Source: Patescibacteria group bacterium
Lineage (GTDB): Bacteria > Patescibacteriota > Patescibacteriia > UM-FILTER-42-10
Length of the DNA: 64,000 nt
Direction: 5' to 3'
Assembly (NCBI GenBank): GCA_041666485.1
Contig: JBAYGW010000003.1
Coordinates: 16,415 to 80,414 of the forward strand
The notes under the pieces are model-generated. The model was not told the DNA's origin, ran no database searches, and saw only the letters and a program-made list of their open reading frames with translations. Within the stretch, counting starts at the first letter, position 1. Each line of letters starts with the position of its first letter. Shown one piece after another: positions 1-64,000 of the stretch. Position numbers and translations under genes: made by a program.

Positions 1-134
1 ATTTCTATATTTAAATGATTCATTACTTATTTACCATTTTTCATTAATTCCTAGTATATTTGCATATTATACAAACATGCGCTAGTCTAATTATACTTAC
101 ATGCTTCAATTTAAGCAAAATATAATACTAAATT

Positions 135-614
135 ATGCCGACACTTCCTGTAGTTACAGAACCAAACCCAATATTAAGAAAAAAAGCGGAAACTATCAAT
201 AATCCGCTATCTTCAGCTGTTCAGGAACTGATCCCAAAACTGACTGAAACCATGATTCAGGAGGACGGGATTGGTATCGCCGCTCCGCAGGTCGGTGAAT
301 CAATTCAAATGATTATTATCAACCAAAAAGACAGCCCAATGGTGATGATTAATCCCAGGATAATCACAAAATCAATCCGCACTGAAATAGCTGAAGAAGG
401 ATGTCTGAGCGTGCCCGGAATATTCGGCATGGTCAAACGTTCTAAAAAAGTTAAAGTGAATGCGATAGATGGTTTGGGTAAACCTTTTACAATCAAGGCC
501 GAGGGTCTATTTGCCAGAGTAATACAGCATGAAATTGACCATTTAAATGGCATACTTTTTATAGACAAGATGGTGAAACAAACTCGGAACCCGGGGGACG
601 ATAATATTCTTTAG
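135..614 (+). CDS. def: peptide deformylase
   Basis: 159 aa; GIGIAAPQVG, EGCLSVPG and HEIDHLNG motifs typical of PDF. Confidence 0.9.
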   Translation: MPTLPVVTEPNPILRKKAETINNPLSSAVQELIPKLTETMIQEDGIGIAAPQVGESIQMIIINQKDSPMVMINPRIITKSIRTEIAEEGCLSVPGIFGMVKRSKKVKVNAIDGLGKPFTIKAEGLFARVIQHEIDHLNGILFIDKMVKQTRNPGDDNIL

Positions 615-1117
615 CTGTTTTGTACAATTTTTTCTATAAACTCTTCTTTTAATTTCCGATACACTCTGCCGTCGCCTTTAGCCGTTTTCACGGCTTGTTT
701 TTTTATTTTTGAATATTCCATCACCGCTTCCGGATGATTTTTCAGGTAATCACGGAACAAAATAATCCGTCGCCATTCAACTCCCCCCATTTTCACAAGA
801 TGAATATGTACACGTCTGATTTTCTTCTTACTAACGTAATCTCTCCGAAAAAATATCCTACCCGGGACACTGGCAACAGCACGGTACTCATAGCCGATAT
901 TCTCCAGTTTCAATTTTACTTTATGCATGTCCTTTTGTTTAACACCAACAAGAATATCAACAATCCCCTTTCCTCCTAAACCACGGACGGACGTGCTTCC
1001 AATATGCTCCACAAGAGCTTTACTTCCTAATGCTTTTACAATTTTATTTTTTTCATAATTATAAAACCTATTGTAATCTGAGGTATATTTATTAAAAACG
1101 TATTTTTTCATTTCCAT
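611..1117 (-). CDS. GrpB family protein (nucleotidyltransferase-like, UPF0157)
   Basis: 168 aa; HIGSTSV.GL..KG.VDILV pattern characteristic of GrpB; 4-nt convergent overlap with def. Confidence 0.65.
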   Translation of the reverse strand: MEMKKYVFNKYTSDYNRFYNYEKNKIVKALGSKALVEHIGSTSVRGLGGKGIVDILVGVKQKDMHKVKLKLENIGYEYRAVASVPGRIFFRRDYVSKKKIRRVHIHLVKMGGVEWRRIILFRDYLKNHPEAVMEYSKIKKQAVKTAKGDGRVYRKLKEEFIEKIVQNS

Positions 1118-1126
1118 TGATCTTGT

Positions 1127-1426
1127 TTATTTACTTTTATTGATAGTTTTATAAACTGTGATGATAAAATATGGCAGAACCAACATAAACATATATTCTT
1201 CAATCGGCAGATTGCCAATTTTTATTCCGGTTAAACCAGATGCGCTGTAATCAAAATACCAATGGTGACTATAAACGGCAAAGCTGTCCCATGCAACTCC
1301 TACGATTAGTAAAATTAATACTGTGGAAATTCTTTGTTTCCATGAATTATATAAACCAATTTTGTTTTTCCATTGTAGAAAAACACTAAATATCAATATG
1401 AACGTTAATATGATTAGATAGTCCAT
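1127..1426 (-). CDS. lycopene cyclase domain-containing small membrane protein
   Basis: 99 aa, 3 predicted TM helices, PIEEYMF (PxEE) motif of CrtYcd-type lycopene cyclase domain. Confidence 0.4.
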   Translation of the reverse strand: MDYLIILTFILIFSVFLQWKNKIGLYNSWKQRISTVLILLIVGVAWDSFAVYSHHWYFDYSASGLTGIKIGNLPIEEYMFMLVLPYFIITVYKTINKSK

Positions 1427-1503
1427 AAATATGCTTTTATCAATGTAATCATATCACTTTTTTTGAAATGGATAAATATTTGTGGATAAAAAAAGAGCTC
1501 ATT

Positions 1504-1800
1504 TTAGACGCTCTTACTTGCGGTACTTATTTGGTGAGTACCGGTGTAAACACCATGCACGATCAATCCTACCCCGACCAAGATACCGACGACAACGCAG
1601 ATCCTCATGAGCAGTGGCATAGCGCGCCACTCGCCTCTCCAGTACGCAGCACATGCTGCTTCAAACGTCAGGACAGGCTGTTCTGACTCTGTCTTTGTGA
1701 GCGGTTCCGTCATGCGGTTCCCGTTCCCTTCTGTTGGACAGGCTAGTGTTTCGGGGCGAAGAAAATGAGCTTCAAAGAAGTATATCACCTCATTCCCCAT
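1504..1800 (-). CDS. hypothetical small protein with C-terminal TM segment (lies in a GC-rich island)
   Basis: 98-aa ORF in locally GC-rich (~50%+) block unlike flanking AT-rich DNA; no recognisable domain; could be non-coding. Confidence 0.25.
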   Translation of the reverse strand: MGNEVIYFFEAHFLRPETLACPTEGNGNRMTEPLTKTESEQPVLTFEAACAAYWRGEWRAMPLLMRICVVVGILVGVGLIVHGVYTGTHQISTASKSV

Positions 1801-1818
1801 TTGTCAATACTAGGAATT

Positions 1819-2103
1819 TCAGCTGTAAATTATCACACCGATGACAACCATAATATTGATGATAAATGACACTATATTCGTAAAAATAATCGGCTTCTTT
1901 TTATGTAACTTCCCATAAATAACCCAAAGGATTGAGTTAAACGCGTAGGTAATCCAGGCAATTAGTGAAACACCGTCCGCGTTCTTATTCAGCCAAATCT
2001 TTATTACCTGCGACGAAGTCAATATTGGAATTGCGATGCCCATAATATACATAACCCGATCAAGTAACTGAACTCTGTCTCGCGCTTTTTTATCCATATC
2101 CAA
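1819..2103 (-). CDS. SemiSWEET / PQ-loop family small transporter
   Basis: 94 aa, three TM helices, W.IYG and P.I..N motifs as in bacterial SemiSWEETs. Confidence 0.5.
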   Translation of the reverse strand: MDMDKKARDRVQLLDRVMYIMGIAIPILTSSQVIKIWLNKNADGVSLIAWITYAFNSILWVIYGKLHKKKPIIFTNIVSFIINIMVVIGVIIYS

Positions 2104-2197
2104 ATAGTCTCAATTCTAGCGGTTAATGTTATATTTCTTGAATATTCTTACTACATAAGTCATACTGTAAACACAGTATATCATTATATCTGCAATT

Positions 2198-3163
2198 ATG
2201 GTTAGTAAAAAAGACGAAGTAAATGACAGCAAATTCAGAGTGGCATTTTTCGGCACGCCGGATTTTGCCGTGCCGGCTTTACAGGCACTGCTCTCCATGC
2301 CGGAAATTTACGTGCTCGCCGCTGTTACCCAGCCCGATAAGCCGGCCGGAAGAAAACAGGAGCTGACGGCCCCGCCGATAAAAAAATTGGCGGAACAATA
2401 TAATCTGCCGGTCTGCCAGCCGGAACGGATAAAATCGGTAAAATTTGAACAGTGCTTACGAAATGTCAATCTAGATCTCGCGATCGTTGTGGCTTACGGC
2501 AAAATCATTCCGGAAAAAGTTCTGGACATACCAAAATACGGCTGGTTGAATATTCACGGATCTTTGTTGCCGAAATACCGCGGTGCTTCGCCGATTCAGG
2601 CAGCAATCTTAAATGATGAAAAAGAGACAGGAATTACGCTGATGAAAATTGATGCCGGTTTGGACACGGGAGCCATAATTAATCAAAAAACCATTCCGAT
2701 CATGAGTGGTGACAATTTTGAGTCACTGCATGACAAGCTTGCTCTGCTCGGAGCAGATATTTTAAAAAGTTCACTACTTGACTACTTAAACGGAAAACTG
2801 AAGCCGGTACCGCAGGACGATTTGAAAGCGACTAAAACGCTGATTATAAAAAAAGAAGACGGAAAAATTGATTGGTCAAAAGATGCGTCCGTAATTGCCA
2901 GACACATTAGGGCATATAATCCGTGGCCGGGTTCTTTTTGCAAGTATTACAATAAGACCCTGAAAATACACTCTGCGGAAATAGCTGACGCAAAAGTTCA
3001 ACTGAGTCCTGGTAAAATTTCATATATTGATAATTCCCTTGTAATCGGCTGCGGAAAGGGTAATTTGAAAGTAACTGAACTTCAATTGGAAGGTAAAAGA
3101 TTGCAAACAGCCAATGAATTTATTAATGGTATTCCAGATTTTAGAAATGCTCAGCTTGCTTAA
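2198..3163 (+). CDS. fmt: methionyl-tRNA formyltransferase
   Basis: 321 aa; VAFFGTPDFAVP N-terminus, HGSLLPKYRGASPIQ formyltransferase core, C-terminal Fmt domain. Confidence 0.9.
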   Translation: MVSKKDEVNDSKFRVAFFGTPDFAVPALQALLSMPEIYVLAAVTQPDKPAGRKQELTAPPIKKLAEQYNLPVCQPERIKSVKFEQCLRNVNLDLAIVVAYGKIIPEKVLDIPKYGWLNIHGSLLPKYRGASPIQAAILNDEKETGITLMKIDAGLDTGAIINQKTIPIMSGDNFESLHDKLALLGADILKSSLLDYLNGKLKPVPQDDLKATKTLIIKKEDGKIDWSKDASVIARHIRAYNPWPGSFCKYYNKTLKIHSAEIADAKVQLSPGKISYIDNSLVIGCGKGNLKVTELQLEGKRLQTANEFINGIPDFRNAQLA

Positions 3164-3297
3164 CCAAGCACAAGCTAAATAAAAAAATTGGCTCCTGCCA
3201 AGAACCCCACGCCTCATCCATTATAAATGTGTAGAGCAATCTCTACAGCTACATTCATTAGAAATGCCGTCCTTGAATTAATTTCTTTTTTTTATTT

Positions 3298-3341
3298 CCC
3301 CTAATTCCTGACCCCTAACTCCTATACCCTATTTCCTAATT
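3298..3341. repeat. three imperfect direct copies of ~15-nt CCCCTAAYTCCTRW motif
   Basis: cccctaattcctga / cccctaactcctata / ccctatttcctaatt directly read in sequence; CCTAA/TAATT motifs recur in other intergenic regions. Confidence 0.4.
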
Positions 3342-4819
3342 TTCTCCGTCACATTAAATCCCATGTATTTACCCAGCATCAGCCGGGTCTGAGCATCAAT
3401 CGCTGGAATTGATCCGAAAAAGATCATTGTTACCGGAAAGAGTACCCATTGTAACAGCATTTCAACAAATTTAATCTTATGTTTTTGCTCGGGCCTTTTA
3501 GGCAGCAATGTCGTACTGAAAACTGCCATCAAAATCAGGCCGATCATTGCCGCGCTCATCAGCCACTCCAATACATAAGGCGCGGTTTGTGCGGCGATTG
3601 ATGAAGACTCCTGGTATCTGGCAACCGCAAGCGGTAGTCTACCTAAGATAAATATCAAAATCGGAGCTGTGGCCCAGGAATAATGTCCCTCCGCCATGTT
3701 CCACACGTAGTGAAATTTTTGTCGCCATTTAATTTTCTTATTTTTTTTGAAAAACCAAAGCATATACGGAAAATGCTCAATACCGTATGCCCAGCGCCTT
3801 TGCTGTTTATATTGATTTTTTAAACTTTGCCACAGGGTGCTGCCCATAACCGTATCCATGGAAACCGGTATGTACATAGGCGTCACAGTATAATCTCCGT
3901 CATATTCCAGAAAACACTGCAGAAATATTCTGGAATCCTCAGTGACAATATCGTTCTGCCAGAAATCAATATCCACCAGTGCGCGGAAACTCATACTGTG
4001 TGATGAAAATGTAAATAATCTTTCCGGCCGTAACTGTTCGGTCATCAACCAGAATGTCGTGCCATTTGCCACCACCCGCATCAGTGCCGGCGAATCCCAG
4101 ATATTATTATTGAACAGAGGCACGGGCTGGAAACTGGTTTTGGTCGGATTCGGATGGTTAAGATACATGTTCGTCAAATACGCAAAATATTCGCTGTGCA
4201 CGCATGTATCAACATCAAACGAGGATACGATAACGTTTTCGTACGGAATATTTTGGCTGTCAATATATTCCTTTGTTTTTCTACCAGCCCAGGCGATATT
4301 TGAACCTTTCCCGGGCATTTCTCCCGGAATATTCGCCGGGTGTTCCACCACCAGCAGTTTATGAAACTTATCACCGAATTCTCTTTGCATAATTTCCGCA
4401 ATACCGCTCGCTCTTTCCCTATCCCGCTCCTCAATCGCAAACGTAACAATAAATTTGTCCTTCGGATAATTGGAATTTACTAAGCTCTGGAATGTTGATC
4501 TTATTACTTCAATCGGCTCTTTATATGTCGGCAACATAATAAAATGATACATGTCCTGCCAACGGGAATTTTTCCTGCATTCTTCCAACCAATTTACCTT
4601 GATCGCTCTTTTGAAACGGCGATACGAGATGATCATATACAACTGTAAATACAGTATGCGCATCAGCCACAGTAGATCAAAGACAATAATAAAATATATC
4701 ACCCAGATCGGCTGGAAAAATGACAGTGAAATTGCGGCAATAAAAGTAGTCCAGGTCAGCGCACCCGGGATTATTTCCAGAATTCTATATTTACGATAAT
4801 CAGACAGTTTATTAAACAT
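3329..4819 (-). CDS. processive family-2 glycosyltransferase (cellulose/chitin synthase-like, membrane)
   Basis: 496 aa; N- and C-terminal TM helices, FDVDT (DxD), QQRRWAYG (QxxRW) motif. Confidence 0.75.
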   Translation of the reverse strand: MFNKLSDYRKYRILEIIPGALTWTTFIAAISLSFFQPIWVIYFIIVFDLLWLMRILYLQLYMIISYRRFKRAIKVNWLEECRKNSRWQDMYHFIMLPTYKEPIEVIRSTFQSLVNSNYPKDKFIVTFAIEERDRERASGIAEIMQREFGDKFHKLLVVEHPANIPGEMPGKGSNIAWAGRKTKEYIDSQNIPYENVIVSSFDVDTCVHSEYFAYLTNMYLNHPNPTKTSFQPVPLFNNNIWDSPALMRVVANGTTFWLMTEQLRPERLFTFSSHSMSFRALVDIDFWQNDIVTEDSRIFLQCFLEYDGDYTVTPMYIPVSMDTVMGSTLWQSLKNQYKQQRRWAYGIEHFPYMLWFFKKNKKIKWRQKFHYVWNMAEGHYSWATAPILIFILGRLPLAVARYQESSSIAAQTAPYVLEWLMSAAMIGLILMAVFSTTLLPKRPEQKHKIKFVEMLLQWVLFPVTMIFFGSIPAIDAQTRLMLGKYMGFNVTEKIRK

Positions 4820-5678
4820 ATAGTTTTTGGCATTTAGGACAAAAGGTTGTACCGCGGTTACTCACTTTGGTCCTGGACAGTTTAGTGTCACAGCGGAAAC
4901 AATTTTGTCCGCTACGCTTATATACTTTTCTCACGTTCTGGTAATTACCTTTTCTACCGAGCGCATCACGGTAATCTGATATGGATGTACCACGATACTT
5001 TACCGCCTTTTTCAGTATTTTAACAATAGCTGAATGGATGGCTTTGCTTTGTCTTACATTCAGACTGTCCGTTTTCTGTTTAGGATTGATCTTCGCTTCC
5101 CATAAAATCTCATCTGCATATATATTCCCGATTCCTGATACAAAATGCTGATCCAGTAAAATAGATTTAATAAAACCTTTTTTATTTTGGAGCCTTGATT
5201 TAAATACACTGTATGTAAACTCACGACTCAGCGGTTCCGGACCGAGTTTTTTCAGCCGCGGCATATCATTCTCTTCACTTGTTTTAAAAAGCTTAATCTC
5301 GCCAAATCTCCTCACATCCGAAAAAGCCAGCTCTTTATTATCATCCAAATAAAAGCGGGTGCGTATAAACTGATTAAAGGAATCGTAAAATGGACTGTCT
5401 TTTCCCTCTTTATTCTTCCAGTCATGATCACGATAAAGCAAATGACCGGTCATTTTTAAATGAATAAGTAATGTTTGATTACCTGTCAGATCAATCAGAA
5501 TATTTTTTGCCCGCCTTCTAACACCGGTCACTTTCCTGCCGACAATACCTTTCCTGACTTTCAAAACAGAAGGATGAAAGCTCTTCGGCCAATCAGTCCA
5601 AATCTTTTGAACAGTATGTCCTTTCAATTTTACATTTAAATCAGAAACAATTGTTTGTACTTCGGGCAGCTCCGGCAT
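4812..5678 (-). CDS. mutM: formamidopyrimidine-DNA glycosylase
   Basis: 288 aa; MPELPEV N-terminus, H2TH region, C-terminal zinc finger CFRC...CPKCQ. Confidence 0.85.
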   Translation of the reverse strand: MPELPEVQTIVSDLNVKLKGHTVQKIWTDWPKSFHPSVLKVRKGIVGRKVTGVRRRAKNILIDLTGNQTLLIHLKMTGHLLYRDHDWKNKEGKDSPFYDSFNQFIRTRFYLDDNKELAFSDVRRFGEIKLFKTSEENDMPRLKKLGPEPLSREFTYSVFKSRLQNKKGFIKSILLDQHFVSGIGNIYADEILWEAKINPKQKTDSLNVRQSKAIHSAIVKILKKAVKYRGTSISDYRDALGRKGNYQNVRKVYKRSGQNCFRCDTKLSRTKVSNRGTTFCPKCQKLYV

Positions 5679-5679
5679 A

Positions 5680-6078
5680 TTATATTATAATAGTTGATTG
5701 ATAATACTTCTCCTGAAAATTTATCTGCTTCCTTATTTCATCAACGCTGTATTTATTATTGTCAGCAACCACTAGTTTAAATTCATCATCATCTTTTCTT
5801 TCCACAAACGCGATAACAACACCTACATATTCATTAACGGGATTGTTGACACCCACCACATAAGCATCAACCGGCTCTCCGTCTCCCGCCATTGTTCCGG
5901 GGATATATCCGTAATTTATTTTGTATTTGGATTCCGGAAAATCAGGATGGCACGAACCAATTGGCCGGTCAATAATTACTTTCACTTTTTTACCTAACCA
6001 TTTTTTTGAGTCTTGATTCATTGGATTACAGCAATTATACCCTACCCAAGCCATAAAATAAAGAACCGAATTAACCAA
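5680..6078 (-). CDS. short inorganic pyrophosphatase-like protein
   Basis: 132 aa; NYGYIPGT...GDGEPVDAYVV aligns with family I PPase NYGYI..T..DGDPVDVLV core; lacks normal N- and C-terminal regions. Confidence 0.5.
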   Translation of the reverse strand: MVNSVLYFMAWVGYNCCNPMNQDSKKWLGKKVKVIIDRPIGSCHPDFPESKYKINYGYIPGTMAGDGEPVDAYVVGVNNPVNEYVGVVIAFVERKDDDEFKLVVADNNKYSVDEIRKQINFQEKYYQSTIII

Positions 6079-6130
6079 AAAGACCCCGCGATTGCGGGAT
6101 CCTTTTTCCTCCTTAGCAATTTCAAATTTA

Positions 6131-6412
6131 TTAGAGAATTGCGTCTTTTGCTGCTTTGGCGACTCTGAACTTCAGCACTGTTTTGGCTTTGATCTGAATC
6201 TGTTCGCCCGTGGCTGGGTTTCGGCCCATGCGAGCTTCACGGTGCTTTTTGATCATCTTTCCCAAACCCGGGAGAGTGATTTCACCGCTTGATTTACATT
6301 CTTTGTAAACCAATTCGTTTAGGTTTTCCATGAAGGAAACAACCTCTTTTTTTTGAAGACCGGTTTTTTCAACCAGCGCTCCAATGAATTGAGACTTGGT
6401 CATTGATGCCAT
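6131..6412 (-). CDS. hup: HU family DNA-binding protein
   Basis: 93 aa; MTKSQFI..L, GFGKF..R.R.ARMGRNP.TGE pattern of HU/IHF. Confidence 0.85.
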
Positions 6413-6682
6413 AGTATTCTCTTTTCTTACTTAATTAGTTATTCACATGTTAATGATTACATGCGTAGTATATACTATTTTGCAATATTTGCATAGATTC
6501 CCCTTTGTTTATAAGTATTTTTTACATACGAAGATATTCGGATCGCAATATTAATTTATAAAAAATGCATAATTATTGGCTAATATAAGCCATTTTCTAT
6601 TACTAAATAAAATGTCGCAAAAGCAACAAACTAATCAGATAAAAACTATTATATCGCCTGATAAAATGGTATGATTGTTATT

Positions 6683-8161
6683 ATGAAAAGACAATCCGGA
6701 ATATTATTACACATCACATCACTGCCCAGTCCGTATGGCATTGGTGATTTGGGAGAAGAAGCATTTAGATTTATTGATTTCTTAAGCAAGTCCGGACAGA
6801 GTATTTGGCAAATTCTTCCATTAACCATACCGGACTCTATCGGTTCACCATACGCGTCTTCATCTGCGTTTGCCGGAAACTGGCTACTAATTAGTCCTGA
6901 TGAATTATTAAAAGCCGGATTGCTGCACAAAAAGTCACTTCCCAAAACAAAGCGAGTCACAGCGATCAAATATTCAAAAGTATTCCAAGAGCGACGAAAA
7001 CTCGTTGAAAAATCATATGAGTATTTCCGCAAACATGCTTCACGTGAACAGAGTAACAGCTTTAATCATTTTATCCAATATCATTCAAAATGGCTCAACG
7101 ATTTCGGGCTGTTTATGGCGCTTAAAGATCACTTCAAGGGTGCGCGATGGTTTAATTGGCCTGAGGATATTGCCAACAGAGAAGAACAAGCCATCAAATA
7201 CTGGCAAAAAAAACTTGATCGCCAAATAAAAGTATATCAATACGGACAATGGATATTTTTTTCTCAGTATGCGAAAATTAAAAAATACGCGAATAAAAAA
7301 GGTATCCGCATTTTTGGCGATATTCCATTCTTTATTATTCACGACAGTGTAAATGTTTGGGTTGATCGGGATTTGTTTTTGCTGGACGATAAATACCAAC
7401 CCCTGGCCAAATCGGGTGTGCCACCGGATTATTTCAGCAAACGTGGACAGTTGTGGGGTGACCCGCAGTACAACTGGGAAAAAATGAAGAAAAATAATTT
7501 CCGTTGGTTTATCAGAAGAATAAAAAAAGCGGAAAACTTTTATGATGATGTTCGTTTAGACCATTTTAGAGGCTATTCAGCAGTATGGCATGTTGATCCA
7601 AAATCCAAAACATCTAAAAATGGCAAATGGGTCCCTGTACCCGGAATTGAAATCTTCAGAGAAGTAAAAAGCAAATTCAAAAATCTTTCTATCATTGCGG
7701 AAGATCTTGGATATATAACTCACGATGTAGTTGAATTGAAAAGGCATTATAAATTTCCGGGTATGCGCGTAATGCAGTTTGGTTTTAGTGGAAAACAGAA
7801 TAATTTTCATCTACCCACGAATTTTTCAACCGATTGCGTCGCTTATACCGGCACTCATGATAACGACACAACCTATGGCTGGATTACGAAATCCGGTAAA
7901 ACGTCGCAAAAGAAATTTGCGCTAAAATATGCGAAAACTGACAAAAAGCATTTTGCCTGGAAGCTTATTGAAATAGGTATGCGCTCAAGAGCCTGTTGGT
8001 TCGTCTTCCCTATTCAGGACGCTCTAAATCTCGGATCAGAGGCCCGCATGAACAAACCGTCAACCAAAAAGAAAAACTGGCAATGGCGTATGAAAAAAAA
8101 CGCATTATCGGACGAATTGGCAATTAAGATAAACAATCTTACCAGATCTGCCAGAAGATAA
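6683..8161 (+). CDS. malQ: 4-alpha-glucanotransferase (amylomaltase, GH77)
   Basis: N-terminus KRQSGILLHITSLPSPYGIGDLG typical of MalQ; GH77 length; ORF-track frame opens at 6671, MKRQ start chosen. Confidence 0.85.
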   Translation: MKRQSGILLHITSLPSPYGIGDLGEEAFRFIDFLSKSGQSIWQILPLTIPDSIGSPYASSSAFAGNWLLISPDELLKAGLLHKKSLPKTKRVTAIKYSKVFQERRKLVEKSYEYFRKHASREQSNSFNHFIQYHSKWLNDFGLFMALKDHFKGARWFNWPEDIANREEQAIKYWQKKLDRQIKVYQYGQWIFFSQYAKIKKYANKKGIRIFGDIPFFIIHDSVNVWVDRDLFLLDDKYQPLAKSGVPPDYFSKRGQLWGDPQYNWEKMKKNNFRWFIRRIKKAENFYDDVRLDHFRGYSAVWHVDPKSKTSKNGKWVPVPGIEIFREVKSKFKNLSIIAEDLGYITHDVVELKRHYKFPGMRVMQFGFSGKQNNFHLPTNFSTDCVAYTGTHDNDTTYGWITKSGKTSQKKFALKYAKTDKKHFAWKLIEIGMRSRACWFVFPIQDALNLGSEARMNKPSTKKKNWQWRMKKNALSDELAIKINNLTRSARR

Positions 8162-8167
8162 TAATTC

Positions 8168-8207
8168 TAAAAACGTTCCGGCTTGAAATAAGCGCCGGGG
8201 CGTTTTT
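8168..8207. terminator. bidirectional intrinsic terminator hairpin between convergent genes
   Basis: AAAAACGTTCCGGC...GCCGGGGCGTTTTT; GC stem flanked by A-run and T-run. Confidence 0.5.
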
Positions 8208-8321
8208 GATTATTCCAGAATCAGATTTCCGACCATGCCCATTTGCCGGTGATTTTGTATACCGCAATAATATTCAAAAATTCCGGTTTTATCCGCTATA
8301 AACTCCACTTAATATTAATAA

Positions 8322-8516
8322 TTAGCCGACCTTTTCCCATGTGGCATCATCGGCAACTTCATCAATGTCTACTTTTTTCTGGGGAATCAGGCACGAAACA
8401 CATTCGGGAAATTTTTCGCCTTTTTCCAATTTTGACTTATAGCCGCACGGCATACATAAATATTCTCCCGTCTCCGGAGCTTTATCACCGGCGTAATAGT
8501 ACTTTTTAATAGGCAT
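8322..8516 (-). CDS. small zinc-ribbon protein (CxxC...CxxC)
   Basis: 64 aa; CMPCG...CVSC pairs. Confidence 0.35.
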   Translation of the reverse strand: MPIKKYYYAGDKAPETGEYLCMPCGYKSKLEKGEKFPECVSCLIPQKKVDIDEVADDATWEKVG

Positions 8517-8531
8517 ACCTCCTCCTAATTG

Positions 8532-9098
8532 TTAAGAAGTAATATTTTCTCTGCCCCATTTAAGGGTTTTTGTCATCCAGATTAATTCTGTTAAAAAAGT
8601 ATCAATTCTTACATCGTATGATTCATCTAAAACGTTACCATCATCGTCAAAAAGTGTATCAACCTTTGAGAAGTTCAAGTCAGTCTTAATCATTGATAAT
8701 TGCAGGGCCTTCATAACAGATGCCAAACTTTCAACTGCCCTTGCCCCGCCAAAACCACCGTCTGAAACACTGCATAAGCCCACCGATTTATGCCGGTATT
8801 CCGGTAACAGCATATCCAGGGCCATTTTTAAACTACCCGGGAAACTGTGATTATACTCGGGTGATACAATAATCAAACCGTCCGCTTTTTCTACTAATTC
8901 TTTAAAATCAGAATTTTTTTTACCCAGACCGCGCCCTTCATTACCCGCAAAATTTAATTTTTTTACATCAATGATTTGCGTTACAATCCCCGGTTTCTCC
9001 CTGACTCTTTTTTCCAAATATTTCGCGACTTTTTCACTTTCGCGTCCTTCTCTGGTTGTACCAAGAATAATCGGCAAATATAGAGCATCTTCTGACAT
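8532..9098 (-). CDS. NADPH-dependent FMN reductase family protein
   Basis: 188 aa; N-terminal LPIILGTTREGR flavodoxin-like fold pattern typical of NAD(P)H-dependent FMN reductases. Confidence 0.7.
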   Translation of the reverse strand: MSEDALYLPIILGTTREGRESEKVAKYLEKRVREKPGIVTQIIDVKKLNFAGNEGRGLGKKNSDFKELVEKADGLIIVSPEYNHSFPGSLKMALDMLLPEYRHKSVGLCSVSDGGFGGARAVESLASVMKALQLSMIKTDLNFSKVDTLFDDDGNVLDESYDVRIDTFLTELIWMTKTLKWGRENITS

Positions 9099-9115
9099 AT
9101 AATTATAATTAATTA

Positions 9116-9814
9116 TTAAATATATTGTTGTGGATCAATCCAATTATTCAGTTCTGCTTCTGTCTGGACATATCCTTTGATATTAATTTCAGTTCCTTTA
9201 TGTATCCCGAAATGCAGATGCTTTCTTTCCCCGTCTGTTTCCGCGCTTTTGTCCGCACCCAGTAACCCTATTATATCCCCTTTTTTGATATTTGATCCAA
9301 CTTCAAATTTTACACTAGCTATCATTAAATGACCGTAAATTACAGTAACTCTCTGACCATTCAAATCACATTCCTGGACAATCACTCCCCCATAACCGCT
9401 TGCGGTAGTTTTCATTCTAAGCGATCCGGTACAAAAAGACTTAACCTCCACATCACTGTTTAGTTCGTCAGCAAATACCTCAAAGTCAGCTCCGGTATGA
9501 TATCCGGAAAATCTCTCCGGCTGTACCGGCGAATTAGTCTTCGTTATTTTAATACCGAATGGTTTTTTTATAATTCTTTCTTTTGGTTGATCCAAAGGAC
9601 TCTGATAACCCTCATTACTTACCTGATTATTTAAATTTTGGTTTAAATCGGCATTTGCAATGTTTGTAATTTCGGAATTTACCAATACACTATTATTTAA
9701 AATTGTACTGTTACCAATGTTCTGGTTTTTCTTAATCTGTAAAAAAACAAACACACCAAAAAATATAAACATTATCAGCAAACCATAGAGAACCCTTTTG
9801 AATCCTTTACCCAT
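9116..9814 (-). CDS. M23 family metallopeptidase (LytM-like), membrane anchored
   Basis: 232 aa; N-terminal TM; HTGADF...HLHFGIH motifs of peptidase M23. Confidence 0.8.
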   Translation of the reverse strand: MGKGFKRVLYGLLIMFIFFGVFVFLQIKKNQNIGNSTILNNSVLVNSEITNIANADLNQNLNNQVSNEGYQSPLDQPKERIIKKPFGIKITKTNSPVQPERFSGYHTGADFEVFADELNSDVEVKSFCTGSLRMKTTASGYGGVIVQECDLNGQRVTVIYGHLMIASVKFEVGSNIKKGDIIGLLGADKSAETDGERKHLHFGIHKGTEINIKGYVQTEAELNNWIDPQQYI

Positions 9815-9847
9815 TATCTTCTTATTAATATATTATTAAGTAAAACT

Positions 9848-9880
9848 CCCACCAAATAAATGGAGGGAGTTTTATCAATT
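9848..9880. terminator. hairpin AAAACTCCC...GGGAGTTTT downstream of arsR
   Basis: 9-bp perfect stem with A/T-rich flanks; a second hairpin GCCTG..CAGGC at 9931-9950. Confidence 0.4.
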
Positions 9881-9956
9881 CGGTTAGCAACCGCAATCAG
9901 GACCTGATGTCATTTTATTTACCTTTCATGTTTGCCTGCTTAAAATACAGGCTTAA

Positions 9957-10307
9957 TTAATGAATATGTTGATCTAAATGATTATCCAGCATTTCAACCT
10001 GTTCTTTGTCACTGATCTCAAGCATATAGCAAACGCACTTGCCCATTTTATACTTAGTTACAATCCGGGAGCGCTCTAGCATACTTAGCTGGTGCGACAC
10101 TGCGCTGATACTGATACCGAGCACAGCAGCGATATCTGAAACACAGATCTCTTCATAATGTTTTAATAACAGCAATATTTTTATCCTGGTCGGATCAGAC
10201 AAAACATTGCATAGATCACTTTGGATTTTTATGTGTTTACCGTTTCTTTTCAGCCAATTCTGATTTTTTAATATTTGCTTTTGCGTTAACATACTACGTT
10301 TTATCAT
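9957..10307 (-). CDS. ArsR/SmtB family transcriptional regulator
   Basis: 116 aa; wHTH with ICVSDIAAVLGISISAVSHQLSML. Confidence 0.75.
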   Translation of the reverse strand: MIKRSMLTQKQILKNQNWLKRNGKHIKIQSDLCNVLSDPTRIKILLLLKHYEEICVSDIAAVLGISISAVSHQLSMLERSRIVTKYKMGKCVCYMLEISDKEQVEMLDNHLDQHIH

Positions 10308-10444
10308 TTGCTCAAGTGTCTTAATGATATAGCAATTTGTTACCGCCTGTCAAGTCGGGTCACAACTCCTCATAAAGCCAATCTTGACAATAACGTACTT
10401 TTGTATTACTTTCTTTGTATGTTGATCTTTGAAACAACGATGTA

Positions 10445-10572
10445 GGTGGGAGGACCGCCGTACCAAAAAGCAAGCAGTAATGCTACCCGCTGGGTGACAT
10501 TGACTGACGGGATTCGTCTCGTCCGTGGGCAGATGTTGCCCTCTGGGATGCTAAAGTGCGCGTCCTCCCACC
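10445..10572 (+). other. GC-rich structured element closed by an 11-bp perfect helix (candidate ncRNA or leader)
   Basis: GGTGGGAGGAC (10446-10456) pairs with GTCCTCCCACC (10563-10573, running into a CCCC run); internal hairpins GGGCAgatgTTGCCC and AGCAgtaaTGCT; not matched to any RNA family I know. Confidence 0.3.
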
Positions 10573-10760
10573 CCACTTTCTTCTACAAATTGCTTTGTGC
10601 GGACGCTTAAGTCCGTTTGTGATAGTCACCCCACAACCCGATCCTACAGGGAGGTACGCCAAATGTACTCGTGGAGTTACGCACGCCACGGGTTCGGTTG
10701 ACCTGCGATCTTCTCCGTCTGAGTAGTCAATGCCCACGACTCAAAATGAGGAGATCTCGC

Positions 10761-11126
10761 ATGTGCGACAAGACCCAATGGAACGCGGGGCACGTCCTCG
10801 TCGTCCAGACCGTGTTCCCGACCGACAGCGAATCCCCCGGCGGTTTCTCGCGCAGCGTCATGTTGTGCACCTGTGGGAGCTGCCTGAGCTCCAACAACCC
10901 GATGACGCCCGCAGGGCCCCTGCACAGCTACCTGAAACGGTGCTTTGAGCAGGACGCTGCTGATGCGGTGGCGGGGGGCCTTGAGCCGCCCGTCAACCTC
11001 CTGAGCATGCCGAAGCTTGACCCGCGCACCGGCGCCGAGAAGCCGACCAAGAAGCAGGCAGCCATGCTGATCAAGCAGATCGGTCCGGACGCCTTCGCTT
11101 CCGACATCGTCGCGGCCTACGCCTAG
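10761..11126 (+). CDS. hypothetical protein (GC-rich island gene 1)
   Basis: ORF about 60%+ GC; GAGGAG SD 6 nt upstream of ATG 10761; followed by strong terminator; no known domain. Confidence 0.45.
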   Translation: MCDKTQWNAGHVLVVQTVFPTDSESPGGFSRSVMLCTCGSCLSSNNPMTPAGPLHSYLKRCFEQDAADAVAGGLEPPVNLLSMPKLDPRTGAEKPTKKQAAMLIKQIGPDAFASDIVAAYA

Positions 11127-11159
11127 CGTAGGAGAAGAAGTACATCGTTGAAGGACATC

Positions 11160-11192
11160 GGGCGAATCCACTGGATTCGCCCATTTTTTTAT
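11160..11192 (+). terminator. rho-independent terminator
   Basis: GGGCGAATCC-act-GGATTCGCCC 10-bp perfect stem followed by ATTTTTTTATT. Confidence 0.7.
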
Positions 11193-11200
11193 TATGAATA

Positions 11201-11229
11201 TTGACAGAAGAAGTGGAATACAATACCAT
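11201..11229 (+). promoter_or_regulatory. sigma70-like promoter (TTGACA-17-TACCAT)
   Basis: TTGACA at 11201, TACCAT at 11224 with 17-nt spacer, upstream of SD GGAGGAGG. Confidence 0.4.
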
Positions 11230-11276
11230 TGTTAACGCCCGCTGATTGTAAGACATCCTTCATGGAGGAGGTGGAC

Positions 11277-11573
11277 ATGTCCCAAAGTCGGCTGGTGATG
11301 TTCTTAATGCTCTTTCTCGGACTGACTCTCTCTCCCCTGTTTCTTGTCGTTGCGGCGGTTATGTTCCTTGCTCCCTCGGAGCCGAAGCTCATCCCCCGGG
11401 ATGATGAAGGGAGACGTTGCTGTCCCGTCTGCCACTCCAGACACTATCTCATCTTCCCGACTCGGCAGAAGAGCTACTTCGGCCATTCCTGGATTTCAGC
11501 ATTTTGCAGAAACCAAATGGAATACCGCTACCAGGACTGCACAATGAGCTGGAAAGAATCCGGGGACGGCTAA
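11277..11573 (+). CDS. hypothetical small membrane protein with CC..C.C..H cluster (GC-rich island gene 2)
   Basis: 99 aa from ATG after GGAGGAGG SD; N-terminal TM helix; CCPVCHSRH. Confidence 0.45.
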   Translation: MSQSRLVMFLMLFLGLTLSPLFLVVAAVMFLAPSEPKLIPRDDEGRRCCPVCHSRHYLIFPTRQKSYFGHSWISAFCRNQMEYRYQDCTMSWKESGDG

Positions 11574-11623
11574 ACCGCGTTGATGTTCTATCAGCGCTTT
11601 TTTTATATATTTATTTGACGTTA

Positions 11624-11959
11624 CTATCTGAAGATTTTAGACAGAAACCAGTTTACAATAGCCAGTACAATACCAAACAGCAATGCCCACCAAAAGCTTG
11701 CTATGGAAAATCCCGGAACAATTAACGCCATCAGCATAACCAATAATGCGTTAATCACCAGCGTAAACAAGCCAAGCGTCAGAATATTGATCGGCAGAGT
11801 AAAAATTACTAAAACAGGTTTGATAAATATATTAATCAGACCCAATACCAACGCCCCGACAAAAGCGACAAAAAAACCATCAACCGCTACGCCCGGTAGC
11901 AGATAGGCTGTGATCAGGATTGCGACCGTTGAAATTAGCCATTTAATAAGGATTTTCAT
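11624..11959 (-). CDS. DUF360 / phage-holin-4_2 family membrane protein
   Basis: 111 aa, 4 TM; YLLPGV motif; AT-rich native composition. Confidence 0.55.
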   Translation of the reverse strand: MKILIKWLISTVAILITAYLLPGVAVDGFFVAFVGALVLGLINIFIKPVLVIFTLPINILTLGLFTLVINALLVMLMALIVPGFSIASFWWALLFGIVLAIVNWFLSKIFR

Positions 11960-12156
11960 ATTGTTTTATTTAATGATTATGAAATCTTAGCTCTCTCTCC
12001 ATCAACCCAAAATAGTTGTTCATTATTAACAAAAGTAGGTATAATTAATGTACAAATATATTTTAGCACAATTCGCATAAAATACTCTATATTGCTGAAA
12101 TACGACATATATTCGTGTTGAAACGGGTTAAGTGAAATTCTAAATCTATTTTACAT

Positions 12157-13206
12157 ATGACAAACCATTACGAACAACAATTACAATTTGCTGCCCGTCG
12201 TGAGCAAGAGTCACTATTTACTGACGAGAATTGGATGGTACGCGTCAACAACGAGCTCCATAGTACGTACTTACCACTAGATAAGGATAAAGAAACACTA
12301 AGACCAGAATATCATGCTAAATTACTGGAAGATGCAGAGGCGTATTACCTGAACATTGGTGACGATTTCAATACATTTCGTCTACGATTGAAAAGAGGAA
12401 ATTTACGGGAAGCTGAACAACTAGCGCAAGTATTTTTATCTAAAACAGAAGAACCTAATTTTTTCGCCCATTACACTTCACACCCAGAGGCAATGGACGA
12501 TGCAAACATTCTTGAATTAAAAAAAACATACGTTTTGAGTGATTTAGCGAGATATAAGAAAGATGAAGAGTTACAAAAACAAGCTGCTGCAAGATTCATT
12601 ACTTACGCGGAAAATCAATCGCAACGTGATGAACTATCTGGCTACGAGGCATCAGCTCTCGGATTCTGGCAGGCACGAAGTCTTGTTACAGAAAACAAGC
12701 GAGCTGATATTTCAAATAATTGCATTGCCCAGTTTCGGAAAGCTGCTGAAGATAGAGCTAAAGTCGGGGATCGCTGGTGGGAAAGCATTGCACTGCGCCA
12801 AATAGGCAAAATCTCACCAGATCCAGCGGATAAGCAGGCAGCCTTACAAAGGTCAGAGGAACTGATTACGGAATATACGCAAATGGGCGATTACAAAAAA
12901 GCAGCCCTCTGGGCTCGCGATGTAAATGATCTCAATCCTTCAACAGAAAATGCTCAAAGAATGGAAGATTTGTGGAATGAAAACATAAGGAGAATGCAGG
13001 AAAGTGGTAATACGCGAGACATAGCTAAATCGCTCTGGTCTTTGTTCAAAAGGGTAAGAAAATACGATAGTGAAAAAGCTGAAGATTGCAGATTAAAGAC
13101 AATAGAGTGGTATGAGAAACTCTTATCCGAGGAAAAGGCTAAAAAGCAACCGAGAGAAGACAGAATACGCGAGTGCTATTGGGTATTCAGTGAGCTCATT
13201 CAATAA
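12157..13206 (+). CDS. hypothetical alpha-helical protein
   Basis: 349 aa, charged helical repeats, no recognised motif; slightly higher GC than neighbours. Confidence 0.5.
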   Translation: MTNHYEQQLQFAARREQESLFTDENWMVRVNNELHSTYLPLDKDKETLRPEYHAKLLEDAEAYYLNIGDDFNTFRLRLKRGNLREAEQLAQVFLSKTEEPNFFAHYTSHPEAMDDANILELKKTYVLSDLARYKKDEELQKQAAARFITYAENQSQRDELSGYEASALGFWQARSLVTENKRADISNNCIAQFRKAAEDRAKVGDRWWESIALRQIGKISPDPADKQAALQRSEELITEYTQMGDYKKAALWARDVNDLNPSTENAQRMEDLWNENIRRMQESGNTRDIAKSLWSLFKRVRKYDSEKAEDCRLKTIEWYEKLLSEEKAKKQPREDRIRECYWVFSELIQ

Positions 13207-13290
13207 ATTCAGAACTTCACACAACACCGCGTATGCGGAGAGTTTAAATCATATAGAAACAATCGGAAAATAATAAATATAGTATAATTT

Positions 13291-13779
13291 ATGACTAAAA
13301 AAATAGTTGGAATAATGGGTCCCGGTAGTAAAGCCACCATGAAGGACCTAAAAAACGCCTACAATATCGGAAAATTTTGTGCTGAAAATAACTGGGTTAC
13401 TTTAACAGGTGGCAGAAACAAAGGAGTAATGAATGAAGCATTAAAAGGCGCGAAAAAGGGTAACGGCTTAACTATCGGAATATTGCCAACTGATGAAAAA
13501 AATAAATTTTCTAAATTCCTAGATATTGCAATCTGCACAAATATGAGATCTGGAAGAAATTATATAAATGTTTTGTCTAGTGATATAGTAGTAGCCTGTG
13601 GTATAGACCCTGGCACATCTTCAGAGATCAGTTTGGCAATAAAACCAAAAAAGAATGTAATTTTAGTAGGACTTAATAAAGAGGCAAAAGACTTTTATAA
13701 AAAACTAGCCCCTAAACAAGTTTATTGTGTAAAAAATTATATAGAAGCAAATAAAATATTAGCTGAAAAACTTGGGTGA
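13291..13779 (+). CDS. TIGR00725-family LOG-like (SLOG superfamily) Rossmann protein
   Basis: 162 aa; GIMGPG, LTGG..GVMNEA, IGILP, RN.INVLSSD..VA.G..GT.SE pattern of LOG/TIGR00725 proteins; TATAAT just upstream. Confidence 0.6.
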   Translation: MTKKIVGIMGPGSKATMKDLKNAYNIGKFCAENNWVTLTGGRNKGVMNEALKGAKKGNGLTIGILPTDEKNKFSKFLDIAICTNMRSGRNYINVLSSDIVVACGIDPGTSSEISLAIKPKKNVILVGLNKEAKDFYKKLAPKQVYCVKNYIEANKILAEKLG

Positions 13780-13785
13780 TTTTTT

Positions 13786-13992
13786 GTGTCATACATCACC
13801 CCCGACCTTGACGAAGCTGGCAAAAAACAACTTGCGGATGTTGTATTAGCTATGAGAAAAGATTTGTTAGGCAGAAAAACTAAATTAAAACATGATGATA
13901 TAAAATATTTCATGTTACTTACGACAAATAGTAATATATTTTACTTCGTACAACACGCATTAGGAGAAATGCATAAACCAATTGAAAATTAA
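13786..13992 (+). CDS. hypothetical small protein
   Basis: 68-aa ORF between the two SLOG genes; start uncertain. Confidence 0.25.
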   Translation: MSYITPDLDEAGKKQLADVVLAMRKDLLGRKTKLKHDDIKYFMLLTTNSNIFYFVQHALGEMHKPIEN

Positions 13993-14001
13993 ATAAATAG
14001 A

Positions 14002-14418
14002 ATGAAAATTGTAATTTGCGGAAGTATGTCGTCAGCAGTTAAGATGTTAAACGCTGAGAAAGAATTACTTCAAAAAGGCCATAAAGTTGTATTACCAAAA
14101 CATACAAAAGAATATGCAGAAATAGAATCGGAGGCGGACACATCACATGAATCAATCAAGGACAAAATTGAACAAGATCTAATACGAGACTATTTTGAAG
14201 AGATAAAAAACGCTGATGCAGTTTTGATTATTAATGTTGATAAATACGGTATTCAAAATTATATCGGTGGAAATGCTTTTCTGGAAATGGGTTTTGCATA
14301 TGTTCTCAGTAAACCAATTTATATACTCAATCAAATTCCGGAAATATTTTATAAAGATGAGATTTTGGCAATGCAGCCGATTACACTTAACGGAAATTTA
14401 TCTAAAATACATTTATAG
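14002..14418 (+). CDS. nucleoside 2-deoxyribosyltransferase-like protein (SLOG superfamily)
   Basis: 138 aa; MKIVICGSMS...ADAVLIINVDKYG...GGNAFLEMGFAYVLSKPIYIL typical of Nuc_deoxyrib_tr-like proteins. Confidence 0.55.
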   Translation: MKIVICGSMSSAVKMLNAEKELLQKGHKVVLPKHTKEYAEIESEADTSHESIKDKIEQDLIRDYFEEIKNADAVLIINVDKYGIQNYIGGNAFLEMGFAYVLSKPIYILNQIPEIFYKDEILAMQPITLNGNLSKIHL

Positions 14419-14692
14419 TTAGCAAATTTTTACCATTTTCTTCTATTGTTATATAATAAGAAAACAATAAAAATCAAGCATCGCACCAGCCTTGGCGAGG
14501 CGGGCAACACCGGATATCACCACTACGGTCTAGAACCCTTGGGGGCCTTTTTCAAGGAATTTCAGAGAGTTTTTCAAGAGGTCACCCCGTCATACGACGG
14601 GGCAGGAAATGAGACAAAAGAGACAGTGCAGAGGGGTGTCTTATTCTTGACTCATTTAAATAACAGTAGCGTAATATTTACACGTTTAATTA

Positions 14693-14722
14693 TCTCAAAA
14701 GGCACGAATTGATATTCGTGCC
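14693..14722 (-). terminator. hairpin GGCACGAAT..ATTCGTGCC followed on minus strand by TTTTGAGAT
   Basis: 9-bp stem; plausible terminator for minus-strand gene 14856..15392. Confidence 0.4.
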
Positions 14723-14855
14723 CATATGCTATCTATAAGAATTAGACAATTATAACAACTTAATTTGTAAAACAGATACAAGAGACACAATGTCTATTAT
14801 AATTTTTCAACTAAATCATTAACTTCTTCGACATTAATTATGATTAGCTAAAAGA

Positions 14856-15392
14856 TTATTGCGCAGCAGGATAATTGACACGACCCAGATCGCGCGTTAA
14901 TGCCCACCATAAAGACGTCTTTGTAACCGATGGTAGCGATCCGGAAGTATCTTCAGGTATTGATAATACATCGTCCATTAATTGTCCTTGAATATACTGA
15001 CCCGGCACAAAAAGAGAGACTGCGGTCGCTGCGCTGGGATTCGGGTGATTCAACACTGTTAACTGTCCGTTAGTACGCATAACGTCTCTAATCATTAAAA
15101 CTCTTCCAATATATCCATCTGACTCGGTAAATGGATTACTATTTGGCGCGACTGCTGTATATGCATAAAAGCGAAATGAATTTGCAAAAGTCGGGCTAAG
15201 ATAAAAATAAATGCCCAAGAGTACAAATGTAAAACCAACCAAAGTAAAAAAGGAACCGACAATTAAGGAAATCCTTTTCCAAAGACTCCCTTTTGATTTG
15301 ATAATAAATATAATCAAAACAACCACTGCAATTAATATCAGCGGCATAATGACCGCCAAGCTTATGTAGTTTAAACCAAGGTTTGCTTGCAT
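14856..15392 (-). CDS. hypothetical membrane protein
   Basis: 178 aa, two N-terminal TM helices then extracytoplasmic domain. Confidence 0.45.
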   Translation of the reverse strand: MQANLGLNYISLAVIMPLILIAVVVLIIFIIKSKGSLWKRISLIVGSFFTLVGFTFVLLGIYFYLSPTFANSFRFYAYTAVAPNSNPFTESDGYIGRVLMIRDVMRTNGQLTVLNHPNPSAATAVSLFVPGQYIQGQLMDDVLSIPEDTSGSLPSVTKTSLWWALTRDLGRVNYPAAQ

Positions 15393-15452
15393 ATGTTTTA
15401 TAATAAAGATTTATATGTATATATTATATCATTTTATATAAAAGTATAATAG

Positions 15453-15491
15453 TATAAAAATGGCTCTGACAACGAATTCGTCGCCAGAGCC
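15453..15491 (-). terminator. GC-rich intrinsic terminator of the secreted-protein gene
   Basis: GGCTCTGACAACG-aatt-CGTCGCCAGAGCC followed on minus strand by ATTTTTAT. Confidence 0.6.
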
Positions 15492-15514
15492 TTGAATGAA
15501 ACAGGAGCGCTATA

Positions 15515-15895
15515 CTACGGACAGCTGCCGATCCACGGGGTCGGACTGCCCGTGTAGTCGAATGCCAGGCAACCGAGATGCGTCGTACCACCACCGAGGG
15601 TCTTCGACGGCCAGGTGTTGGACTGAATGTTGATGTCATTCACCCATGCCTTGCCGATGTAACCGGAACCAGACGGAAGTCCCGAGACAGAGATCAGTCG
15701 TTGCCCGAGCGGGAGCGTGACCATCGTGTTCTGCCAACGGACTGTGCTCCCCTGGATGATCTGCACCGTGTACGTGAATGATGATGGACCTCTCACCGTC
15801 ACCTGAGCAGTGCCGGCATGGGCGACGCTAACAGATCCGATGGACACCATCACGACGAGGACAAACAGCAGGATGACACTCTTGAAGATCTTCAT
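15515..15895 (-). CDS. small secreted protein (signal peptide), high-GC codon usage
   Basis: 126 aa; MKIFKSVILLFVLVVMVSIGSVSVAHA signal; about 60% GC; AAAGGTGG SD; C-terminal Cys pair. Confidence 0.55.
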   Translation of the reverse strand: MKIFKSVILLFVLVVMVSIGSVSVAHAGTAQVTVRGPSSFTYTVQIIQGSTVRWQNTMVTLPLGQRLISVSGLPSGSGYIGKAWVNDINIQSNTWPSKTLGGGTTHLGCLAFDYTGSPTPWIGSCP

Positions 15896-16459
15896 GATCT
15901 TCCACCTTTCATGCGAGTTTGCCTATGCTGTAATGACCAATGAAGCTACGATGAACTCTTACCTCCTTTCTCAAATAGGAAACGAACGATGAATCATTCC
16001 TGGTGTAACCAAGAACGTTATTAAAAGTATGTATGAGTATCAAAATTATTGCAAGAATAAACTTGCGTTATGAAATCTCGGAATCCAAACTACTTTCTCT
16101 TTTTAGAGTGATGATTGAGTGTCCACCAACATCGAAATCAAGATTTTGATGTATTAATGCGTACAGTTTTTTTATAATATGACCATCTTAGACAAACCCA
16201 GACAATATGATTACCGATAATATCAGACAAAATAAATGCCCTTGGAATGAAGCAGAAATGTAAACACTCACAAATGTGCTGTAAAAAATATTTCAATTTG
16301 TGATTATTTCTGTGGGATTGAATATCTAGATAATGTTTTGTGTTGTTATCCCGATAAAAATACTTTGCTAGATAATAAACAAAACAAATAATTTTATTCC
16401 TTAACGCTCGCTCTGGACGCCGGAATATCCTATTCTGTTAGCTGATTGCCGGATAAATT

Positions 16460-17461
16460 TCAGGCTATCGGGTTATTCTCCATCTTTTCACTTTCATCTT
16501 CAATCTCCCCCACCAACTCTTCCAATAGATCTTCCAGCGTGGCAATACCGACGGCTTTTTGTTGCTTGTCCACAACTACTGCAATGTGAACATGAGTTTT
16601 CTGAAAAATTTTGAACAGGTAATTTATTTTAAAATCCTCATCTACAATAATCGGTTTTTTTGCAACCTGTTCAATACGAGCGTTGCCTTTATTTTTTACA
16701 AGTTCTCTAGCAATATCTTTCACTAGTGCAATCCCCACGATGTCATGCTTGTCAGATTTATATACCGGAACACGCGAATAGCCACTGGTAATAATTTCAC
16801 TCATCGCTTCTGAAATTGTTTTTTCACCTTGGAGCATAAAAACGTTTTTAAAAGGGACCATAATCTCTTTTGCTAAAGTATCGCTGAATATCAAAGCCTG
16901 GTTCATAATATATTGCTCGTGCGGTTGAATTACATTTCTTTCCACGCCAAACTGGATCATTTCCTTGATTTCTGTTTCCGTAATTAATTCTTGATCAGGG
17001 ATTTTTACAATTCTGTGCATTAAATTTGTAATCCATTCCAAAAACCAGACAAACGGATAAATAATTAAACCGAAATAGTAAACCGGCCTGGAAATAAATA
17101 AAGCTATGGCACCGGCATTACGGTTGGCAAATGTCTTTGGCATAATTTCACCAAAGATTAAGATCAACAAAGTCAGAATGCCCGTTGCTAATCCGATCAC
17201 ACCTGATCCAAAATGTTCTGAGACAATAATTGCCGTCATGGAGGCCGCGGAGATGTTTGCGATGTTATTGCCGATTAAAACTATAATAATCATCCGGCGA
17301 GGTCTTTCCTTTAGTTTGCGTAAAATACGCGAGCCGCGCTTATTTTCTTTAAGATACGTACGCACCTTTAAATCTGTTACCGAAAGCAAAGCAACCTCGG
17401 CAGCGGAAAAATATCCGGAGATCAGCAACAGAACAAATAAGATTAAAATGTTGGTCCACAT
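16460..17461 (-). CDS. CNNM/CorC-family protein (DUF21 transmembrane domain + CBS pair)
   Basis: 333 aa; N-terminal SGYFSAAEVALLSV DUF21, tandem CBS. Confidence 0.8.
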   Translation of the reverse strand: MWTNILILFVLLLISGYFSAAEVALLSVTDLKVRTYLKENKRGSRILRKLKERPRRMIIIVLIGNNIANISAASMTAIIVSEHFGSGVIGLATGILTLLILIFGEIMPKTFANRNAGAIALFISRPVYYFGLIIYPFVWFLEWITNLMHRIVKIPDQELITETEIKEMIQFGVERNVIQPHEQYIMNQALIFSDTLAKEIMVPFKNVFMLQGEKTISEAMSEIITSGYSRVPVYKSDKHDIVGIALVKDIARELVKNKGNARIEQVAKKPIIVDEDFKINYLFKIFQKTHVHIAVVVDKQQKAVGIATLEDLLEELVGEIEDESEKMENNPIA

Positions 17462-17462
17462 A

Positions 17463-18041
17463 CTACTTTACTATATTTATGTTGAATTTTTTTAGTGCCC
17501 TGACTAAAGCATAGATGGGCAAACCGACAATGCTAAAGAAATCACCTTCCAACTTGCGGATCAGCACTGCACCATACCCCTGAACGGCAAATGCTCCCGC
17601 TTTATCTAAAGGTTCACGTGTTCCAATATACCAGTTTATTTCCTCTGATGATAGCTTTTTGATGGAGACTTTTGCGGTGCTATAATCAGAATATTTCCTT
17701 TTTGTTCTTGCGTCAACTATAGCAAATCCGGTGATTACATTCACACTCTTCCCGCTGATCATTTTTAACATTCTTCGGGTATCTTCCTTGTCTTTCGGCT
17801 TGCCTAATAGCTTATTACCCAAAACAACAAAAGTATCAGCGCCAATTACTATCCCCTCTGCATGTTTCTTTGCCACAGACTGGGCTTTGTTAAGCGCCAA
17901 AAACTTCGCCAGCCTCACAGGCGACAGATTTATTTTCATATCCTCCGGATATTCGCTGGCTTCCACAGAAAATTTTACTTTCAACATTTTCAGCAATTCT
18001 ATTCTCCTGGGGGAGGTTGATGCCAAAATTATTTTTTGCAT
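17463..18041 (-). CDS. maf: Maf-like nucleoside triphosphate pyrophosphatase
   Basis: 192 aa; IILASTSPRRIELL, GADTVV-like core. Confidence 0.85.
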   Translation of the reverse strand: MQKIILASTSPRRIELLKMLKVKFSVEASEYPEDMKINLSPVRLAKFLALNKAQSVAKKHAEGIVIGADTFVVLGNKLLGKPKDKEDTRRMLKMISGKSVNVITGFAIVDARTKRKYSDYSTAKVSIKKLSSEEINWYIGTREPLDKAGAFAVQGYGAVLIRKLEGDFFSIVGLPIYALVRALKKFNINIVK

Positions 18042-18054
18042 TTCAGAATTATAA

Positions 18055-18753
18055 TCATCTTATCATCAATTTTTTTACTAAATATAACGGCAATGTCGCG
18101 ATCAGCGCAAGCATTTCCATTAATGCTCCCAGTGACACAACGGGCCCCATATATTTGTTCTGTAGCATATTCAGTGTATTTTTGCCTACATCATAGTATA
18201 TCATCAAACCACCTAAAATTATTAAAAACAAAATTCCCCAAATTGCATTTTTGATATCAACACTGCTCGGTGCAATAGAGGCGGAAATCCCCGTCGCAAG
18301 ATATAAAAACAGCCAGAACTTCCAGTCAGAAGCAAACTCGCGAAAAAAATCAAGAGCGCTTTGAAAAAGACCATTAATATTTTGTAGAAATGTGACGGAA
18401 AAATCAACACTCGGCAAAGTATTGTGATAACCGAAAAGCACAAAAAGTCCCCAGAGCGACAGTGAGCACCCGATGAGCGGAGCCAATCCGATCAGTGGTT
18501 TGCCGATTATCGGTATTCTTGGCTGACCGTGTTCCACCTCTCCCCCCTCCGGCGCAAAAAAACGGATCCTCATTATCTTTGCCCGCATCAGTACACACGC
18601 TATTGCGTGGCTAAGCTCATGGATAATGATTCCCGGCGTGATAAACCACCGATAACCATGGCGGGGGAAAATTCTGCTCCACAAAAAATCTAACAAAAAA
18701 CTGAAAATAATCAGCAGGACAAACCACGTCAGAAATGCCAGATAGTTTGCCAT
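18055..18753 (-). CDS. polytopic membrane protein with HExxH motif (putative M50B-like zinc metalloprotease)
   Basis: 232 aa; IIHELSHAIA; multiple TM helices. Confidence 0.4.
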   Translation of the reverse strand: MANYLAFLTWFVLLIIFSFLLDFLWSRIFPRHGYRWFITPGIIIHELSHAIACVLMRAKIMRIRFFAPEGGEVEHGQPRIPIIGKPLIGLAPLIGCSLSLWGLFVLFGYHNTLPSVDFSVTFLQNINGLFQSALDFFREFASDWKFWLFLYLATGISASIAPSSVDIKNAIWGILFLIILGGLMIYYDVGKNTLNMLQNKYMGPVVSLGALMEMLALIATLPLYLVKKLMIR

Positions 18754-18771
18754 ATGATATTCAGCTAATAA

Positions 18772-19236
18772 TTATTGTCCGATGTATGAACTTTGGACTC
18801 TAAAAGTGCTCGTGCTGGTTGCTCCGGCCGATTCAAAATATTCACCCGACTTATTCACAAGTTTAATTCTTAGAATATAGTTACCCTCATCAACAGTCCT
18901 GACCATCTGGCTGCCGCCTTTACTCAGAACGTTGTACGAACCGGGCACGATTATTATCGTTTCACCATTTTTTATCAATTCCAGGTCAATTCTCTGCACC
19001 GCCTGTGTTTCTCCGGACAGCACATATTGAGCAACCAACGGACCGGGATTCATTACGGCATTATTTGCCGGGGATAATATTTGTACTGATGGCTCCTCGT
19101 CAATTGTAATTTCTGCCTCAACATTTGAGTTACTATTATTTTCTTCCCTAAAATAATTATTTTGCGCAAGCCATGTCCAAATCAAAATTACTGCAGATAA
19201 TAAGGCAATTACAATTACTAATTTTTTGTTGTTCAT
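18772..19236 (-). CDS. hypothetical secreted/anchored protein
   Basis: 154 aa, N-terminal TM/signal. Confidence 0.4.
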   Translation of the reverse strand: MNNKKLVIVIALLSAVILIWTWLAQNNYFREENNSNSNVEAEITIDEEPSVQILSPANNAVMNPGPLVAQYVLSGETQAVQRIDLELIKNGETIIIVPGSYNVLSKGGSQMVRTVDEGNYILRIKLVNKSGEYFESAGATSTSTFRVQSSYIGQ

Positions 19237-19586
19237 TATGACAGTCCTAATTCATCTTTAGCACTTTCCTTTACCATATCCGGTGTCCAGGGCGGATCCC
19301 AGACTAGGTACACCTTTGCACTTTTTATGCCCGGGAGCTTTTCTAGAACTTCCTGCGCCTGTCTGGTAATCGGACCTGCAAGCGGGCACCCCGGGAAAGT
19401 CAGTGTCATTTTTAGGGTCACAGCATTATTGCGTACCGATAAGCTATATATCAGACCGAGATCAACAATATTGATTCCTAATTCCGGATCCATTACTTCC
19501 CTTAATGCATTCTCAGCTGATTTCTTTGTAATTTTGTCCTGAAGCTTTATTTGTGGCTTTTTTTTATTCATAACGCAGAGCGTCAA
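19236..19586 (-). CDS. DUF59 (MIP18/SufT-like) Fe-S cluster assembly protein
   Basis: 116 aa; VMDPELGINIVDLGLIY motif. Confidence 0.7.
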   Translation of the reverse strand: MTLCVMNKKKPQIKLQDKITKKSAENALREVMDPELGINIVDLGLIYSLSVRNNAVTLKMTLTFPGCPLAGPITRQAQEVLEKLPGIKSAKVYLVWDPPWTPDMVKESAKDELGLS

Positions 19587-20802
19587 TCGGATTTTTTCTT
19601 GCGGCTTTTGATGCCGGCATTATTCCAAATACTATTCCAACAATGACAGATACGCCAAATGCTAATGCTAGTGAAAAAACAGTTATTAGCGCCGGAATGC
19701 CGTAGTATTTGGTAATCAATTGAGTCACTACGTACGCCAGACCAACTCCTATGAATCCGCCCAGTAAACTCAAGACGCTTGATTCAATTAAGAATTGGAA
19801 TAAAATATTTGAGCCGGACGCTCCCAACGCTTTTCTGATTCCAATTTCTCTTGTTCTCTCTGTTACAGACACCAGCATGATGTTCATAATTCCAATTCCA
19901 CCAACAATTAATGATATTGCGGCTATTCCGACGATTGCATTTGTTAATATTCCAAAAAAATCATCAAAGAGATCCAGCATATCGTCAGTTGTTAATACAG
20001 AAAAATCTTTAATTCCCTTATGCCGCTCCAACATTAAACTGTTGACTGTTTCAACACCAGGAGCGACCGCTTCGGTTGAATTGAAATTAATCATTATTCT
20101 AAAAATATTCAGTGCCTCAAGGGTGTCCTCAGCTGTACTGATTGGAATTGTGTATGCTTCATGCAGGTTCGGCATTTGACTCGTCATCATGTTACTATCG
20201 TCACCTCCGCCGCTTAGGAATCCTACATCAGTTTCCACAACTCCGATTACCTCAAATTCCTCTTCTAACACTTTTACTTTCTGCCCGACTGCTGAACCTT
20301 CAAAGTCACGTTTCGCAGCATCACGGCCAACCAGAATTACTTTCGCCTTGTTTTCAATATCTTCGGCAGAAATATACCTTCCTTCAATGGCTTTGATATC
20401 TACTATTTTGTTCATCTGATCATTTGTTGCTAAAACCATCGGAAGATACGGATTGCCTACTGGAGGGGTCACAGCACTTGGCACAATCATGAGCGGCGCA
20501 ACTGCTTTCACATTTTCCACCTCGCTGATTGCATCCACATCCCCCATTGTTAATGCCGACATACTCATAAATGAAGCTGGATTCATTTCGCCATTAGTGA
20601 TATCTCCCGCAATCACAGCCGCTAAATTTCCGCCTAACGAATCAACTGCACCGGTAAATTCTTGTTTTACCCCGTCTCCAATACTGACTAATGTTATTAC
20701 GGAAAACACTCCAATAATTATGCCAAGCATAGTCAATACGGACCGCATACGATTTGCCCAGATTGCCGATAATGCAAAGCGGATACTTTCTAAAATGTTC
20801 AT
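19564..20802 (-). CDS. ABC transporter permease (FtsX/MacB-like)
   Basis: 412 aa; N-terminal TM, large periplasmic domain, C-terminal FtsX 3-TM bundle. Confidence 0.8.
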   Translation of the reverse strand: MNILESIRFALSAIWANRMRSVLTMLGIIIGVFSVITLVSIGDGVKQEFTGAVDSLGGNLAAVIAGDITNGEMNPASFMSMSALTMGDVDAISEVENVKAVAPLMIVPSAVTPPVGNPYLPMVLATNDQMNKIVDIKAIEGRYISAEDIENKAKVILVGRDAAKRDFEGSAVGQKVKVLEEEFEVIGVVETDVGFLSGGGDDSNMMTSQMPNLHEAYTIPISTAEDTLEALNIFRIMINFNSTEAVAPGVETVNSLMLERHKGIKDFSVLTTDDMLDLFDDFFGILTNAIVGIAAISLIVGGIGIMNIMLVSVTERTREIGIRKALGASGSNILFQFLIESSVLSLLGGFIGVGLAYVVTQLITKYYGIPALITVFSLALAFGVSVIVGIVFGIMPASKAARKNPIDALRYE

Positions 20803-21485
20803 ACATTTGCTCCTTCCAATTCGCCGTCCACGATTCTTATTGTTTTATTCGCCCACTTCGCTATCTCAGGATCGTGAGTCACTATTAATAATGTCGTCCC
20901 CCTCTGATTGGCCGCTTTCAGCAGTTCCATAATTTCCCTTCCTGTTTTAGTGTCTAAATTACCAGTCGGCTCGTCTGCTAAAATTATTTCCGGTTGATTG
21001 ACTAATGCTCTGGCAATTGCCGCCCTTTGCGCTTCTCCGCCGGAAAGCTCATTCGGTTTATGGTGCATCCGCTCGGTAATTCCAACTGATTTTATGGCAT
21101 CCAATACTTTTTGCTTCCTTTCGGCTCTTGGCTCCTTAGCATAAATCAGTGGAAGCTCAACATTCTTATAAACGGAATACCTCGGCAATAGGTTATAGCT
21201 CTGGAAAATGAATCCGATTTTTTTGCCGCGCATTTTTGGAAATTCTCGTTTGGCAATTTCTAAAATATTTTGTCCGTCCAGTTCATACAAACCGTCCGTC
21301 GGCCAGTCCAACAGGCCGATAATGTTCATCAGAGACGATTTACCAGATCCCGATGGACCCATAAATGCAACAAAATCCCCCTTTTCTATTTCAAGGGAAA
21401 CATGTTTAATTACCGGAAGAAGCCTCTTTTTGCCTATCTGATACGACTTGTCAATTTTATCTAATTTAATTACTGATTTTGGCAT
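20799..21485 (-). CDS. ABC transporter ATP-binding protein (MacB/LolD-like)
   Basis: GPSGSGKSS Walker A, LSGGEAQRAAIARAL signature, ILADEPTGNLD Walker B. Confidence 0.85.
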   Translation of the reverse strand: MPKSVIKLDKIDKSYQIGKKRLLPVIKHVSLEIEKGDFVAFMGPSGSGKSSLMNIIGLLDWPTDGLYELDGQNILEIAKREFPKMRGKKIGFIFQSYNLLPRYSVYKNVELPLIYAKEPRAERKQKVLDAIKSVGITERMHHKPNELSGGEAQRAAIARALVNQPEIILADEPTGNLDTKTGREIMELLKAANQRGTTLLIVTHDPEIAKWANKTIRIVDGELEGANV

Positions 21486-21761
21486 TTATTTATTTCTTTT
21501 AGCTATCAAAAAAATAAAACTAATAAACAAAGTTACGAGTGTAATCAATTCGGCGAACATTATTGACACAGAACTGGTCTGCACAAAGAATATTCTTGAA
21601 ATGTAGTATATTGCGCCAAAAACAATCAGATTCAGAATAACCAAAAATGCAAACTTCATAACTAGTGACATATGCCCTGCCGGAAGCATTCTTTCCGGAT
21701 TACTCTCCTGTTTGTTCAATAACGGGGTTGGCTTATTTTTTTCGTTATTTTTTTCAGCCAT
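21486..21761 (-). CDS. hypothetical small membrane protein
   Basis: 91 aa, two TM helices. Confidence 0.35.
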   Translation of the reverse strand: MAEKNNEKNKPTPLLNKQESNPERMLPAGHMSLVMKFAFLVILNLIVFGAIYYISRIFFVQTSSVSIMFAELITLVTLFISFIFLIAKRNK

Positions 21762-21797
21762 TGAATTATTATTAATGTTTAGCCTTAATATTATAGC

Positions 21798-22718
21798 CTA
21801 TTTGTTCAGCAATTTCAATAATCTCTCACCCACGGAATATGGAACAGTTCTATTTTTTGAAATATACCCCAGAGGCAGTCCCGGTATGCTCTTATTATGG
21901 AAATCGCTGCCGCCTGTAATCTGCAGATTATTGCGTTCCGCAAATTTCAGCAGATTTTTAATATCTTTTACATAATGATCGGAAGCATATGCTTCTATAC
22001 CGTCTAATCCCATTTTTTTTAATGCTAGAAGATTTTTTGACCAAGTTCCTTTTACCGGCCACAGAGATAAATCCGGGGAATATCTTCTGCCTAACGGATG
22101 GGAAATAAACGCATATCCTCCCGCGTCATGAATAAGTTTGATCGCCTGTCCGGCGGAGAGATTCTTTTTTTCCGCATACGCGGCCGCGCTTTTAACCAAA
22201 TATTTTGCAATAAATTGTGAACGGTCAGGTATAAATCCGAAATTTTTGATTAATATTTTATTATTCCTTTTATCAAATATTACTTGATCGGCAAGATGCG
22301 GACGACCGATAATTTTTTCCGCTCTGTTTCTCACTCCGATGTAGCTGACCGCGTAGCCCAGACGGTTCAGGTTTATAATCATCTTTTTAATGCGGGTCAC
22401 TCGGCTATTAATATAAAACTGGCTTGCTCTCTTCATTGCGATGTGGTGATAATCAAATCCGTATCCCAACAAATGTAATTCTTCCCCTTTGAATGTGACT
22501 GTTATTTCAATTCCGGAAATAAATGGAAATCCGTATTGCTTAGCCTTTTTTTCAACATCATGCATGCCGATTGCAGAATCATGATCACAGACCACTAAAA
22601 TTTTTACTCCAGATTTTTTTGCCATACGGAAAAGCTCTGATGGCGTCAATGATCCGTCAGAGTGGATAGAATGCACCTGTAGATCCACTAGTTTCTGTTT
22701 CCTTTTCATTATAATCAT
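21798..22718 (-). CDS. PHP-domain phosphoesterase
   Basis: 306 aa; DLQVHSIHSDGS...VVCDHDS PHP metal-binding motifs. Confidence 0.7.
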   Translation of the reverse strand: MIIMKRKQKLVDLQVHSIHSDGSLTPSELFRMAKKSGVKILVVCDHDSAIGMHDVEKKAKQYGFPFISGIEITVTFKGEELHLLGYGFDYHHIAMKRASQFYINSRVTRIKKMIINLNRLGYAVSYIGVRNRAEKIIGRPHLADQVIFDKRNNKILIKNFGFIPDRSQFIAKYLVKSAAAYAEKKNLSAGQAIKLIHDAGGYAFISHPLGRRYSPDLSLWPVKGTWSKNLLALKKMGLDGIEAYASDHYVKDIKNLLKFAERNNLQITGGSDFHNKSIPGLPLGYISKNRTVPYSVGERLLKLLNK

Positions 22719-22837
22719 TATATCCCATTTTACAGAATAAATCCCGTTAAAAGCTTATGTGTGGTATTAAACTCCGCGTTCTCTATACCTTTGTGTATTC
22801 AGCCCGCAGCGAGATGCGAAGTATCCTGCTTCTAATG

Positions 22838-22875
22838 GAATAAAAAACCTGCCCAACACGTGAGTTGTGTTTAGA
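22838..22875 (-). terminator. intrinsic terminator downstream of purH
   Basis: imperfect GC hairpin followed on minus strand by TTTTTTATT. Confidence 0.45.
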
Positions 22876-22907
22876 CAGGGTCCTTTTGAAAAATGTGCAA
22901 ACGCCCT

Positions 22908-24497
22908 CTAGTGCCAGAACATCCGGCGATCGGTAAAGAGCATCGCGATGCCCAGTTTGTCCGCGGACCTGATTGAATCCTGGTCGCGAATTGAACCGCC
23001 CTGCTGGACGATCGTCTTGACGCCGAACGTGTCCGCCAGGCGCACGCAGTCGTCAAACGGGAAGAAGCTGTCGGACACCAGCACAGCATGGTGCAGATCC
23101 ATATTCTGCGCCTCCATGTTGTTCATGGCCTGCTCCAGAGCAAGCCGTGCCGACTTGATCCGGCTGGTCTGGCCGTTGCCGATGCCGATCGTCTGCCCGT
23201 TCCAGACCACGATGACCGAGTTGGACTTGACGTGCTTTGACACATTGCAGCCGAAACTGATATCCGACCAGTAGCGGTCCTTGACACCGAGCTTGGTGAC
23301 GCACCGGAACGACCTGCAGTCAAACAGCTCGGTGTCCATCAGCTGGACCACCATGCCGCCGGTCACCGGCTTGAAGTTCAGCGTGCCGAACGGCATGCTG
23401 CAGGAAAGCTCCCCACCCAGTTTGAACAGCGGGGTCTCTGCCCTGGCGCGCTTCTTGGTGATGTGTTCCATCGCCTCCGGCGAAAAATCCAGCGCGACGA
23501 TCGCGTCCACCTTCTGCACGCAGATGGTTTCAGCGACTTCCTCCGTCACCTGGAAGTTGAGTACCACCACCCCGCCGAAAGCCGATTCCGGATCGCACGC
23601 CAGTGCGTTCTGGAAAGCCTTCAGCGGACTGAAGCTGTCCATCGCCACTCCGCACGGCGTACCATGCTTGATGATCGCGACTGCGAATTCCGGGGACAGG
23701 TCGCGGACCGTCTCAATGCCGGCATTGATATCCAGCACAGTGGTGGCCGAGAGCGGCTTGCCCCAGATCTGCTTGGCGTTTGCCGCGGTGTAGCAGTTCA
23801 GACCCGGCAGTTCGTAGAACGCACCCGGCTGATGCGGATTCTCACCGTAGCGCAGATCACACTTCTTCTGCAGACGCTGAACCATCCGATCCGGGAAGCT
23901 GGGGAACTCAAGGCGTTCAGCCAGCCAGTCGGAGATCGTGGCGTCATACCACGCAGTGTGAAGAAACGCCTTGTAAGCCAGTTGCAGACGTTCCAGCGCG
24001 TTGAACCCGACATCTTCCGAAAGACACCGAATCACAAAGCCGTACTGCTCTGGTGAAGTGACCACCAGCACATGGCTGTGATTCTTCGCGGCCGCGCGGA
24101 TCAGTGCCACGCCGCCGATATCAATCTGCTCAATCGCGTCCCGAAATGCCACGGTCCGATCAGCCACCGTCTCTTCAAACGGATACAGGTTGACCACGAC
24201 CATGTCAAACGGGTAGATGCTGTGATCAAACAGCTCCTGCATGTGCGCGTCGCTGTCCTGATCCGCCAGGATCCCGCCGTGGATCTTCGGATGCAGAGTC
24301 TTCACCCTGCCACCCAGAATTTCCGGGAAACCGGTCACCTCCTCTACCGTTCGCACGGGAATTCCGGCTTCCACCAGGTGTCTGGACGTTCCGCCGGAAG
24401 ATACAATCTCCCAGCCATGTTCAAACAGCACGGTGGCAAGCTCAACAATGCCGCGCTTGTCGGACACGCTGATCAGAGCGCGCTGATTTGCTCGCAT
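22908..24497 (-). CDS. purH: bifunctional AICAR transformylase / IMP cyclohydrolase (high-GC gene)
   Basis: ALISVSDKRGIVELA MGS-like domain, GGRVKTLHPKIHGGILA, AICARFT domain; about 60% GC; AAAGGAG SD 7 nt before ATG at 24497. Confidence 0.85.
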   Translation of the reverse strand: MRANQRALISVSDKRGIVELATVLFEHGWEIVSSGGTSRHLVEAGIPVRTVEEVTGFPEILGGRVKTLHPKIHGGILADQDSDAHMQELFDHSIYPFDMVVVNLYPFEETVADRTVAFRDAIEQIDIGGVALIRAAAKNHSHVLVVTSPEQYGFVIRCLSEDVGFNALERLQLAYKAFLHTAWYDATISDWLAERLEFPSFPDRMVQRLQKKCDLRYGENPHQPGAFYELPGLNCYTAANAKQIWGKPLSATTVLDINAGIETVRDLSPEFAVAIIKHGTPCGVAMDSFSPLKAFQNALACDPESAFGGVVVLNFQVTEEVAETICVQKVDAIVALDFSPEAMEHITKKRARAETPLFKLGGELSCSMPFGTLNFKPVTGGMVVQLMDTELFDCRSFRCVTKLGVKDRYWSDISFGCNVSKHVKSNSVIVVWNGQTIGIGNGQTSRIKSARLALEQAMNNMEAQNMDLHHAVLVSDSFFPFDDCVRLADTFGVKTIVQQGGSIRDQDSIRSADKLGIAMLFTDRRMFWH

Positions 24498-24641
24498 TTC
24501 TGCTCCTTTCGTGGCAAACCGTGAAGCTTTCACCGCAAACAACCGTTTGGGAAACGGTTTTTTAACTTATCACTCCGACTGACGCAAGTCAAATCAAAAA
24601 CGGGTGACTTTCACCCGCATTTAATTATGAATGAATATGTC

Positions 24642-25145
24642 CTATTTTGACCGAATCCATTTATCTAGACTGAACCGATTTTTATGGCTTAAAGTGACCA
24701 GGCCAGCCATAACCATAAACAGCAAATCTCTGACATATGTGCTCCAATCCAGAGCGCTTTCGGAATTGAAACACCCGCAGGCAATCAATCCGCCACGGTA
24801 CAGGGTAATTAGGATGGCGATCATAAAACTAAAAAGCATCAGATTAATAATCGTCACGCTGAATCTCGTAAACAATCCTATAACAACCGCAAACCCGAAT
24901 ATCAGTTCAACCCAGGGCAACGCGTAGCCATACCATGTTTCCAGCGGATCGGGCAGAACATTATACTGCCGGACGGTTGCCATGAATTCATCCGGCGCCG
25001 GAATTTTTGACATAGCCGCCATTATAAATACCACGCCCAGTAATATCCGTAGGATCATAGTTGCATAATCATTCACAAATATTTTATTCATTCCAGCTAC
25101 CACTTTTTGATACATTGACTTTTTTTGTAAGTTTGTTTCTTCCAT
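24642..25145 (-). CDS. MauE/DoxX-family membrane protein
   Basis: 167 aa, 4 TM, CGCFN motif. Confidence 0.6.
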   Translation of the reverse strand: MEETNLQKKSMYQKVVAGMNKIFVNDYATMILRILLGVVFIMAAMSKIPAPDEFMATVRQYNVLPDPLETWYGYALPWVELIFGFAVVIGLFTRFSVTIINLMLFSFMIAILITLYRGGLIACGCFNSESALDWSTYVRDLLFMVMAGLVTLSHKNRFSLDKWIRSK

Positions 25146-25171
25146 TAATCCTGCTTTCTAGTGATGAATAC

Positions 25172-25936
25172 TTAATTAATTTTATTGAGCCATTTGATTA
25201 TGCCATTCGCCATTTGTTTTGAATCTCTATCCTGATGAAGCGTGTGCCCGGCATTTTTAATCACTATCCTATTCTTTATTTTAGTATTTAAATCATAATA
25301 AAATTTTCTATTCAATTTCAAAATCCGCGGATCCTCAGCTGAACCGTATATTTGTAATACTGGGCAGTTTATTTTCCTAACATGCATTGGCATATTATAT
25401 TTTTTTGATTCATTATAAACTGCAACCCCTATTTTAACCTGCTTTTTTTGAATTCTGGAGTATTCAAAAGCCCAACCTTGTTTTAATAGCAAAGCAAAAT
25501 TATCTCTCATTTCAAAAACAGCCAGCAAATCGTATGTTGGACTTTGCAGGATCAACCTACTAATGCGCCGATCACGACTTGCAATAATTACTGCGGCTGT
25601 ACCGCCGATTGAATAACCGATAAGAATATATTGCTTTCTTTTTAAATGCTTTAAAACATATGAAACTACCAGCTTAATATCCTGAACGTATCCTCCAACA
25701 GTAAAATCAACCAGCTTTCCTTCGCTTTTTCCTGTACTGTTCGTCGCATCCAAACGAACTGTAGAATACCCTTCTTCTCTTAACTTGCGCGCTACTTTAA
25801 CAACCTGCGGAGTTCCGCCGAATGACCGAAAACCGTGGCAAAGGATTACTAATGGTCCGGGAGACTTACCTCTCCATTCCAAAACGGCATAAATTGTTTT
25901 GCCTTTTTCATTCTTAATTCTGATTTCTTCTTTCAC
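25172..25936 (-). CDS. alpha/beta hydrolase
   Basis: 254 aa; GYSIGG nucleophile elbow, HG oxyanion region. Confidence 0.7.
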   Translation of the reverse strand: MKEEIRIKNEKGKTIYAVLEWRGKSPGPLVILCHGFRSFGGTPQVVKVARKLREEGYSTVRLDATNSTGKSEGKLVDFTVGGYVQDIKLVVSYVLKHLKRKQYILIGYSIGGTAAVIIASRDRRISRLILQSPTYDLLAVFEMRDNFALLLKQGWAFEYSRIQKKQVKIGVAVYNESKKYNMPMHVRKINCPVLQIYGSAEDPRILKLNRKFYYDLNTKIKNRIVIKNAGHTLHQDRDSKQMANGIIKWLNKIN

Positions 25937-25937
25937 A

Positions 25938-26408
25938 CTATGTCCTGTCCAAAATAATTTTTATATCCTCTGATGCCTTCGGTAAAAAACGCGATTGGAG
26001 ATAATGGCAAGTGATTTCCTCATCCAGATCCTGGTTGATGGCACGATTACCCAGACGATGTACGCCGTCCACCACCAAATATATTTCTTTCTCCGGATAA
26101 TATAGAACCAATATATCCCCCGCCGGCACGTCATCGTAATCATAAAAACTTTTGAAGTGGTCTTCATTAACCTTGGTCTGTGCCAGTGCATAAACATCCT
26201 TCAGCCTGACCGGTAAGTACTCATCATCTTTGCCCGCCTCTTCAAAAGCGTTAGTAATAATTCCGCACTTCTGGTATCGTGGCAAATAGTACTCCATAAT
26301 GTCGGATACTTTCTTTTTTTCTGAAAATTCCCGCTTGCCGAAAAACAACCAGGTCTTTTTTATCCGTACACGGATGTCTTTGCTGTATTTTTCCAGAAAG
26401 TCTGACAT
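25938..26408 (-). CDS. hypothetical protein with ParB/Srx-like DGxHR motif
   Basis: 156 aa; LVVDGVHRLGN. Confidence 0.3.
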   Translation of the reverse strand: MSDFLEKYSKDIRVRIKKTWLFFGKREFSEKKKVSDIMEYYLPRYQKCGIITNAFEEAGKDDEYLPVRLKDVYALAQTKVNEDHFKSFYDYDDVPAGDILVLYYPEKEIYLVVDGVHRLGNRAINQDLDEEITCHYLQSRFLPKASEDIKIILDRT

Positions 26409-26537
26409 GCAATAAGTATAGCAATTCCCCGGGTAAAAACAATTCTGGCTTAGATTTTAAAGACCATCTTTGTGTGTTATGCTAGAGGGGTGTAAGGGTG
26501 TAATAGCATTAATTTAAGTAAATCAGAGCAAAAAACC

Positions 26538-27527
26538 ATGAATCTGGATAAGATCTATACAATACTGGCAGACCAGCCGAAATACCGGATAGAACAGGCT
26601 AACGAAGCCATTTTTAAACTACTCATAAACAATTGGGATGGGGCGACAAACTTCCCGAAGGAAATCAGAGAAAAACTGAACCGAGAGTGCCCGCTGGAAA
26701 TAAAAGGTGAACTTTTTGCCTCCAAAGACAATAAAACCAGCAAAGCGCTGATTACACTGGAAGACGGCCAGCAGATTGAAACTGTTCTACTGATTCACAA
26801 AGACGGTCGGCATACAGTATGTGTTTCCACTCAAGCCGGTTGTCCGATGGGGTGCACTTTCTGTGCCACCGGAAAGCTAGGACTCAAAAGAAATCTGAAG
26901 GCGGAAGAAATATTGGCACAGGTACTTTTTTTCTCCAGGATTTTGAAACCGAAGAATGAACGCGTGTCCAACGTAGTTTTCATGGGTATGGGCGAACCGT
27001 TCCTGAATTATGACAATACACTTTCGGCAATCAACTATTTGAATAAAGACTTAGGTATCGGTGCCCGCCGTATCTCCATATCCACCTGCGGAGTAATCCC
27101 GGGGATAGAAAAATTAGCAAAAGAAAAATTACAGCTAAACCTTGCCGTATCGTTGCACGCGCCCAATCAGGAACTGCGTAATAAACTGATGCCGGTCAGC
27201 AAGCATGTTGCTTTAGAAAAACTGCTTTCAGCCGTGGACGACTATATTGCCAAAACCGGCAGACGGGTTATGTTTGAATATTTGATGATCAAGGGTGTAA
27301 ATGATAAAATTGAGTACGCAAAGCAACTGGCCGTGCTGATGGATAAACCTCTTCACATGGTAAACCTGATCGCCTACAACCCTACGGACGTTTTCAAACC
27401 TTCGGACCGGAAAACAATAGAAGCATTCAAAGAAGTTTTGGAAAAAGCGGGTGTTACCGTTACCCAGCGCTACAGTTTCGGTCAGGATATCAACGCTGCC
27501 TGTGGACAGTTGGCTAATAAAAAGTAA
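26538..27527 (+). CDS. rlmN: 23S rRNA (adenine2503-C2)-methyltransferase, radical SAM
   Basis: 329 aa; GCPMGCTFCATG radical-SAM cluster, MGMGEP, RlmN/Cfr C-terminal Cys. Confidence 0.85.
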   Translation: MNLDKIYTILADQPKYRIEQANEAIFKLLINNWDGATNFPKEIREKLNRECPLEIKGELFASKDNKTSKALITLEDGQQIETVLLIHKDGRHTVCVSTQAGCPMGCTFCATGKLGLKRNLKAEEILAQVLFFSRILKPKNERVSNVVFMGMGEPFLNYDNTLSAINYLNKDLGIGARRISISTCGVIPGIEKLAKEKLQLNLAVSLHAPNQELRNKLMPVSKHVALEKLLSAVDDYIAKTGRRVMFEYLMIKGVNDKIEYAKQLAVLMDKPLHMVNLIAYNPTDVFKPSDRKTIEAFKEVLEKAGVTVTQRYSFGQDINAACGQLANKK

Positions 27528-27645
27528 CTCAAGAGAATGATTAATATCTTGAATAAATATTTATTCACATGACTAATTCCATATTTTGTCTAAATTGGGT
27601 AAAATGTAACTATTGGAAAATATATATAATTAATTATCTAATAAA

Positions 27646-28602
27646 ATGATTAAAGAACCAACTCCAGGATTGGAGCAATCAAGAGAATTAATAGAAGAAC
27701 AAGGCCACAACACCAGTGTTCATTTTACATTTGTCCGTCATTCGCAGAAATCATCAGGTCAAGTTTTTGCAGAAGGTGGCAAGGGAATATCGCGATCAAG
27801 TATTTCCGAAGGAGGAAGACAGCGGGCAGAAGTTTATGGACGAGATCAAATGTCCAGTCGAAGAATAAATAAAGCTTATGCTACTAAAGTAGATAGAACA
27901 AAAGAAACATTAAATTATGCTTTTCAGGCAGCAGAAATAAATCCAGATATTCTACAAAAATCAGATAGCTCACAATCTTTCTTCTCACTGCCCGCTTTAT
28001 CGGGCAGTACAGAATTTAATAGACGTTATGATGCTATTATGCTTCCCGAAAGACAAAAATTTATTGACGGGCATTATCCGGGGAGGCAATTTAGTGAACT
28101 GACGCCAGATGAGCAAGAGGTAGCCGCAGAATACGCCGAGGAACCGGCCCTAGAATGGTATCTTTCATATAATAATGAACGACCCGATGAAGAAACACCA
28201 AGCCCGCGTGAACAGGCCGCCTCTGTTGCCTTCAAACTAAATCGACTCGTTAATTTAACGGATTTCATGCCAAATGGCAAAGAATTGGACCTTGTCAGTT
28301 CAGGACATAAAACATCTACTGAAGCATTGCTAAAATATATTATAGAACGACAAGAAAATGGCGAAGTAGTAGTGGGATTTGAAAGCTTGGAACAAATAGG
28401 TGGAAGTTTAAAGATTCTAGATAGCTGGGATTTATATGTTCAAAATGATGAAGGTGGAGAAAAGCATATCATGATGGTGTTGAGACGGGAAAATGGTGAA
28501 ACGCAGGAATATGGACTAAACAGTTCTATTCTAAATGAATTGGCAAAAGAATACATTGAGGCCAGCAGTTTGAAGCCTAAGAAAATAGACTCATTACAAT
28601 AA
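27646..28602 (+). CDS. histidine phosphatase superfamily-like protein
   Basis: 318 aa; FTFVRHSQK (RHG-like) near N-terminus and SSGHKTS near C-terminus. Confidence 0.4.
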   Translation: MIKEPTPGLEQSRELIEEQGHNTSVHFTFVRHSQKSSGQVFAEGGKGISRSSISEGGRQRAEVYGRDQMSSRRINKAYATKVDRTKETLNYAFQAAEINPDILQKSDSSQSFFSLPALSGSTEFNRRYDAIMLPERQKFIDGHYPGRQFSELTPDEQEVAAEYAEEPALEWYLSYNNERPDEETPSPREQAASVAFKLNRLVNLTDFMPNGKELDLVSSGHKTSTEALLKYIIERQENGEVVVGFESLEQIGGSLKILDSWDLYVQNDEGGEKHIMMVLRRENGETQEYGLNSSILNELAKEYIEASSLKPKKIDSLQ

Positions 28603-28606
28603 AGCT

Positions 28607-28936
28607 ATGGCAAAAATATTACTTACCGGCATAGGCGCCAGCCCAGGATATGTAGAAGGCACTGCACGACTATTTCATTCTGGCGATGAACTATTATCAT
28701 TTCATGATGGTGATATTTTAGTAACTATAATAACCGATCCAACCATGGTGACCGCGATGGTAAAAGCATCGGCAATAATTACAGATATCGGTGGTATTAC
28801 ATCCCACCCCGCAATCCTGAGTCGTGAAATGGGTATACCTTGTATTGTTAATACGAAGGAGGCAACAAAGATAATAAGAGATGGCATGCATATTAGTGTT
28901 GATGGTCAAAAAGGAGAAATTTATGTCCTGGATTAA
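28607..28936 (+). CDS. stand-alone PEP-utilising-enzyme mobile (phosphohistidine swivel) domain protein
   Basis: 109 aa; IITDIGGITSHPAILSREMGIPCIV matches the swivel-domain phosphohistidine signature. Confidence 0.7.
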   Translation: MAKILLTGIGASPGYVEGTARLFHSGDELLSFHDGDILVTIITDPTMVTAMVKASAIITDIGGITSHPAILSREMGIPCIVNTKEATKIIRDGMHISVDGQKGEIYVLD

Positions 28937-29990
28937 TGAGTTTACAAAATCAGCATCAAGTTTGTTTAAAGGTCAGATACTAGCAGGTTTCCAACCGCTT
29001 GATTTTAGTCACTTTCTTCCACTTTGGTATGCTCTATGGATTACTAATATTGCGCATACAATTAAAATACTGGACTTAGAATCAAAACATTTTGATGAAA
29101 TCAATGAAATACTTCCACCACCTTCCAACATGAGGGCAATTCTGGTAAAACTTATTCCCGCTTATTATGCTAATCCCACAAAAAATAAGAAGGATTACAA
29201 CATAGTAGCAAATTTTTTTGCGCGAATGCTTAAAGAATGCTGCCCAAATGATCCATTTGCTCTTAAATCAAATACCATTCATACAAGCACGGAAATTATT
29301 TCCCTTGTATCCAATATAAACTGGAATAATGCCGATATTCAAAGTGCGCGAAAAGTTGGCCAACTTATCACTGCAACCGGGTCACTTGTTCATGGTTTAT
29401 ATAACGACCTTGTAACGGATCTCGGCTGGGAAGTATATGGTCCATATATTTCAACAATAAAGCAAACATTACTAATACGTCTTTTCCCCAATCTCCAACC
29501 AAAAGAGCTATGGCCAGAAAAGTATTTAGCCAGCATGAAAGAAATTACTATCTATGCCACTTATGAAGATGTTGAATGGAATATTTCTTTTGTTGGCTGT
29601 CATACAATTTCTAATGGAAAAAGCCCAGTTGAAGGCATGACAAAATACGCAATTTACGGGGATGGAAAAAAATTAAATCTAATCAATACAGAAAATCTTA
29701 TTGATGAATTATCAAAGAAAGCAACAGATATTTATAGCAACATAAATAGTATGTCCTCTGAGAACCTTAAATTATTGGTTATGAGGCAAGAATGCTATCA
29801 ACTTAAATTATTGTTTGATGAAGCGGGAATCGATTGGCAGCCGACCGCTGAAATGATAGAAGTAGTTAAAAGCAAGCAAATTTTGCATGGAGTATTTCCG
29901 CGTGATAAATTTATTGAATCAACAGAGGAATTTAAGAAAATATTTGGCATTGATGTTTTTGAAAAAGAAATTCTGAATATTTTAAATTAA
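28923..29990 (+). CDS. hypothetical protein, translationally coupled to the swivel-domain gene
   Basis: 355 aa from ATG 28923 with AAAGGAGAAA SD; overlaps upstream stop by 14 nt; no known domain. Confidence 0.5.
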   Translation: MSWINEFTKSASSLFKGQILAGFQPLDFSHFLPLWYALWITNIAHTIKILDLESKHFDEINEILPPPSNMRAILVKLIPAYYANPTKNKKDYNIVANFFARMLKECCPNDPFALKSNTIHTSTEIISLVSNINWNNADIQSARKVGQLITATGSLVHGLYNDLVTDLGWEVYGPYISTIKQTLLIRLFPNLQPKELWPEKYLASMKEITIYATYEDVEWNISFVGCHTISNGKSPVEGMTKYAIYGDGKKLNLINTENLIDELSKKATDIYSNINSMSSENLKLLVMRQECYQLKLLFDEAGIDWQPTAEMIEVVKSKQILHGVFPRDKFIESTEEFKKIFGIDVFEKEILNILN

Positions 29991-30001
29991 TTTATAAACA
30001 T

Positions 30002-30427
30002 ATGACCAAAGCACAAATCAAGGGACATCAAGTTGTTTGTTCCGCGTTTATAGAAAGAAATAAAAGGTTTTTGATTGTCATGGATCCCAAATTCAAAGTT
30101 TGGCGGGTTCCCGGAGGCAGACCGGAGCACGGTGAAAAGCTTGAAGATACTTTGATACGAGAAATGCAGGAAGAAACAGGTATAACATTTTCCGACCCCA
30201 AATTCATCGGCTTTGGCCAGGATCAGCAGTTTAAAGTGGATGATAAACTGGAAACATCGCGTTTGATTATGTATTTTCATGTGCATACCGACCAGGAACC
30301 GGTGCTTGACCCGAACGAAGCAGAACAGCACAAATGGGTTACGCTTGACGAACTCAAGGAAATAGATTTAGATAACAAGGAAGGGGCGCTTACCGATTTT
30401 TTTAATCGTAATCCGAATTTTAAATAA
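30002..30427 (+). CDS. NUDIX hydrolase
   Basis: GGRPEHGEKLEDTLIREMQEETGI Nudix box. Confidence 0.8.
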   Translation: MTKAQIKGHQVVCSAFIERNKRFLIVMDPKFKVWRVPGGRPEHGEKLEDTLIREMQEETGITFSDPKFIGFGQDQQFKVDDKLETSRLIMYFHVHTDQEPVLDPNEAEQHKWVTLDELKEIDLDNKEGALTDFFNRNPNFK

Positions 30428-30434
30428 AACATTT

Positions 30435-30812
30435 ATGAATGAAAATGTCATAGTCAAAGAGTCAAGTATCAATAATAAAGGCGTTTTTGCCACACGCGAT
30501 TTTAAAAAGGGTGAAGTAGTGCTCCCCTGGCAGACAAATACTATCCTAACCATGGAAGAAGTTAAAAAATTGCCGGCATCAGAAAGAAACTATATCGCCA
30601 ACTATGCGGGGGGTAAATATCTGCATCAACAAGAGCCGGAAAGATATGTTAACCACTCCTGCGATCCGAATACAGAAACTGGTGATGATTGTGACGTAGC
30701 GATCAGAGATATTAAATCTGGTGAAGAAATTACTTCCGATTATTCCAAGGCAAAGTTTAATATGCACTTTGTATGCAACTGCGGGAGTAAAAATTGCCGC
30801 AAGTATATTTAA
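30435..30812 (+). CDS. SET-domain protein (putative lysine methyltransferase) with post-SET Cys cluster
   Basis: 125 aa; NHSCDPN, GEEITSDY, C-terminal CNCGSKNC. Confidence 0.7.
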   Translation: MNENVIVKESSINNKGVFATRDFKKGEVVLPWQTNTILTMEEVKKLPASERNYIANYAGGKYLHQQEPERYVNHSCDPNTETGDDCDVAIRDIKSGEEITSDYSKAKFNMHFVCNCGSKNCRKYI

Positions 30813-30838
30813 GTATATATACTTTAAATGATTGAATC

Positions 30839-31297
30839 ATGTCGGATCAACGAAAAGTAATCCCGGGAGTACATCTCATTTTCCAAAAATATAATAATGA
30901 CATCGGCGAGAACGAGTATCTGCTCCACAAGCGCATGAATACCAACTTTTTTGACAAACACTTTTCCGTTCCCGGCGGGCATATTGATGATTATGAAACC
31001 CCTACCGACTGCGTGGTACGCGAAGGAAAAGAAGAACTTGGTGTGGATATTGATCCAAAATACATAAAATTTGCTAATGTACTTTACAGGATTAAAAAAT
31101 CCGATCATGAAGTGCGCATTGACTTTTGCTACATCATTACCAAATGGAAAGGCATATTGAAGGCCAATGAACAGCATAAACACTCTGAGCCGGCCTGGTA
31201 TCCACTCAGCAAATTCCCTACACCCGTAGTTCCTTATGTATTGCAGGCAATACAAGATATTGAAAGTGGAATTGCATACACAAAGACAGATATTTAG
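30839..31297 (+). CDS. NUDIX hydrolase
   Basis: GGHIDDYETPTDCVVREGKEELGV Nudix box. Confidence 0.75.
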   Translation: MSDQRKVIPGVHLIFQKYNNDIGENEYLLHKRMNTNFFDKHFSVPGGHIDDYETPTDCVVREGKEELGVDIDPKYIKFANVLYRIKKSDHEVRIDFCYIITKWKGILKANEQHKHSEPAWYPLSKFPTPVVPYVLQAIQDIESGIAYTKTDI

Positions 31298-31351
31298 TGG
31301 GGAATAAGAATCATAATAATAACCTGGGTGCAAGAATTTAATTCAATATAA

Positions 31352-31789
31352 ATGTTTACAATCGGAACATTCGGCATAATCAAAGATGAAAATGAACGGG
31401 TATTACTCTGTCACCGCCGGGATTATGATTTTTGGAATCTGCCTGGAGGCGGAGTAAAAGAAAATGAAACTCCCTGGGACGCTGTAATTCGGGAAATAAG
31501 GGAAGAAACGGGACTGGAAGCTCGGATCACTCACCTCTCGGGCGTGTACAGCAAGCCGGATAAAAATGAAATTGTGTTTTCTTTTGTTTGCGAAATAGCG
31601 GGCGGGGAAACTACTTTAACTGACGAGGCGGACAAAATAGCATATTTTGAAGTTGACCAGATTCCTAAAAATACTTCCCCGAAACAAGTGGAACGGATCA
31701 AAGATTATTTTGCTGATCCATCCAAAACCCACTACAAGGCGCAAACCGGCGCGTCATCAATTGATCTGATCAAAGCGGGAAGACTTTAA
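31352..31789 (+). CDS. NUDIX hydrolase
   Basis: GGGVKENETPWDAVIREIREETGL Nudix box. Confidence 0.8.
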   Translation: MFTIGTFGIIKDENERVLLCHRRDYDFWNLPGGGVKENETPWDAVIREIREETGLEARITHLSGVYSKPDKNEIVFSFVCEIAGGETTLTDEADKIAYFEVDQIPKNTSPKQVERIKDYFADPSKTHYKAQTGASSIDLIKAGRL

Positions 31790-31807
31790 AATTCAGAATA
31801 AATTTAA

Positions 31808-31830
31808 AACAGTTTATGCAATAAACTGTT
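31808..31830. terminator. bidirectional terminator hairpin AACAGTTTAT-gca-ATAAACTGTT
   Basis: perfect 10-bp stem between convergent genes. Confidence 0.5.
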
Positions 31831-31854
31831 CTTTGTTAACAAAAAAACTTAACA

Positions 31855-33075
31855 TTAAAACTTGCTCTTCCTTAAAATATATACCATCAAAACCAATTGA
31901 CAGATACCGACTGCCAATGGAGCCATTAACAGTCCCGTTTTTTGTGAAGTAATTTGAATTATGAATAATAGTATCAGGACGCTAGATATCCTACCGATGT
32001 TCAAAAACAATTCTTTGTCAAAAATATACATGTATTGATTATTCAGCTTCTCATTAGACTCATCGTCCATGATATCTAATACTAGTGGCTCAATCGTTAA
32101 CCACTGAAAAATAGTGGTAATTCCTGAAAATAAAACAAAAATTAAAATATTCAGTGGATGCTCCAGTAATAACAATAAAACAGAAAATATTATATATGAC
32201 GACAATGATACAAAATAAACCGGCTTTCTATGATTATGTTTTGCTAAACGTCCGTACAGATAAGTAATAACCACCACGAATAATGTTACAATCGTGCTGA
32301 TCGTCCCCAGTACCCCTTCTTCGCCAAGGTAAAACAAAATCAGTAAAGTCGGCAGAAAAAAACCGATTCCTTCCAGGATGCCCATGGCAAAACTGATTAA
32401 TCTTACTTTATTCCATTTTGGAGAGATGTGAAATTGGATTATTTTATTTACTTTAGGCGATACATAATCAGTTTTCAAAACCACCATTCCTGAATATATT
32501 AACACTATCATGGCCAGTAGACTTAAAACCCAATATGCTGTTGTCGGCGTATATAACCCGTTACCTTCACCCAAAACAATCAGCCACCCTACTAAAAATG
32601 TAACAATGAGGGATATTAAAGAATTCAATAAGGAAGCGATACTGTAAAAATAATTCCTATGCTGGGATTTCGCTTCCTGAAATGATAAAAAATTCCGGTT
32701 AGCCCAATAAATTCCGGCGCCGAAACCATAAAACCCCCCGTAAGCAAAAAAATTCCAAACACTACTGCCTGAAAAAAATACTGTGACTACTATTGAAACG
32801 GCGGAAACAATCAAACCGACCAAATACAACCGGGCAATCTTTATTCTTTTTAACATCAGACCGTTGACATAAAAACCAAGCGGCAATAAAACAAAAAATC
32901 CGACATTATAAATTACCACATCCGGCAGCGATGAAGTACTCCGCCAGATAAATGAATTGATGAATAATGATAATAGTGGAGATGCAATACTACGCAGTGT
33001 AAATGAAATCATCAGCAGCCGAGACTTCAGAGGAAGAGTTTGATAATGATTCCATTCACGTAAAATAATATTCAT
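31855..33075 (-). CDS. polytopic membrane transporter (MFS-like)
   Basis: 406 aa, about 12 TM helices. Confidence 0.45.
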   Translation of the reverse strand: MNIILREWNHYQTLPLKSRLLMISFTLRSIASPLLSLFINSFIWRSTSSLPDVVIYNVGFFVLLPLGFYVNGLMLKRIKIARLYLVGLIVSAVSIVVTVFFSGSSVWNFFAYGGFYGFGAGIYWANRNFLSFQEAKSQHRNYFYSIASLLNSLISLIVTFLVGWLIVLGEGNGLYTPTTAYWVLSLLAMIVLIYSGMVVLKTDYVSPKVNKIIQFHISPKWNKVRLISFAMGILEGIGFFLPTLLILFYLGEEGVLGTISTIVTLFVVVITYLYGRLAKHNHRKPVYFVSLSSYIIFSVLLLLLEHPLNILIFVLFSGITTIFQWLTIEPLVLDIMDDESNEKLNNQYMYIFDKELFLNIGRISSVLILLFIIQITSQKTGLLMAPLAVGICQLVLMVYILRKSKF

Positions 33076-33144
33076 AAGGCAATGAATGTTTGATAACTTG
33101 AATATAACTGCATTGTAGTGTTTTTCAAAGCTACGGTCAATCTA

Positions 33145-33179
33145 AAAACTGTCCCTCAATTAATCCGAGGGACAGTTTT
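33145..33179 (-). terminator. hairpin AAAACTGTCCCTC..GAGGGACAGTTTT downstream of PA14/FG-GAP gene
   Basis: 13-bp perfect stem with A/T flanks. Confidence 0.5.
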
Positions 33180-33191
33180 ATATTAGTTAAT

Positions 33192-34784
33192 TTATTGGAT
33201 GATTCCTCCACCCACCTGAACGCCGTTTCGGTATTCAATTGCATAAGGGAAAAATCCGGCATTGATGATCGGCTGGCCGTAGCGGTTGAAAATTCTGACA
33301 TGCGGTCCTCCGCCCGGCCCGGCACCGGTAATGATTTCATCCCTACCATCCTGATCCAAATCAGCGATTCCGACATTTACTCCCCCTCGGAATGCGGTAT
33401 CATAGGCGAAAAATCCCGGAGTGAACTTAATATTGCCATAGGGGTCAAAAATTCTGACGTGCGCTCCCATTCGTACATTGGTTCCGGTAATTATCTCGTC
33501 CCGTCCGTCTTTATCCAGGTCGCCGGCGGCAACTTTAATGCCGTGCCGGAGATCTTCACGATACGCAAAAAATCCCGGAGAAAATTTCAGATTGCCGTCT
33601 CCGCCAAAAACACGTACATGCGGACCGCCGCCGGATTCTGTACCGGTAATTATTTCTGATTTACCGTCTCCGTCCAGATCGCCGGCTGCAACTTTTACAC
33701 CCAGTAAATAGTTATAATTATAGGCGGAAAATTCCTTTAACAAATAATATTTTCCGTCACGATATTCAAATACTCTTACTAAGTGCCCGCCGACTCCGGC
33801 GCCAGTGATTATTTCTTTTGTTCCGTTACCGTTTACATCCCCAATCGCAACATTGACACCGCCGCCGAAATTTTCGTCATAAGCCATGAAAGAATTTATC
33901 TGTATTCCTTCAATATTAAACAATCTGACTTCCGGTTTTCTGCCGTCCTGCGGACCGACAACGACTTCCGCTATCCCGTCCAGTGTGATATCACCAACAG
34001 CCAGATTTACTCCGCCGAGAAATTCTTTTTCATATACCAAAAATTCTCTGACAAAATTGCCGTCTTTTCCGAAAACTTTAACGTATGGCTCCTCCCATTT
34101 GCTGGTAGCAACAACAATGCCGGTTGATTTTGAGTCACCGATAACCTGAGGAGTTGGAATATTTGTCTGATCATCATCCTTGATCGGGACAGACGGTGTT
34201 GTCCGTGCAGTAATTTTCAGTTTATCCTGATTGCTGAAACTAAACATCATTGATGCTTCATAAGCATTTCTATCAGCATAATAGATATCTACCGTATGTT
34301 TGGATTCTGTTATCGTCTCTATTGCTGTTTTAGTACGTGCGGCATGAACACCGGAATTATCAATCACCAATCTTCCGTCAAAATATACCCATGAATCATC
34401 ATCACTGGTTATGGACAGGACATAGTCGCCAGGAAAATCGGTTGTAACATAAGACTGCCAGTGAACACCGAAATTTCGGTCGTGTCCCAGATTATCCTCT
34501 TCCTTTGCAGAATCAAACGGGAAAAAATTATTACCAAAATTCAAATTATCATCAATTCTGGCAAAACGAAAATACTTATTGTCATACCAGTCAGTATCCC
34601 AAGTGCCTAGCGGATTGCCGTGATTATTATCAGGCCACTTCGCACTGGGAACTGCCATATCAGGATGTAACTCAGAATAGTTATAATACCTGCCATACCA
34701 GCCGGTATCACCTTCCGCACTACGTACCCCGAACGGGATAAATAATCCGACTACTGCCAAAATTAATATTGATTTTTTAATCAT
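33192..34784 (-). CDS. secreted PA14-domain protein with FG-GAP/integrin-alpha-like repeats
   Basis: 530 aa; signal peptide; PA14-like N-terminal region (GDYVLSITSDDDSWVYFDG); repeated GD.D.DG..EIITG FG-GAP units. Confidence 0.7.
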   Translation of the reverse strand: MIKKSILILAVVGLFIPFGVRSAEGDTGWYGRYYNYSELHPDMAVPSAKWPDNNHGNPLGTWDTDWYDNKYFRFARIDDNLNFGNNFFPFDSAKEEDNLGHDRNFGVHWQSYVTTDFPGDYVLSITSDDDSWVYFDGRLVIDNSGVHAARTKTAIETITESKHTVDIYYADRNAYEASMMFSFSNQDKLKITARTTPSVPIKDDDQTNIPTPQVIGDSKSTGIVVATSKWEEPYVKVFGKDGNFVREFLVYEKEFLGGVNLAVGDITLDGIAEVVVGPQDGRKPEVRLFNIEGIQINSFMAYDENFGGGVNVAIGDVNGNGTKEIITGAGVGGHLVRVFEYRDGKYYLLKEFSAYNYNYLLGVKVAAGDLDGDGKSEIITGTESGGGPHVRVFGGDGNLKFSPGFFAYREDLRHGIKVAAGDLDKDGRDEIITGTNVRMGAHVRIFDPYGNIKFTPGFFAYDTAFRGGVNVGIADLDQDGRDEIITGAGPGGGPHVRIFNRYGQPIINAGFFPYAIEYRNGVQVGGGIIQ

Positions 34785-34912
34785 TTTCTTTCAAATTATA
34801 TATTTATCAGCAACGTTGGATACTATCACATTTGTATCCCCCTGTCAATACCTGAAGAAAAAACGCTAAATTTAGCGTTAATTAAAGTCTATAATAATTC
34901 ATTATTCAAACC

Positions 34913-36415
34913 TTAGGTAATTGTAAAAATATTGATTTTTTCAATCGCTTTCTTTGCCAGTTCAATTCTTTCCCTGCGATTCGCGTAAAAAGTGAACAGT
35001 TTACTACCCTTTTTAACTTCCTGTCCAACCCTTTTGTGGAGGTAAATGCCGGCCAATTTTTCTGAAGGCGCACCTAGTGTTCTCGCAATTTCGTCAATTG
35101 CTTTATTATCTACTGCGGTTATTTTACCTGACTTTGCGGAAAGTACACGGTAATACTCACCGCCTAAGACCACTGCGTCGGAATCAATTGTAGAATTACC
35201 ACCCTGTTCCTTGATCACCACCTGCATTTTTTTCCACGCCTTACCTGATACCAGAATTTCTTCCGCAACTGATTTTCCCTTACCGCGCGCCACCTGCCCC
35301 GATATTTCCAGAAGTTTTCCCGCCAAAACCAGTGCTTTATCTTCTAAATCTTTCGGCCTGTTACTTTTTTGCTGCAATACCCGGAGAACATCGCGTGATT
35401 CCAAGGCCGGTCCAACCCCTCTGCCGACCGGTTCATTGGCAAAAATTTTTTCAACATGTATTTTAATCCCAAAACGCTTGCCAAGATACATAAACTTTTT
35501 TTCAATCTCATTCGCGGTCTTCATATCCGGAATTTTTGAGGTGATTCCGACCGGCATATCAATCACCAGATACTTGATACCCATGGCAACTTTTTTCGCC
35601 ATAATACTTACCACCATTTTATCAAACGGTTCCAAGGAGAGTGGTTTTGTCACCTGAATAATCAAATCATCCGCCGGAGCAATATTTAAACCACCGCCCC
35701 AGATCATACATACTTTGTTTTTCATCACCATTTGTTTGATTCTGGTCATGGAAAATCCGACCGGAGCCAATACTTCCATAGTATCCGCCGTACCCGACGG
35801 TGAAGTGATCGCCCGGGAGGAGGTTTTTGGAATATATAAACCAAAGGCTGCAACAATCGGAACAACAATCATAGTTGTCCTATTGCCGGCCAAACCGCCG
35901 ACGGAATGTTTATCAACTACAATTTTATTTCCGGAAAATCTCAACTGCTCGCCGGTTTCCGCAATTGATTTTGTAAGATAATACAGCTCCAGTGGAGTAT
36001 AAGGCCTTGCAAAACTAGACGCGACAAAATATGATGTTTCCACCGGTCCGAGTCTGCGGCTGACAATATCTGCTATGATTGAATGAATTTCCTCATAACT
36101 TAAAACACCGCCCTTAATTTTCTTATTAATTGCTTTTACTGATTCCGGACGTTCAACGATTGAAACCTCAATGATTTGATCTTTCTTCATCGGGTACTTC
36201 GCCCAGATCTCTTCAAAAAAACCGATCTCCCCCGGCTTTATTTCATTTTCCGCCAGGTTTACAGTAGCAAATATTCTTTTACGGTTATGCCAGGACAAAC
36301 CGATATGGTCATTAGCATGAATACCAAAATTGAGGGCTTCTTTTTCATTTAAAAGCACCTTCGGCATCTCGCCGGTTTCAATATCAATTTTTTTTGCCCT
36401 TAAATAAAATGCCAT
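34913..36415 (-). CDS. AMP phosphorylase (thymidine phosphorylase family, archaeal-type)
   Basis: 500 aa; N-terminal extension plus pyrimidine-nucleoside phosphorylase core (DKHSVGG, TSSRAITSPSGTADT). Confidence 0.8.
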   Translation of the reverse strand: MAFYLRAKKIDIETGEMPKVLLNEKEALNFGIHANDHIGLSWHNRKRIFATVNLAENEIKPGEIGFFEEIWAKYPMKKDQIIEVSIVERPESVKAINKKIKGGVLSYEEIHSIIADIVSRRLGPVETSYFVASSFARPYTPLELYYLTKSIAETGEQLRFSGNKIVVDKHSVGGLAGNRTTMIVVPIVAAFGLYIPKTSSRAITSPSGTADTMEVLAPVGFSMTRIKQMVMKNKVCMIWGGGLNIAPADDLIIQVTKPLSLEPFDKMVVSIMAKKVAMGIKYLVIDMPVGITSKIPDMKTANEIEKKFMYLGKRFGIKIHVEKIFANEPVGRGVGPALESRDVLRVLQQKSNRPKDLEDKALVLAGKLLEISGQVARGKGKSVAEEILVSGKAWKKMQVVIKEQGGNSTIDSDAVVLGGEYYRVLSAKSGKITAVDNKAIDEIARTLGAPSEKLAGIYLHKRVGQEVKKGSKLFTFYANRRERIELAKKAIEKINIFTIT

Positions 36416-36416
36416 G

Positions 36417-36470
36417 ATTAGTAATTCGTAATTAGCAATTGGTAATTAGTAATTAGCAACGTGTAATTCG
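36417..36470. repeat. low-complexity GTAATTAG/TAATTCG tandem repeats
   Basis: tagtaattcgtaattagcaattggtaattagtaattagcaacgtgtaattcg; reverse complement resembles 40640-40700. Confidence 0.4.
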
Positions 36471-36516
36471 CTGTATAATGCCGTATGTACAGGTCTGATA
36501 TTAAGATGTAAAAAAA

Positions 36517-37761
36517 TTACTTATCCCCATCCTTCCAATGTCTGAGCGCAACGGCTAACTCTCCGTGGTCTTTGGCATACTCATCCAGATCAATCCCCGC
36601 AAGCGTCGCGTCTAATGCCTGTTTAACGGCTGTCGCTCCGGCAAATGTTCCTTCCGGATGACCATGGATACCCCCGCCAAAATTCAGAATTACATCTTTG
36701 CCGAATATTTTATAAAGCGAAGGTATTAAATTGGGATACAACCCGCCTGATGCGATCGGGAATGTTGATTTAATATTAAACCACTTACTGCGCAGAAAAT
36801 CATCTATTTCAACTACATCACTTTTTCCACCCTCCATTTTCCCCACAACCGTGCCGGTGTGCAGCTGATCAATACCTGCCAGACGCGCCAATTTTGACAG
36901 CACTAGCATACTCATTCCATGTTTTTGGTTCTTAGTGAACATAGAATGCCCAGCTCTGTGACCGTGAATTATAAGACCTAAATCCCGTTTGCGTAACATT
37001 TGCACATTATCAAGTCCTACGGAAACCATGTCAATCATTACCACTTCACCGCCGAGGCTTTTGACCAGCTGCGCTCTTTTGATCATTTCATCCGGTTGTG
37101 CTGTTACATTAAACACGCACAATTTTTTGCAGCCTGTTTCTTTTTCCGCTTTATCCCTCATTTTAAGAGTAAGCCGGACTCGCTGATCAAATCGGCTGAA
37201 AGAAAGGTCGGTTAAATTTTCATCATCTTTGACCAGATCAATTCCACCGATAAAGACCTGGTAAGACAGTGTGGCATGCTGCAGAGCGGACAAGCCCAGC
37301 TTTGGTTTCAGAATTGATCCCAGTATGGGCCGGTCATAAATTCCCATAATGCGCCTGATCCCTTTTATGCCGAAACGCGGGCCCTGAAAACTTTCAACAT
37401 ATTCTTTCGGAAAGTCTACATCCACTAATCTGAGATTCCTTATGATCTTCATACTAAAAACATTACCCGCCACACCGGATAAAAATTGCGGGATGCTCCC
37501 CTTTTCAAAAAGCGCCAAGGGATAGGCAACTTTGAATGTATGGGCTTTTTTATCAATATCATATGCTTTCGCGCTCAGCTTCGTGAATGTTGCTTTGGAT
37601 AATGTGGCAAGATCCGTCCAGGTTCCAATAGAAGATTCCGCCGCCACTCCGCCCGCCGCATCGTTAAAATCAACATTGGTATCCATATAGAATGAAGCGA
37701 CAAGTTCTGTTTTCTTCGGCTGATAGCTTTTTTTTACAAATTTTTGGTAAAATTTATTCAT
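36517..37761 (-). CDS. rbcL: ribulose-1,5-bisphosphate carboxylase large subunit, form III-like
   Basis: MNKFYQKFVKKSYQPKK N-terminus, GGIDLVKDDE, K-D-E Mg site region; start at MNKF to avoid overlap with upstream isomerase. Confidence 0.85.
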   Translation of the reverse strand: MNKFYQKFVKKSYQPKKTELVASFYMDTNVDFNDAAGGVAAESSIGTWTDLATLSKATFTKLSAKAYDIDKKAHTFKVAYPLALFEKGSIPQFLSGVAGNVFSMKIIRNLRLVDVDFPKEYVESFQGPRFGIKGIRRIMGIYDRPILGSILKPKLGLSALQHATLSYQVFIGGIDLVKDDENLTDLSFSRFDQRVRLTLKMRDKAEKETGCKKLCVFNVTAQPDEMIKRAQLVKSLGGEVVMIDMVSVGLDNVQMLRKRDLGLIIHGHRAGHSMFTKNQKHGMSMLVLSKLARLAGIDQLHTGTVVGKMEGGKSDVVEIDDFLRSKWFNIKSTFPIASGGLYPNLIPSLYKIFGKDVILNFGGGIHGHPEGTFAGATAVKQALDATLAGIDLDEYAKDHGELAVALRHWKDGDK

Positions 37762-37762
37762 A

Positions 37763-38719
37763 TTATAGATTCTTGAAAATCCATGGATAATGCTTTTCAA
37801 CTAAATAAGCAACATCACGTGGCTTAATAATACCAAATTCACAAATTATTCCTTTGATGAATTTAGATGGAATGCGGTCAAAAGCGAAATTGATTATTTT
37901 TAATCCTTTCGGACCGTTCGGCCAGATTTCTTTGCGATCCCGCAATTCAATGCCAACATATTTGCTGATAAATGTTTCCGGATCGGTTTTTAAAAGTGAA
38001 GCGGCGACATAAACCGGAATTTTTTCGTGGTTAGCAACCTGGGCGATTCCGTAGCTACCGACTTTGTTGATCACTGAGCCGCCGGATGTAACCGAGTCTG
38101 CACCCAAAAAAGCAATATCCACCATCACTTCCCGGCCACTGGTTCTGCTGATCAGAAAAGCGGCAGCTGAATCAGCCACCATTGTGACGTCAATCTTTCG
38201 CTTTAATAGATTCTTAGCTGTTATTCGCCCCTGGAAAAGCGGGCGGGTTTCTGTACAAAAAACATGCGGCATCTTTGAATGTTTATTAGCCTCAGTAATA
38301 ATATGCTCCACAGTTGAAGAATGGCAGTGCGTGAATACTTTCATATCTTGCTTAATCAGTTTTGCGCCGGCTACGGCAATTTTTTGATCATGATATTTCA
38401 GCAAAACTAAAAAAAGATGGCAAGCTTTTTTTAGCAACTTCGCCAACTCAGGCACGGATAAACCTTCTTTATTATTCTCTAAATAATGTAAAACGAATTG
38501 GACTGAATTACGGGACAGCGGTTCGGTCGGCCTTGCTTCCGCCAAGGCTTTGCCACTTTTACGAATAGCAGAAAGAAACTGGCTTTTATTTTTTTTTAGC
38601 AATTGATTACTTTCCAACTGCAACGCGTCCAAAATTACTTTGGTTATCTGCGTTGCACCCTGTATTTCTAAAGATGCTATTTTTGTTACTGTTTTTTGTA
38701 CTGCGCTATTCATAAACAC
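37763..38719 (-). CDS. ribose-1,5-bisphosphate isomerase (eIF-2B alpha/beta/delta-like)
   Basis: 318 aa; e2b2 family fold pattern; adjacent to RuBisCO and AMPpase. Confidence 0.75.
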   Translation of the reverse strand: MFMNSAVQKTVTKIASLEIQGATQITKVILDALQLESNQLLKKNKSQFLSAIRKSGKALAEARPTEPLSRNSVQFVLHYLENNKEGLSVPELAKLLKKACHLFLVLLKYHDQKIAVAGAKLIKQDMKVFTHCHSSTVEHIITEANKHSKMPHVFCTETRPLFQGRITAKNLLKRKIDVTMVADSAAAFLISRTSGREVMVDIAFLGADSVTSGGSVINKVGSYGIAQVANHEKIPVYVAASLLKTDPETFISKYVGIELRDRKEIWPNGPKGLKIINFAFDRIPSKFIKGIICEFGIIKPRDVAYLVEKHYPWIFKNL

Positions 38720-38734
38720 AGTATACCATTTATA

Positions 38735-40558
38735 TCATTCCCATTCAATCGTCCCTGGCGGCTTGTTGGTGAAATCAAAAACAATCAAATCTATTTGTTT
38801 TATTCTTTTTAAGCGTCCGACAACCTGGTCAATAAAAGATCGGGACAACGGGAAATACTTGACCGTCATTGCTTCCTCCGATTGCACGGGGCGCAAAATT
38901 ACTGTGTAGCCGCCCGCAATGGAATATGGGGCCAGGATTACGGGAAATTGCCAGATTTTAGAATCCAGTCGGGCTTTTTTCATTTCAGACTGTACTATGT
39001 CGTCAATATTCTGCAGTAGAGCCACGTTTTTTTTCGTCAGCAGAAGTTTAATATTTTTTCCTCCGCTAATATCTTTTTTCCTGCTAAAAATCACCCAGCA
39101 CACCCGATTTACATTTTGAATCTGATTTGCCACGAGCGGACCGAGCTTTTGCATTTGAATAGTATTCATTTCTCCGGAGAAAACCGCGGGATGGGCGTAA
39201 GTCCGTTCATCGCCCTGAACGCCCACACTTCTGACCGGTAGTACCCAGCCTTTAATATCTGATTTGTTCTCATAATTGAACTGCGAGATTATTATATCCA
39301 AATCGGCATTTTCTTTCTTTACATTTACATGCACCTTATTTCCCCGGGAACAAATTATACGGATTGCCAACCCCGGACCGGGAAATGGATGACGATTGAT
39401 AATTTCTCCAGGCAAGCCGATCTGCTTGCCGAGCTGCCGTACTTCGTCTTTGTACAAGTCTTTCAAAGGCTCAATGACCAACCCGCGTTTTATTAATTCC
39501 AAAACTTCTTTTACCCGATTATGGTGTGTTTTTATTTTATCGGCGTGCTTCGTCCCGCCCGATTCAATTGTATCCGGATAAATAGTCCCCTGCGCCAGAA
39601 TCCATTCCTTTGGATTCAGTTTGAATTTCTTCATCGCAATTCTTTGAACATCCAGATACGTCCTGCCGATAATCTCGCGTTTGCGTTCCGGACTGATAAT
39701 ACCTTTTAACCTCTTATAGAATAGTACGGAAGCATCCATTACTTCCAGATTGGTAAACCCTAGTTTATTGAAACGTTTTTTTATTTCCTCTGATTCATTT
39801 TTTCTCATGAACCCCAGATCAATATGCAGACCAAACACCTTTTCTTTGCCCAAGATCCGATTCAGTAACCCGAAACATACGGCAGAATCAACTCCGCCGG
39901 AAACCAGCAAAAATACCTTGCGACTTCCTACTTTCCTAACTATCTCTTTTTCAATATCAGTTAAGTAATGTTTAATATCCCATTCCTTTTTAGCGCCGCA
40001 GATACTGAAAACAAAGTTATTAATTAATTCCATTCCACGTTCTGTATGTGATACTTCGGGGTGAAACTGGACTCCGTATATTTTCATTATGCTGTTTCCC
40101 ATCGCTGCTACCGGGCAATCAGCAGTCTTTGCCATGACTTTAAATCCCTTCGGCACATTTAATACAAGATCACCATGACTCATCCAAACCTGTTCGTTTG
40201 CACCAAATTTCCTGAACAGCTTGCCGGGTTCAATTACTGACAGGTTGGCAAAACCATATTCTCTCACATCACCCCTGACTACTTTTCCGCCCATTAGATA
40301 GGTGATCAGTTGGTGACCATAGCAAACACCTAGGATTGGTACGCCGCTTTTCAGTATTCTCCGGTCAAATTTTATTTTCCCGTCATAAACGCTGTTTGGT
40401 CCGCCGGACAGGATTATTCCCCAGGACGACCTTAATTCTTCAAGTGGCGTTTCGGGATTGTAAATATTAGCTAAAACACCAAGTTGCCGGATTCTGCGTG
40501 CAATCAGGTGGGTATATTGTGAACCAAAATCCAGAATTGTTATGTGTTTTTGTTTCAT
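38735..40558 (-). CDS. guaA: GMP synthase (glutamine-hydrolysing)
   Basis: 607 aa; class-I GATase N-terminus, SGGVDSAV PP-loop, C-terminal ...PPGTIEWE. Confidence 0.9.
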   Translation of the reverse strand: MKQKHITILDFGSQYTHLIARRIRQLGVLANIYNPETPLEELRSSWGIILSGGPNSVYDGKIKFDRRILKSGVPILGVCYGHQLITYLMGGKVVRGDVREYGFANLSVIEPGKLFRKFGANEQVWMSHGDLVLNVPKGFKVMAKTADCPVAAMGNSIMKIYGVQFHPEVSHTERGMELINNFVFSICGAKKEWDIKHYLTDIEKEIVRKVGSRKVFLLVSGGVDSAVCFGLLNRILGKEKVFGLHIDLGFMRKNESEEIKKRFNKLGFTNLEVMDASVLFYKRLKGIISPERKREIIGRTYLDVQRIAMKKFKLNPKEWILAQGTIYPDTIESGGTKHADKIKTHHNRVKEVLELIKRGLVIEPLKDLYKDEVRQLGKQIGLPGEIINRHPFPGPGLAIRIICSRGNKVHVNVKKENADLDIIISQFNYENKSDIKGWVLPVRSVGVQGDERTYAHPAVFSGEMNTIQMQKLGPLVANQIQNVNRVCWVIFSRKKDISGGKNIKLLLTKKNVALLQNIDDIVQSEMKKARLDSKIWQFPVILAPYSIAGGYTVILRPVQSEEAMTVKYFPLSRSFIDQVVGRLKRIKQIDLIVFDFTNKPPGTIEWE

Positions 40559-40603
40559 ACTTGTCTTTATTGTAAAATATACTTACAATTAAAACAACAT
40601 TTT

Positions 40604-40705
40604 AACCCTAATCCCTTGTCCCTACTACCTAACTTCGCATATTACCAGGTAGAGATTACGAATTACCAAATTGCCAATTACTAATTACTAGTTCCTAAAC
40701 CCTAA
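40604..40705. repeat. CCCTAA / AATTAC low-complexity repeats in guaA-guaB divergent intergenic region
   Basis: accctaatcccttgtccctactacctaact...attacgaattaccaaattgccaattactaattactagttcctaaaccctaaa. Confidence 0.4.
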
Positions 40706-40711
40706 AAAAAT

Positions 40712-42187
40712 ATGTTTACCCAGTTTGAAGAAACATTAACATTTGATGATGTATTGTTAGTTCCGCAAAAGTCATCAATTCTTCCGAATGAAACCGAGAT
40801 TAAAACCAGGCTGACACGCAGGATAAATTTAAATATTCCATTAATCTCATCCCCGATGGACACTGTAACCGAACACCGGCTGGCGATCGCCCTGGCACTG
40901 CACGGCGGAATCGGGATAATTCATAAAAATATGCCTGCCGACAAACAGGCGCAGGAAGTAAGTTTTGTAAAAAGATTTGAAAACGGCTTTATTGAAAATC
41001 CTGCCACACTGCAGCCGGAAGATCCGATTGATGACGCGGCGGAAATTAGAGACAAAAAAGGATACAAAAAAATTCCGATTGTTGATAAAAACAACAAGCT
41101 GGTGGGAATGATTACCGAGCAGGATTATTTCGTGCCCGACGATTTGAAACTGCCGATAAAATTTAAAATGAAACGTTTGAATGAAATTGTGGTCGCTAAG
41201 CACGGCATCACCCTCCAACAAGCAAATAAAATTATTAGGGAGAAAAAGCTCACCGCATTGCCGATCGTTAATAAGCAGGGAAAACTGGTTAGTATGGTTA
41301 CCAGAAAAGATTTGGAAAAAAACGAGCAGCACCCCAATGCCTGCAAGGATGATAAAAAACAACTGCGGGTCGGTGCCGCTATTTCCGTCGGCCCGGAAGC
41401 TCTGGAACGCGCCAAATATTTGGTTGCCGCCGGAGTAGATGTATTGGTCGTTGATACCGCTCACGGCCATACTAAGGGCGTATTGGATACGGTAAGAGCG
41501 CTGAAAAAAAATAAATTGTTTTCTAATATTGATATCATCGCCGGGAATGTCGCAACAGAAGAAGGAACCAGAGATCTGATCAGGGCTGGTGCGGACGCTG
41601 TAAAGGTAGGGGTCGGGCCGGGATCAATCTGTACCACCAGAGTAATTGCGGGGATCGGTGTACCACAAATCAGCGCGATTCTGGCGGCGGTAAAAGGCCG
41701 GGGTAAATCCAATATTCCCATTATTGCTGACGGCGGTATCCGATACTCAGGCGATATAGTAAAAGCACTTGGTGCTAAAGCGGATTCCGTAATGATCGGC
41801 AGTCTTTTTGCCGGTTGTGAAGAAACACCAGGTGAAATAGAGTATGAAGGTGGCAAAATGTATAAATCCTACCGCGGGATGGGTTCAAAAGAAGCCATGA
41901 TCCACGGATCCAAAGACCGTTACGGACAGGGAGAGCAAAAAGACAGTGAAAAACTGGTGCCGGAAGGTGTATCAGCCAGGGTTATTTATAAAGGGCTGGT
42001 TTCAAGACACATATATCAGTTGATCGGCGGGATTAGATCCGGTATGGGTTATATCGGCTCTAAAACAATTTCGGAGTTGCACAGGAAAGCAAGATTTATT
42101 AAAATCAGCTCTGCGGGACTGCGAGAAAGTCATCCACATGATGTAACAATTACAAAACAGCCGCCAAATTATCATTCGGAAAAATAA
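40712..42187 (+). CDS. guaB: IMP dehydrogenase
   Basis: 491 aa; GIGIIHKNM, tandem CBS, catalytic GSICTT loop, GGIRYSGDI. Confidence 0.9.
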
Positions 42188-42231
42188 TAAACAAAAGACG
42201 GATTTCACATCCGTCTTTTTAATTCGCTCTA

Positions 42232-43668
42232 TTAAATTCTTTTTCTCAACTTCATGTGCGCCTGTTGCAACTGCGTCAAAAGACTCGTTTCGTTGATAAA
42301 ATTATGCTTACGATTAGAAATAACAAAATTCCCGTTAATCATCAGATCCCTGATATTTCTACCCCCATACGTAATCATATTACTGACCAATGTCTTCGGG
42401 TCATTTGAATTGTACGGTAAGAATCCGCGATCCTGCAGTTTCCAGAACGCGATATCCGCCCGATATCCCGGCAGTATTTTGCCGACTTTTGGCAATCCCA
42501 ACAGTTTCGCACCTTGTGCAGTAATCATATTGAATAAATCACTATAGGGAACGATTTTTTTGTTTTGATGCATCGTTTTAGTCTGTAGCGCTTCCGTAAG
42601 CAAATCCAGCCTGTTTTTACTGACCACGCTGTCCGTTCCCAAGGCAATCTGTTTGGTTGCTTTAATCTTATGAAATAACGGATAATCAAACTGACCGCTA
42701 CGGTGCAGAAGATTGGATGTCGGCAGATGCACAACCCCGACCCTTCTTTTCTGAATTAATTCTACATCTTCCCTGCCCACATGCACGACATGCGACATCA
42801 TGGTCCTGGGATTTAATAGTCCAAACCGATCCAATACTTTCACCGGATGTTCTCCAAATTTTTTCATTGACTTCTCCAATGACTCCTTAGTTTCCGCGAC
42901 ATGGATCGTAAACAATGCATTATACTTTTTCTGAAGCAATCTAACTTTTTTAAAAATTGCCGGCGATGCCTTGTGCGGTTCATGGATCGCAATTGCGGGC
43001 TCCGTATGATATTTTGCTTTATTCTTCAGATATCTTTCAACCATTGCCGGAGTATTTTCCGGATGCGAGTTGCTCACCGCACTGACAGCATTAATCACTT
43101 CATGACCGGTTAGTTTTCCCGCATCGTCAATCGGTTCAAACACTCCATAGTGGCTAAGCGTTGTTGATATGCCGAACTTTTGTTGTTCAGTAAAATCCCC
43201 TACTGCCCCCAGAAAAAAATCGTCCTCAGTCATTTTCCCTTCTAACCTTGCCATACCTTTCAGTGTCTTTTCTAAATTCGCTTCGGAAAATGTTAATGTG
43301 GATCTGAGTAGATACATCGGGGGATGTGCGTGTGCATTAACTAACCCGGGGGTAACAACTATTCCACCGCCGAGCTCGGCATCATAAATTAGGTCAATCT
43401 CGGTTAAATCAACAAAAGATAATTCAGTTGCTTTTAATACTTTTACTATCACTCCATCCTCAATCAGAATTGATCGTCCGGATACAACCTCTAATTTTTC
43501 ATTCTCATTGATGGTAATTAAAAAGGGAATTCCGTGAATTAGAATTTTTCTCGGATTCCCTTCGCGCAACAAAGTATACCTGTTTTTCCCTTTCTGGCCA
43601 GCAGCAAAATTAATATCTTTCTGCCGATATTCAATCTCGCTTTTAAGTTCGGAAAACTCGTTTCTCAT
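42232..43668 (-). CDS. amidohydrolase-family metal-dependent deaminase/hydrolase (guanine or MTA/SAH deaminase-like)
   Basis: TPGLVNAHAH metal-binding motif; start set to MRNEF because longer ORF overlaps queG 3' end. Confidence 0.65.
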   Translation of the reverse strand: MRNEFSELKSEIEYRQKDINFAAGQKGKNRYTLLREGNPRKILIHGIPFLITINENEKLEVVSGRSILIEDGVIVKVLKATELSFVDLTEIDLIYDAELGGGIVVTPGLVNAHAHPPMYLLRSTLTFSEANLEKTLKGMARLEGKMTEDDFFLGAVGDFTEQQKFGISTTLSHYGVFEPIDDAGKLTGHEVINAVSAVSNSHPENTPAMVERYLKNKAKYHTEPAIAIHEPHKASPAIFKKVRLLQKKYNALFTIHVAETKESLEKSMKKFGEHPVKVLDRFGLLNPRTMMSHVVHVGREDVELIQKRRVGVVHLPTSNLLHRSGQFDYPLFHKIKATKQIALGTDSVVSKNRLDLLTEALQTKTMHQNKKIVPYSDLFNMITAQGAKLLGLPKVGKILPGYRADIAFWKLQDRGFLPYNSNDPKTLVSNMITYGGRNIRDLMINGNFVISNRKHNFINETSLLTQLQQAHMKLRKRI

Positions 43669-43678
43669 TTGCTTGATA

Positions 43679-44713
43679 TTATAACAGGATTTGCTTTTTT
43701 GCCCAAATTGCGTGAGCTGCGACCATTTCATCCTCATTTTTAATTAATAGCTCAATGGAAGGTAGCGCTTCCACACTCCCCCAATTCCCCAGGGCAACCG
43801 CTACATTTCTCATGAATCCGCGATATTTTGTTCTCTTTATCGGGCTGTTTTTGAATCTAGCCATAAAATCCTCTGCAGATAATTTTGCCAAATCTACTAG
43901 AGACGGGGCGATTAAATCTTCATGGGCAGTAAATTCTTGAAATGACGTTGGTAATGATTTGCTGTTCCAAGGGCAAACCTCCTGACAAATATCACAGCCG
44001 TAAATTCTATTTTTCATAAGCTTGCGAAATTCTACTGGTATTTCATTTTTTAATTCTATCGTAAGATATGAAATACAACGCCTAGCATCAAGCACCTTGT
44101 TTGCCACCAACGCTCCGGTAGGACAGCTCTTTCTGCATCGCTGGCAGGTTCCGCATGATCCAATCAGTTTATTTACATAACTGTCTAATTCTATATCTAT
44201 TAATATCTCACCCAGAAATATATATGAACCGGTTCTGTAATTTATCAAATTAGTGTTGTTGCCAGTAAATCCTAATCCTGCGCGCTCAGCAAACTCCCTT
44301 TCCAAAAAAGGCCCCGTATCAACATACATCTTTGCGCTGACATTTTTTTTCATCACAACTGAAATGGCTTCAACATATTTTTCCAGTCTCGTTTTAACTA
44401 TCTTGTGATAGTCGTCAAACCACGCATAGCGGGCAATGATTCCTCTTGAAGGATCATTTAGTAATTCAGCCGGGATATCCTGCGTAAAATAACTTACCCC
44501 AACCATAATAATTGATTTTGCTTGGGGAAATATTTTTCTCGGATCTTCGCGTTTTTCCTGGCCGCGCCGGATCCAATCCATATCCCCCGCCATTCCTAAG
44601 CTTATCCACTGGTCAAGTTGACGTTTTTGTTTGCTGGGCTGTACCGGTATTATTCCAAGCAAATCAAAACCTAGTTTTTTTCCGGCATTATGAATACTGC
44701 GAGTAATTTCCAT
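43679..44713 (-). CDS. queG: epoxyqueuosine reductase
   Basis: 344 aa; two 4Fe-4S motifs CGTCQRCRKSCP and CDICQEVCPWN; C-terminal HEAT-like. Confidence 0.85.
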   Translation of the reverse strand: MEITRSIHNAGKKLGFDLLGIIPVQPSKQKRQLDQWISLGMAGDMDWIRRGQEKREDPRKIFPQAKSIIMVGVSYFTQDIPAELLNDPSRGIIARYAWFDDYHKIVKTRLEKYVEAISVVMKKNVSAKMYVDTGPFLEREFAERAGLGFTGNNTNLINYRTGSYIFLGEILIDIELDSYVNKLIGSCGTCQRCRKSCPTGALVANKVLDARRCISYLTIELKNEIPVEFRKLMKNRIYGCDICQEVCPWNSKSLPTSFQEFTAHEDLIAPSLVDLAKLSAEDFMARFKNSPIKRTKYRGFMRNVAVALGNWGSVEALPSIELLIKNEDEMVAAHAIWAKKQILL

Positions 44714-44844
44714 ATGAATATTTTAGCAATTAATGGGATATTAGCACAATTGAATTGACACCCGTCAAATTTGAGCCTAAACTCTATATGGCCTGAAAAG
44801 CCATTTGTTCATTGTCACCGGCTCAACACCAGAAAGGAGCAGAC

Positions 44845-45267
44845 ATGGACTTGAAAAAAGTCCGGCAAATAGTCAGCCTGCTCCAAGAGCATCCAACTAT
44901 TGCCGAGCTGGAAGTAAGGAACACGATGGGATTTGAAAAAATCCTGATCCGGAGGTCTCCTCCGATCATCCCCGAGAGTCAGACACAAGCAACAGTTGTA
45001 CTGGCACGACCGACCTTTTTCATCACCGCTCCGGATGTCGGATGGTACCTGGCCGCTGCCGATCTGGAGAAAAATCCGCCGCTTACCAAGGGCAGTTTTG
45101 TTTCCCAGGGCGAAATCGTGGGTTACATTGAAAACCACGGAATTCGGAATGAAGTCGTTGCGGAATTCGCCGGGACAGTCATGCATGTACATGCTGAAAC
45201 CGGTAAACCGGTGGAGTACGACCAGAAGCTGTACACAATCTTACTTTCCGAACCTTCCAGATGCTAA
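44845..45267 (+). CDS. biotin carboxyl carrier protein-like, lacking the biotinyl-lysine (EAMKM replaced by ENHGI)
   Basis: aligns with AccB C-terminal domain (VSQGEIVGYIENHGIRNEVVAEFAGTV...GKPVEYDQKLYTI); about 50% GC; AAAGGAG SD. Confidence 0.5.
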   Translation: MDLKKVRQIVSLLQEHPTIAELEVRNTMGFEKILIRRSPPIIPESQTQATVVLARPTFFITAPDVGWYLAAADLEKNPPLTKGSFVSQGEIVGYIENHGIRNEVVAEFAGTVMHVHAETGKPVEYDQKLYTILLSEPSRC

Positions 45268-45364
45268 TTACCTGCTCATTTCGTCAAGCGCAATGCTTGA
45301 TGTTTTTTTTAATTCCAATATGCGATATAATAGCTTAAACAAGATATTACACGTATAATATAAA

Positions 45365-46486
45365 ATGATTAAAGCCATCATATTTGATTTCGGGAACGTT
45401 ATAGCCAGTTTTGACAATGGTTTATTTTTGAAAAAAATTTCCAAATATACCAGTAAATCTATTGACAAGTTGTATGAACTAATCTATAAAAAATCAAAAC
45501 TGCCAAGCCAATACGAACAGGGAAAAATTAACTCCGATGAATTTTACAACCAAGTTGTAAAACTATGTGATCTGAAAATCAGTCAGATACAATTTAGAGA
45601 CGCCTATACTCAGATATTCACACCGATTCCGGAAACAATTGAGCTGATTAATGCACTTAAGCCAAATTATAAGCTGGGGCTTTTATCCAGCACCAGCGAG
45701 TGGGATTTTGAATTTGGATTCAAACCGCTAATTGATGTGTCTATTTTTGATTCAATTACATTAACCTATCAGCTAGGAATTAAAAAACCGGATCCGAAAT
45801 TATTTCACGATGCTTTAAATAAACTGAGTGTTGCCCCAAACGAAACTGCCTATATTGATGATCTCCCGGAAACAATTGAAGTAGCCAATAATCTGGGTAT
45901 TCATGGAATATTATTTACCGGTAATGACACCCTGCAAGCATCACTGCATAAACTGGGGGTTGAAGTTAATAATACCTACCGCCCGAATTATGTGCAAAAA
46001 GTTACGATAGCTGACGAGAATGACAAAAAAATTGGATACAAATACCGGGATCAAATCACAGAGACAGATATTTTTCGGGCGACCGGCTTGTGGATTACCA
46101 ATTCAAAAGGCGAAATACTTTTAGCCCGAAGAGCACTGTCAAAAAAAATGCATCCGGGATTATGGAGTACCGCCGTTGCCGGAACAGTTGAAGAAGATGA
46201 AACATACGAACAAAATGTAATCAAAGAAGCTGAAGAGGAACTTGGTATCGTTGGCGAAACTTTTATTCCGTATGAAAAAACCAGAATCCGAGGAAAACAC
46301 AATTTCTTCATCCAATGGTACACTTTAGTCATAAATAAAAAAGCTGAGGAATTCATGTTGCAACCAGAGGAAGTGGTTGAAGTAAAATGGTTCAAAAAAT
46401 CCGAGCTAAAATTGTTGCTGAAAGAAAAACCGGAAATATTTACGTCTTCGCTGCCTCAGTGGGTATCTTTATTCCTGGCGAAATAG
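45365..46486 (+). CDS. HAD-like hydrolase / NUDIX hydrolase fusion protein
   Basis: N-terminus IIFDFGNV (HAD motif I), C-terminal Nudix box GLWSTAVAGTVEEDETYEQNVIKEAEEELGI. Confidence 0.65.
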   Translation: MIKAIIFDFGNVIASFDNGLFLKKISKYTSKSIDKLYELIYKKSKLPSQYEQGKINSDEFYNQVVKLCDLKISQIQFRDAYTQIFTPIPETIELINALKPNYKLGLLSSTSEWDFEFGFKPLIDVSIFDSITLTYQLGIKKPDPKLFHDALNKLSVAPNETAYIDDLPETIEVANNLGIHGILFTGNDTLQASLHKLGVEVNNTYRPNYVQKVTIADENDKKIGYKYRDQITETDIFRATGLWITNSKGEILLARRALSKKMHPGLWSTAVAGTVEEDETYEQNVIKEAEEELGIVGETFIPYEKTRIRGKHNFFIQWYTLVINKKAEEFMLQPEEVVEVKWFKKSELKLLLKEKPEIFTSSLPQWVSLFLAK

Positions 46487-46499
46487 ATTTGTACTATTG

Positions 46500-47420
46500 T
46501 TATATTTTTTTTGGAAACAGAATAGACAGGATAATTGAAGCAAAAAGCGCGAGCATAATGATGCCAAATGAGATTAATGACGATATATGGACACCAAATA
46601 TCCCAGAAAGCATTTTCAATCCGATAAACAACAGAATAAATGCCAAACCTTTCTGCAGATGATGAAAACGATGGAGTACGCTTTCAATCAGGAAGAATAA
46701 TGCTCTCAACCCCAGAATTGCAAAAATGTTTGAAGTGAATACAATAAAGAAATTTTGGGAAATAGCAAAGACCGCTGGAATTGAATCCACCGCAAAAAGG
46801 ATATCCGTCGCCTCAATCAATATCATTATTAAAAATAGCGAGGTAAACACAAACTTTCCATTTTCACGGTAAAAAAACTTTCCACTATGGTGGTTTACGG
46901 TAAATGGCAAATACTTTCGGGCAATTTTGATTATTCTATTATTATTAAAATCAACGTGCTCCTCTTTTTTCTCACGCAAAAGTTTAAAGCCGGTAAATAA
47001 TAATACCGCGCCAAAAATATACAACACCCAGTAAAATTGGTGAATAATATACGCTCCCACCCCGATAAAAATTCCGCGGAAAACAATTGCCCCCATTATG
47101 CCCCAGAACAAAACCCGGTGATGGTATTTTTCTTCTAATTTGAAATAACTGAAAATCAGCATCATCACAAACAGATTGTCAACGGACAACATTTTTTCCG
47201 TTACGTATGCGCTCATAAACTGGGCCGCCAGTTCATTACCCATATACAGAAGAATCAAAAAGCCGAACATTACGGAAATCAATATCCAAAATATTGATTG
47301 ATACAATGCCGGTTTGAATTCAATTCTATGGCTTCTCCGGTTAAAGAATCCAAGATCAACTATCATAAACAAAGTTACAATTATCCCGAAGAGAATAAAC
47401 AGTTTAGCTTGTATATCCAT
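46500..47420 (-). CDS. TerC family integral membrane protein
   Basis: 306 aa; 8-9 TM, TerC-like. Confidence 0.75.
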   Translation of the reverse strand: MDIQAKLFILFGIIVTLFMIVDLGFFNRRSHRIEFKPALYQSIFWILISVMFGFLILLYMGNELAAQFMSAYVTEKMLSVDNLFVMMLIFSYFKLEEKYHHRVLFWGIMGAIVFRGIFIGVGAYIIHQFYWVLYIFGAVLLFTGFKLLREKKEEHVDFNNNRIIKIARKYLPFTVNHHSGKFFYRENGKFVFTSLFLIMILIEATDILFAVDSIPAVFAISQNFFIVFTSNIFAILGLRALFFLIESVLHRFHHLQKGLAFILLFIGLKMLSGIFGVHISSLISFGIIMLALFASIILSILFPKKI

Positions 47421-47451
47421 AACAGCTGGTGCTTTATTATTTAAATCGTCT

Positions 47452-47478
47452 CATAAAAAAACCGGCATTCGGCCGGTT
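47452..47478 (-). terminator. intrinsic terminator AACCGGC-attc-GCCGGTT + T-run (minus strand)
   Basis: hairpin followed on minus strand by TTTTTTATG. Confidence 0.45.
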
Positions 47479-47614
47479 ATAATTAATGCTAGTTCACTGT
47501 TCCAAAGCGCCCTCTTGTGGAAGGACCTTTTGCTTTTTCACTCCCTAGCATTCAAGGCATATTAATAATATCAAACAAATCACTAGAATGCAAACCTACT
47601 CAAAATACTTTTTG

Positions 47615-48250
47615 CTATTTTTTCTTTTTTGCCTTCGGTTTAGCTTTTACCGCCTTTATTACCTTCTTCTTAACTTCTGCTTTTACAGAAACCTTCTTCT
47701 TTATTTCGGGCTTAGAAACAGGTTTTACTTTTTCTTGTAATACTTCTGGCTCTGCTGCCGATAACTGCCGCAATATTTTATCTAATTTTTCATTAATTGT
47801 TTTTAACTGGCCGTCAAATCGCCCGCTATTGGCATCGCTTGGTTTTCGGTCAGCACTTCTCGGATCCTTCCCAAAACAGCTGGAACACAATACGGGCTTT
47901 TCTCCGGTAGGACGAAAAGGAACTTCACAGCTCTGCCCGCACTTGGAACAGGTAGCACTGAACATTTTTTTCTCATAAAAATTCGGCTTGCCGAAATCCC
48001 TGCCAAAAGAACGACCGGAACTTGATTTATCCTTTGCTTTGAAGCAGTTACTGCAATAAACCGGCTTGTTTCCCGTCGGTTTAAACGGAACTTCACAGCT
48101 TTGCCCGCATTCCGAACAGACAGCTTTATGCATTACATGATGGTCCGAGTCACCTCCCCGGTTATAACCGCCGCTCATAGATTCTCTGCGGTCAAAACTA
48201 GGACCGTTTTTTCGGTCAAATGATTTTCCGTTTCTGTTAAAGTTTTTCAT
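47615..48250 (-). CDS. double zinc-ribbon protein with RG-rich N-terminus and lysine-rich C-terminal tail
   Basis: two copies of C..CGQSCEVPF.PTG.KPV.CS.CF; C-terminal KKVSVKAEVKKKVIKAVKAKPKAKKKK. Confidence 0.5.
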   Translation of the reverse strand: MKNFNRNGKSFDRKNGPSFDRRESMSGGYNRGGDSDHHVMHKAVCSECGQSCEVPFKPTGNKPVYCSNCFKAKDKSSSGRSFGRDFGKPNFYEKKMFSATCSKCGQSCEVPFRPTGEKPVLCSSCFGKDPRSADRKPSDANSGRFDGQLKTINEKLDKILRQLSAAEPEVLQEKVKPVSKPEIKKKVSVKAEVKKKVIKAVKAKPKAKKKK

Positions 48251-48366
48251 AAAAATTTTATAATAATTAATGCGGGTTAAGTCTAGCTGTTTAAGTCATA
48301 AATAGCAAGCTTTTCATTAACATTTTTACGCTTTTGTGCTATAATTACAATAATTACGGAATTATT

Positions 48367-49038
48367 ATGGATCAGAAAGTGATTATCTCGATTAGAAATA
48401 TCGAGAAAACATATAACCTTGGCGAAATAAAGGTTAAAGCACTGAGAAAAATCTCCTTAGATATTCAAGAAGGAGAATTTTTGATTATTACCGGCAGAAA
48501 CGGATCCGGCAAGTCCACCCTGCTCCGACAAATCGGCCTTTTAGACTGGCCGAACCGCGGTCAAATATTTCTGGACGGAGATGAAGTCACCCATTTGAAG
48601 GAAAAACACCGCAGAAAAATCCGCCACAAAAAAATCGGTTATATTTTTCAGGAATACGCTTTGATTCCGGAATTAAACGCAATTGAAAATGTAATGCTCC
48701 CCGCCATGCTGATTGAACCGACAAAATCCTGCAAACCGAGAGCAATTGATTTACTGAAAAAGGTCGGGCTGGAAAATCGGCTCAGGCATCAGCCGAAACA
48801 GATGTCCGGCGGTGAACAGCAGAAGGTAGCCATTGCCCGCGCGCTGATTAATAACCCAAAAATACTTTTCGCTGACGAACCGACCGCAAATCTTGATTCA
48901 ATAGCGGCGGGTGGAATTCTGGAAATATTTGAACGACTACATGCTGAGGGCCATACAATTGTAATGATTTCTCACGAGCAGGATGAAAAAAGCTACGCAA
49001 GCAGGATTATTGAATTAAGAGACGGGGTATTATTATGA
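48367..49038 (+). CDS. ABC transporter ATP-binding protein
   Basis: GRNGSGKST Walker A, MSGGEQQKVAIARAL signature, LFADEPT Walker B. Confidence 0.85.
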   Translation: MDQKVIISIRNIEKTYNLGEIKVKALRKISLDIQEGEFLIITGRNGSGKSTLLRQIGLLDWPNRGQIFLDGDEVTHLKEKHRRKIRHKKIGYIFQEYALIPELNAIENVMLPAMLIEPTKSCKPRAIDLLKKVGLENRLRHQPKQMSGGEQQKVAIARALINNPKILFADEPTANLDSIAAGGILEIFERLHAEGHTIVMISHEQDEKSYASRIIELRDGVLL

Positions 49039-50234
49039 AATATGAATTTAAAATTCCGTTTTTTCTGGCATTTCGCCAGATTACCCGTGGTAGTAAGTGG
49101 ACTTTCTTTTTGATAATTTTTTTAATGGCGGCATCATTTATTAATCTAGTTTTTGTTTCTTCTCTTTTCAAGGGCATTATTAAAGGATCAAATGAGCAGG
49201 TGATAAATATGCATTCCGGACATATCATGATTAAACCGAACAGCGGAAAGGACGTGTTTGAAAACCGGGATGATCTAATTGAAGAGATTGAGAAAATCCC
49301 AAATATTGAATCAGCAACTACGCAATTTGAGATTGGCGGAAATCTTGCACTGAATGAAAAAAGCGGTAATTGGATAATCAATGCCATAAACCCGGATGAG
49401 GAGGTAAAAGTTACAAAACTTTTTGACAGTATGATTTCCGGGGAATATTTAAAATCAGGAGACCGGGAAGGAATTATCCTTGGTAAACAGATCGCGGGTG
49501 GTGATGTGGCGGAACTGGATGCTTTTTCCCTACATGCCAATGTCGGAGATACTATCATTGCAAATTTTAACGGCGTGGAAAAAGAATTTGTTGTAAGAGG
49601 AATATTCAATTCCAAATACATGACCGTAGACAATACTGCATTTATCACTTACGCGGGTTTGGAATCTATTTTTCCGGCTTTGGTTAATCAGGCCAATACC
49701 GCGCTTGTCCGCTTGATTGAACCCGGTGAAGAACAGACGGCCATCAATCAGCTGAAGAATGCGGGTATTCATGGAACATTTTATACCTGGGAAGACGCGG
49801 CCGGCATAATGAACTCCGTAACAAGCAGTTTTCTGACAATTGATTTTATACTCAGCTTTGTTGCCACATTAATCGCAGCGGTAACAATTTTTATAGTTGT
49901 CTACATTGATATTTCAAACAAGCGACAACAAATCGGAATATTGCGGGCGATAGGAGTGAAACCATATATTATCCGTTCCGCATACGTTATTATTTCTTCA
50001 ATATATTCCGTAATTGGCGTTGCTGTCGGTGCCGGACTGTTTTTCGGAATTATCATGCCGTATTTTGTTGCACATCCCTTTGTACTGCCGATTGTGGATG
50101 CAACCTTGGCAATTGAGCCTGGAGATTTTATTTTCCGCATGGAATCAATTATTATTGTTTCAATTCTGGTCAGCCTTATCCCCTCCTTCATGATAACCAG
50201 AATTAAGTTATTAAACGCTATCTGGGGTAAATAA
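49035..50234 (+). CDS. ABC transporter permease (FtsX-like)
   Basis: 399 aa; N-terminal TM, extracytoplasmic domain, C-terminal 3 TM. Confidence 0.8.
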   Translation: MKYEFKIPFFLAFRQITRGSKWTFFLIIFLMAASFINLVFVSSLFKGIIKGSNEQVINMHSGHIMIKPNSGKDVFENRDDLIEEIEKIPNIESATTQFEIGGNLALNEKSGNWIINAINPDEEVKVTKLFDSMISGEYLKSGDREGIILGKQIAGGDVAELDAFSLHANVGDTIIANFNGVEKEFVVRGIFNSKYMTVDNTAFITYAGLESIFPALVNQANTALVRLIEPGEEQTAINQLKNAGIHGTFYTWEDAAGIMNSVTSSFLTIDFILSFVATLIAAVTIFIVVYIDISNKRQQIGILRAIGVKPYIIRSAYVIISSIYSVIGVAVGAGLFFGIIMPYFVAHPFVLPIVDATLAIEPGDFIFRMESIIIVSILVSLIPSFMITRIKLLNAIWGK

Positions 50235-50265
50235 TTAATACAACTAGAAGGGATATCTAAACAAC

Positions 50266-50655
50266 ATGGAAGAACCTAAGGTAAGTCCAAAACCATTAAG
50301 GCTTTTTTACTTTTGGTCCGGTATCATCGCTACATTCGCCTACCGTGCAATTATTGTAATCAATGACGCGGTCGTCGTGAAGATATTTTGGTATGTCGGC
50401 ACAATCGGTTTTATAATCTATTTTATACACCGGTTTGATATTTCGCAAAAACGCTCTAAATTGATTGTAGATCACAAACTGCGGGAGAAAATGGACACTC
50501 TTGACCATCTGACCGACGATGATAAAAAAGCACTGAGTTATATACTCGGTACCCTAGTATCTTCAAAAGAGAAATGGAACAATTACGCAATCTTTATTCT
50601 CTCCGGAATTGCCCTAATATTGGGAATATTATTTGATTTTATCCTTAAAATTTAA
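50266..50655 (+). CDS. hypothetical small membrane protein
   Basis: 129 aa, 3 TM. Confidence 0.4.
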   Translation: MEEPKVSPKPLRLFYFWSGIIATFAYRAIIVINDAVVVKIFWYVGTIGFIIYFIHRFDISQKRSKLIVDHKLREKMDTLDHLTDDDKKALSYILGTLVSSKEKWNNYAIFILSGIALILGILFDFILKI

Positions 50656-50658
50656 ATT

Positions 50659-51093
50659 TTGATGGAAATAAAACAATTCACCGCCACCAAAGCGTTTATC
50701 AAATATAACGGTAAAATTCTGATTCTCCGTGAATCAGGAAAATATGAAGACGGAACTAATATGGGATATTATGATATTCCCGGTGGCAGAGTGAAGCCCG
50801 GGCAAAGGTTTGACGAAAGCTTGAGGAGGGAAATTAAAGAAGAAACCGGATTGAATATTGCGATCGGTGAACCGTTTTTTGTGAGTGAATGGCGACCGGA
50901 AAAAAACGGCGAGCAGTGGCAGATTGTCGGGATCTTTTTTGAATGTCAGGCGGACATTGACCGAGTGATTTTAAGCAATGATCACGACAAATACGAGTGG
51001 ATTGATCCAAAAGAATATATCAAATTTAAACTTATTGATAACTTAAAGCCGGCATTTAAGAGTTATAATCAGCGTCAAACAGTTAATCAATAA
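50659..51093 (+). CDS. NUDIX hydrolase
   Basis: GGRVKPGQRFDESLRREIKEETGL Nudix box. Confidence 0.8.
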   Translation: MMEIKQFTATKAFIKYNGKILILRESGKYEDGTNMGYYDIPGGRVKPGQRFDESLRREIKEETGLNIAIGEPFFVSEWRPEKNGEQWQIVGIFFECQADIDRVILSNDHDKYEWIDPKEYIKFKLIDNLKPAFKSYNQRQTVNQ

Positions 51094-52066
51094 GTTTTAA
51101 ATACCGAGAGCGGTTAACCCGCTCTTTTTCTTTTTCAAACGCCAATTTAAATTCGGGATAAATTTCGGAAACTCTAACTAACCTATCTTCAACTATTACT
51201 AGTGGATCAATCACACGCATTTTAGATTTTTTGTGGATGTAATCATAAATATCCGCATCTTCAATAACTTTATTACGATCAAGATTTTTTAATCTCCTAG
51301 TCGCTTCAATGATATCATTGTTACTGCAATTTTCTAATTTCTCAATAACTACGTCATCATCGGTTGCTAAATCTTCTTTCATTAATACCCCTGCTTCTAT
51401 AGCCATAACTATAATATTTTTTAACATATTGTAAGAATAGACACCCCAATTGGAATGCCAGAAATTTCCGCACATCCACAATGACAATTCAGCGAATTCT
51501 TTGGCAATATCTTTATCATGAAAAACAATCATATCATTTTTAACAACCAGATCGTTGATGATTATCTTTGCTTTCTTTTGATCTATCCTATTCGCAGTAA
51601 CACCATCACCTAGGGTATACTGCAAGCGATCCGCACAGATATTCGGCAGTTCATTTTCTGCTAGCGGCCATCTTTTTATATCTTCAACAGCGTCCGTATC
51701 AATTTTATATTTCTTCAAAACTGCACTGATGTCAGTCTGAAAATATTTTTTGTTCACGCTTTCTTGATAATCCTCTTTTTCATAACGGTTATATAAGTGA
51801 TCTATTACATGGGAAAATGTTCCGTGCGATATGTCATGCAGCAAACCGGCAAGCTGTTCTTCAAGTCCCGCACCGAATTGTTTTAATAACCAGTACACTC
51901 CCAATGAATGTTCAAATCGGGTTGTATCAGCTTCCGGATAAAAATAATGGTAAATTCCATATTGATGTATTTTTTTTAACCTCTGCAATTGCGGAGTATC
52001 AATCAATTCCAAAACTACCGGCTCTGTGATTTCAATGTTTCCATAGATTTTATCTGTGAATCGCAT
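51083..52066 (-). CDS. HD-domain phosphohydrolase
   Basis: 327 aa; H...HD motif (FEHSLGV...LLHDISHGTFSH). Confidence 0.7.
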   Translation of the reverse strand: MRFTDKIYGNIEITEPVVLELIDTPQLQRLKKIHQYGIYHYFYPEADTTRFEHSLGVYWLLKQFGAGLEEQLAGLLHDISHGTFSHVIDHLYNRYEKEDYQESVNKKYFQTDISAVLKKYKIDTDAVEDIKRWPLAENELPNICADRLQYTLGDGVTANRIDQKKAKIIINDLVVKNDMIVFHDKDIAKEFAELSLWMCGNFWHSNWGVYSYNMLKNIIVMAIEAGVLMKEDLATDDDVVIEKLENCSNNDIIEATRRLKNLDRNKVIEDADIYDYIHKKSKMRVIDPLVIVEDRLVRVSEIYPEFKLAFEKEKERVNRSRYLKLID

Positions 52067-52119
52067 GGATCTATTGTATTAAAAAAAGCGGATGTCGTCC
52101 ACCTTATTGTAATTTCTTT

Positions 52120-52401
52120 TTACTTTTTTATTGCTATCGGCCGTAGTGCAAAATACACAAAGGCAAATACAATGATTGTACCGATCATTCCGGCAAACGC
52201 CACAGCCAAGTAGTCATTGCCGAATATGTTCAATTCATAATCCGGCATTAGCACCTTTGAAGGATAATTTAGCGCTTTTACAATAAAACCCTTATCTTCC
52301 GCGACTTTTTCCAGGCCATCAGGGCTAGAAGAAGCAAACAAAGAAACAACACTTGCTGACAAAATAGATACTAATAATAGTATTTTATATCTTCTGTTCA
52401 T
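52120..52401 (-). CDS. PDGLE-domain protein (CbiN-like ECF accessory)
   Basis: 93 aa; SSSPDGLE motif, two TM. Confidence 0.6.
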   Translation of the reverse strand: MNRRYKILLLVSILSASVVSLFASSSPDGLEKVAEDKGFIVKALNYPSKVLMPDYELNIFGNDYLAVAFAGMIGTIIVFAFVYFALRPIAIKK

Positions 52402-53089
52402 TGCCTTTTTCTTTTTGCATATACCAAACTATCGCAAACGTAATTATGCCCTCGCCAATGCCGATCAAAGCATGCGTCTTAACCATTGCGGGAATAACTA
52501 AATTCAGTGCAATTGTGTTTGAAATTGCCAGTTCAAGAGATGTCGCAATTGATGCTAAGACAACACTTAACCAACCAGCAATAAAAACAGACAATAGTTT
52601 AAACTTAACAATCTTCCTGATTCCCTTGTAGCAATAAAAACCCGCTATTGTACCAATTATGCCCATATTAAAAATATTTGCACCCAAAGCAACCAACCCC
52701 CCGTCCGCAAAAAAAATAGACTGTATAACTAGAACGGCCGATATCACAATCAAAGCTTCCAGCGGACCGAGCAGTACAGCCGCCAACACTCCGCCCAATA
52801 AATGGCCGGACGTTCCATTCGCCACCGGAAAATTAAGCATTTGTGTCGCAAACACAAATGATGCGATAGTAGCCATGCGTAACAATTTATCCTTTCCATA
52901 TCCAGACAGTACGGATGTTTTTTTTACCGTTGAAAATTGCGCACCTTCGGGCGTAGCTAGCGCAAGAATTTCCTTCTTTACAAAAAACTTTCTTTTTACC
53001 CTGCTAACAGCAAAGCTGACCGCAGCAACTGCTGCAGTAATTAATGAAGCGGACGTATTTGGTCCTAAAAATCCGTCTGGAATATGCAT
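52385..53089 (-). CDS. cbiM: ECF-type metal transporter substrate-capture subunit CbiM
   Basis: MHIPDGFL N-terminus, 6-7 TM. Confidence 0.8.
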   Translation of the reverse strand: MHIPDGFLGPNTSASLITAAVAAVSFAVSRVKRKFFVKKEILALATPEGAQFSTVKKTSVLSGYGKDKLLRMATIASFVFATQMLNFPVANGTSGHLLGGVLAAVLLGPLEALIVISAVLVIQSIFFADGGLVALGANIFNMGIIGTIAGFYCYKGIRKIVKFKLLSVFIAGWLSVVLASIATSLELAISNTIALNLVIPAMVKTHALIGIGEGIITFAIVWYMQKEKGNEQKI

Positions 53090-53092
53090 AGT

Positions 53093-53842
53093 TTATTCAA
53101 TGAGTAACATTAACGCCATTATTCCAATTCCGAGCATTAAGGACAGTAATTGAAACCACGATTTTCTAAAGTCGGTTTCTTTTTTCATTTCCGGAATTAA
53201 ATCAGCAGCAGCAATATAGACAAAACCGCCGACCGTAAACGCAACAAGAAATTCTTGCGTATTTTCCAAAACTGATCCAACTAATAAGGCCAGGACAGCG
53301 CCCGCTATTGCCGTTAATGCAGACAGAAAATTGAAAAGTAGCGCTTTTTTCTTGCTAAATCCGGCATGCAATAGAATTCCAAAGTCCCCTATTTCTTGAG
53401 GAATTTCATGCAATATTACTGCGACAGTTGTCGCGATACCTAACGGGATATTAACTAAGTAACTTCCGGCTATTATCATGCCGTCAATTAGATTATGAAA
53501 GCCATCTCCTACTATATTATTCACTGCAACAGGATGCGGATGATTTTCAGACGTTGGCACATGGCAATGTCGCCAACATAATATTTTTTCCAAAATGAAG
53601 AATAGTAAGAAACCCAATATAATCATAAAAGGGATCATTGCAATATTATTTGAATCTTTATAGACCTCCGGAATCAAATGAATGAATGCGTCACCTAATA
53701 ATGAGCCCGCGGCAAAACTAACTAAGAACAAAAGGCTCTTTTTTAGTTTCTCCATATCAATTGAAATTGCAACGATTCCAATCAATGAAACCAAACTTAC
53801 TATGAAGACGCTCCCAATTGTATATAGCCAAACTTGTGTCAT
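53093..53842 (-). CDS. ZIP family metal transporter (ZupT-like)
   Basis: HNLIDGM, HEIPQEIGDF motifs. Confidence 0.8.
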   Translation of the reverse strand: MTQVWLYTIGSVFIVSLVSLIGIVAISIDMEKLKKSLLFLVSFAAGSLLGDAFIHLIPEVYKDSNNIAMIPFMIILGFLLFFILEKILCWRHCHVPTSENHPHPVAVNNIVGDGFHNLIDGMIIAGSYLVNIPLGIATTVAVILHEIPQEIGDFGILLHAGFSKKKALLFNFLSALTAIAGAVLALLVGSVLENTQEFLVAFTVGGFVYIAAADLIPEMKKETDFRKSWFQLLSLMLGIGIMALMLLIE

Positions 53843-53863
53843 ATTATTTTCATTATATCATTA

Positions 53864-54838
53864 TTATTCAACGCTCGCATCAAGCTTCTTTAAACGTAAT
53901 ATTGACCAGATAGCGCCAAACACAATTACGGCGCCCAGCCATTGTCCTAAAGATAGCGTTTGATTATGTATAAAGTATTCTAATATTATGGCACTGACCG
54001 GAAAAACCATTTCGTACATTATGGAACGCGTTGCCAAAACTTTTTTTAACCCCCAGTAGTATATAAATATTGCCGTACCGCCGGTGGTCAGCGCAATCAC
54101 CACGAAAGCACCGATCAGGTTCCAATTCACAGCACTAAATCCGGCGAAGCCCTCATAATTAGTATCAATCCCGGAATAATTTAACAGCGAAATCACAGAA
54201 ATTATTACTAGCATTATTGCTGTTGTAATAAAAAACCTCAGGGCAGTTCCCAAACCGTTACTGATTTTAGTAACCGCTCTTTTTGAAAACACAGTTGAGG
54301 ATCCGAACGAAAAGGCGGCCAGAATAGCCAGCATTGCCGGCACAAACATTCCGGTGACTTTGAAATTCGGGCTGTTCAAACCGAATGTCAAAAGATAACT
54401 GCCAATCAGAGCAACTAGCGCCCAGACGTAAAATACTTTTCTTGGCCTTTCTTTCAGCCACAAATATGCAAGCAGTATGGCGAAGATCGGCTGCAGCTTC
54501 TGAAGTAAAAGTACCACGGAAATATTCAGGCCTTCACTATAAACCTGCACGATTGCCGCGATGATCGCCATAGTCCCGATCGCACCACCGAACAAGCCGG
54601 TCAATCCAAATGCCAACCAGTCTTTTTTATCCAGATTTTTCAATTCGGCGGATTTGGTAAACAAGAAATAACTTAAGAATACTGATGAAACAGCATGTAA
54701 CATGAAAACAAATGTCGGTACGTCGGAAAGACCCAGGTCTACCACCCAGGGTGTCAGTACCACTCCGTCAAATGCCCATAAAAAAGCGGCAAACATGATT
54801 GCCAGCGCTCCCATAAAACCAATATTCTTTAATCTCAT
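53864..54838 (-). CDS. DMT superfamily (EamA-like) transporter
   Basis: 324 aa, about 10 TM in two EamA halves. Confidence 0.65.
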   Translation of the reverse strand: MRLKNIGFMGALAIMFAAFLWAFDGVVLTPWVVDLGLSDVPTFVFMLHAVSSVFLSYFLFTKSAELKNLDKKDWLAFGLTGLFGGAIGTMAIIAAIVQVYSEGLNISVVLLLQKLQPIFAILLAYLWLKERPRKVFYVWALVALIGSYLLTFGLNSPNFKVTGMFVPAMLAILAAFSFGSSTVFSKRAVTKISNGLGTALRFFITTAIMLVIISVISLLNYSGIDTNYEGFAGFSAVNWNLIGAFVVIALTTGGTAIFIYYWGLKKVLATRSIMYEMVFPVSAIILEYFIHNQTLSLGQWLGAVIVFGAIWSILRLKKLDASVE

Positions 54839-54882
54839 ATTAATTTAAAATTTTGTAAAGATATTATATCAGAAAATAATGA

Positions 54883-55653
54883 TTAGCATAATTTTACAGT
54901 TTCATCATGAAGTCTGGTGCCGTTAGTGGCAATAAATATGCTGTTCATGTCATTTTTTTCAATTCTGCCGGAAAAATCCGTAATGCGTGCCCCTGCCTCT
55001 CGGGCAATTAATTTGCCCGCGATATGGTCATATATTTCGCTGTAGTTATTAATTAATATTTCTACTTTCCCTGAAGCAAGCATGCAGAAATCCAGTGAAG
55101 GAGACCAATTGCGTAAAATTCTTTTTACTTTTTTATTTTCAACTCTATCAATGATTAACTTATGCGGCTTGCGGTTCACTGTGTAATGAGTTATGTAGAC
55201 AACGGTTGATTTCTCCAATTCGGATATTTTATTTACTTCAATCTTTTTTTTATTACAGAAAGCGCCATTACCTTTTTCCGCATAATATGTTTTTTCTTGG
55301 ATCGGGTCGTACACTACTGACGCAATTATTTCATCATTTCTTAATAATGCGATGGAAGCAGAAAAATTAGGTATTCCTAAAACAAAATTATTTGAGCCGT
55401 CTAACGGATCAATGATCAAGGTATATTCAGAATTTTTCTTTATCTCTCCCGTTTCTTCGGAGAAGATATTAAAACCGGGTAATTCTTTGGTGACAATATT
55501 TAAAATAGCCGCCTCTGATTCAATATCAGCTTTCGTATAAACATCAGCCGGAAATGTCTTCTGAACAACTTGCAGATCGTGGCCGAAATATTTCCTTAAT
55601 ACTTCCCCGCCGGCCTCTGCCGCTTTGATAATTACCTTTGTTTCTCTTTTCAT
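54883..55653 (-). CDS. inositol monophosphatase family protein
   Basis: IIDPLDGSNNF and YDHIAGKLIAREAG motifs. Confidence 0.8.
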   Translation of the reverse strand: MKRETKVIIKAAEAGGEVLRKYFGHDLQVVQKTFPADVYTKADIESEAAILNIVTKELPGFNIFSEETGEIKKNSEYTLIIDPLDGSNNFVLGIPNFSASIALLRNDEIIASVVYDPIQEKTYYAEKGNGAFCNKKKIEVNKISELEKSTVVYITHYTVNRKPHKLIIDRVENKKVKRILRNWSPSLDFCMLASGKVEILINNYSEIYDHIAGKLIAREAGARITDFSGRIEKNDMNSIFIATNGTRLHDETVKLC

Positions 55654-55810
55654 ACCGTCTTATTGTACCAAATATCAATGTTTCTGGCGACTTGTCATTA
55701 CAGTCACGTAGCAACCCTGACTTGCCAGAGTAAATGAAATATGGTAAAAACAAAACTGTGCCCATCTTCAGGGCGCAAATGACCAAAACCCGTTTTTGGG
55801 AGGTATTGGT

Positions 55811-56923
55811 ATGGACCAACGATTTGTCGATCTGGCGAGAGTCATGGTCGGCCATTCCACAAGGGTCTCAAAGGACGATATCGTCATCGTCAAGAGCACG
55901 GAGGTAGTGCCGCCCGACATGATCTTCGCGGTGATCCAGACCGTGCGCGAAGCGGGGGGCTCCGTGATCCCCTGGCGCTACGATCCGCGCATTGACTTCG
56001 AGGCATTCAGGGGTGGCACCGCTCACCAGCTGCGTGCCTGGGGCGCCGGCCAGTTTACCCAACTGGCTGCCGCCAACTGCTTCATTGAGTTCCGGCCGTT
56101 CAGTAACCAGCTCGACGGCAACGACGTGCCGGCAGCGGACATGCAGCGCCACGGCGAGGTGTTCGTTCCGCTGACGGTTGAACAGCGCGTGGAACGCACC
56201 CGCTGGGTGCTGACCCGCTGGCCGACGCCGGCCAACGCCCAGTTGGCCGGGATGTCCACGACGCAGTTCGAAGAGTTCTTCTTCAAGGCATGCCTCGCCG
56301 ACTACGGCGCCATGGCCAAGGCCGTGAAGCCGCTCGTCGCCCTGATGGAGCGGACCGACCAGGTCCAGATCCAAGGGCCGGGCGACACCGATCTCACTTT
56401 CAGCATCAAGGGAATTCCGATCATCGCCTGTACCGGATCGCACAACATCCCCGACGGCGAAGTGTTCACGGCGCCGGTTCGCGATTCCATGAACGGCGTG
56501 ATCGCCTACAACACCCCCACGGTCAACTCCCGCGGCCAGCGGTTCACCAATCTCCGCTTCGTGGTCAAGGCGGGCAAGATCGTGGAGGCGACCTGCGAGA
56601 CGGGTGACCAGACGGCGCTGGACGCCTTCCTGGACACCGACGAGGGTGCCCGCTACTTCGGCGAATTCGCCCTCGGCATCAACAACTTCGTCACGGGTGT
56701 GATCGGCGAAACGCTGTTCGACGAGAAGGTCGGTGGAAGCCTCCACTTGACGCCCGGCCGGTGCTATGAGCAAGCGCCGAACGGGAACCAGTCGGCCAAC
56801 CACTGGGACATCGTCTGCGATCAGCGCGGGGCTTCCGGTGGTGGGGAGATCTACTTCGACGGCAAGCTGGTCCGCAGCAAAGGGCTTTTCATCCCGAAGA
56901 GCCTCCACGCGCTCAATCCCTGA
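55811..56923 (+). CDS. M29-family aminopeptidase (AmpS/PepS-like), high-GC gene
   Basis: 371 aa; GEFALGIN and HWDIV motifs; about 65% GC; GGGAGG SD before ATG 55811. Confidence 0.75.
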   Translation: MDQRFVDLARVMVGHSTRVSKDDIVIVKSTEVVPPDMIFAVIQTVREAGGSVIPWRYDPRIDFEAFRGGTAHQLRAWGAGQFTQLAAANCFIEFRPFSNQLDGNDVPAADMQRHGEVFVPLTVEQRVERTRWVLTRWPTPANAQLAGMSTTQFEEFFFKACLADYGAMAKAVKPLVALMERTDQVQIQGPGDTDLTFSIKGIPIIACTGSHNIPDGEVFTAPVRDSMNGVIAYNTPTVNSRGQRFTNLRFVVKAGKIVEATCETGDQTALDAFLDTDEGARYFGEFALGINNFVTGVIGETLFDEKVGGSLHLTPGRCYEQAPNGNQSANHWDIVCDQRGASGGGEIYFDGKLVRSKGLFIPKSLHALNP

Positions 56924-56989
56924 CCGCACAACCGGCGCATTGTCAACTAAGCCGTCTAGCACGGCTATTCGCTCTTGAAACGGACCCGC

Positions 56990-57027
56990 GAACTGTGACC
57001 TTAACAGTTCAAAGGTCCATTTTTTTT
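56990..57027 (+). terminator. intrinsic terminator of the aminopeptidase gene
   Basis: GAACTGT..ACAGTTC / GACCTT..AAGGTC hairpins followed by CATTTTTTTT. Confidence 0.55.
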
Positions 57028-57034
57028 ATAATCT

Positions 57035-57068
57035 AAAACCGCTCAAATAATGCATATTGAGCGGTTTT
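57035..57068. terminator. bidirectional terminator AAAACCGCTCAA..TTGAGCGGTTTT
   Basis: 12-bp perfect stem between convergent genes. Confidence 0.5.
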
Positions 57069-57080
57069 ATGAATTAATAT

Positions 57081-58127
57081 TTATTTCACTAGGTTTTTCA
57101 TTTTCATTTTCTGGCTGTAAGAAGTAATATTTTCAATCGTCGTATCCAATATCCTTTCCAACGCCTCTTTGCTGTTGAAAGCGTTATGCGGGGTTACTAC
57201 AACTTTGTCAGACATTAATAGCATATGACCTTCCACGATTGTTTCCAGATTCTCCTTGATATTCTGCTGATTTTTGCTGACAAAATGCGGGGACAAAAGT
57301 TCCGTTTCTTCTTTGAGTATATATTTTTCCTCTTCTAACACATCTAATCCAATACCTGCAAGTTTGCCACTACGTAACCCGTCAATCAAAGCTGTCGTAT
57401 CAATCAGGCCTCCGCGGGCGGTATTGATGATCATTGCCCCTTCTTTAACCAGTTTGATATTTTTCCTGTTGATCATGTGATGGGTTTTCTTGGTATACGG
57501 CGCGTGCAGTGTAATAATATCCGACACACTGATCAGCCGGTTGAGTGTTACATATTGGAACCCCATTTTCTTTGCTAACTTCTGATTCCGATGAACATCA
57601 TACACAATCACTTTCATATTGAAGCCTTGGGCAATTCTTATGACATGTTGTCCGATATTTCCACTGCCAACCACGCCGATCGTTTTGTCTCTGAGATCAA
57701 AACCACGCAATCCCTCCAAACTGAAATTTCCACGTGATGTCCGTTCATAAGCCTGGTGGATTTTCCTGCTAAGCGAGAGAATTAAGGCGAAGGTATGTTC
57801 CGCAACCGTATTTGCTCCGTACGTCGGCACATTTGCTACCTTGATATTCATTTTTTGCGCCGACTTAAGATCAATGTGATCAAATCCGGTTGAACGGGTT
57901 GCTACTAATTTCAGATTTGGTAGTGCCGAAAGAATATCCTTATTTATTTTGGAATAGATAAAAGGCGACAAGATACCGACATTCTGAATACTTTTCAGAT
58001 TTTCCTTATCTATAGTTTTACTGAAAAAACTAAGTTCAAACCCTTTTAATCTTTTTTCTAGATATTCCTTTTCCCACTGCTCAACCTCAAAAAAAGCAAC
58101 GCTTACTTTTCGGTTTTTTTTGGTCAT
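57081..58127 (-). CDS. D-isomer-specific 2-hydroxyacid dehydrogenase
   Basis: GVVGSGNIGQHV NAD-binding motif, catalytic R/E/H spacing. Confidence 0.8.
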   Translation of the reverse strand: MTKKNRKVSVAFFEVEQWEKEYLEKRLKGFELSFFSKTIDKENLKSIQNVGILSPFIYSKINKDILSALPNLKLVATRSTGFDHIDLKSAQKMNIKVANVPTYGANTVAEHTFALILSLSRKIHQAYERTSRGNFSLEGLRGFDLRDKTIGVVGSGNIGQHVIRIAQGFNMKVIVYDVHRNQKLAKKMGFQYVTLNRLISVSDIITLHAPYTKKTHHMINRKNIKLVKEGAMIINTARGGLIDTTALIDGLRSGKLAGIGLDVLEEEKYILKEETELLSPHFVSKNQQNIKENLETIVEGHMLLMSDKVVVTPHNAFNSKEALERILDTTIENITSYSQKMKMKNLVK

Positions 58128-58375
58128 TATTCTTCTCTCTTGGAACCCTTTCTAGCCTTTATCTTTTTTCTAGTTTTGTTAACTTTCTTTACCGTTGCAA
58201 TGCTGGTTAATATAGCAAAGGCACCGGCCAAACCCAACATTACTTTCTTTTTTGTTTCATCATCCATTGAGCTGTACTTACCTTTTATTTTATTGGTATG
58301 CTCAATCAGTTTGTCAAACTTTTTATGTTCAACGGTTGGTGATGAAGCAGGAACGCGTTTCTTGGTAATTTTCAT
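58127..58375 (-). CDS. hypothetical small protein with one TM
   Basis: 82 aa, lysine-rich. Confidence 0.3.
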   Translation of the reverse strand: MKITKKRVPASSPTVEHKKFDKLIEHTNKIKGKYSSMDDETKKKVMLGLAGAFAILTSIATVKKVNKTRKKIKARKGSKREE

Positions 58376-58396
58376 GGGTTTAATCCTTTCTAGTTA

Positions 58397-58972
58397 TTAA
58401 TAATTTTCTTTAAATATTTCAAAGTGTGCCTGGGGGTGCAGGCAAGCCGGGCAGACATTCGGCGCCTTTGTTCCCTCGTGCAGATAACCGCAATTCCGAC
58501 ACTTCCAAATAATCTTTTCACCGCTGACAAATACTTTACCTTCTTCTAAATTTTGATACAGCTTTCTGTACCTTTTTTCGTGTGCTCCTTCAACTTTTGA
58601 AATATTCCGAAAAGCATTGGCAATTTCTTTGAATCCTTCTTCCTCTGCGACATCAGCAAAGCCAGGATATAGTTCTGACCACTCTTCATGTTCGCCTTCC
58701 GCGGCTGCCTTCAAATTTTCCAAGGTCGTGCCAATTTTTCCGGCAGGATAAGTGGCAGTTATTTCAACCTTATTGCCTTCCAAAAATTTGAAAAATATTT
58801 TGGCATGTTCCCGTTCATTCAAAGCGGTTTCTTCAAAAATACCAAACATTTGTTCCAAGCCTTCTTTTTTCGCCTGCTTGGAAAAATAATCATAACGCAT
58901 TCGGGCCTGTGACTCACCGGCAAATGCTTTGAGCAAATTTTTTTCTGTTTGTGAACCAGCTAAATTTCCCAT
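58397..58972 (-). CDS. rubrerythrin
   Basis: di-iron ferritin-like E..H motifs plus C-terminal rubredoxin-like CRNCG...CPAC. Confidence 0.85.
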   Translation of the reverse strand: MGNLAGSQTEKNLLKAFAGESQARMRYDYFSKQAKKEGLEQMFGIFEETALNEREHAKIFFKFLEGNKVEITATYPAGKIGTTLENLKAAAEGEHEEWSELYPGFADVAEEEGFKEIANAFRNISKVEGAHEKRYRKLYQNLEEGKVFVSGEKIIWKCRNCGYLHEGTKAPNVCPACLHPQAHFEIFKENY

Positions 58973-59093
58973 ATCAATTGATGTTAATGATTATTTGTAT
59001 TGGTCTACATTATAGCAGATTTACACGGATTATCAATTAGAGCCAAAATGAAAAAACCAAATTATTCCGGCTCAAAATTGAAGATAAACAATT

Positions 59094-59861
59094 TTACATC
59101 ACAGTCAAATCTACCCCTTTTGATTCATAATATTCTAAAACATAATCGGGTATCTGTATTTTATGATGCCTAAAGCATTGGACCATTTTTGTAATATATC
59201 CCTCTTTATCATCCTCCCATGTATCCCAATGCAACGATTCACGAGCGATCGCATTTAGTTCCTTATCCATAGCTCCGTACTTCAACTGTAAATCCGTTAG
59301 CTCCTTCCACAAAATAAGATGATACAAACGGATACCACTCTGATCAAACCATGATTGACTGTCAAAAACATCCTGATATTTTTCATGAAACCGGTCTATC
59401 TGATATTCCCCATATATAAACACAGCTACCCCGGTTACAATCGCTCCAACTTCTGCCAGTTTTTTTGTGCTTTCACGCTTGGATTTTGCAGCAGCCATTG
59501 AATCATCCACTAATAAAACGCGTGTTCCGGGTTTGATAAAATTCATGCCACCAACGATAACCGGTCGTCCTGCACGTTTTGATTCACCGCGCACAATAAC
59601 CATTGGTTTGCCAGTTGCCATTGAAATCGCCGTCGCAATGGTAACACCGGATAACTCAATACCGGCAATAATATCTACCTGACTAAAATCAATCAGTCGT
59701 TTGAACTCTTCCGCAAGCAATTTCAATATCGTCGGCTCACCAACTACGCCTCTGGTAAAATCCACAGGAATCAAGCCATAACTGGTCATTACTGGTACAA
59801 GTGTAAACAAATTCGGAAACGTTCCCAGTCGTTTGATTAATTCTTGGCTTTGTATGTTCAT
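59094..59861 (-). CDS. phosphoribosyltransferase-fold protein (OPRTase-like, degenerate PRPP motif)
   Basis: VLLVDDSMAAAKS resembles type I PRTase loop; C-terminal extension. Confidence 0.45.
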   Translation of the reverse strand: MNIQSQELIKRLGTFPNLFTLVPVMTSYGLIPVDFTRGVVGEPTILKLLAEEFKRLIDFSQVDIIAGIELSGVTIATAISMATGKPMVIVRGESKRAGRPVIVGGMNFIKPGTRVLLVDDSMAAAKSKRESTKKLAEVGAIVTGVAVFIYGEYQIDRFHEKYQDVFDSQSWFDQSGIRLYHLILWKELTDLQLKYGAMDKELNAIARESLHWDTWEDDKEGYITKMVQCFRHHKIQIPDYVLEYYESKGVDLTVM

Positions 59862-59989
59862 AAAGTAATTGTAACGCGCATATATTCTAGGTCAAGGTGC
59901 CTGTATAACTACTGCCCGTTCGAATCCCAATAATTACAAATGTCTTAATTCATTATTTATCCTGAGCACAACAGGAGCGCACAAGGCAT

Positions 59990-60138
59990 AGATTTGACAA
60001 GTCTAGCTAGTCCTCGCCGAGACAGAAAAAAGTGGGGCCCCCGACCCGCTTTTGGCGGGTTGGGGAAAGGGGCACAGACCCGCAACCTAAAACAACCAAG
60101 CTTGCTTGGTTGTGACAGGTGAAGGGTCTGATGACCCG
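59990..60138. other. GC-rich hairpin-dense spacer 3' of tRNA-Gln
   Basis: GGGGCCCC palindrome, CCCGCttttgGCGGG and CAACCAAGCttgCTTGGTTG hairpins; CCTCGCCGAGAC unit related to insertions in the tRNA duplicate. Confidence 0.4.
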
Positions 60139-60212
60139 TGGCTGGGGAGGAGGGATTCGAACCCCCGGTGACGGGACCAGAACCCGTTGCCTTACCGCTT
60201 GGCTACTCCCCA
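60139..60212 (-). tRNA. tRNA-Gln (anticodon CUG), CCA encoded
   Basis: manual fold: acceptor UGGGGAG/CUCCCCA, D-arm GCC-AAGCGGUAA-GGC, anticodon stem ACGGG/CCCGU with loop UUCUGGU, T-arm GGGGG-UUCGAAU-CCCUC, 3' GCCA. Confidence 0.75.
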
Positions 60213-60221
60213 ATGTTTAGA

Positions 60222-60488
60222 TTAATTTTTATTTTTGATTTCTTCTATGTCTTTCAGTTTTTCATCAAGTAATTTTCTACCTTGACCGGATTTTAAAAAC
60301 TTTTCTCTTTTCATTGCCTCAGATCTACTATTAAAATCTTCCTTATAAATCAATACCCACGGTGATCGTCCCTTAGTATATCTACACTTGCCGCTATTGT
60401 GTTCTTCTAATCTTTTCTCAACATTATCAGTGCTACCAACGTACCTATTCTGGTAATTTATACTTTTTATTACGTAAATTGAATACAT
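60222..60488 (-). CDS. GIY-YIG nuclease family protein (small, UPF0213/YhbQ-like)
   Basis: 89 aa from MYSIYVIKS...RYVGSTDNVEKRLEEHNSGK..YTKGRSPWVLIY.E.F; longer ORF-track frame reads through the upstream tRNA-like duplicate. Confidence 0.75.
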   Translation of the reverse strand: MYSIYVIKSINYQNRYVGSTDNVEKRLEEHNSGKCRYTKGRSPWVLIYKEDFNSRSEAMKREKFLKSGQGRKLLDEKLKDIEEIKNKN

Positions 60489-60499
60489 TGTATTTTTAT

Positions 60500-60650
60500 G
60501 ATTCCTCGCCGGAGGCGAGTGCGCTCGCCTCGCTTTCGCGAGAGCGAAGCGGGCCTCAGGCGCAGAACCCCCGGTGACGGGACCAGAACCCGTTGCCTTA
60601 TCCGCCTCGGCTCGACGCCTCGTCGAGACGGGCCGCTTGGCTACTCCCCA
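60500..60650 (-). pseudogene. partial duplicate of tRNA-Gln 5' portion interrupted by two GC-rich palindromic insertions
   Basis: 60555-60650 reproduces tRNA positions 1-~56 with a 33-nt insertion in the D-loop and a ~60-nt hairpin insertion (GAGGCGAGtgcgCTCGCCTC) after GGGGGTTC; no 3' acceptor strand. Confidence 0.5.
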
Positions 60651-60706
60651 ATGTTTTATTTCAAAAAAATAATTCGCCATATATCGCATGGCGATAACAT
60701 TCTTAT

Positions 60707-62356
60707 CTAACCTTCTACCACTTTCCCGCCGAAGGTGTCAAGTGCATCCTTCAGCGCACTACTGTCTTCCTCTTTTTTATTGTGTTCCGGTATCTTTTTA
60801 TCTCGCAACGCATTATCAATAATACAGGTGAAGGTCAGGGGCGTTTCATATACTTCATCCAGTACATTTTCAATTATCTGTTTGTTCTTTGCTTCCCAGA
60901 CCCGGTCCATATAAAATTTAAACCCGAAAGCAATTGTAATAACCTTGCCGTTAATCTCCAATACTTCCCCGACACTTAAGGTAAGTGATAAAGAATGATT
61001 ATGTGCTTTTAGCTTTTTTAAAAAAGTTTTCCATTTTTTTTCAATCTCTGACAGCTTAACAACCGGCGTCTCTTTTACCAATTCATCTGTTTCATCAACC
61101 GCCTTCTTTTCAGCTAGAACTGGCCTAATTACCTCTTTTACTATCTTATGTACTTGAGCAATTGGTCTTACTTCGGGAATATTTCTTCTGTTTGGTGGTT
61201 GAAATTTAGGAGTAAAAGACGGTTGATTCTTTGTAACCGGCTGTGTTATTTCATTCCCGCCCTCAATAATTTCCAAAATTGCAATTTCCAGCGGGAGTTG
61301 GATTATATCCTTTTGCGCTTTGATCATCGGTTCAATTTTAAGAAAAATATTGATCCACCGGATCAGTTCCTGTGAATTGAATTGATTTGAAATTTTAATC
61401 ATTTCTTTCTGCAGTTCATCATCCATTTCATACACAACAAACTTCTCCAATGAACTTGATATATTAAGCAGCATGATTCTTCTTAACACTTCAATCACAT
61501 TTTTAACAAAATTCCTGACATTTCCACCCTCTTCTACCAACCTGTTGACCAGCTCAATAGATGCGGCGGTATTTTCCATCGCAATCAGGCTCAAAAACTG
61601 AATCACTAGTGTATCATCAGAATGCGGAACGATCAGATCAATGTGATCCATTGTAACTTTTTTCTCTCCGAGTGAAAGCACCTGACCCAACATGCTCTCG
61701 GCGTCCCGTACACTACCGTCAGAAGCCATAGCAATTGCCTTCAAGACCGGCTCATCAACCTGCACTTTTTCCTGACTAATAATAGTGTTCAACCGGAGCA
61801 CCAGATCTTTTACTCCCACTTTCTGAAAATCAAAACGCTGACAGCGGGATATAATAGTCTGCGGCACCTTATGTACCTCGGTTGTCGCAAGGATAAACAC
61901 AACATTTTCCGGCGGTTCTTCCAGTGTTTTCAGCAAAGCATTGAACGCGGATATTGAAAGCATGTGGACTTCATCTATTATGAATACTTTGTAGGTGCTG
62001 GATACCGTTGCCACACGCGAATTGTCAATTATATTTTGTCTTACATTATCCACTCCCGTATGAGAAGCAGCATCAATCTCAACCAAATCCAATAATCTTC
62101 CCTTCATAATATCTTTGCAGGAGCTGCATTCATTACAGGGTTCTGCAGAATCTTTTTTTCTTTTCTTACAGTTAAGAGATTTTGCAAAAAGACGGGCAAT
62201 GGTTGTCTTGCCGACACCCCGCGGACCGGTAAACAAATATGCATGGGCGATTCTACCGCTTTCCAATTCATTTATCAGCGTAATTCTGATATGATTTTGA
62301 TCAACCAAATCCTTAAAAGACTGCGGCCGATATTTACGATATAGTGTCTGTGACAT
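60707..62356 (-). CDS. dnaX: DNA polymerase III subunit gamma/tau
   Basis: YRPQSFKDLVDQ, GPRGVGKTT Walker A, zinc module CNECSSC, SRC motif. Confidence 0.85.
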   Translation of the reverse strand: MSQTLYRKYRPQSFKDLVDQNHIRITLINELESGRIAHAYLFTGPRGVGKTTIARLFAKSLNCKKRKKDSAEPCNECSSCKDIMKGRLLDLVEIDAASHTGVDNVRQNIIDNSRVATVSSTYKVFIIDEVHMLSISAFNALLKTLEEPPENVVFILATTEVHKVPQTIISRCQRFDFQKVGVKDLVLRLNTIISQEKVQVDEPVLKAIAMASDGSVRDAESMLGQVLSLGEKKVTMDHIDLIVPHSDDTLVIQFLSLIAMENTAASIELVNRLVEEGGNVRNFVKNVIEVLRRIMLLNISSSLEKFVVYEMDDELQKEMIKISNQFNSQELIRWINIFLKIEPMIKAQKDIIQLPLEIAILEIIEGGNEITQPVTKNQPSFTPKFQPPNRRNIPEVRPIAQVHKIVKEVIRPVLAEKKAVDETDELVKETPVVKLSEIEKKWKTFLKKLKAHNHSLSLTLSVGEVLEINGKVITIAFGFKFYMDRVWEAKNKQIIENVLDEVYETPLTFTCIIDNALRDKKIPEHNKKEEDSSALKDALDTFGGKVVEG

Positions 62357-62493
62357 AAATAAATCCCCTTAATCGGGTACCTACTATATTAGCGCGAATG
62401 ATAAAGATTTGCAATCTGCATAACTCATATAAAAAGACCCTTATTCTGTAGGTTTATAGGGTCTTAAAACAGTTATTAAAATTTACTTTGAAA

Positions 62494-63144
62494 TTATATC
62501 TCTAAATCATCAACTGCCTTTTCCTTCTCCATGCCGGGATTTTCTTGTTGGATATTCACAGTACTCGGCACAGCATTAATATTTGGTTGTGACTCGCCTC
62601 CTTTTACAATATTTTCCACAGCGGCCCAATCTGTTTGTTTATCAATTGGAACAAGTATTACCACCTCATCACCGACTTCACCTTTAAAATACGTAATACT
62701 GGCCAAAAGTACCTTATAACTCTTGCCGTTTGCCAGCACCTGGTATTCCCCGGTTGTATCATCCTGATTCAACATGCCGATCAGTCTTTTTCTTTCCACC
62801 GGCCCGATTTGTTTAAAAACAAAAGAACCATCATTGGAAATGGTCAGTTTTAAGATATCGCCTTCAACCAGTTTTGATTTAGAAGCATAGTTCGCCGGCA
62901 CATTGTACTGTTTTCCGTCCGGACCGATCATATTTAATCCATCAAATACTCCTTCCACAACACGCCCGTTGTGATCCACAGAACCGATGGAGCGAGCCTT
63001 TTGTAAATGACTAATCTCATTGGAAACAGCGTCAGCATCCGATTCTAGCGAGTCTCCTTCCAACATAGCTTTAGCAACACGTATCGCATCTTCCGCTGAA
63101 GCAATTAGCTGTTTGATTTGTGTCAGTTTATTTTCGTCAACCAT
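62494..63144 (-). CDS. hypothetical protein
   Basis: 216 aa, no recognised motif. Confidence 0.4.
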   Translation of the reverse strand: MVDENKLTQIKQLIASAEDAIRVAKAMLEGDSLESDADAVSNEISHLQKARSIGSVDHNGRVVEGVFDGLNMIGPDGKQYNVPANYASKSKLVEGDILKLTISNDGSFVFKQIGPVERKRLIGMLNQDDTTGEYQVLANGKSYKVLLASITYFKGEVGDEVVILVPIDKQTDWAAVENIVKGGESQPNINAVPSTVNIQQENPGMEKEKAVDDLEI

Positions 63145-63322
63145 TTTATTTTTGCCTCCCCTTTTTATATTGTTTTATCTTTGATTTTAATTTTGATTTA
63201 AGTTTTTGTTTGGTTTTTACTAATCACATTGTATCATATTGAGTTTTCAAATGTAAAGCATAATTTGATTTCTGGCATAAAAATACGGGATAAATCCCGT
63301 ATATTTCGTTTTAGCTATAATA

Positions 63323-63877
63323 CTAGAATTGATATAAATATATGGCAATACTTGATTTGTCTGGCTTACTTACTGCACTTGGAGTAAATGTTTTAAGCGG
63401 AAACACATATGAGATTACTCTGGCGCCTTTTTTCAGTTCCTTGGAAAATTTTGCCTCCAGTTCCTTTATTGATTTTGGCATCAGAAAACATATTACCAAA
63501 TCGGCGTCATTCAAATTTTGCTGGAAAAGATCACGGTATTTGATCAAAACTTTACCTTTCATTTTATGAACAATAATTGTGTTCATCAACCAGGACTTTA
63601 TTTTTGAGAACACATAGGGCATTAGCGAGATTTCAACACCCGTTGCAGACACTTTAAATCGTTTGGCTATTTCAAAAAGTATACGCCCATCCCCGGAACC
63701 CAGCTCATAAACTGATTCACCGTCTTTTATTCCGGCCAGGTTAATCAGCCGGTCAAGATCCTTCTTTTTTGTCGGCACCCACGGAGCACCGCGGTATCCG
63801 GCATATGCCATTGATCCCAATACCACAAAAACAATAACTGCAATAATAAAATAAAAAAACATTCCTGGATCAAACAT
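63323..63877 (-). CDS. membrane-anchored class I SAM-dependent methyltransferase
   Basis: N-terminal TM; VYELGSGDGRI motif I; ADLVICFL. Confidence 0.55.
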   Translation of the reverse strand: MFDPGMFFYFIIAVIVFVVLGSMAYAGYRGAPWVPTKKKDLDRLINLAGIKDGESVYELGSGDGRILFEIAKRFKVSATGVEISLMPYVFSKIKSWLMNTIIVHKMKGKVLIKYRDLFQQNLNDADLVICFLMPKSIKELEAKFSKELKKGARVISYVFPLKTFTPSAVSKPDKSSIAIYLYQF

Positions 63878-64000
63878 ATTGATTTATATTTAACAAATGC
63901 GAAACTAAACGGTAAATTTTGGAGTTGATGATGTCGGCGGAACCGGCAATGTTGGATTTTTTGGGACTGATGTATTTGGAGTTGATACAGGAGCTGTTGG

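Follow-up and report, generated by a model that had tools for sequence, protein, structure and literature searches.

A GIY-YIG nuclease gene between an intact and a displaced tRNA-Gln copy in a Patescibacteria genome: a probable mobile cassette of tRNA loops

The Seg proteins of T4-like phages are about 200 aa or longer and combine I-TevI-like catalytic domains with DNA-binding domains. Free-standing GIY-YIG genes of these phages spread by break-induced gene conversion, in which the flanks are co-converted (PMC2330249), and SegB also promotes the segmental amplification of tRNA loci (PMC13096335). We analyzed a tRNA-Gln locus in a 64-kb stretch of DNA (the window) from a Patescibacteria group bacterium (contig JBAYGW010000003.1). 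As with the Seg genes (for example SegB, in a tRNA gene cluster), a GIY-YIG gene is located between or beside tRNA genes and no intron is involved. As in the intronless homing of Seg genes, a conserved site is polymorphic for the presence of the cassette. However, the protein of the cassette has 88 aa and is of the SLX1/YhbQ type. Moreover, the cassette sits inside a tRNA gene, has a double hairpin (DH) and retains a duplicate of its target. Unlike the Seg genes, it resides on chromosomes of CPR and other bacteria, and viral contigs almost never carry it. A phage vector was rejected, since viral contigs gave only 4 weak matches (≤49% identity).

Substitution of a target gene is known from fungal mitochondria. 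In Allomyces atp6, a mobile endonuclease ORF brings a replacement piece of its target gene. Likewise, the mobile endonuclease ORFs of Glomus ('mORFs') insert into an essential gene and substitute for the displaced part, and the old part becomes a pseudogene (PMC3787672). Insertion into an essential gene together with a substitute for the displaced part is also the pattern at our locus. Mitochondria also contain double-hairpin elements and GC clusters, which are small, GC-rich and mobile in an AT-rich genome. However, the mitochondrial ORFs encode LAGLIDADG or classical GIY-YIG enzymes and lie in protein-coding organelle genes. The mitochondrial hairpin elements are dispersed, do not target tRNA loops and lack the fixed order of hairpin, ORF and tRNA.

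Among prokaryotic systems, REPIN-RAYT and IS200/IS605 resemble the cassette in that a nuclease gene is flanked by short GC-rich palindrome doublets, insertion is precise without target duplication, and the hairpins are probably recognized as structures. In contrast to these systems, which use HUH Y1 transposases, no such gene was found at the cassette locus. REPINs occur in tens to hundreds of dispersed copies, whereas the cassette hairpins are confined to the tRNA locus. The protein itself is most similar in sequence and fold to SLX1 and UPF0213 (YhbQ), with conserved catalytic motifs, but it lacks the RING domain and the Slx4 partner of SLX1. Unlike YhbQ, its subfamily has its own FLKSGxGR motif and a tight linkage to tRNA genes, which to our knowledge has not been reported for YhbQ. 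Finally, group I introns interrupt tRNA genes of Patescibacteria at position 35/36 (PMC13011429). The host phylum and the interruption of a tRNA gene are the same here, but the cassette has no ribozyme, its site is in the T-loop, and function is saved by a duplicate gene rather than by splicing. Accordingly, Rfam gave no intron match at the locus, and the ORF is followed by no 3' exon other than a complete tRNA.

Structure of the tRNA-Gln locus

On the minus strand, dnaX is followed by the 5' portion of a tRNA-Gln (nt 1-54 and GAATC), the 88-aa GIY-YIG gene, the intact tRNA-Gln(CUG) and a GC-rich trailer. The features are as follows.

60707-62356 (minus): dnaX (DNA polymerase III gamma/tau), the upstream host gene (ORF list, Pfam domains of the L001 orthologue, synteny in relatives)
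60674-60694 (minus): terminator-like hairpin directly past the dnaX stop codon
60651-60656 (minus): AAACAT, 6 nt of tRNA upstream flank copied along with the 5' fragment, equal to 60213-60218 (exact repeat)
60633-60650 (minus): displaced 5' tRNA-Gln fragment, nt 1-18, acceptor 5' strand and D-arm to the conserved GG
60601-60632 (minus): D-loop insertion, 32 nt, GC-rich and palindromic, CCCGTCTCG..CCGAGGCGGA
60565-60600 (minus): displaced 5' tRNA-Gln fragment, nt 19-54, ending at the C of the T-loop GTTC, canonical C56 (exact repeat)
60505-60564 (minus): DH junction element in the T-loop between canonical C56 and G57 (compared with 64 distinct DHs, and alignment)
60523-60552 (minus): nested palindromic insert, 30 nt, in the 3' arm of DH hairpin 1 (alignment)
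60500-60504 (minus): GAATC, T-loop continuation past the DH (tRNA nt 55-59)
60489-60499 (minus): AT-rich leader from the tRNA-derived sequence to the ATG
60222-60488 (minus): GIY-YIG nuclease gene, 88 aa, SLX1/YhbQ (UPF0213) type
60213-60221 (minus): spacer, 9 nt, from the stop codon to the tRNA
60139-60212 (minus): intact tRNA-Gln(CUG), CCA encoded (ARAGORN and Rfam)
60027-60138 (minus): GC-rich structured trailer, ending in a terminator-like hairpin and T-run
60012-60023 (minus): GTCTCGGCGAGG, possibly a hairpin-arm remnant, or a chance match
59912-59928 (minus): GGGATTCGAACGGGCAG, the truncated start of a second type of T-loop-associated module (complete in L001, L003 and other loci)

A first-pass annotation of the window, made from the sequence without database searches, had proposed a complete tRNA-Gln(CUG) at 60139-60212 on the minus strand. 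ARAGORN called tRNA-Gln(ctg) there, and Rfam RF00005 gave 60.8 bits against a threshold of 29, so the tRNA passed detection. The partial copy upstream, which the annotation had placed at tRNA positions 1 to about 56, is real and no chance match. It carries exact repeats of 24 nt (60633-60656 = 60195-60218) and 36 nt (60565-60600 = 60159-60194), and 60 of 60 nucleotides (tRNA nt 1-54 and 6 nt of upstream flank) are identical to the intact gene. Since the GAATC after the insertion at 60505-60564 continues the T-loop, the displaced copy extends further than proposed, to about nt 59. The 3' acceptor half is indeed missing, as had been claimed: the 3' strands of both T-stem and acceptor are absent and the tRNA sequence ends at GAATC. 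In the region 60500-60650, Rfam gave no tRNA match even at E ≤ 10, and ARAGORN made no call. Rfam searches of the window at gathering thresholds, and of 58500-62000, L001 and L003 at permissive ones, returned tRNAs only, with no intron, ribozyme, tmRNA or riboswitch.

The ORF between the two tRNA copies matches Pfam PF01541 (E = 4e-17), and its stop codon lies 9 nt ahead of the tRNA. It was expected to encode a YhbQ/UPF0213-like GIY-YIG protein of 89 aa; the family was correct and the length is 88 aa. The subfamily has the invariant residues Y17, G19, R27, E30 and H31, conserved catalytic motifs and a specific invariant C-terminal motif, FLKSGxGR. In the AF2 model (pLDDT 93), the order of elements is beta-beta-alpha-beta-alpha-alpha. 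The best relatives in the sequence search were 1zg2 (3e-7), 1ywl (7e-7) and SLX1 (1e-3). Foldseek superimposed the model on the SLX1 nuclease domain with an rmsd of 1.5-3 Å at 30-38% identity, whereas I-TevI gave E = 0.13, and the NCBIfam model of group I intron endonucleases reached 20 bits against a cut-off of 56. Judging by sequence and modelled fold, the predicted nuclease is a member of the UPF0213/SLX1 branch and not of the I-TevI one. The 88 aa correspond to the nuclease domain alone, with neither the RING/zinc finger nor the Slx4 partner of an SLX1 orthologue and without the extra DNA-binding domain of I-TevI/Seg-type homing endonucleases. Its dN/dS of about 0.1-0.18 indicates that the predicted nuclease ORF is maintained by purifying selection.

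The trailer past the intact tRNA is 105/107 identical between the window and the syntenic relative L001. It was rejected as a part of the element: only these two genomes have it, and it is a lineage-specific flank. The motif CCTCG[C/T]CGAGAC, reported as a related unit 3' of the intact tRNA, does occur twice (60012 and 60618), but this is weak evidence, with 0.12 occurrences expected and 1 of 100 shuffles reaching two. The second module type (GGATTCGAAC...) was rejected as a stable RNA, its folding energy being no better than that of shuffles (z = 0.2).

The double hairpin

The insertion at 60505-60564 had been described as a perfect hairpin of about 60 nt. The insertion is there, but alignment resolved it into a conserved 30-nt DH (TGCGCC-TGA-GGC[..]GCA and CTCGCC-TCC-GGCGAG) and a nested palindromic insert of 30 nt. 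The nested insert (60523-60552, edges ambiguous by 1-3 nt) is private to the window genome. The D-loop insertion, counted earlier as 33 nt, has 32 nt; it is absent in L001, and a related insert occupies the identical D-loop site in L028. Thus, the suggestion of GC-rich palindromic elements in a tRNA pseudogene held, as these are discrete units placed in tRNA loops. Across related loci, the DH is almost always exactly 30 nt long and is inserted at GGTTC|GAATCC, or in D-loops and anticodon loops, without target duplication. No further copy of the hairpin units was found within the 64-kb window. The T-loop palindrome is a conserved 30-nt DH tied to the cassette, and not a genome-wide repeat.

Compensatory changes preserve both hairpins: 110 cells show changes on both sides, whereas shuffles give 32.5 (0/500 shuffles reached 110). 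These counts come from a set chosen by a hairpin filter, and the percentage paired is inflated by this choice. As a single long hairpin the DH was rejected, because covariation was at or below that of shuffles. It was also rejected as a 5'-UTR element of the ORF, because Asn-type loci place the DH after the ORF or flanking tRNA fragments. Counts of G·T and A·C mismatches in the stems (RNA versus DNA) are uninformative, since the DH filter itself admitted G·T pairs. A solo DH in an otherwise complete tRNA (RNA-level removal) was also rejected. Deleting the DH in silico and running ARAGORN gave six matches; those in L030 (three) and L074 (one), where the loci were inspected fully, were array members or displaced near-complete copies, and those in L033, L035 and L070 lay directly upstream of the ORF, followed by the intact tRNA.

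Insertion, horizontal exchange and distribution

In several relatives (L106, L118, L120, L098, L109, L112), tRNA-Gln begins 3-22 nt past the dnaX stop codon, with no fragment or nuclease gene between them. This comparison shows dnaX directly followed by tRNA-Gln as the ancestral state, so that the fragment and the nuclease gene are an insertion. The cassette entered the tRNA-Gln gene and pushed its 5' part upstream, and this displaced part now bears the DH. The tRNA-targeted scar proposed in the first-pass annotation was thus borne out. L001, the syntenic relative, likewise has a fragment and not a functional tRNA as its second copy.

We compared synonymous divergence between the window and L001. 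For the ORF, pS was 0.27 (dS 0.34), and for the flanking host genes dnaX and rubrerythrin it was 0.68 and 0.66, that is, the divergence of the ORF is 2.5-fold lower. The cassette is therefore much younger than the split of the two genomes and has moved horizontally into the same site. Across loci, displaced fragments differ from the intact tRNAs by 20 compensatory stem-pair differences at no fewer than 10 loci; in the window, the fragment shows no difference. Together, the empty sites, the low pS of the ORF and the foreign fragments with compensatory changes are the polymorphism and horizontal spread of a homing element. These results show that the cassette was exchanged horizontally.

The comparison covered about 80 loci with 99 related copies of the ORF. 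An intact tRNA on the same strand lies within 60-70 nt of 69 of the 99 copies and within 400 nt for 20 more, and essentially every locus has one. In most loci, a partial copy of the same tRNA lies on the other side of the ORF, and the tRNA-Gln copies end at nt 54. The same break point, 30-nt DH and gene order are repeated at many tRNAs in several phyla, and close relatives of the ORF are found at different tRNAs (Gln, Tyr, Asn, Lys). The ORF family is patchy and multi-copy, with some tandem arrays; about 1,000 protein clusters at 50% identity match it at E ≤ 1e-10, and the hosts are CPR bacteria, Ignavibacteria, Bacteroidota and Omnitrophota. Fuller loci have a DH at both junctions, the same one in Asn-type and several Gln loci, and a displaced 3' fragment on the right side as well. 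Since many tRNA genes from several phyla show this arrangement, it looks like a family of mobile elements within tRNA genes. Searches of open-access full texts turned up no account of small GIY-YIG genes that are linked to tRNAs and accompanied by hairpins, and the family is apparently undescribed so far.

Origin of the cassette

The locus probably represents a copy of a selfish cassette that is partly decayed; the cassette would target tRNA loops and spread in a homing-like way, driven by recombination. Such a cassette would consist of a minimal SLX1/YhbQ-type GIY-YIG gene, a 30-nt DH in the tRNA loop and an adjoining intact copy of the same tRNA, with which the splitting of the resident gene costs the host nothing. 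As to the role of the DH and the mechanism of cleavage, we infer the following. The nuclease would break DNA at the tRNA loop or at a hairpin structure, and repair would copy the cassette from the filled allele, with the tRNA sequences on both sides serving as homology arms. In the window, the right junction was probably lost through recombination of the 3' end of the intact tRNA with a displaced 3' fragment. The additional palindromes in the D-loop and inside the DH would have come later and may poison recombinants that delete the nuclease gene.

Some observations argue against homing. The 88-aa protein has no DNA-binding domain, which leaves sequence specificity unexplained. Since the intact tRNA in a filled locus retains the presumed target, a simple homing nuclease would re-cut its own genome. 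In addition, the DH copies at the two junctions are usually identical within a locus, so that integration of a circle by DH recombination, or a long staggered cut, fits at least as well as classical homing.

This last point leads to hairpin-directed transposition, which we consider unlikely. Here the GIY-YIG protein would be a structure-specific transposase or resolvase acting on the DH, as at RAYT/REPIN or TnpA/IS200/IS605 ends, and a DH-bounded unit or a circle with one DH would be excised and enter TTC|GAA-like sites in the single-stranded loops of tRNA genes, with no homologous repair. The DH insertions are base-exact, 30 nt long and without target duplication, the DH has an overall dyad symmetry (GCC-NNA-GGC, then GCC-TNN-GGC), identical DHs flank the cassette in many loci, including the Asn-type and several Gln loci, and the protein is of the structure-specific SLX1 type. 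Extra hairpins of the same family are also nested in other loops and within the DH itself. However, we know of no GIY-YIG transposase. Counted from the DH, the tRNA-derived sequence gives way to the ORF leader after 4 to 14 nt, depending on the locus, which does not resemble a defined element end. The hairpins are not dispersed, with none elsewhere in the 64 kb, and the mosaic fragments, with their compensatory differences, are consistent with gene conversion.

It is rather improbable that a local tandem duplication made the 5' fragment, with the GIY-YIG gene being a normal gene of the host that is transcribed together with the tRNA, and with independent GC-rich palindromes (MITE/REP-like or repair products) colonizing the dead copy. 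The complete identity of the window fragment, 6-nt flank included, and the purifying selection on the ORF would suit this, and tRNA pseudo-copies with different hairpin inserts exist without a nearby nuclease gene, as in L109. Taken by itself, the window locus could have arisen by a local duplication, as its fragment does not differ from the intact tRNA. But break point, DH length and gene order are shared by many tRNAs in several phyla, and empty sites exist. A local duplication also does not fit the low synonymous divergence of the ORF relative to its host flanks, the foreign fragments with compensatory changes, or the patchy, multi-copy and sometimes tandem family.

An RNA-level explanation is very improbable. 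The interrupted copies would be expressed and the hairpins removed from the transcript as intervening sequences, with the GIY-YIG protein acting on RNA, for instance as a processing endonuclease, and the fragments being functional precursors or regulators. Every insertion lies in a loop and on the tRNA strand, and the 5' fragment is still identical to the tRNA although the ORF has a dS of 0.34. Slx1-like GIY-YIG domains of bacteria are also fused to tRNA methyltransferase-like genes (PMC1564403). However, no tRNA can come from the window copy, which lacks the 3' strands of the T-stem and acceptor, and essentially all loci already have an intact tRNA. The strand symmetry of the DH consensus points to DNA, and neither a ligase or ribozyme signature nor an Rfam match of this kind was found. 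We give almost no credence to an integrase-type island scar or a repeat-caused assembly artefact: tRNA genes are classical integration sites and two repeats of 100% identity are separated by 400 nt, but there is no integrase (the sole ORF is the GIY-YIG gene), the 5' end and not the 3' end is duplicated, the insert is only about 440 nt, and dozens of MAGs and metagenomes independently assemble the same structure.

Returning to the homing-like cassette, it is possible, although we hold this only tentatively, that it represents a new class of prokaryotic mobile elements. A minimal SLX1-like GIY-YIG nuclease would read the structure of DNA and not its sequence (its own DH, or else the loops or cloverleaf of a tRNA gene) and move a hairpin-bounded cassette into tRNA loops. 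The cassette would be hard to lose, as an essential tRNA is left intact only in the cassette, the resident copy being irreversibly broken by the hairpin, which amounts to addiction by replacement of an essential gene. If this is so, tRNA genes of CPR, Ignavibacteria, Bacteroidota and Omnitrophota harbour a large family of selfish cassettes. Besides splicing (introns) and gene-end duplication (integrative islands), there would be a third route into an essential gene, in which the cassette brings or keeps a whole working copy. The widespread orphan YhbQ/SLX1-like proteins of 80-90 aa would gain a biological role, and the principle of targeting by a very small structure-specific nuclease paired with a defined hairpin of 30 nt could be useful in practice. 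Such cassettes would also explain annotation artefacts, namely N-terminally extended 'proteins' that arise when gene callers read through hairpins and tRNA fragments, as well as contig breaks at tRNA loci and tRNA pseudogenes with GC-rich inserts.

Layout of the tRNA-Gln locus and its relatives

The window carries a derived copy of a GIY-YIG/double-hairpin cassette resident in a tRNA loop, from what appears to be a large family not described before. In these, a nuclease ORF, a conserved 30-nt double hairpin (DH) and an intact tRNA copy lie inside a split tRNA gene. The locus is arranged as follows, entirely on the minus strand.

60139-60212 (-): intact tRNA-Gln(CUG)
60222-60488 (-): GIY-YIG ORF of 88 aa, from the family-conserved start
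60505-60564 (-): 60-nt block of ~70% GC, 3' of the tRNA repeats
60565-60600: 36-nt exact direct repeat of 60159-60194
60601-60632 (-): GC-rich 32-nt D-loop insert separating both tRNA repeats
60633-60656: 24-nt exact direct repeat of 60195-60218

The tRNA-Gln(CUG) is the sole tRNA detected by ARAGORN in the entire window, and it reaches 60.8 bits with the Rfam tRNA model (threshold 29). It begins 9 nt after the ORF, which matches Pfam GIY-YIG at E = 4e-17. The two repeats, found 5' of the ORF by a repeat search, jointly reproduce tRNA nt 1-54 and 6 nt of its 5' flank with 60/60 identity. After the 60-nt block come GAATC (the T-loop continuation), an AT-rich leader of 11 nt and the start codon ATG. 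In the window, the 3' strands of the T-stem and acceptor are absent after the displaced fragment, and Rfam gives no tRNA match to the upstream copy even at E <= 10. A sigma-70-like promoter was not found in the short spacer of the window. The first-pass annotation had described a tRNA-Gln(CUG), a GIY-YIG gene and a partial tRNA duplicate with GC-rich palindromes. ARAGORN, Rfam, Pfam and the exact repeats agree with it save for small numbers: the protein has 88 aa, not 89, and the D-loop insert 32 nt, not 33. ORF callers may read across the hairpins and the tRNA fragment, which gives a 155-aa ORF at 60222-60689 (-).

The closest relative, L001 (88% protein identity, 392-kb contig), has the same neighbourhood of dnaX, cassette and rubrerythrin. 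It carries two 5' tRNA-Gln fragments, a shorter GC block, the ORF and an intact tRNA-Gln(CUG). Farther downstream lie a 3' tRNA fragment (GAATCCCTCCTCCCCAACCA) and a GC-rich trailer like that of the window. This order indicates that an ancestral tRNA-Gln was split in the T-loop. In L001 the trailer stands 3' of the displaced 3' fragment; the window has the left junction only, and its intact tRNA abuts the trailer directly. Most simply, the right junction would have been lost through deletion or conversion, with the intact tRNA's 3' end and the displaced 3' fragment as the partners.

The trailer (window 60027-60138 (-), L001 3526-3640) is GC-rich, with a fold z of -4.6 and a terminator-like hairpin at its end. 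It is 105/107 identical between the two loci, whereas the host-gene flanks are saturated (pS 0.66-0.68), and both differences fall inside a hairpin loop. Among the loci compared, only these two have it. It may be either a constrained small RNA/3' trailer or a co-converted flank. In the window, a 255-aa phosphoribosyltransferase-domain gene (59094-59861 (-)) separates the tRNA locus from rubrerythrin; L001 lacks it and has two unrelated small ORFs instead. By this comparison, the region adjoining the tRNA is variable.

Kerfeldbacteria loci (78% protein identity) show the matching layout at tRNA-Gln(UUG) in another gene neighbourhood. In their cassette at L003, the 3' fragment at 2165-2190 (GAATCCCTGTTCCGGAGCCA) mismatches the acceptor stem of the local tRNA-Gln(UUG) and seems to come from another tRNA allele. 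At Asn-type loci both junctions are present: a 5' fragment (1-55), DH, GAATCC.., spacer and intact tRNA-Asn are followed by the ORF, ..GGTTC, DH and the 3' fragment. At any one locus, both DHs usually have the same sequence. The Gln loci L024, L061, L064, L083 and L032 have the right junction as in the Asn type. The general form can be written as tRNA(1-p), DH, a few nt, the ORF and intact tRNA in either order, a few nt, DH, tRNA(p+1-end).

A scan of one genome per species gave 337 confirmed matches, and 80 loci were retained for counts. An intact same-strand tRNA lies 0-60 nt downstream of 54/99 ORF copies and at most 70 nt upstream of 15/99, with 20 more within 400 nt; the remaining copies are mostly at contig ends or within tandem arrays. 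The tRNAs are chiefly Gln, but also Tyr, Asn, Ser, Lys, Val, Phe, Cys and Ala. The hosts are mostly candidate-phyla-radiation (CPR) bacteria, plus Ignavibacteria, Bacteroidota, Omnitrophota and Margulisiibacteriota. About 60 loci have a partial copy of the same tRNA on the other side of the ORF (the Gln copy stops at nt 54), and many have a 3' fragment (55-end) past the intact tRNA. Tandem arrays of up to three units, either [tRNA fragment - DH - GIY-YIG ORF] or [spacer - DH - 3' fragment], occur at L037, L068, L076, L077, L089, L011, L044 and L061. Many loci terminate less than 2 kb from the cassette, which suggests that assemblies break at the repeat.

The double hairpin and the nuclease

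Using an alignment of the 130 nt upstream of every ORF and a census, we found that the stretch 3' of the tRNA break measures exactly 30 nt in almost every case. It forms two 6-bp hairpins with 3-nt loops, with the consensus TGCGCC-ARA-GGCGCA + YYCGCC-TYY-GGCGRR. The insertion is base-exact, without target duplication, and 4-14 nt of host tRNA continuation, a leader and the ATG follow.

Insertion sites of the DH (a slash marks the point of insertion)
GGTTC/GAATCC: T-loop (canonical C56/G57)
TCTC/GAAAACC: Ser-CGA anticodon loop
CTTT/GGAG: Gln-UUG anticodon loop
GGTTT/AACTGG: Ser D-loop

Across 64 distinct DHs, the GCC-NNA-GGC and GCC-TNN-GGC cores hardly vary, and in each stem the three outer pairs change in a compensated way, with 98.7% of cells paired (35-39% in slid controls). 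Cells changed on both sides numbered 110 against 32.5 after shuffling, and 0/500 shuffles reached that value. This set was gathered through a hairpin filter; a filter-free positional alignment gives the same hairpins. A single long hairpin is unsupported. The window DH reads TGCGCC TGA GGC[30-nt insert]GCA CTCGCC TCC GGCGAG. Thus, the ~60-nt "perfect hairpin" annotated earlier is indeed an insertion, but it is a DH with a nested 30-nt palindrome. In comparison with L001, L003, L022 and L033, this palindrome (60523-60552) and the D-loop insert of 32 nt are seen in the window genome alone; L028 has a D-loop insert with matching ends at the same position. The rest of the 64 kb contains no further copy of either insert and no canonical DH, so the hairpins are a part of the cassette and not a genome-wide repeat.

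Another T-loop-associated GC-rich sequence, the type-2 module, sits downstream of the intact tRNA. It starts with GGATTYGAAS, the T-loop complement, has a GC-rich body of ~100 nt with a GGGnnG..CnnCCC-AGGAC core in several loci, and ends at the displaced 3' tRNA fragment. The module's initial bases are complementary to the RAATCC of the fragment and covary with it in L078. It is seen both with and without the GIY-YIG gene. The module is negative in Rfam, and its fold is no more stable than shuffles.

Occurrences of the type-2 module
L001: 3405-3525
L003: 2075-2190
L065: 549-685
L078: 2463-2579
L045: 3693-3813 and 3872-3992
L096, L137, L110 and L098: also present
Window: 59912-59928 (-), first 17 nt only

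Homologues of the 88-aa protein are labelled "GIY-YIG nuclease family protein" in Patescibacteria/CPR metagenome-assembled genomes, and most have 79-85 aa. The best sequence matches among solved structures are the UPF0213 proteins BH0048 and EF2693, followed by SLX1. An AlphaFold model from 32 homologues reached a pLDDT of 93. Its nearest structures in Foldseek are UPF0213, the SLX1 nuclease domain (rmsd 1.5-3 A, 30-38% identity) and the plant resolvase HIGLE; I-TevI gave only E = 0.13. The YhbQ/UPF0213-like identity proposed earlier therefore holds, since UPF0213 is among the nearest in both comparisons. The family has invariant catalytic motifs and an invariant FLKSGxGR motif at the C terminus, and the protein has no DNA-binding domain. 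Judged by sequence and predicted fold, the nuclease is a minimal GIY-YIG enzyme of the structure-specific type, not an I-TevI-like homing enzyme. Its dN/dS is 0.1-0.18 in 5/6 pairs, those with estimable dS, which indicates that the gene is kept functional. An exhaustive HMMER search gave 1,032 clusters (50% identity) at E <= 1e-10. Many carry 20-60-aa N-terminal extensions, probably because ORF callers read through upstream sequence, as with the 155-aa ORF of the window. In the database protein P0086, the extension holds "..GSNPT..", a translated T-arm.

Insertion and horizontal movement

Judged from metagenome dnaX homologues, many CPR conserve the order dnaX, then tRNA-Gln. At L106, L118, L120, L098, L109 and L112 the site is empty: the tRNA lies 3-22 nt past the end of the dnaX match, with neither tRNA fragment nor nuclease. 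The dnaX site of L090 is occupied by a distant family member (41% identity), and L096, L099 and L166 retain remnants of tRNA fragments. For the nuclease ORF, comparison of the window with L001 gives pN 0.036 and pS 0.27 (dS 0.34; ~55 synonymous sites, standard error ~0.06). The host genes are near saturation, dnaX at pS 0.68 (dS 1.8) and rubrerythrin at 0.66 (dS 1.6). Thus, the ORF is much younger than the host split. These distances indicate that it was passed on horizontally, landing in the same site. The empty sites and the younger ORF support the earlier reading of a tRNA-targeted insertion.

At no fewer than 10 loci, stem pairs altered on both sides but still paired distinguish the displaced fragment from the adjacent intact tRNA (20 pairs; in L021, for example, GC>UA and AU>UA in the anticodon stem). 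Two different functional alleles were thus brought together. Another 34 changed pairs are broken, as expected from fragment decay and misalignment around inserts. ORFs 70-77% identical sit at different genes (Gln, Tyr, Asn or Lys), and in 19/59 cases the nearest-neighbour ORF is at a tRNA for a different amino acid. The tandem arrays of L011, L037, L068, L076 and L089 are further evidence of mobility. The 5' fragment matches the intact tRNA at 54/54 positions in the window and 53/54 in L001 despite the ORF dS of 0.34, which would imply ongoing gene conversion or repeated homing.

Mode of movement and related systems

The architecture is established, as are the insertion, the horizontal movement and the selection acting on the nuclease; for the mode of movement we favour a homing-like route. 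A break in the tRNA loop of an empty allele would be repaired on the filled allele, with tRNA sequence as a homology arm at each side: the displaced 5' fragment on the left, and the intact tRNA or 3' fragment on the right. The point of invasion at the right end would decide between a window-type and a full two-junction product. Such repair would account for the mosaic fragments and the variable boundary after the DH, and unequal exchange between direct repeats for the tandem arrays. Transcription may start 5' of the displaced 5' fragment, which retains the tRNA's 6-nt 5' flank, and RNase P would then free the intact tRNA from the shared transcript.

The main rival is hairpin-directed transposition. 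Simple homing does not explain the lack of a DNA-binding domain, the intact target persisting in the filled locus or the identical DHs at both junctions. All three fit a structure-directed reaction, as does the SLX1-type fold. Its substrate could be the DH, folded into hairpins or a cruciform, or alternatively the cloverleaf of the tRNA gene strand. Circle integration through DH recombination would also fit. Were the cassette lost by recombination between DHs, the remnant would be a dead tRNA carrying one solo DH, and recombinants of the 5' fragment with the intact tRNA would get the D-loop insert unless exchange fell in the first 18-24 nt. It is an attractive, if hypothetical, corollary that the hairpins and extra inserts stabilise the cassette, since the products of its loss would be dead or insert-bearing. 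We give a new mechanism of mobility a substantial, though less than even, chance.

We rate the family as allied to free-standing homing-type elements. Closest in logic are the T4 Seg-type genes and fungal mitochondrial mobile ORFs. T4-like phages carry free-standing GIY-YIG homing genes, of which SegB sits in a tRNA cluster (PMC2330249) and also amplifies tRNA segments (PMC13096335). The fungal ORFs bring along a substitute for the end of the target gene that is displaced (PMC3787672), and mobile double-hairpin elements rich in GC co-occur with them (PMC3787672 and other papers). Group I introns in the tRNA genes of Patescibacteria differ in kind, being ribozymes at position 35/36 (PMC13011429). 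CPR rRNA genes have GIY-YIG ORFs in non-intron insertions (PMC11270868), which may be related to the cassette. In hairpin-nuclease pairing, REPIN-RAYT and IS200/IS605 are closest, but the cassette has no HUH enzyme and its hairpins are undispersed. UPF0213/YhbQ and SLX1 are closest in protein. We take COG4123 to be a tRNA m6A37 methyltransferase family. The link to tRNA recurs elsewhere: a 2006 survey describes bacterial Slx1-like domains fused or adjacent to a TrmH-like methyltransferase and COG4123 (PMC1564403). We found no published description of a tRNA-loop GIY-YIG/DH cassette in full-text literature drawn mostly from outside subscription journals.

The window also has sharp GC-rich islands (56-66% GC in a ~39% GC genome) at 22908-24542 (-), 55796-56923 (+) and ~10400-11600. 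They comprise a gene for PurH (AICARFT/IMPCHase), one for an M29 aminopeptidase and a small-ORF block without Pfam matches. By composition they resemble DNA recently acquired from high-GC organisms, or else chimeric assembly.

At ~4795-4950, L109 has a near-complete second tRNA-Gln copy downstream of the intact one, with no nuclease gene nearby. This copy carries a 43-nt palindromic D-loop insert and an 18-nt T-loop hairpin, both of other sequence families. Thus, loop hairpins in tRNA pseudo-copies may be a wider CPR phenomenon.
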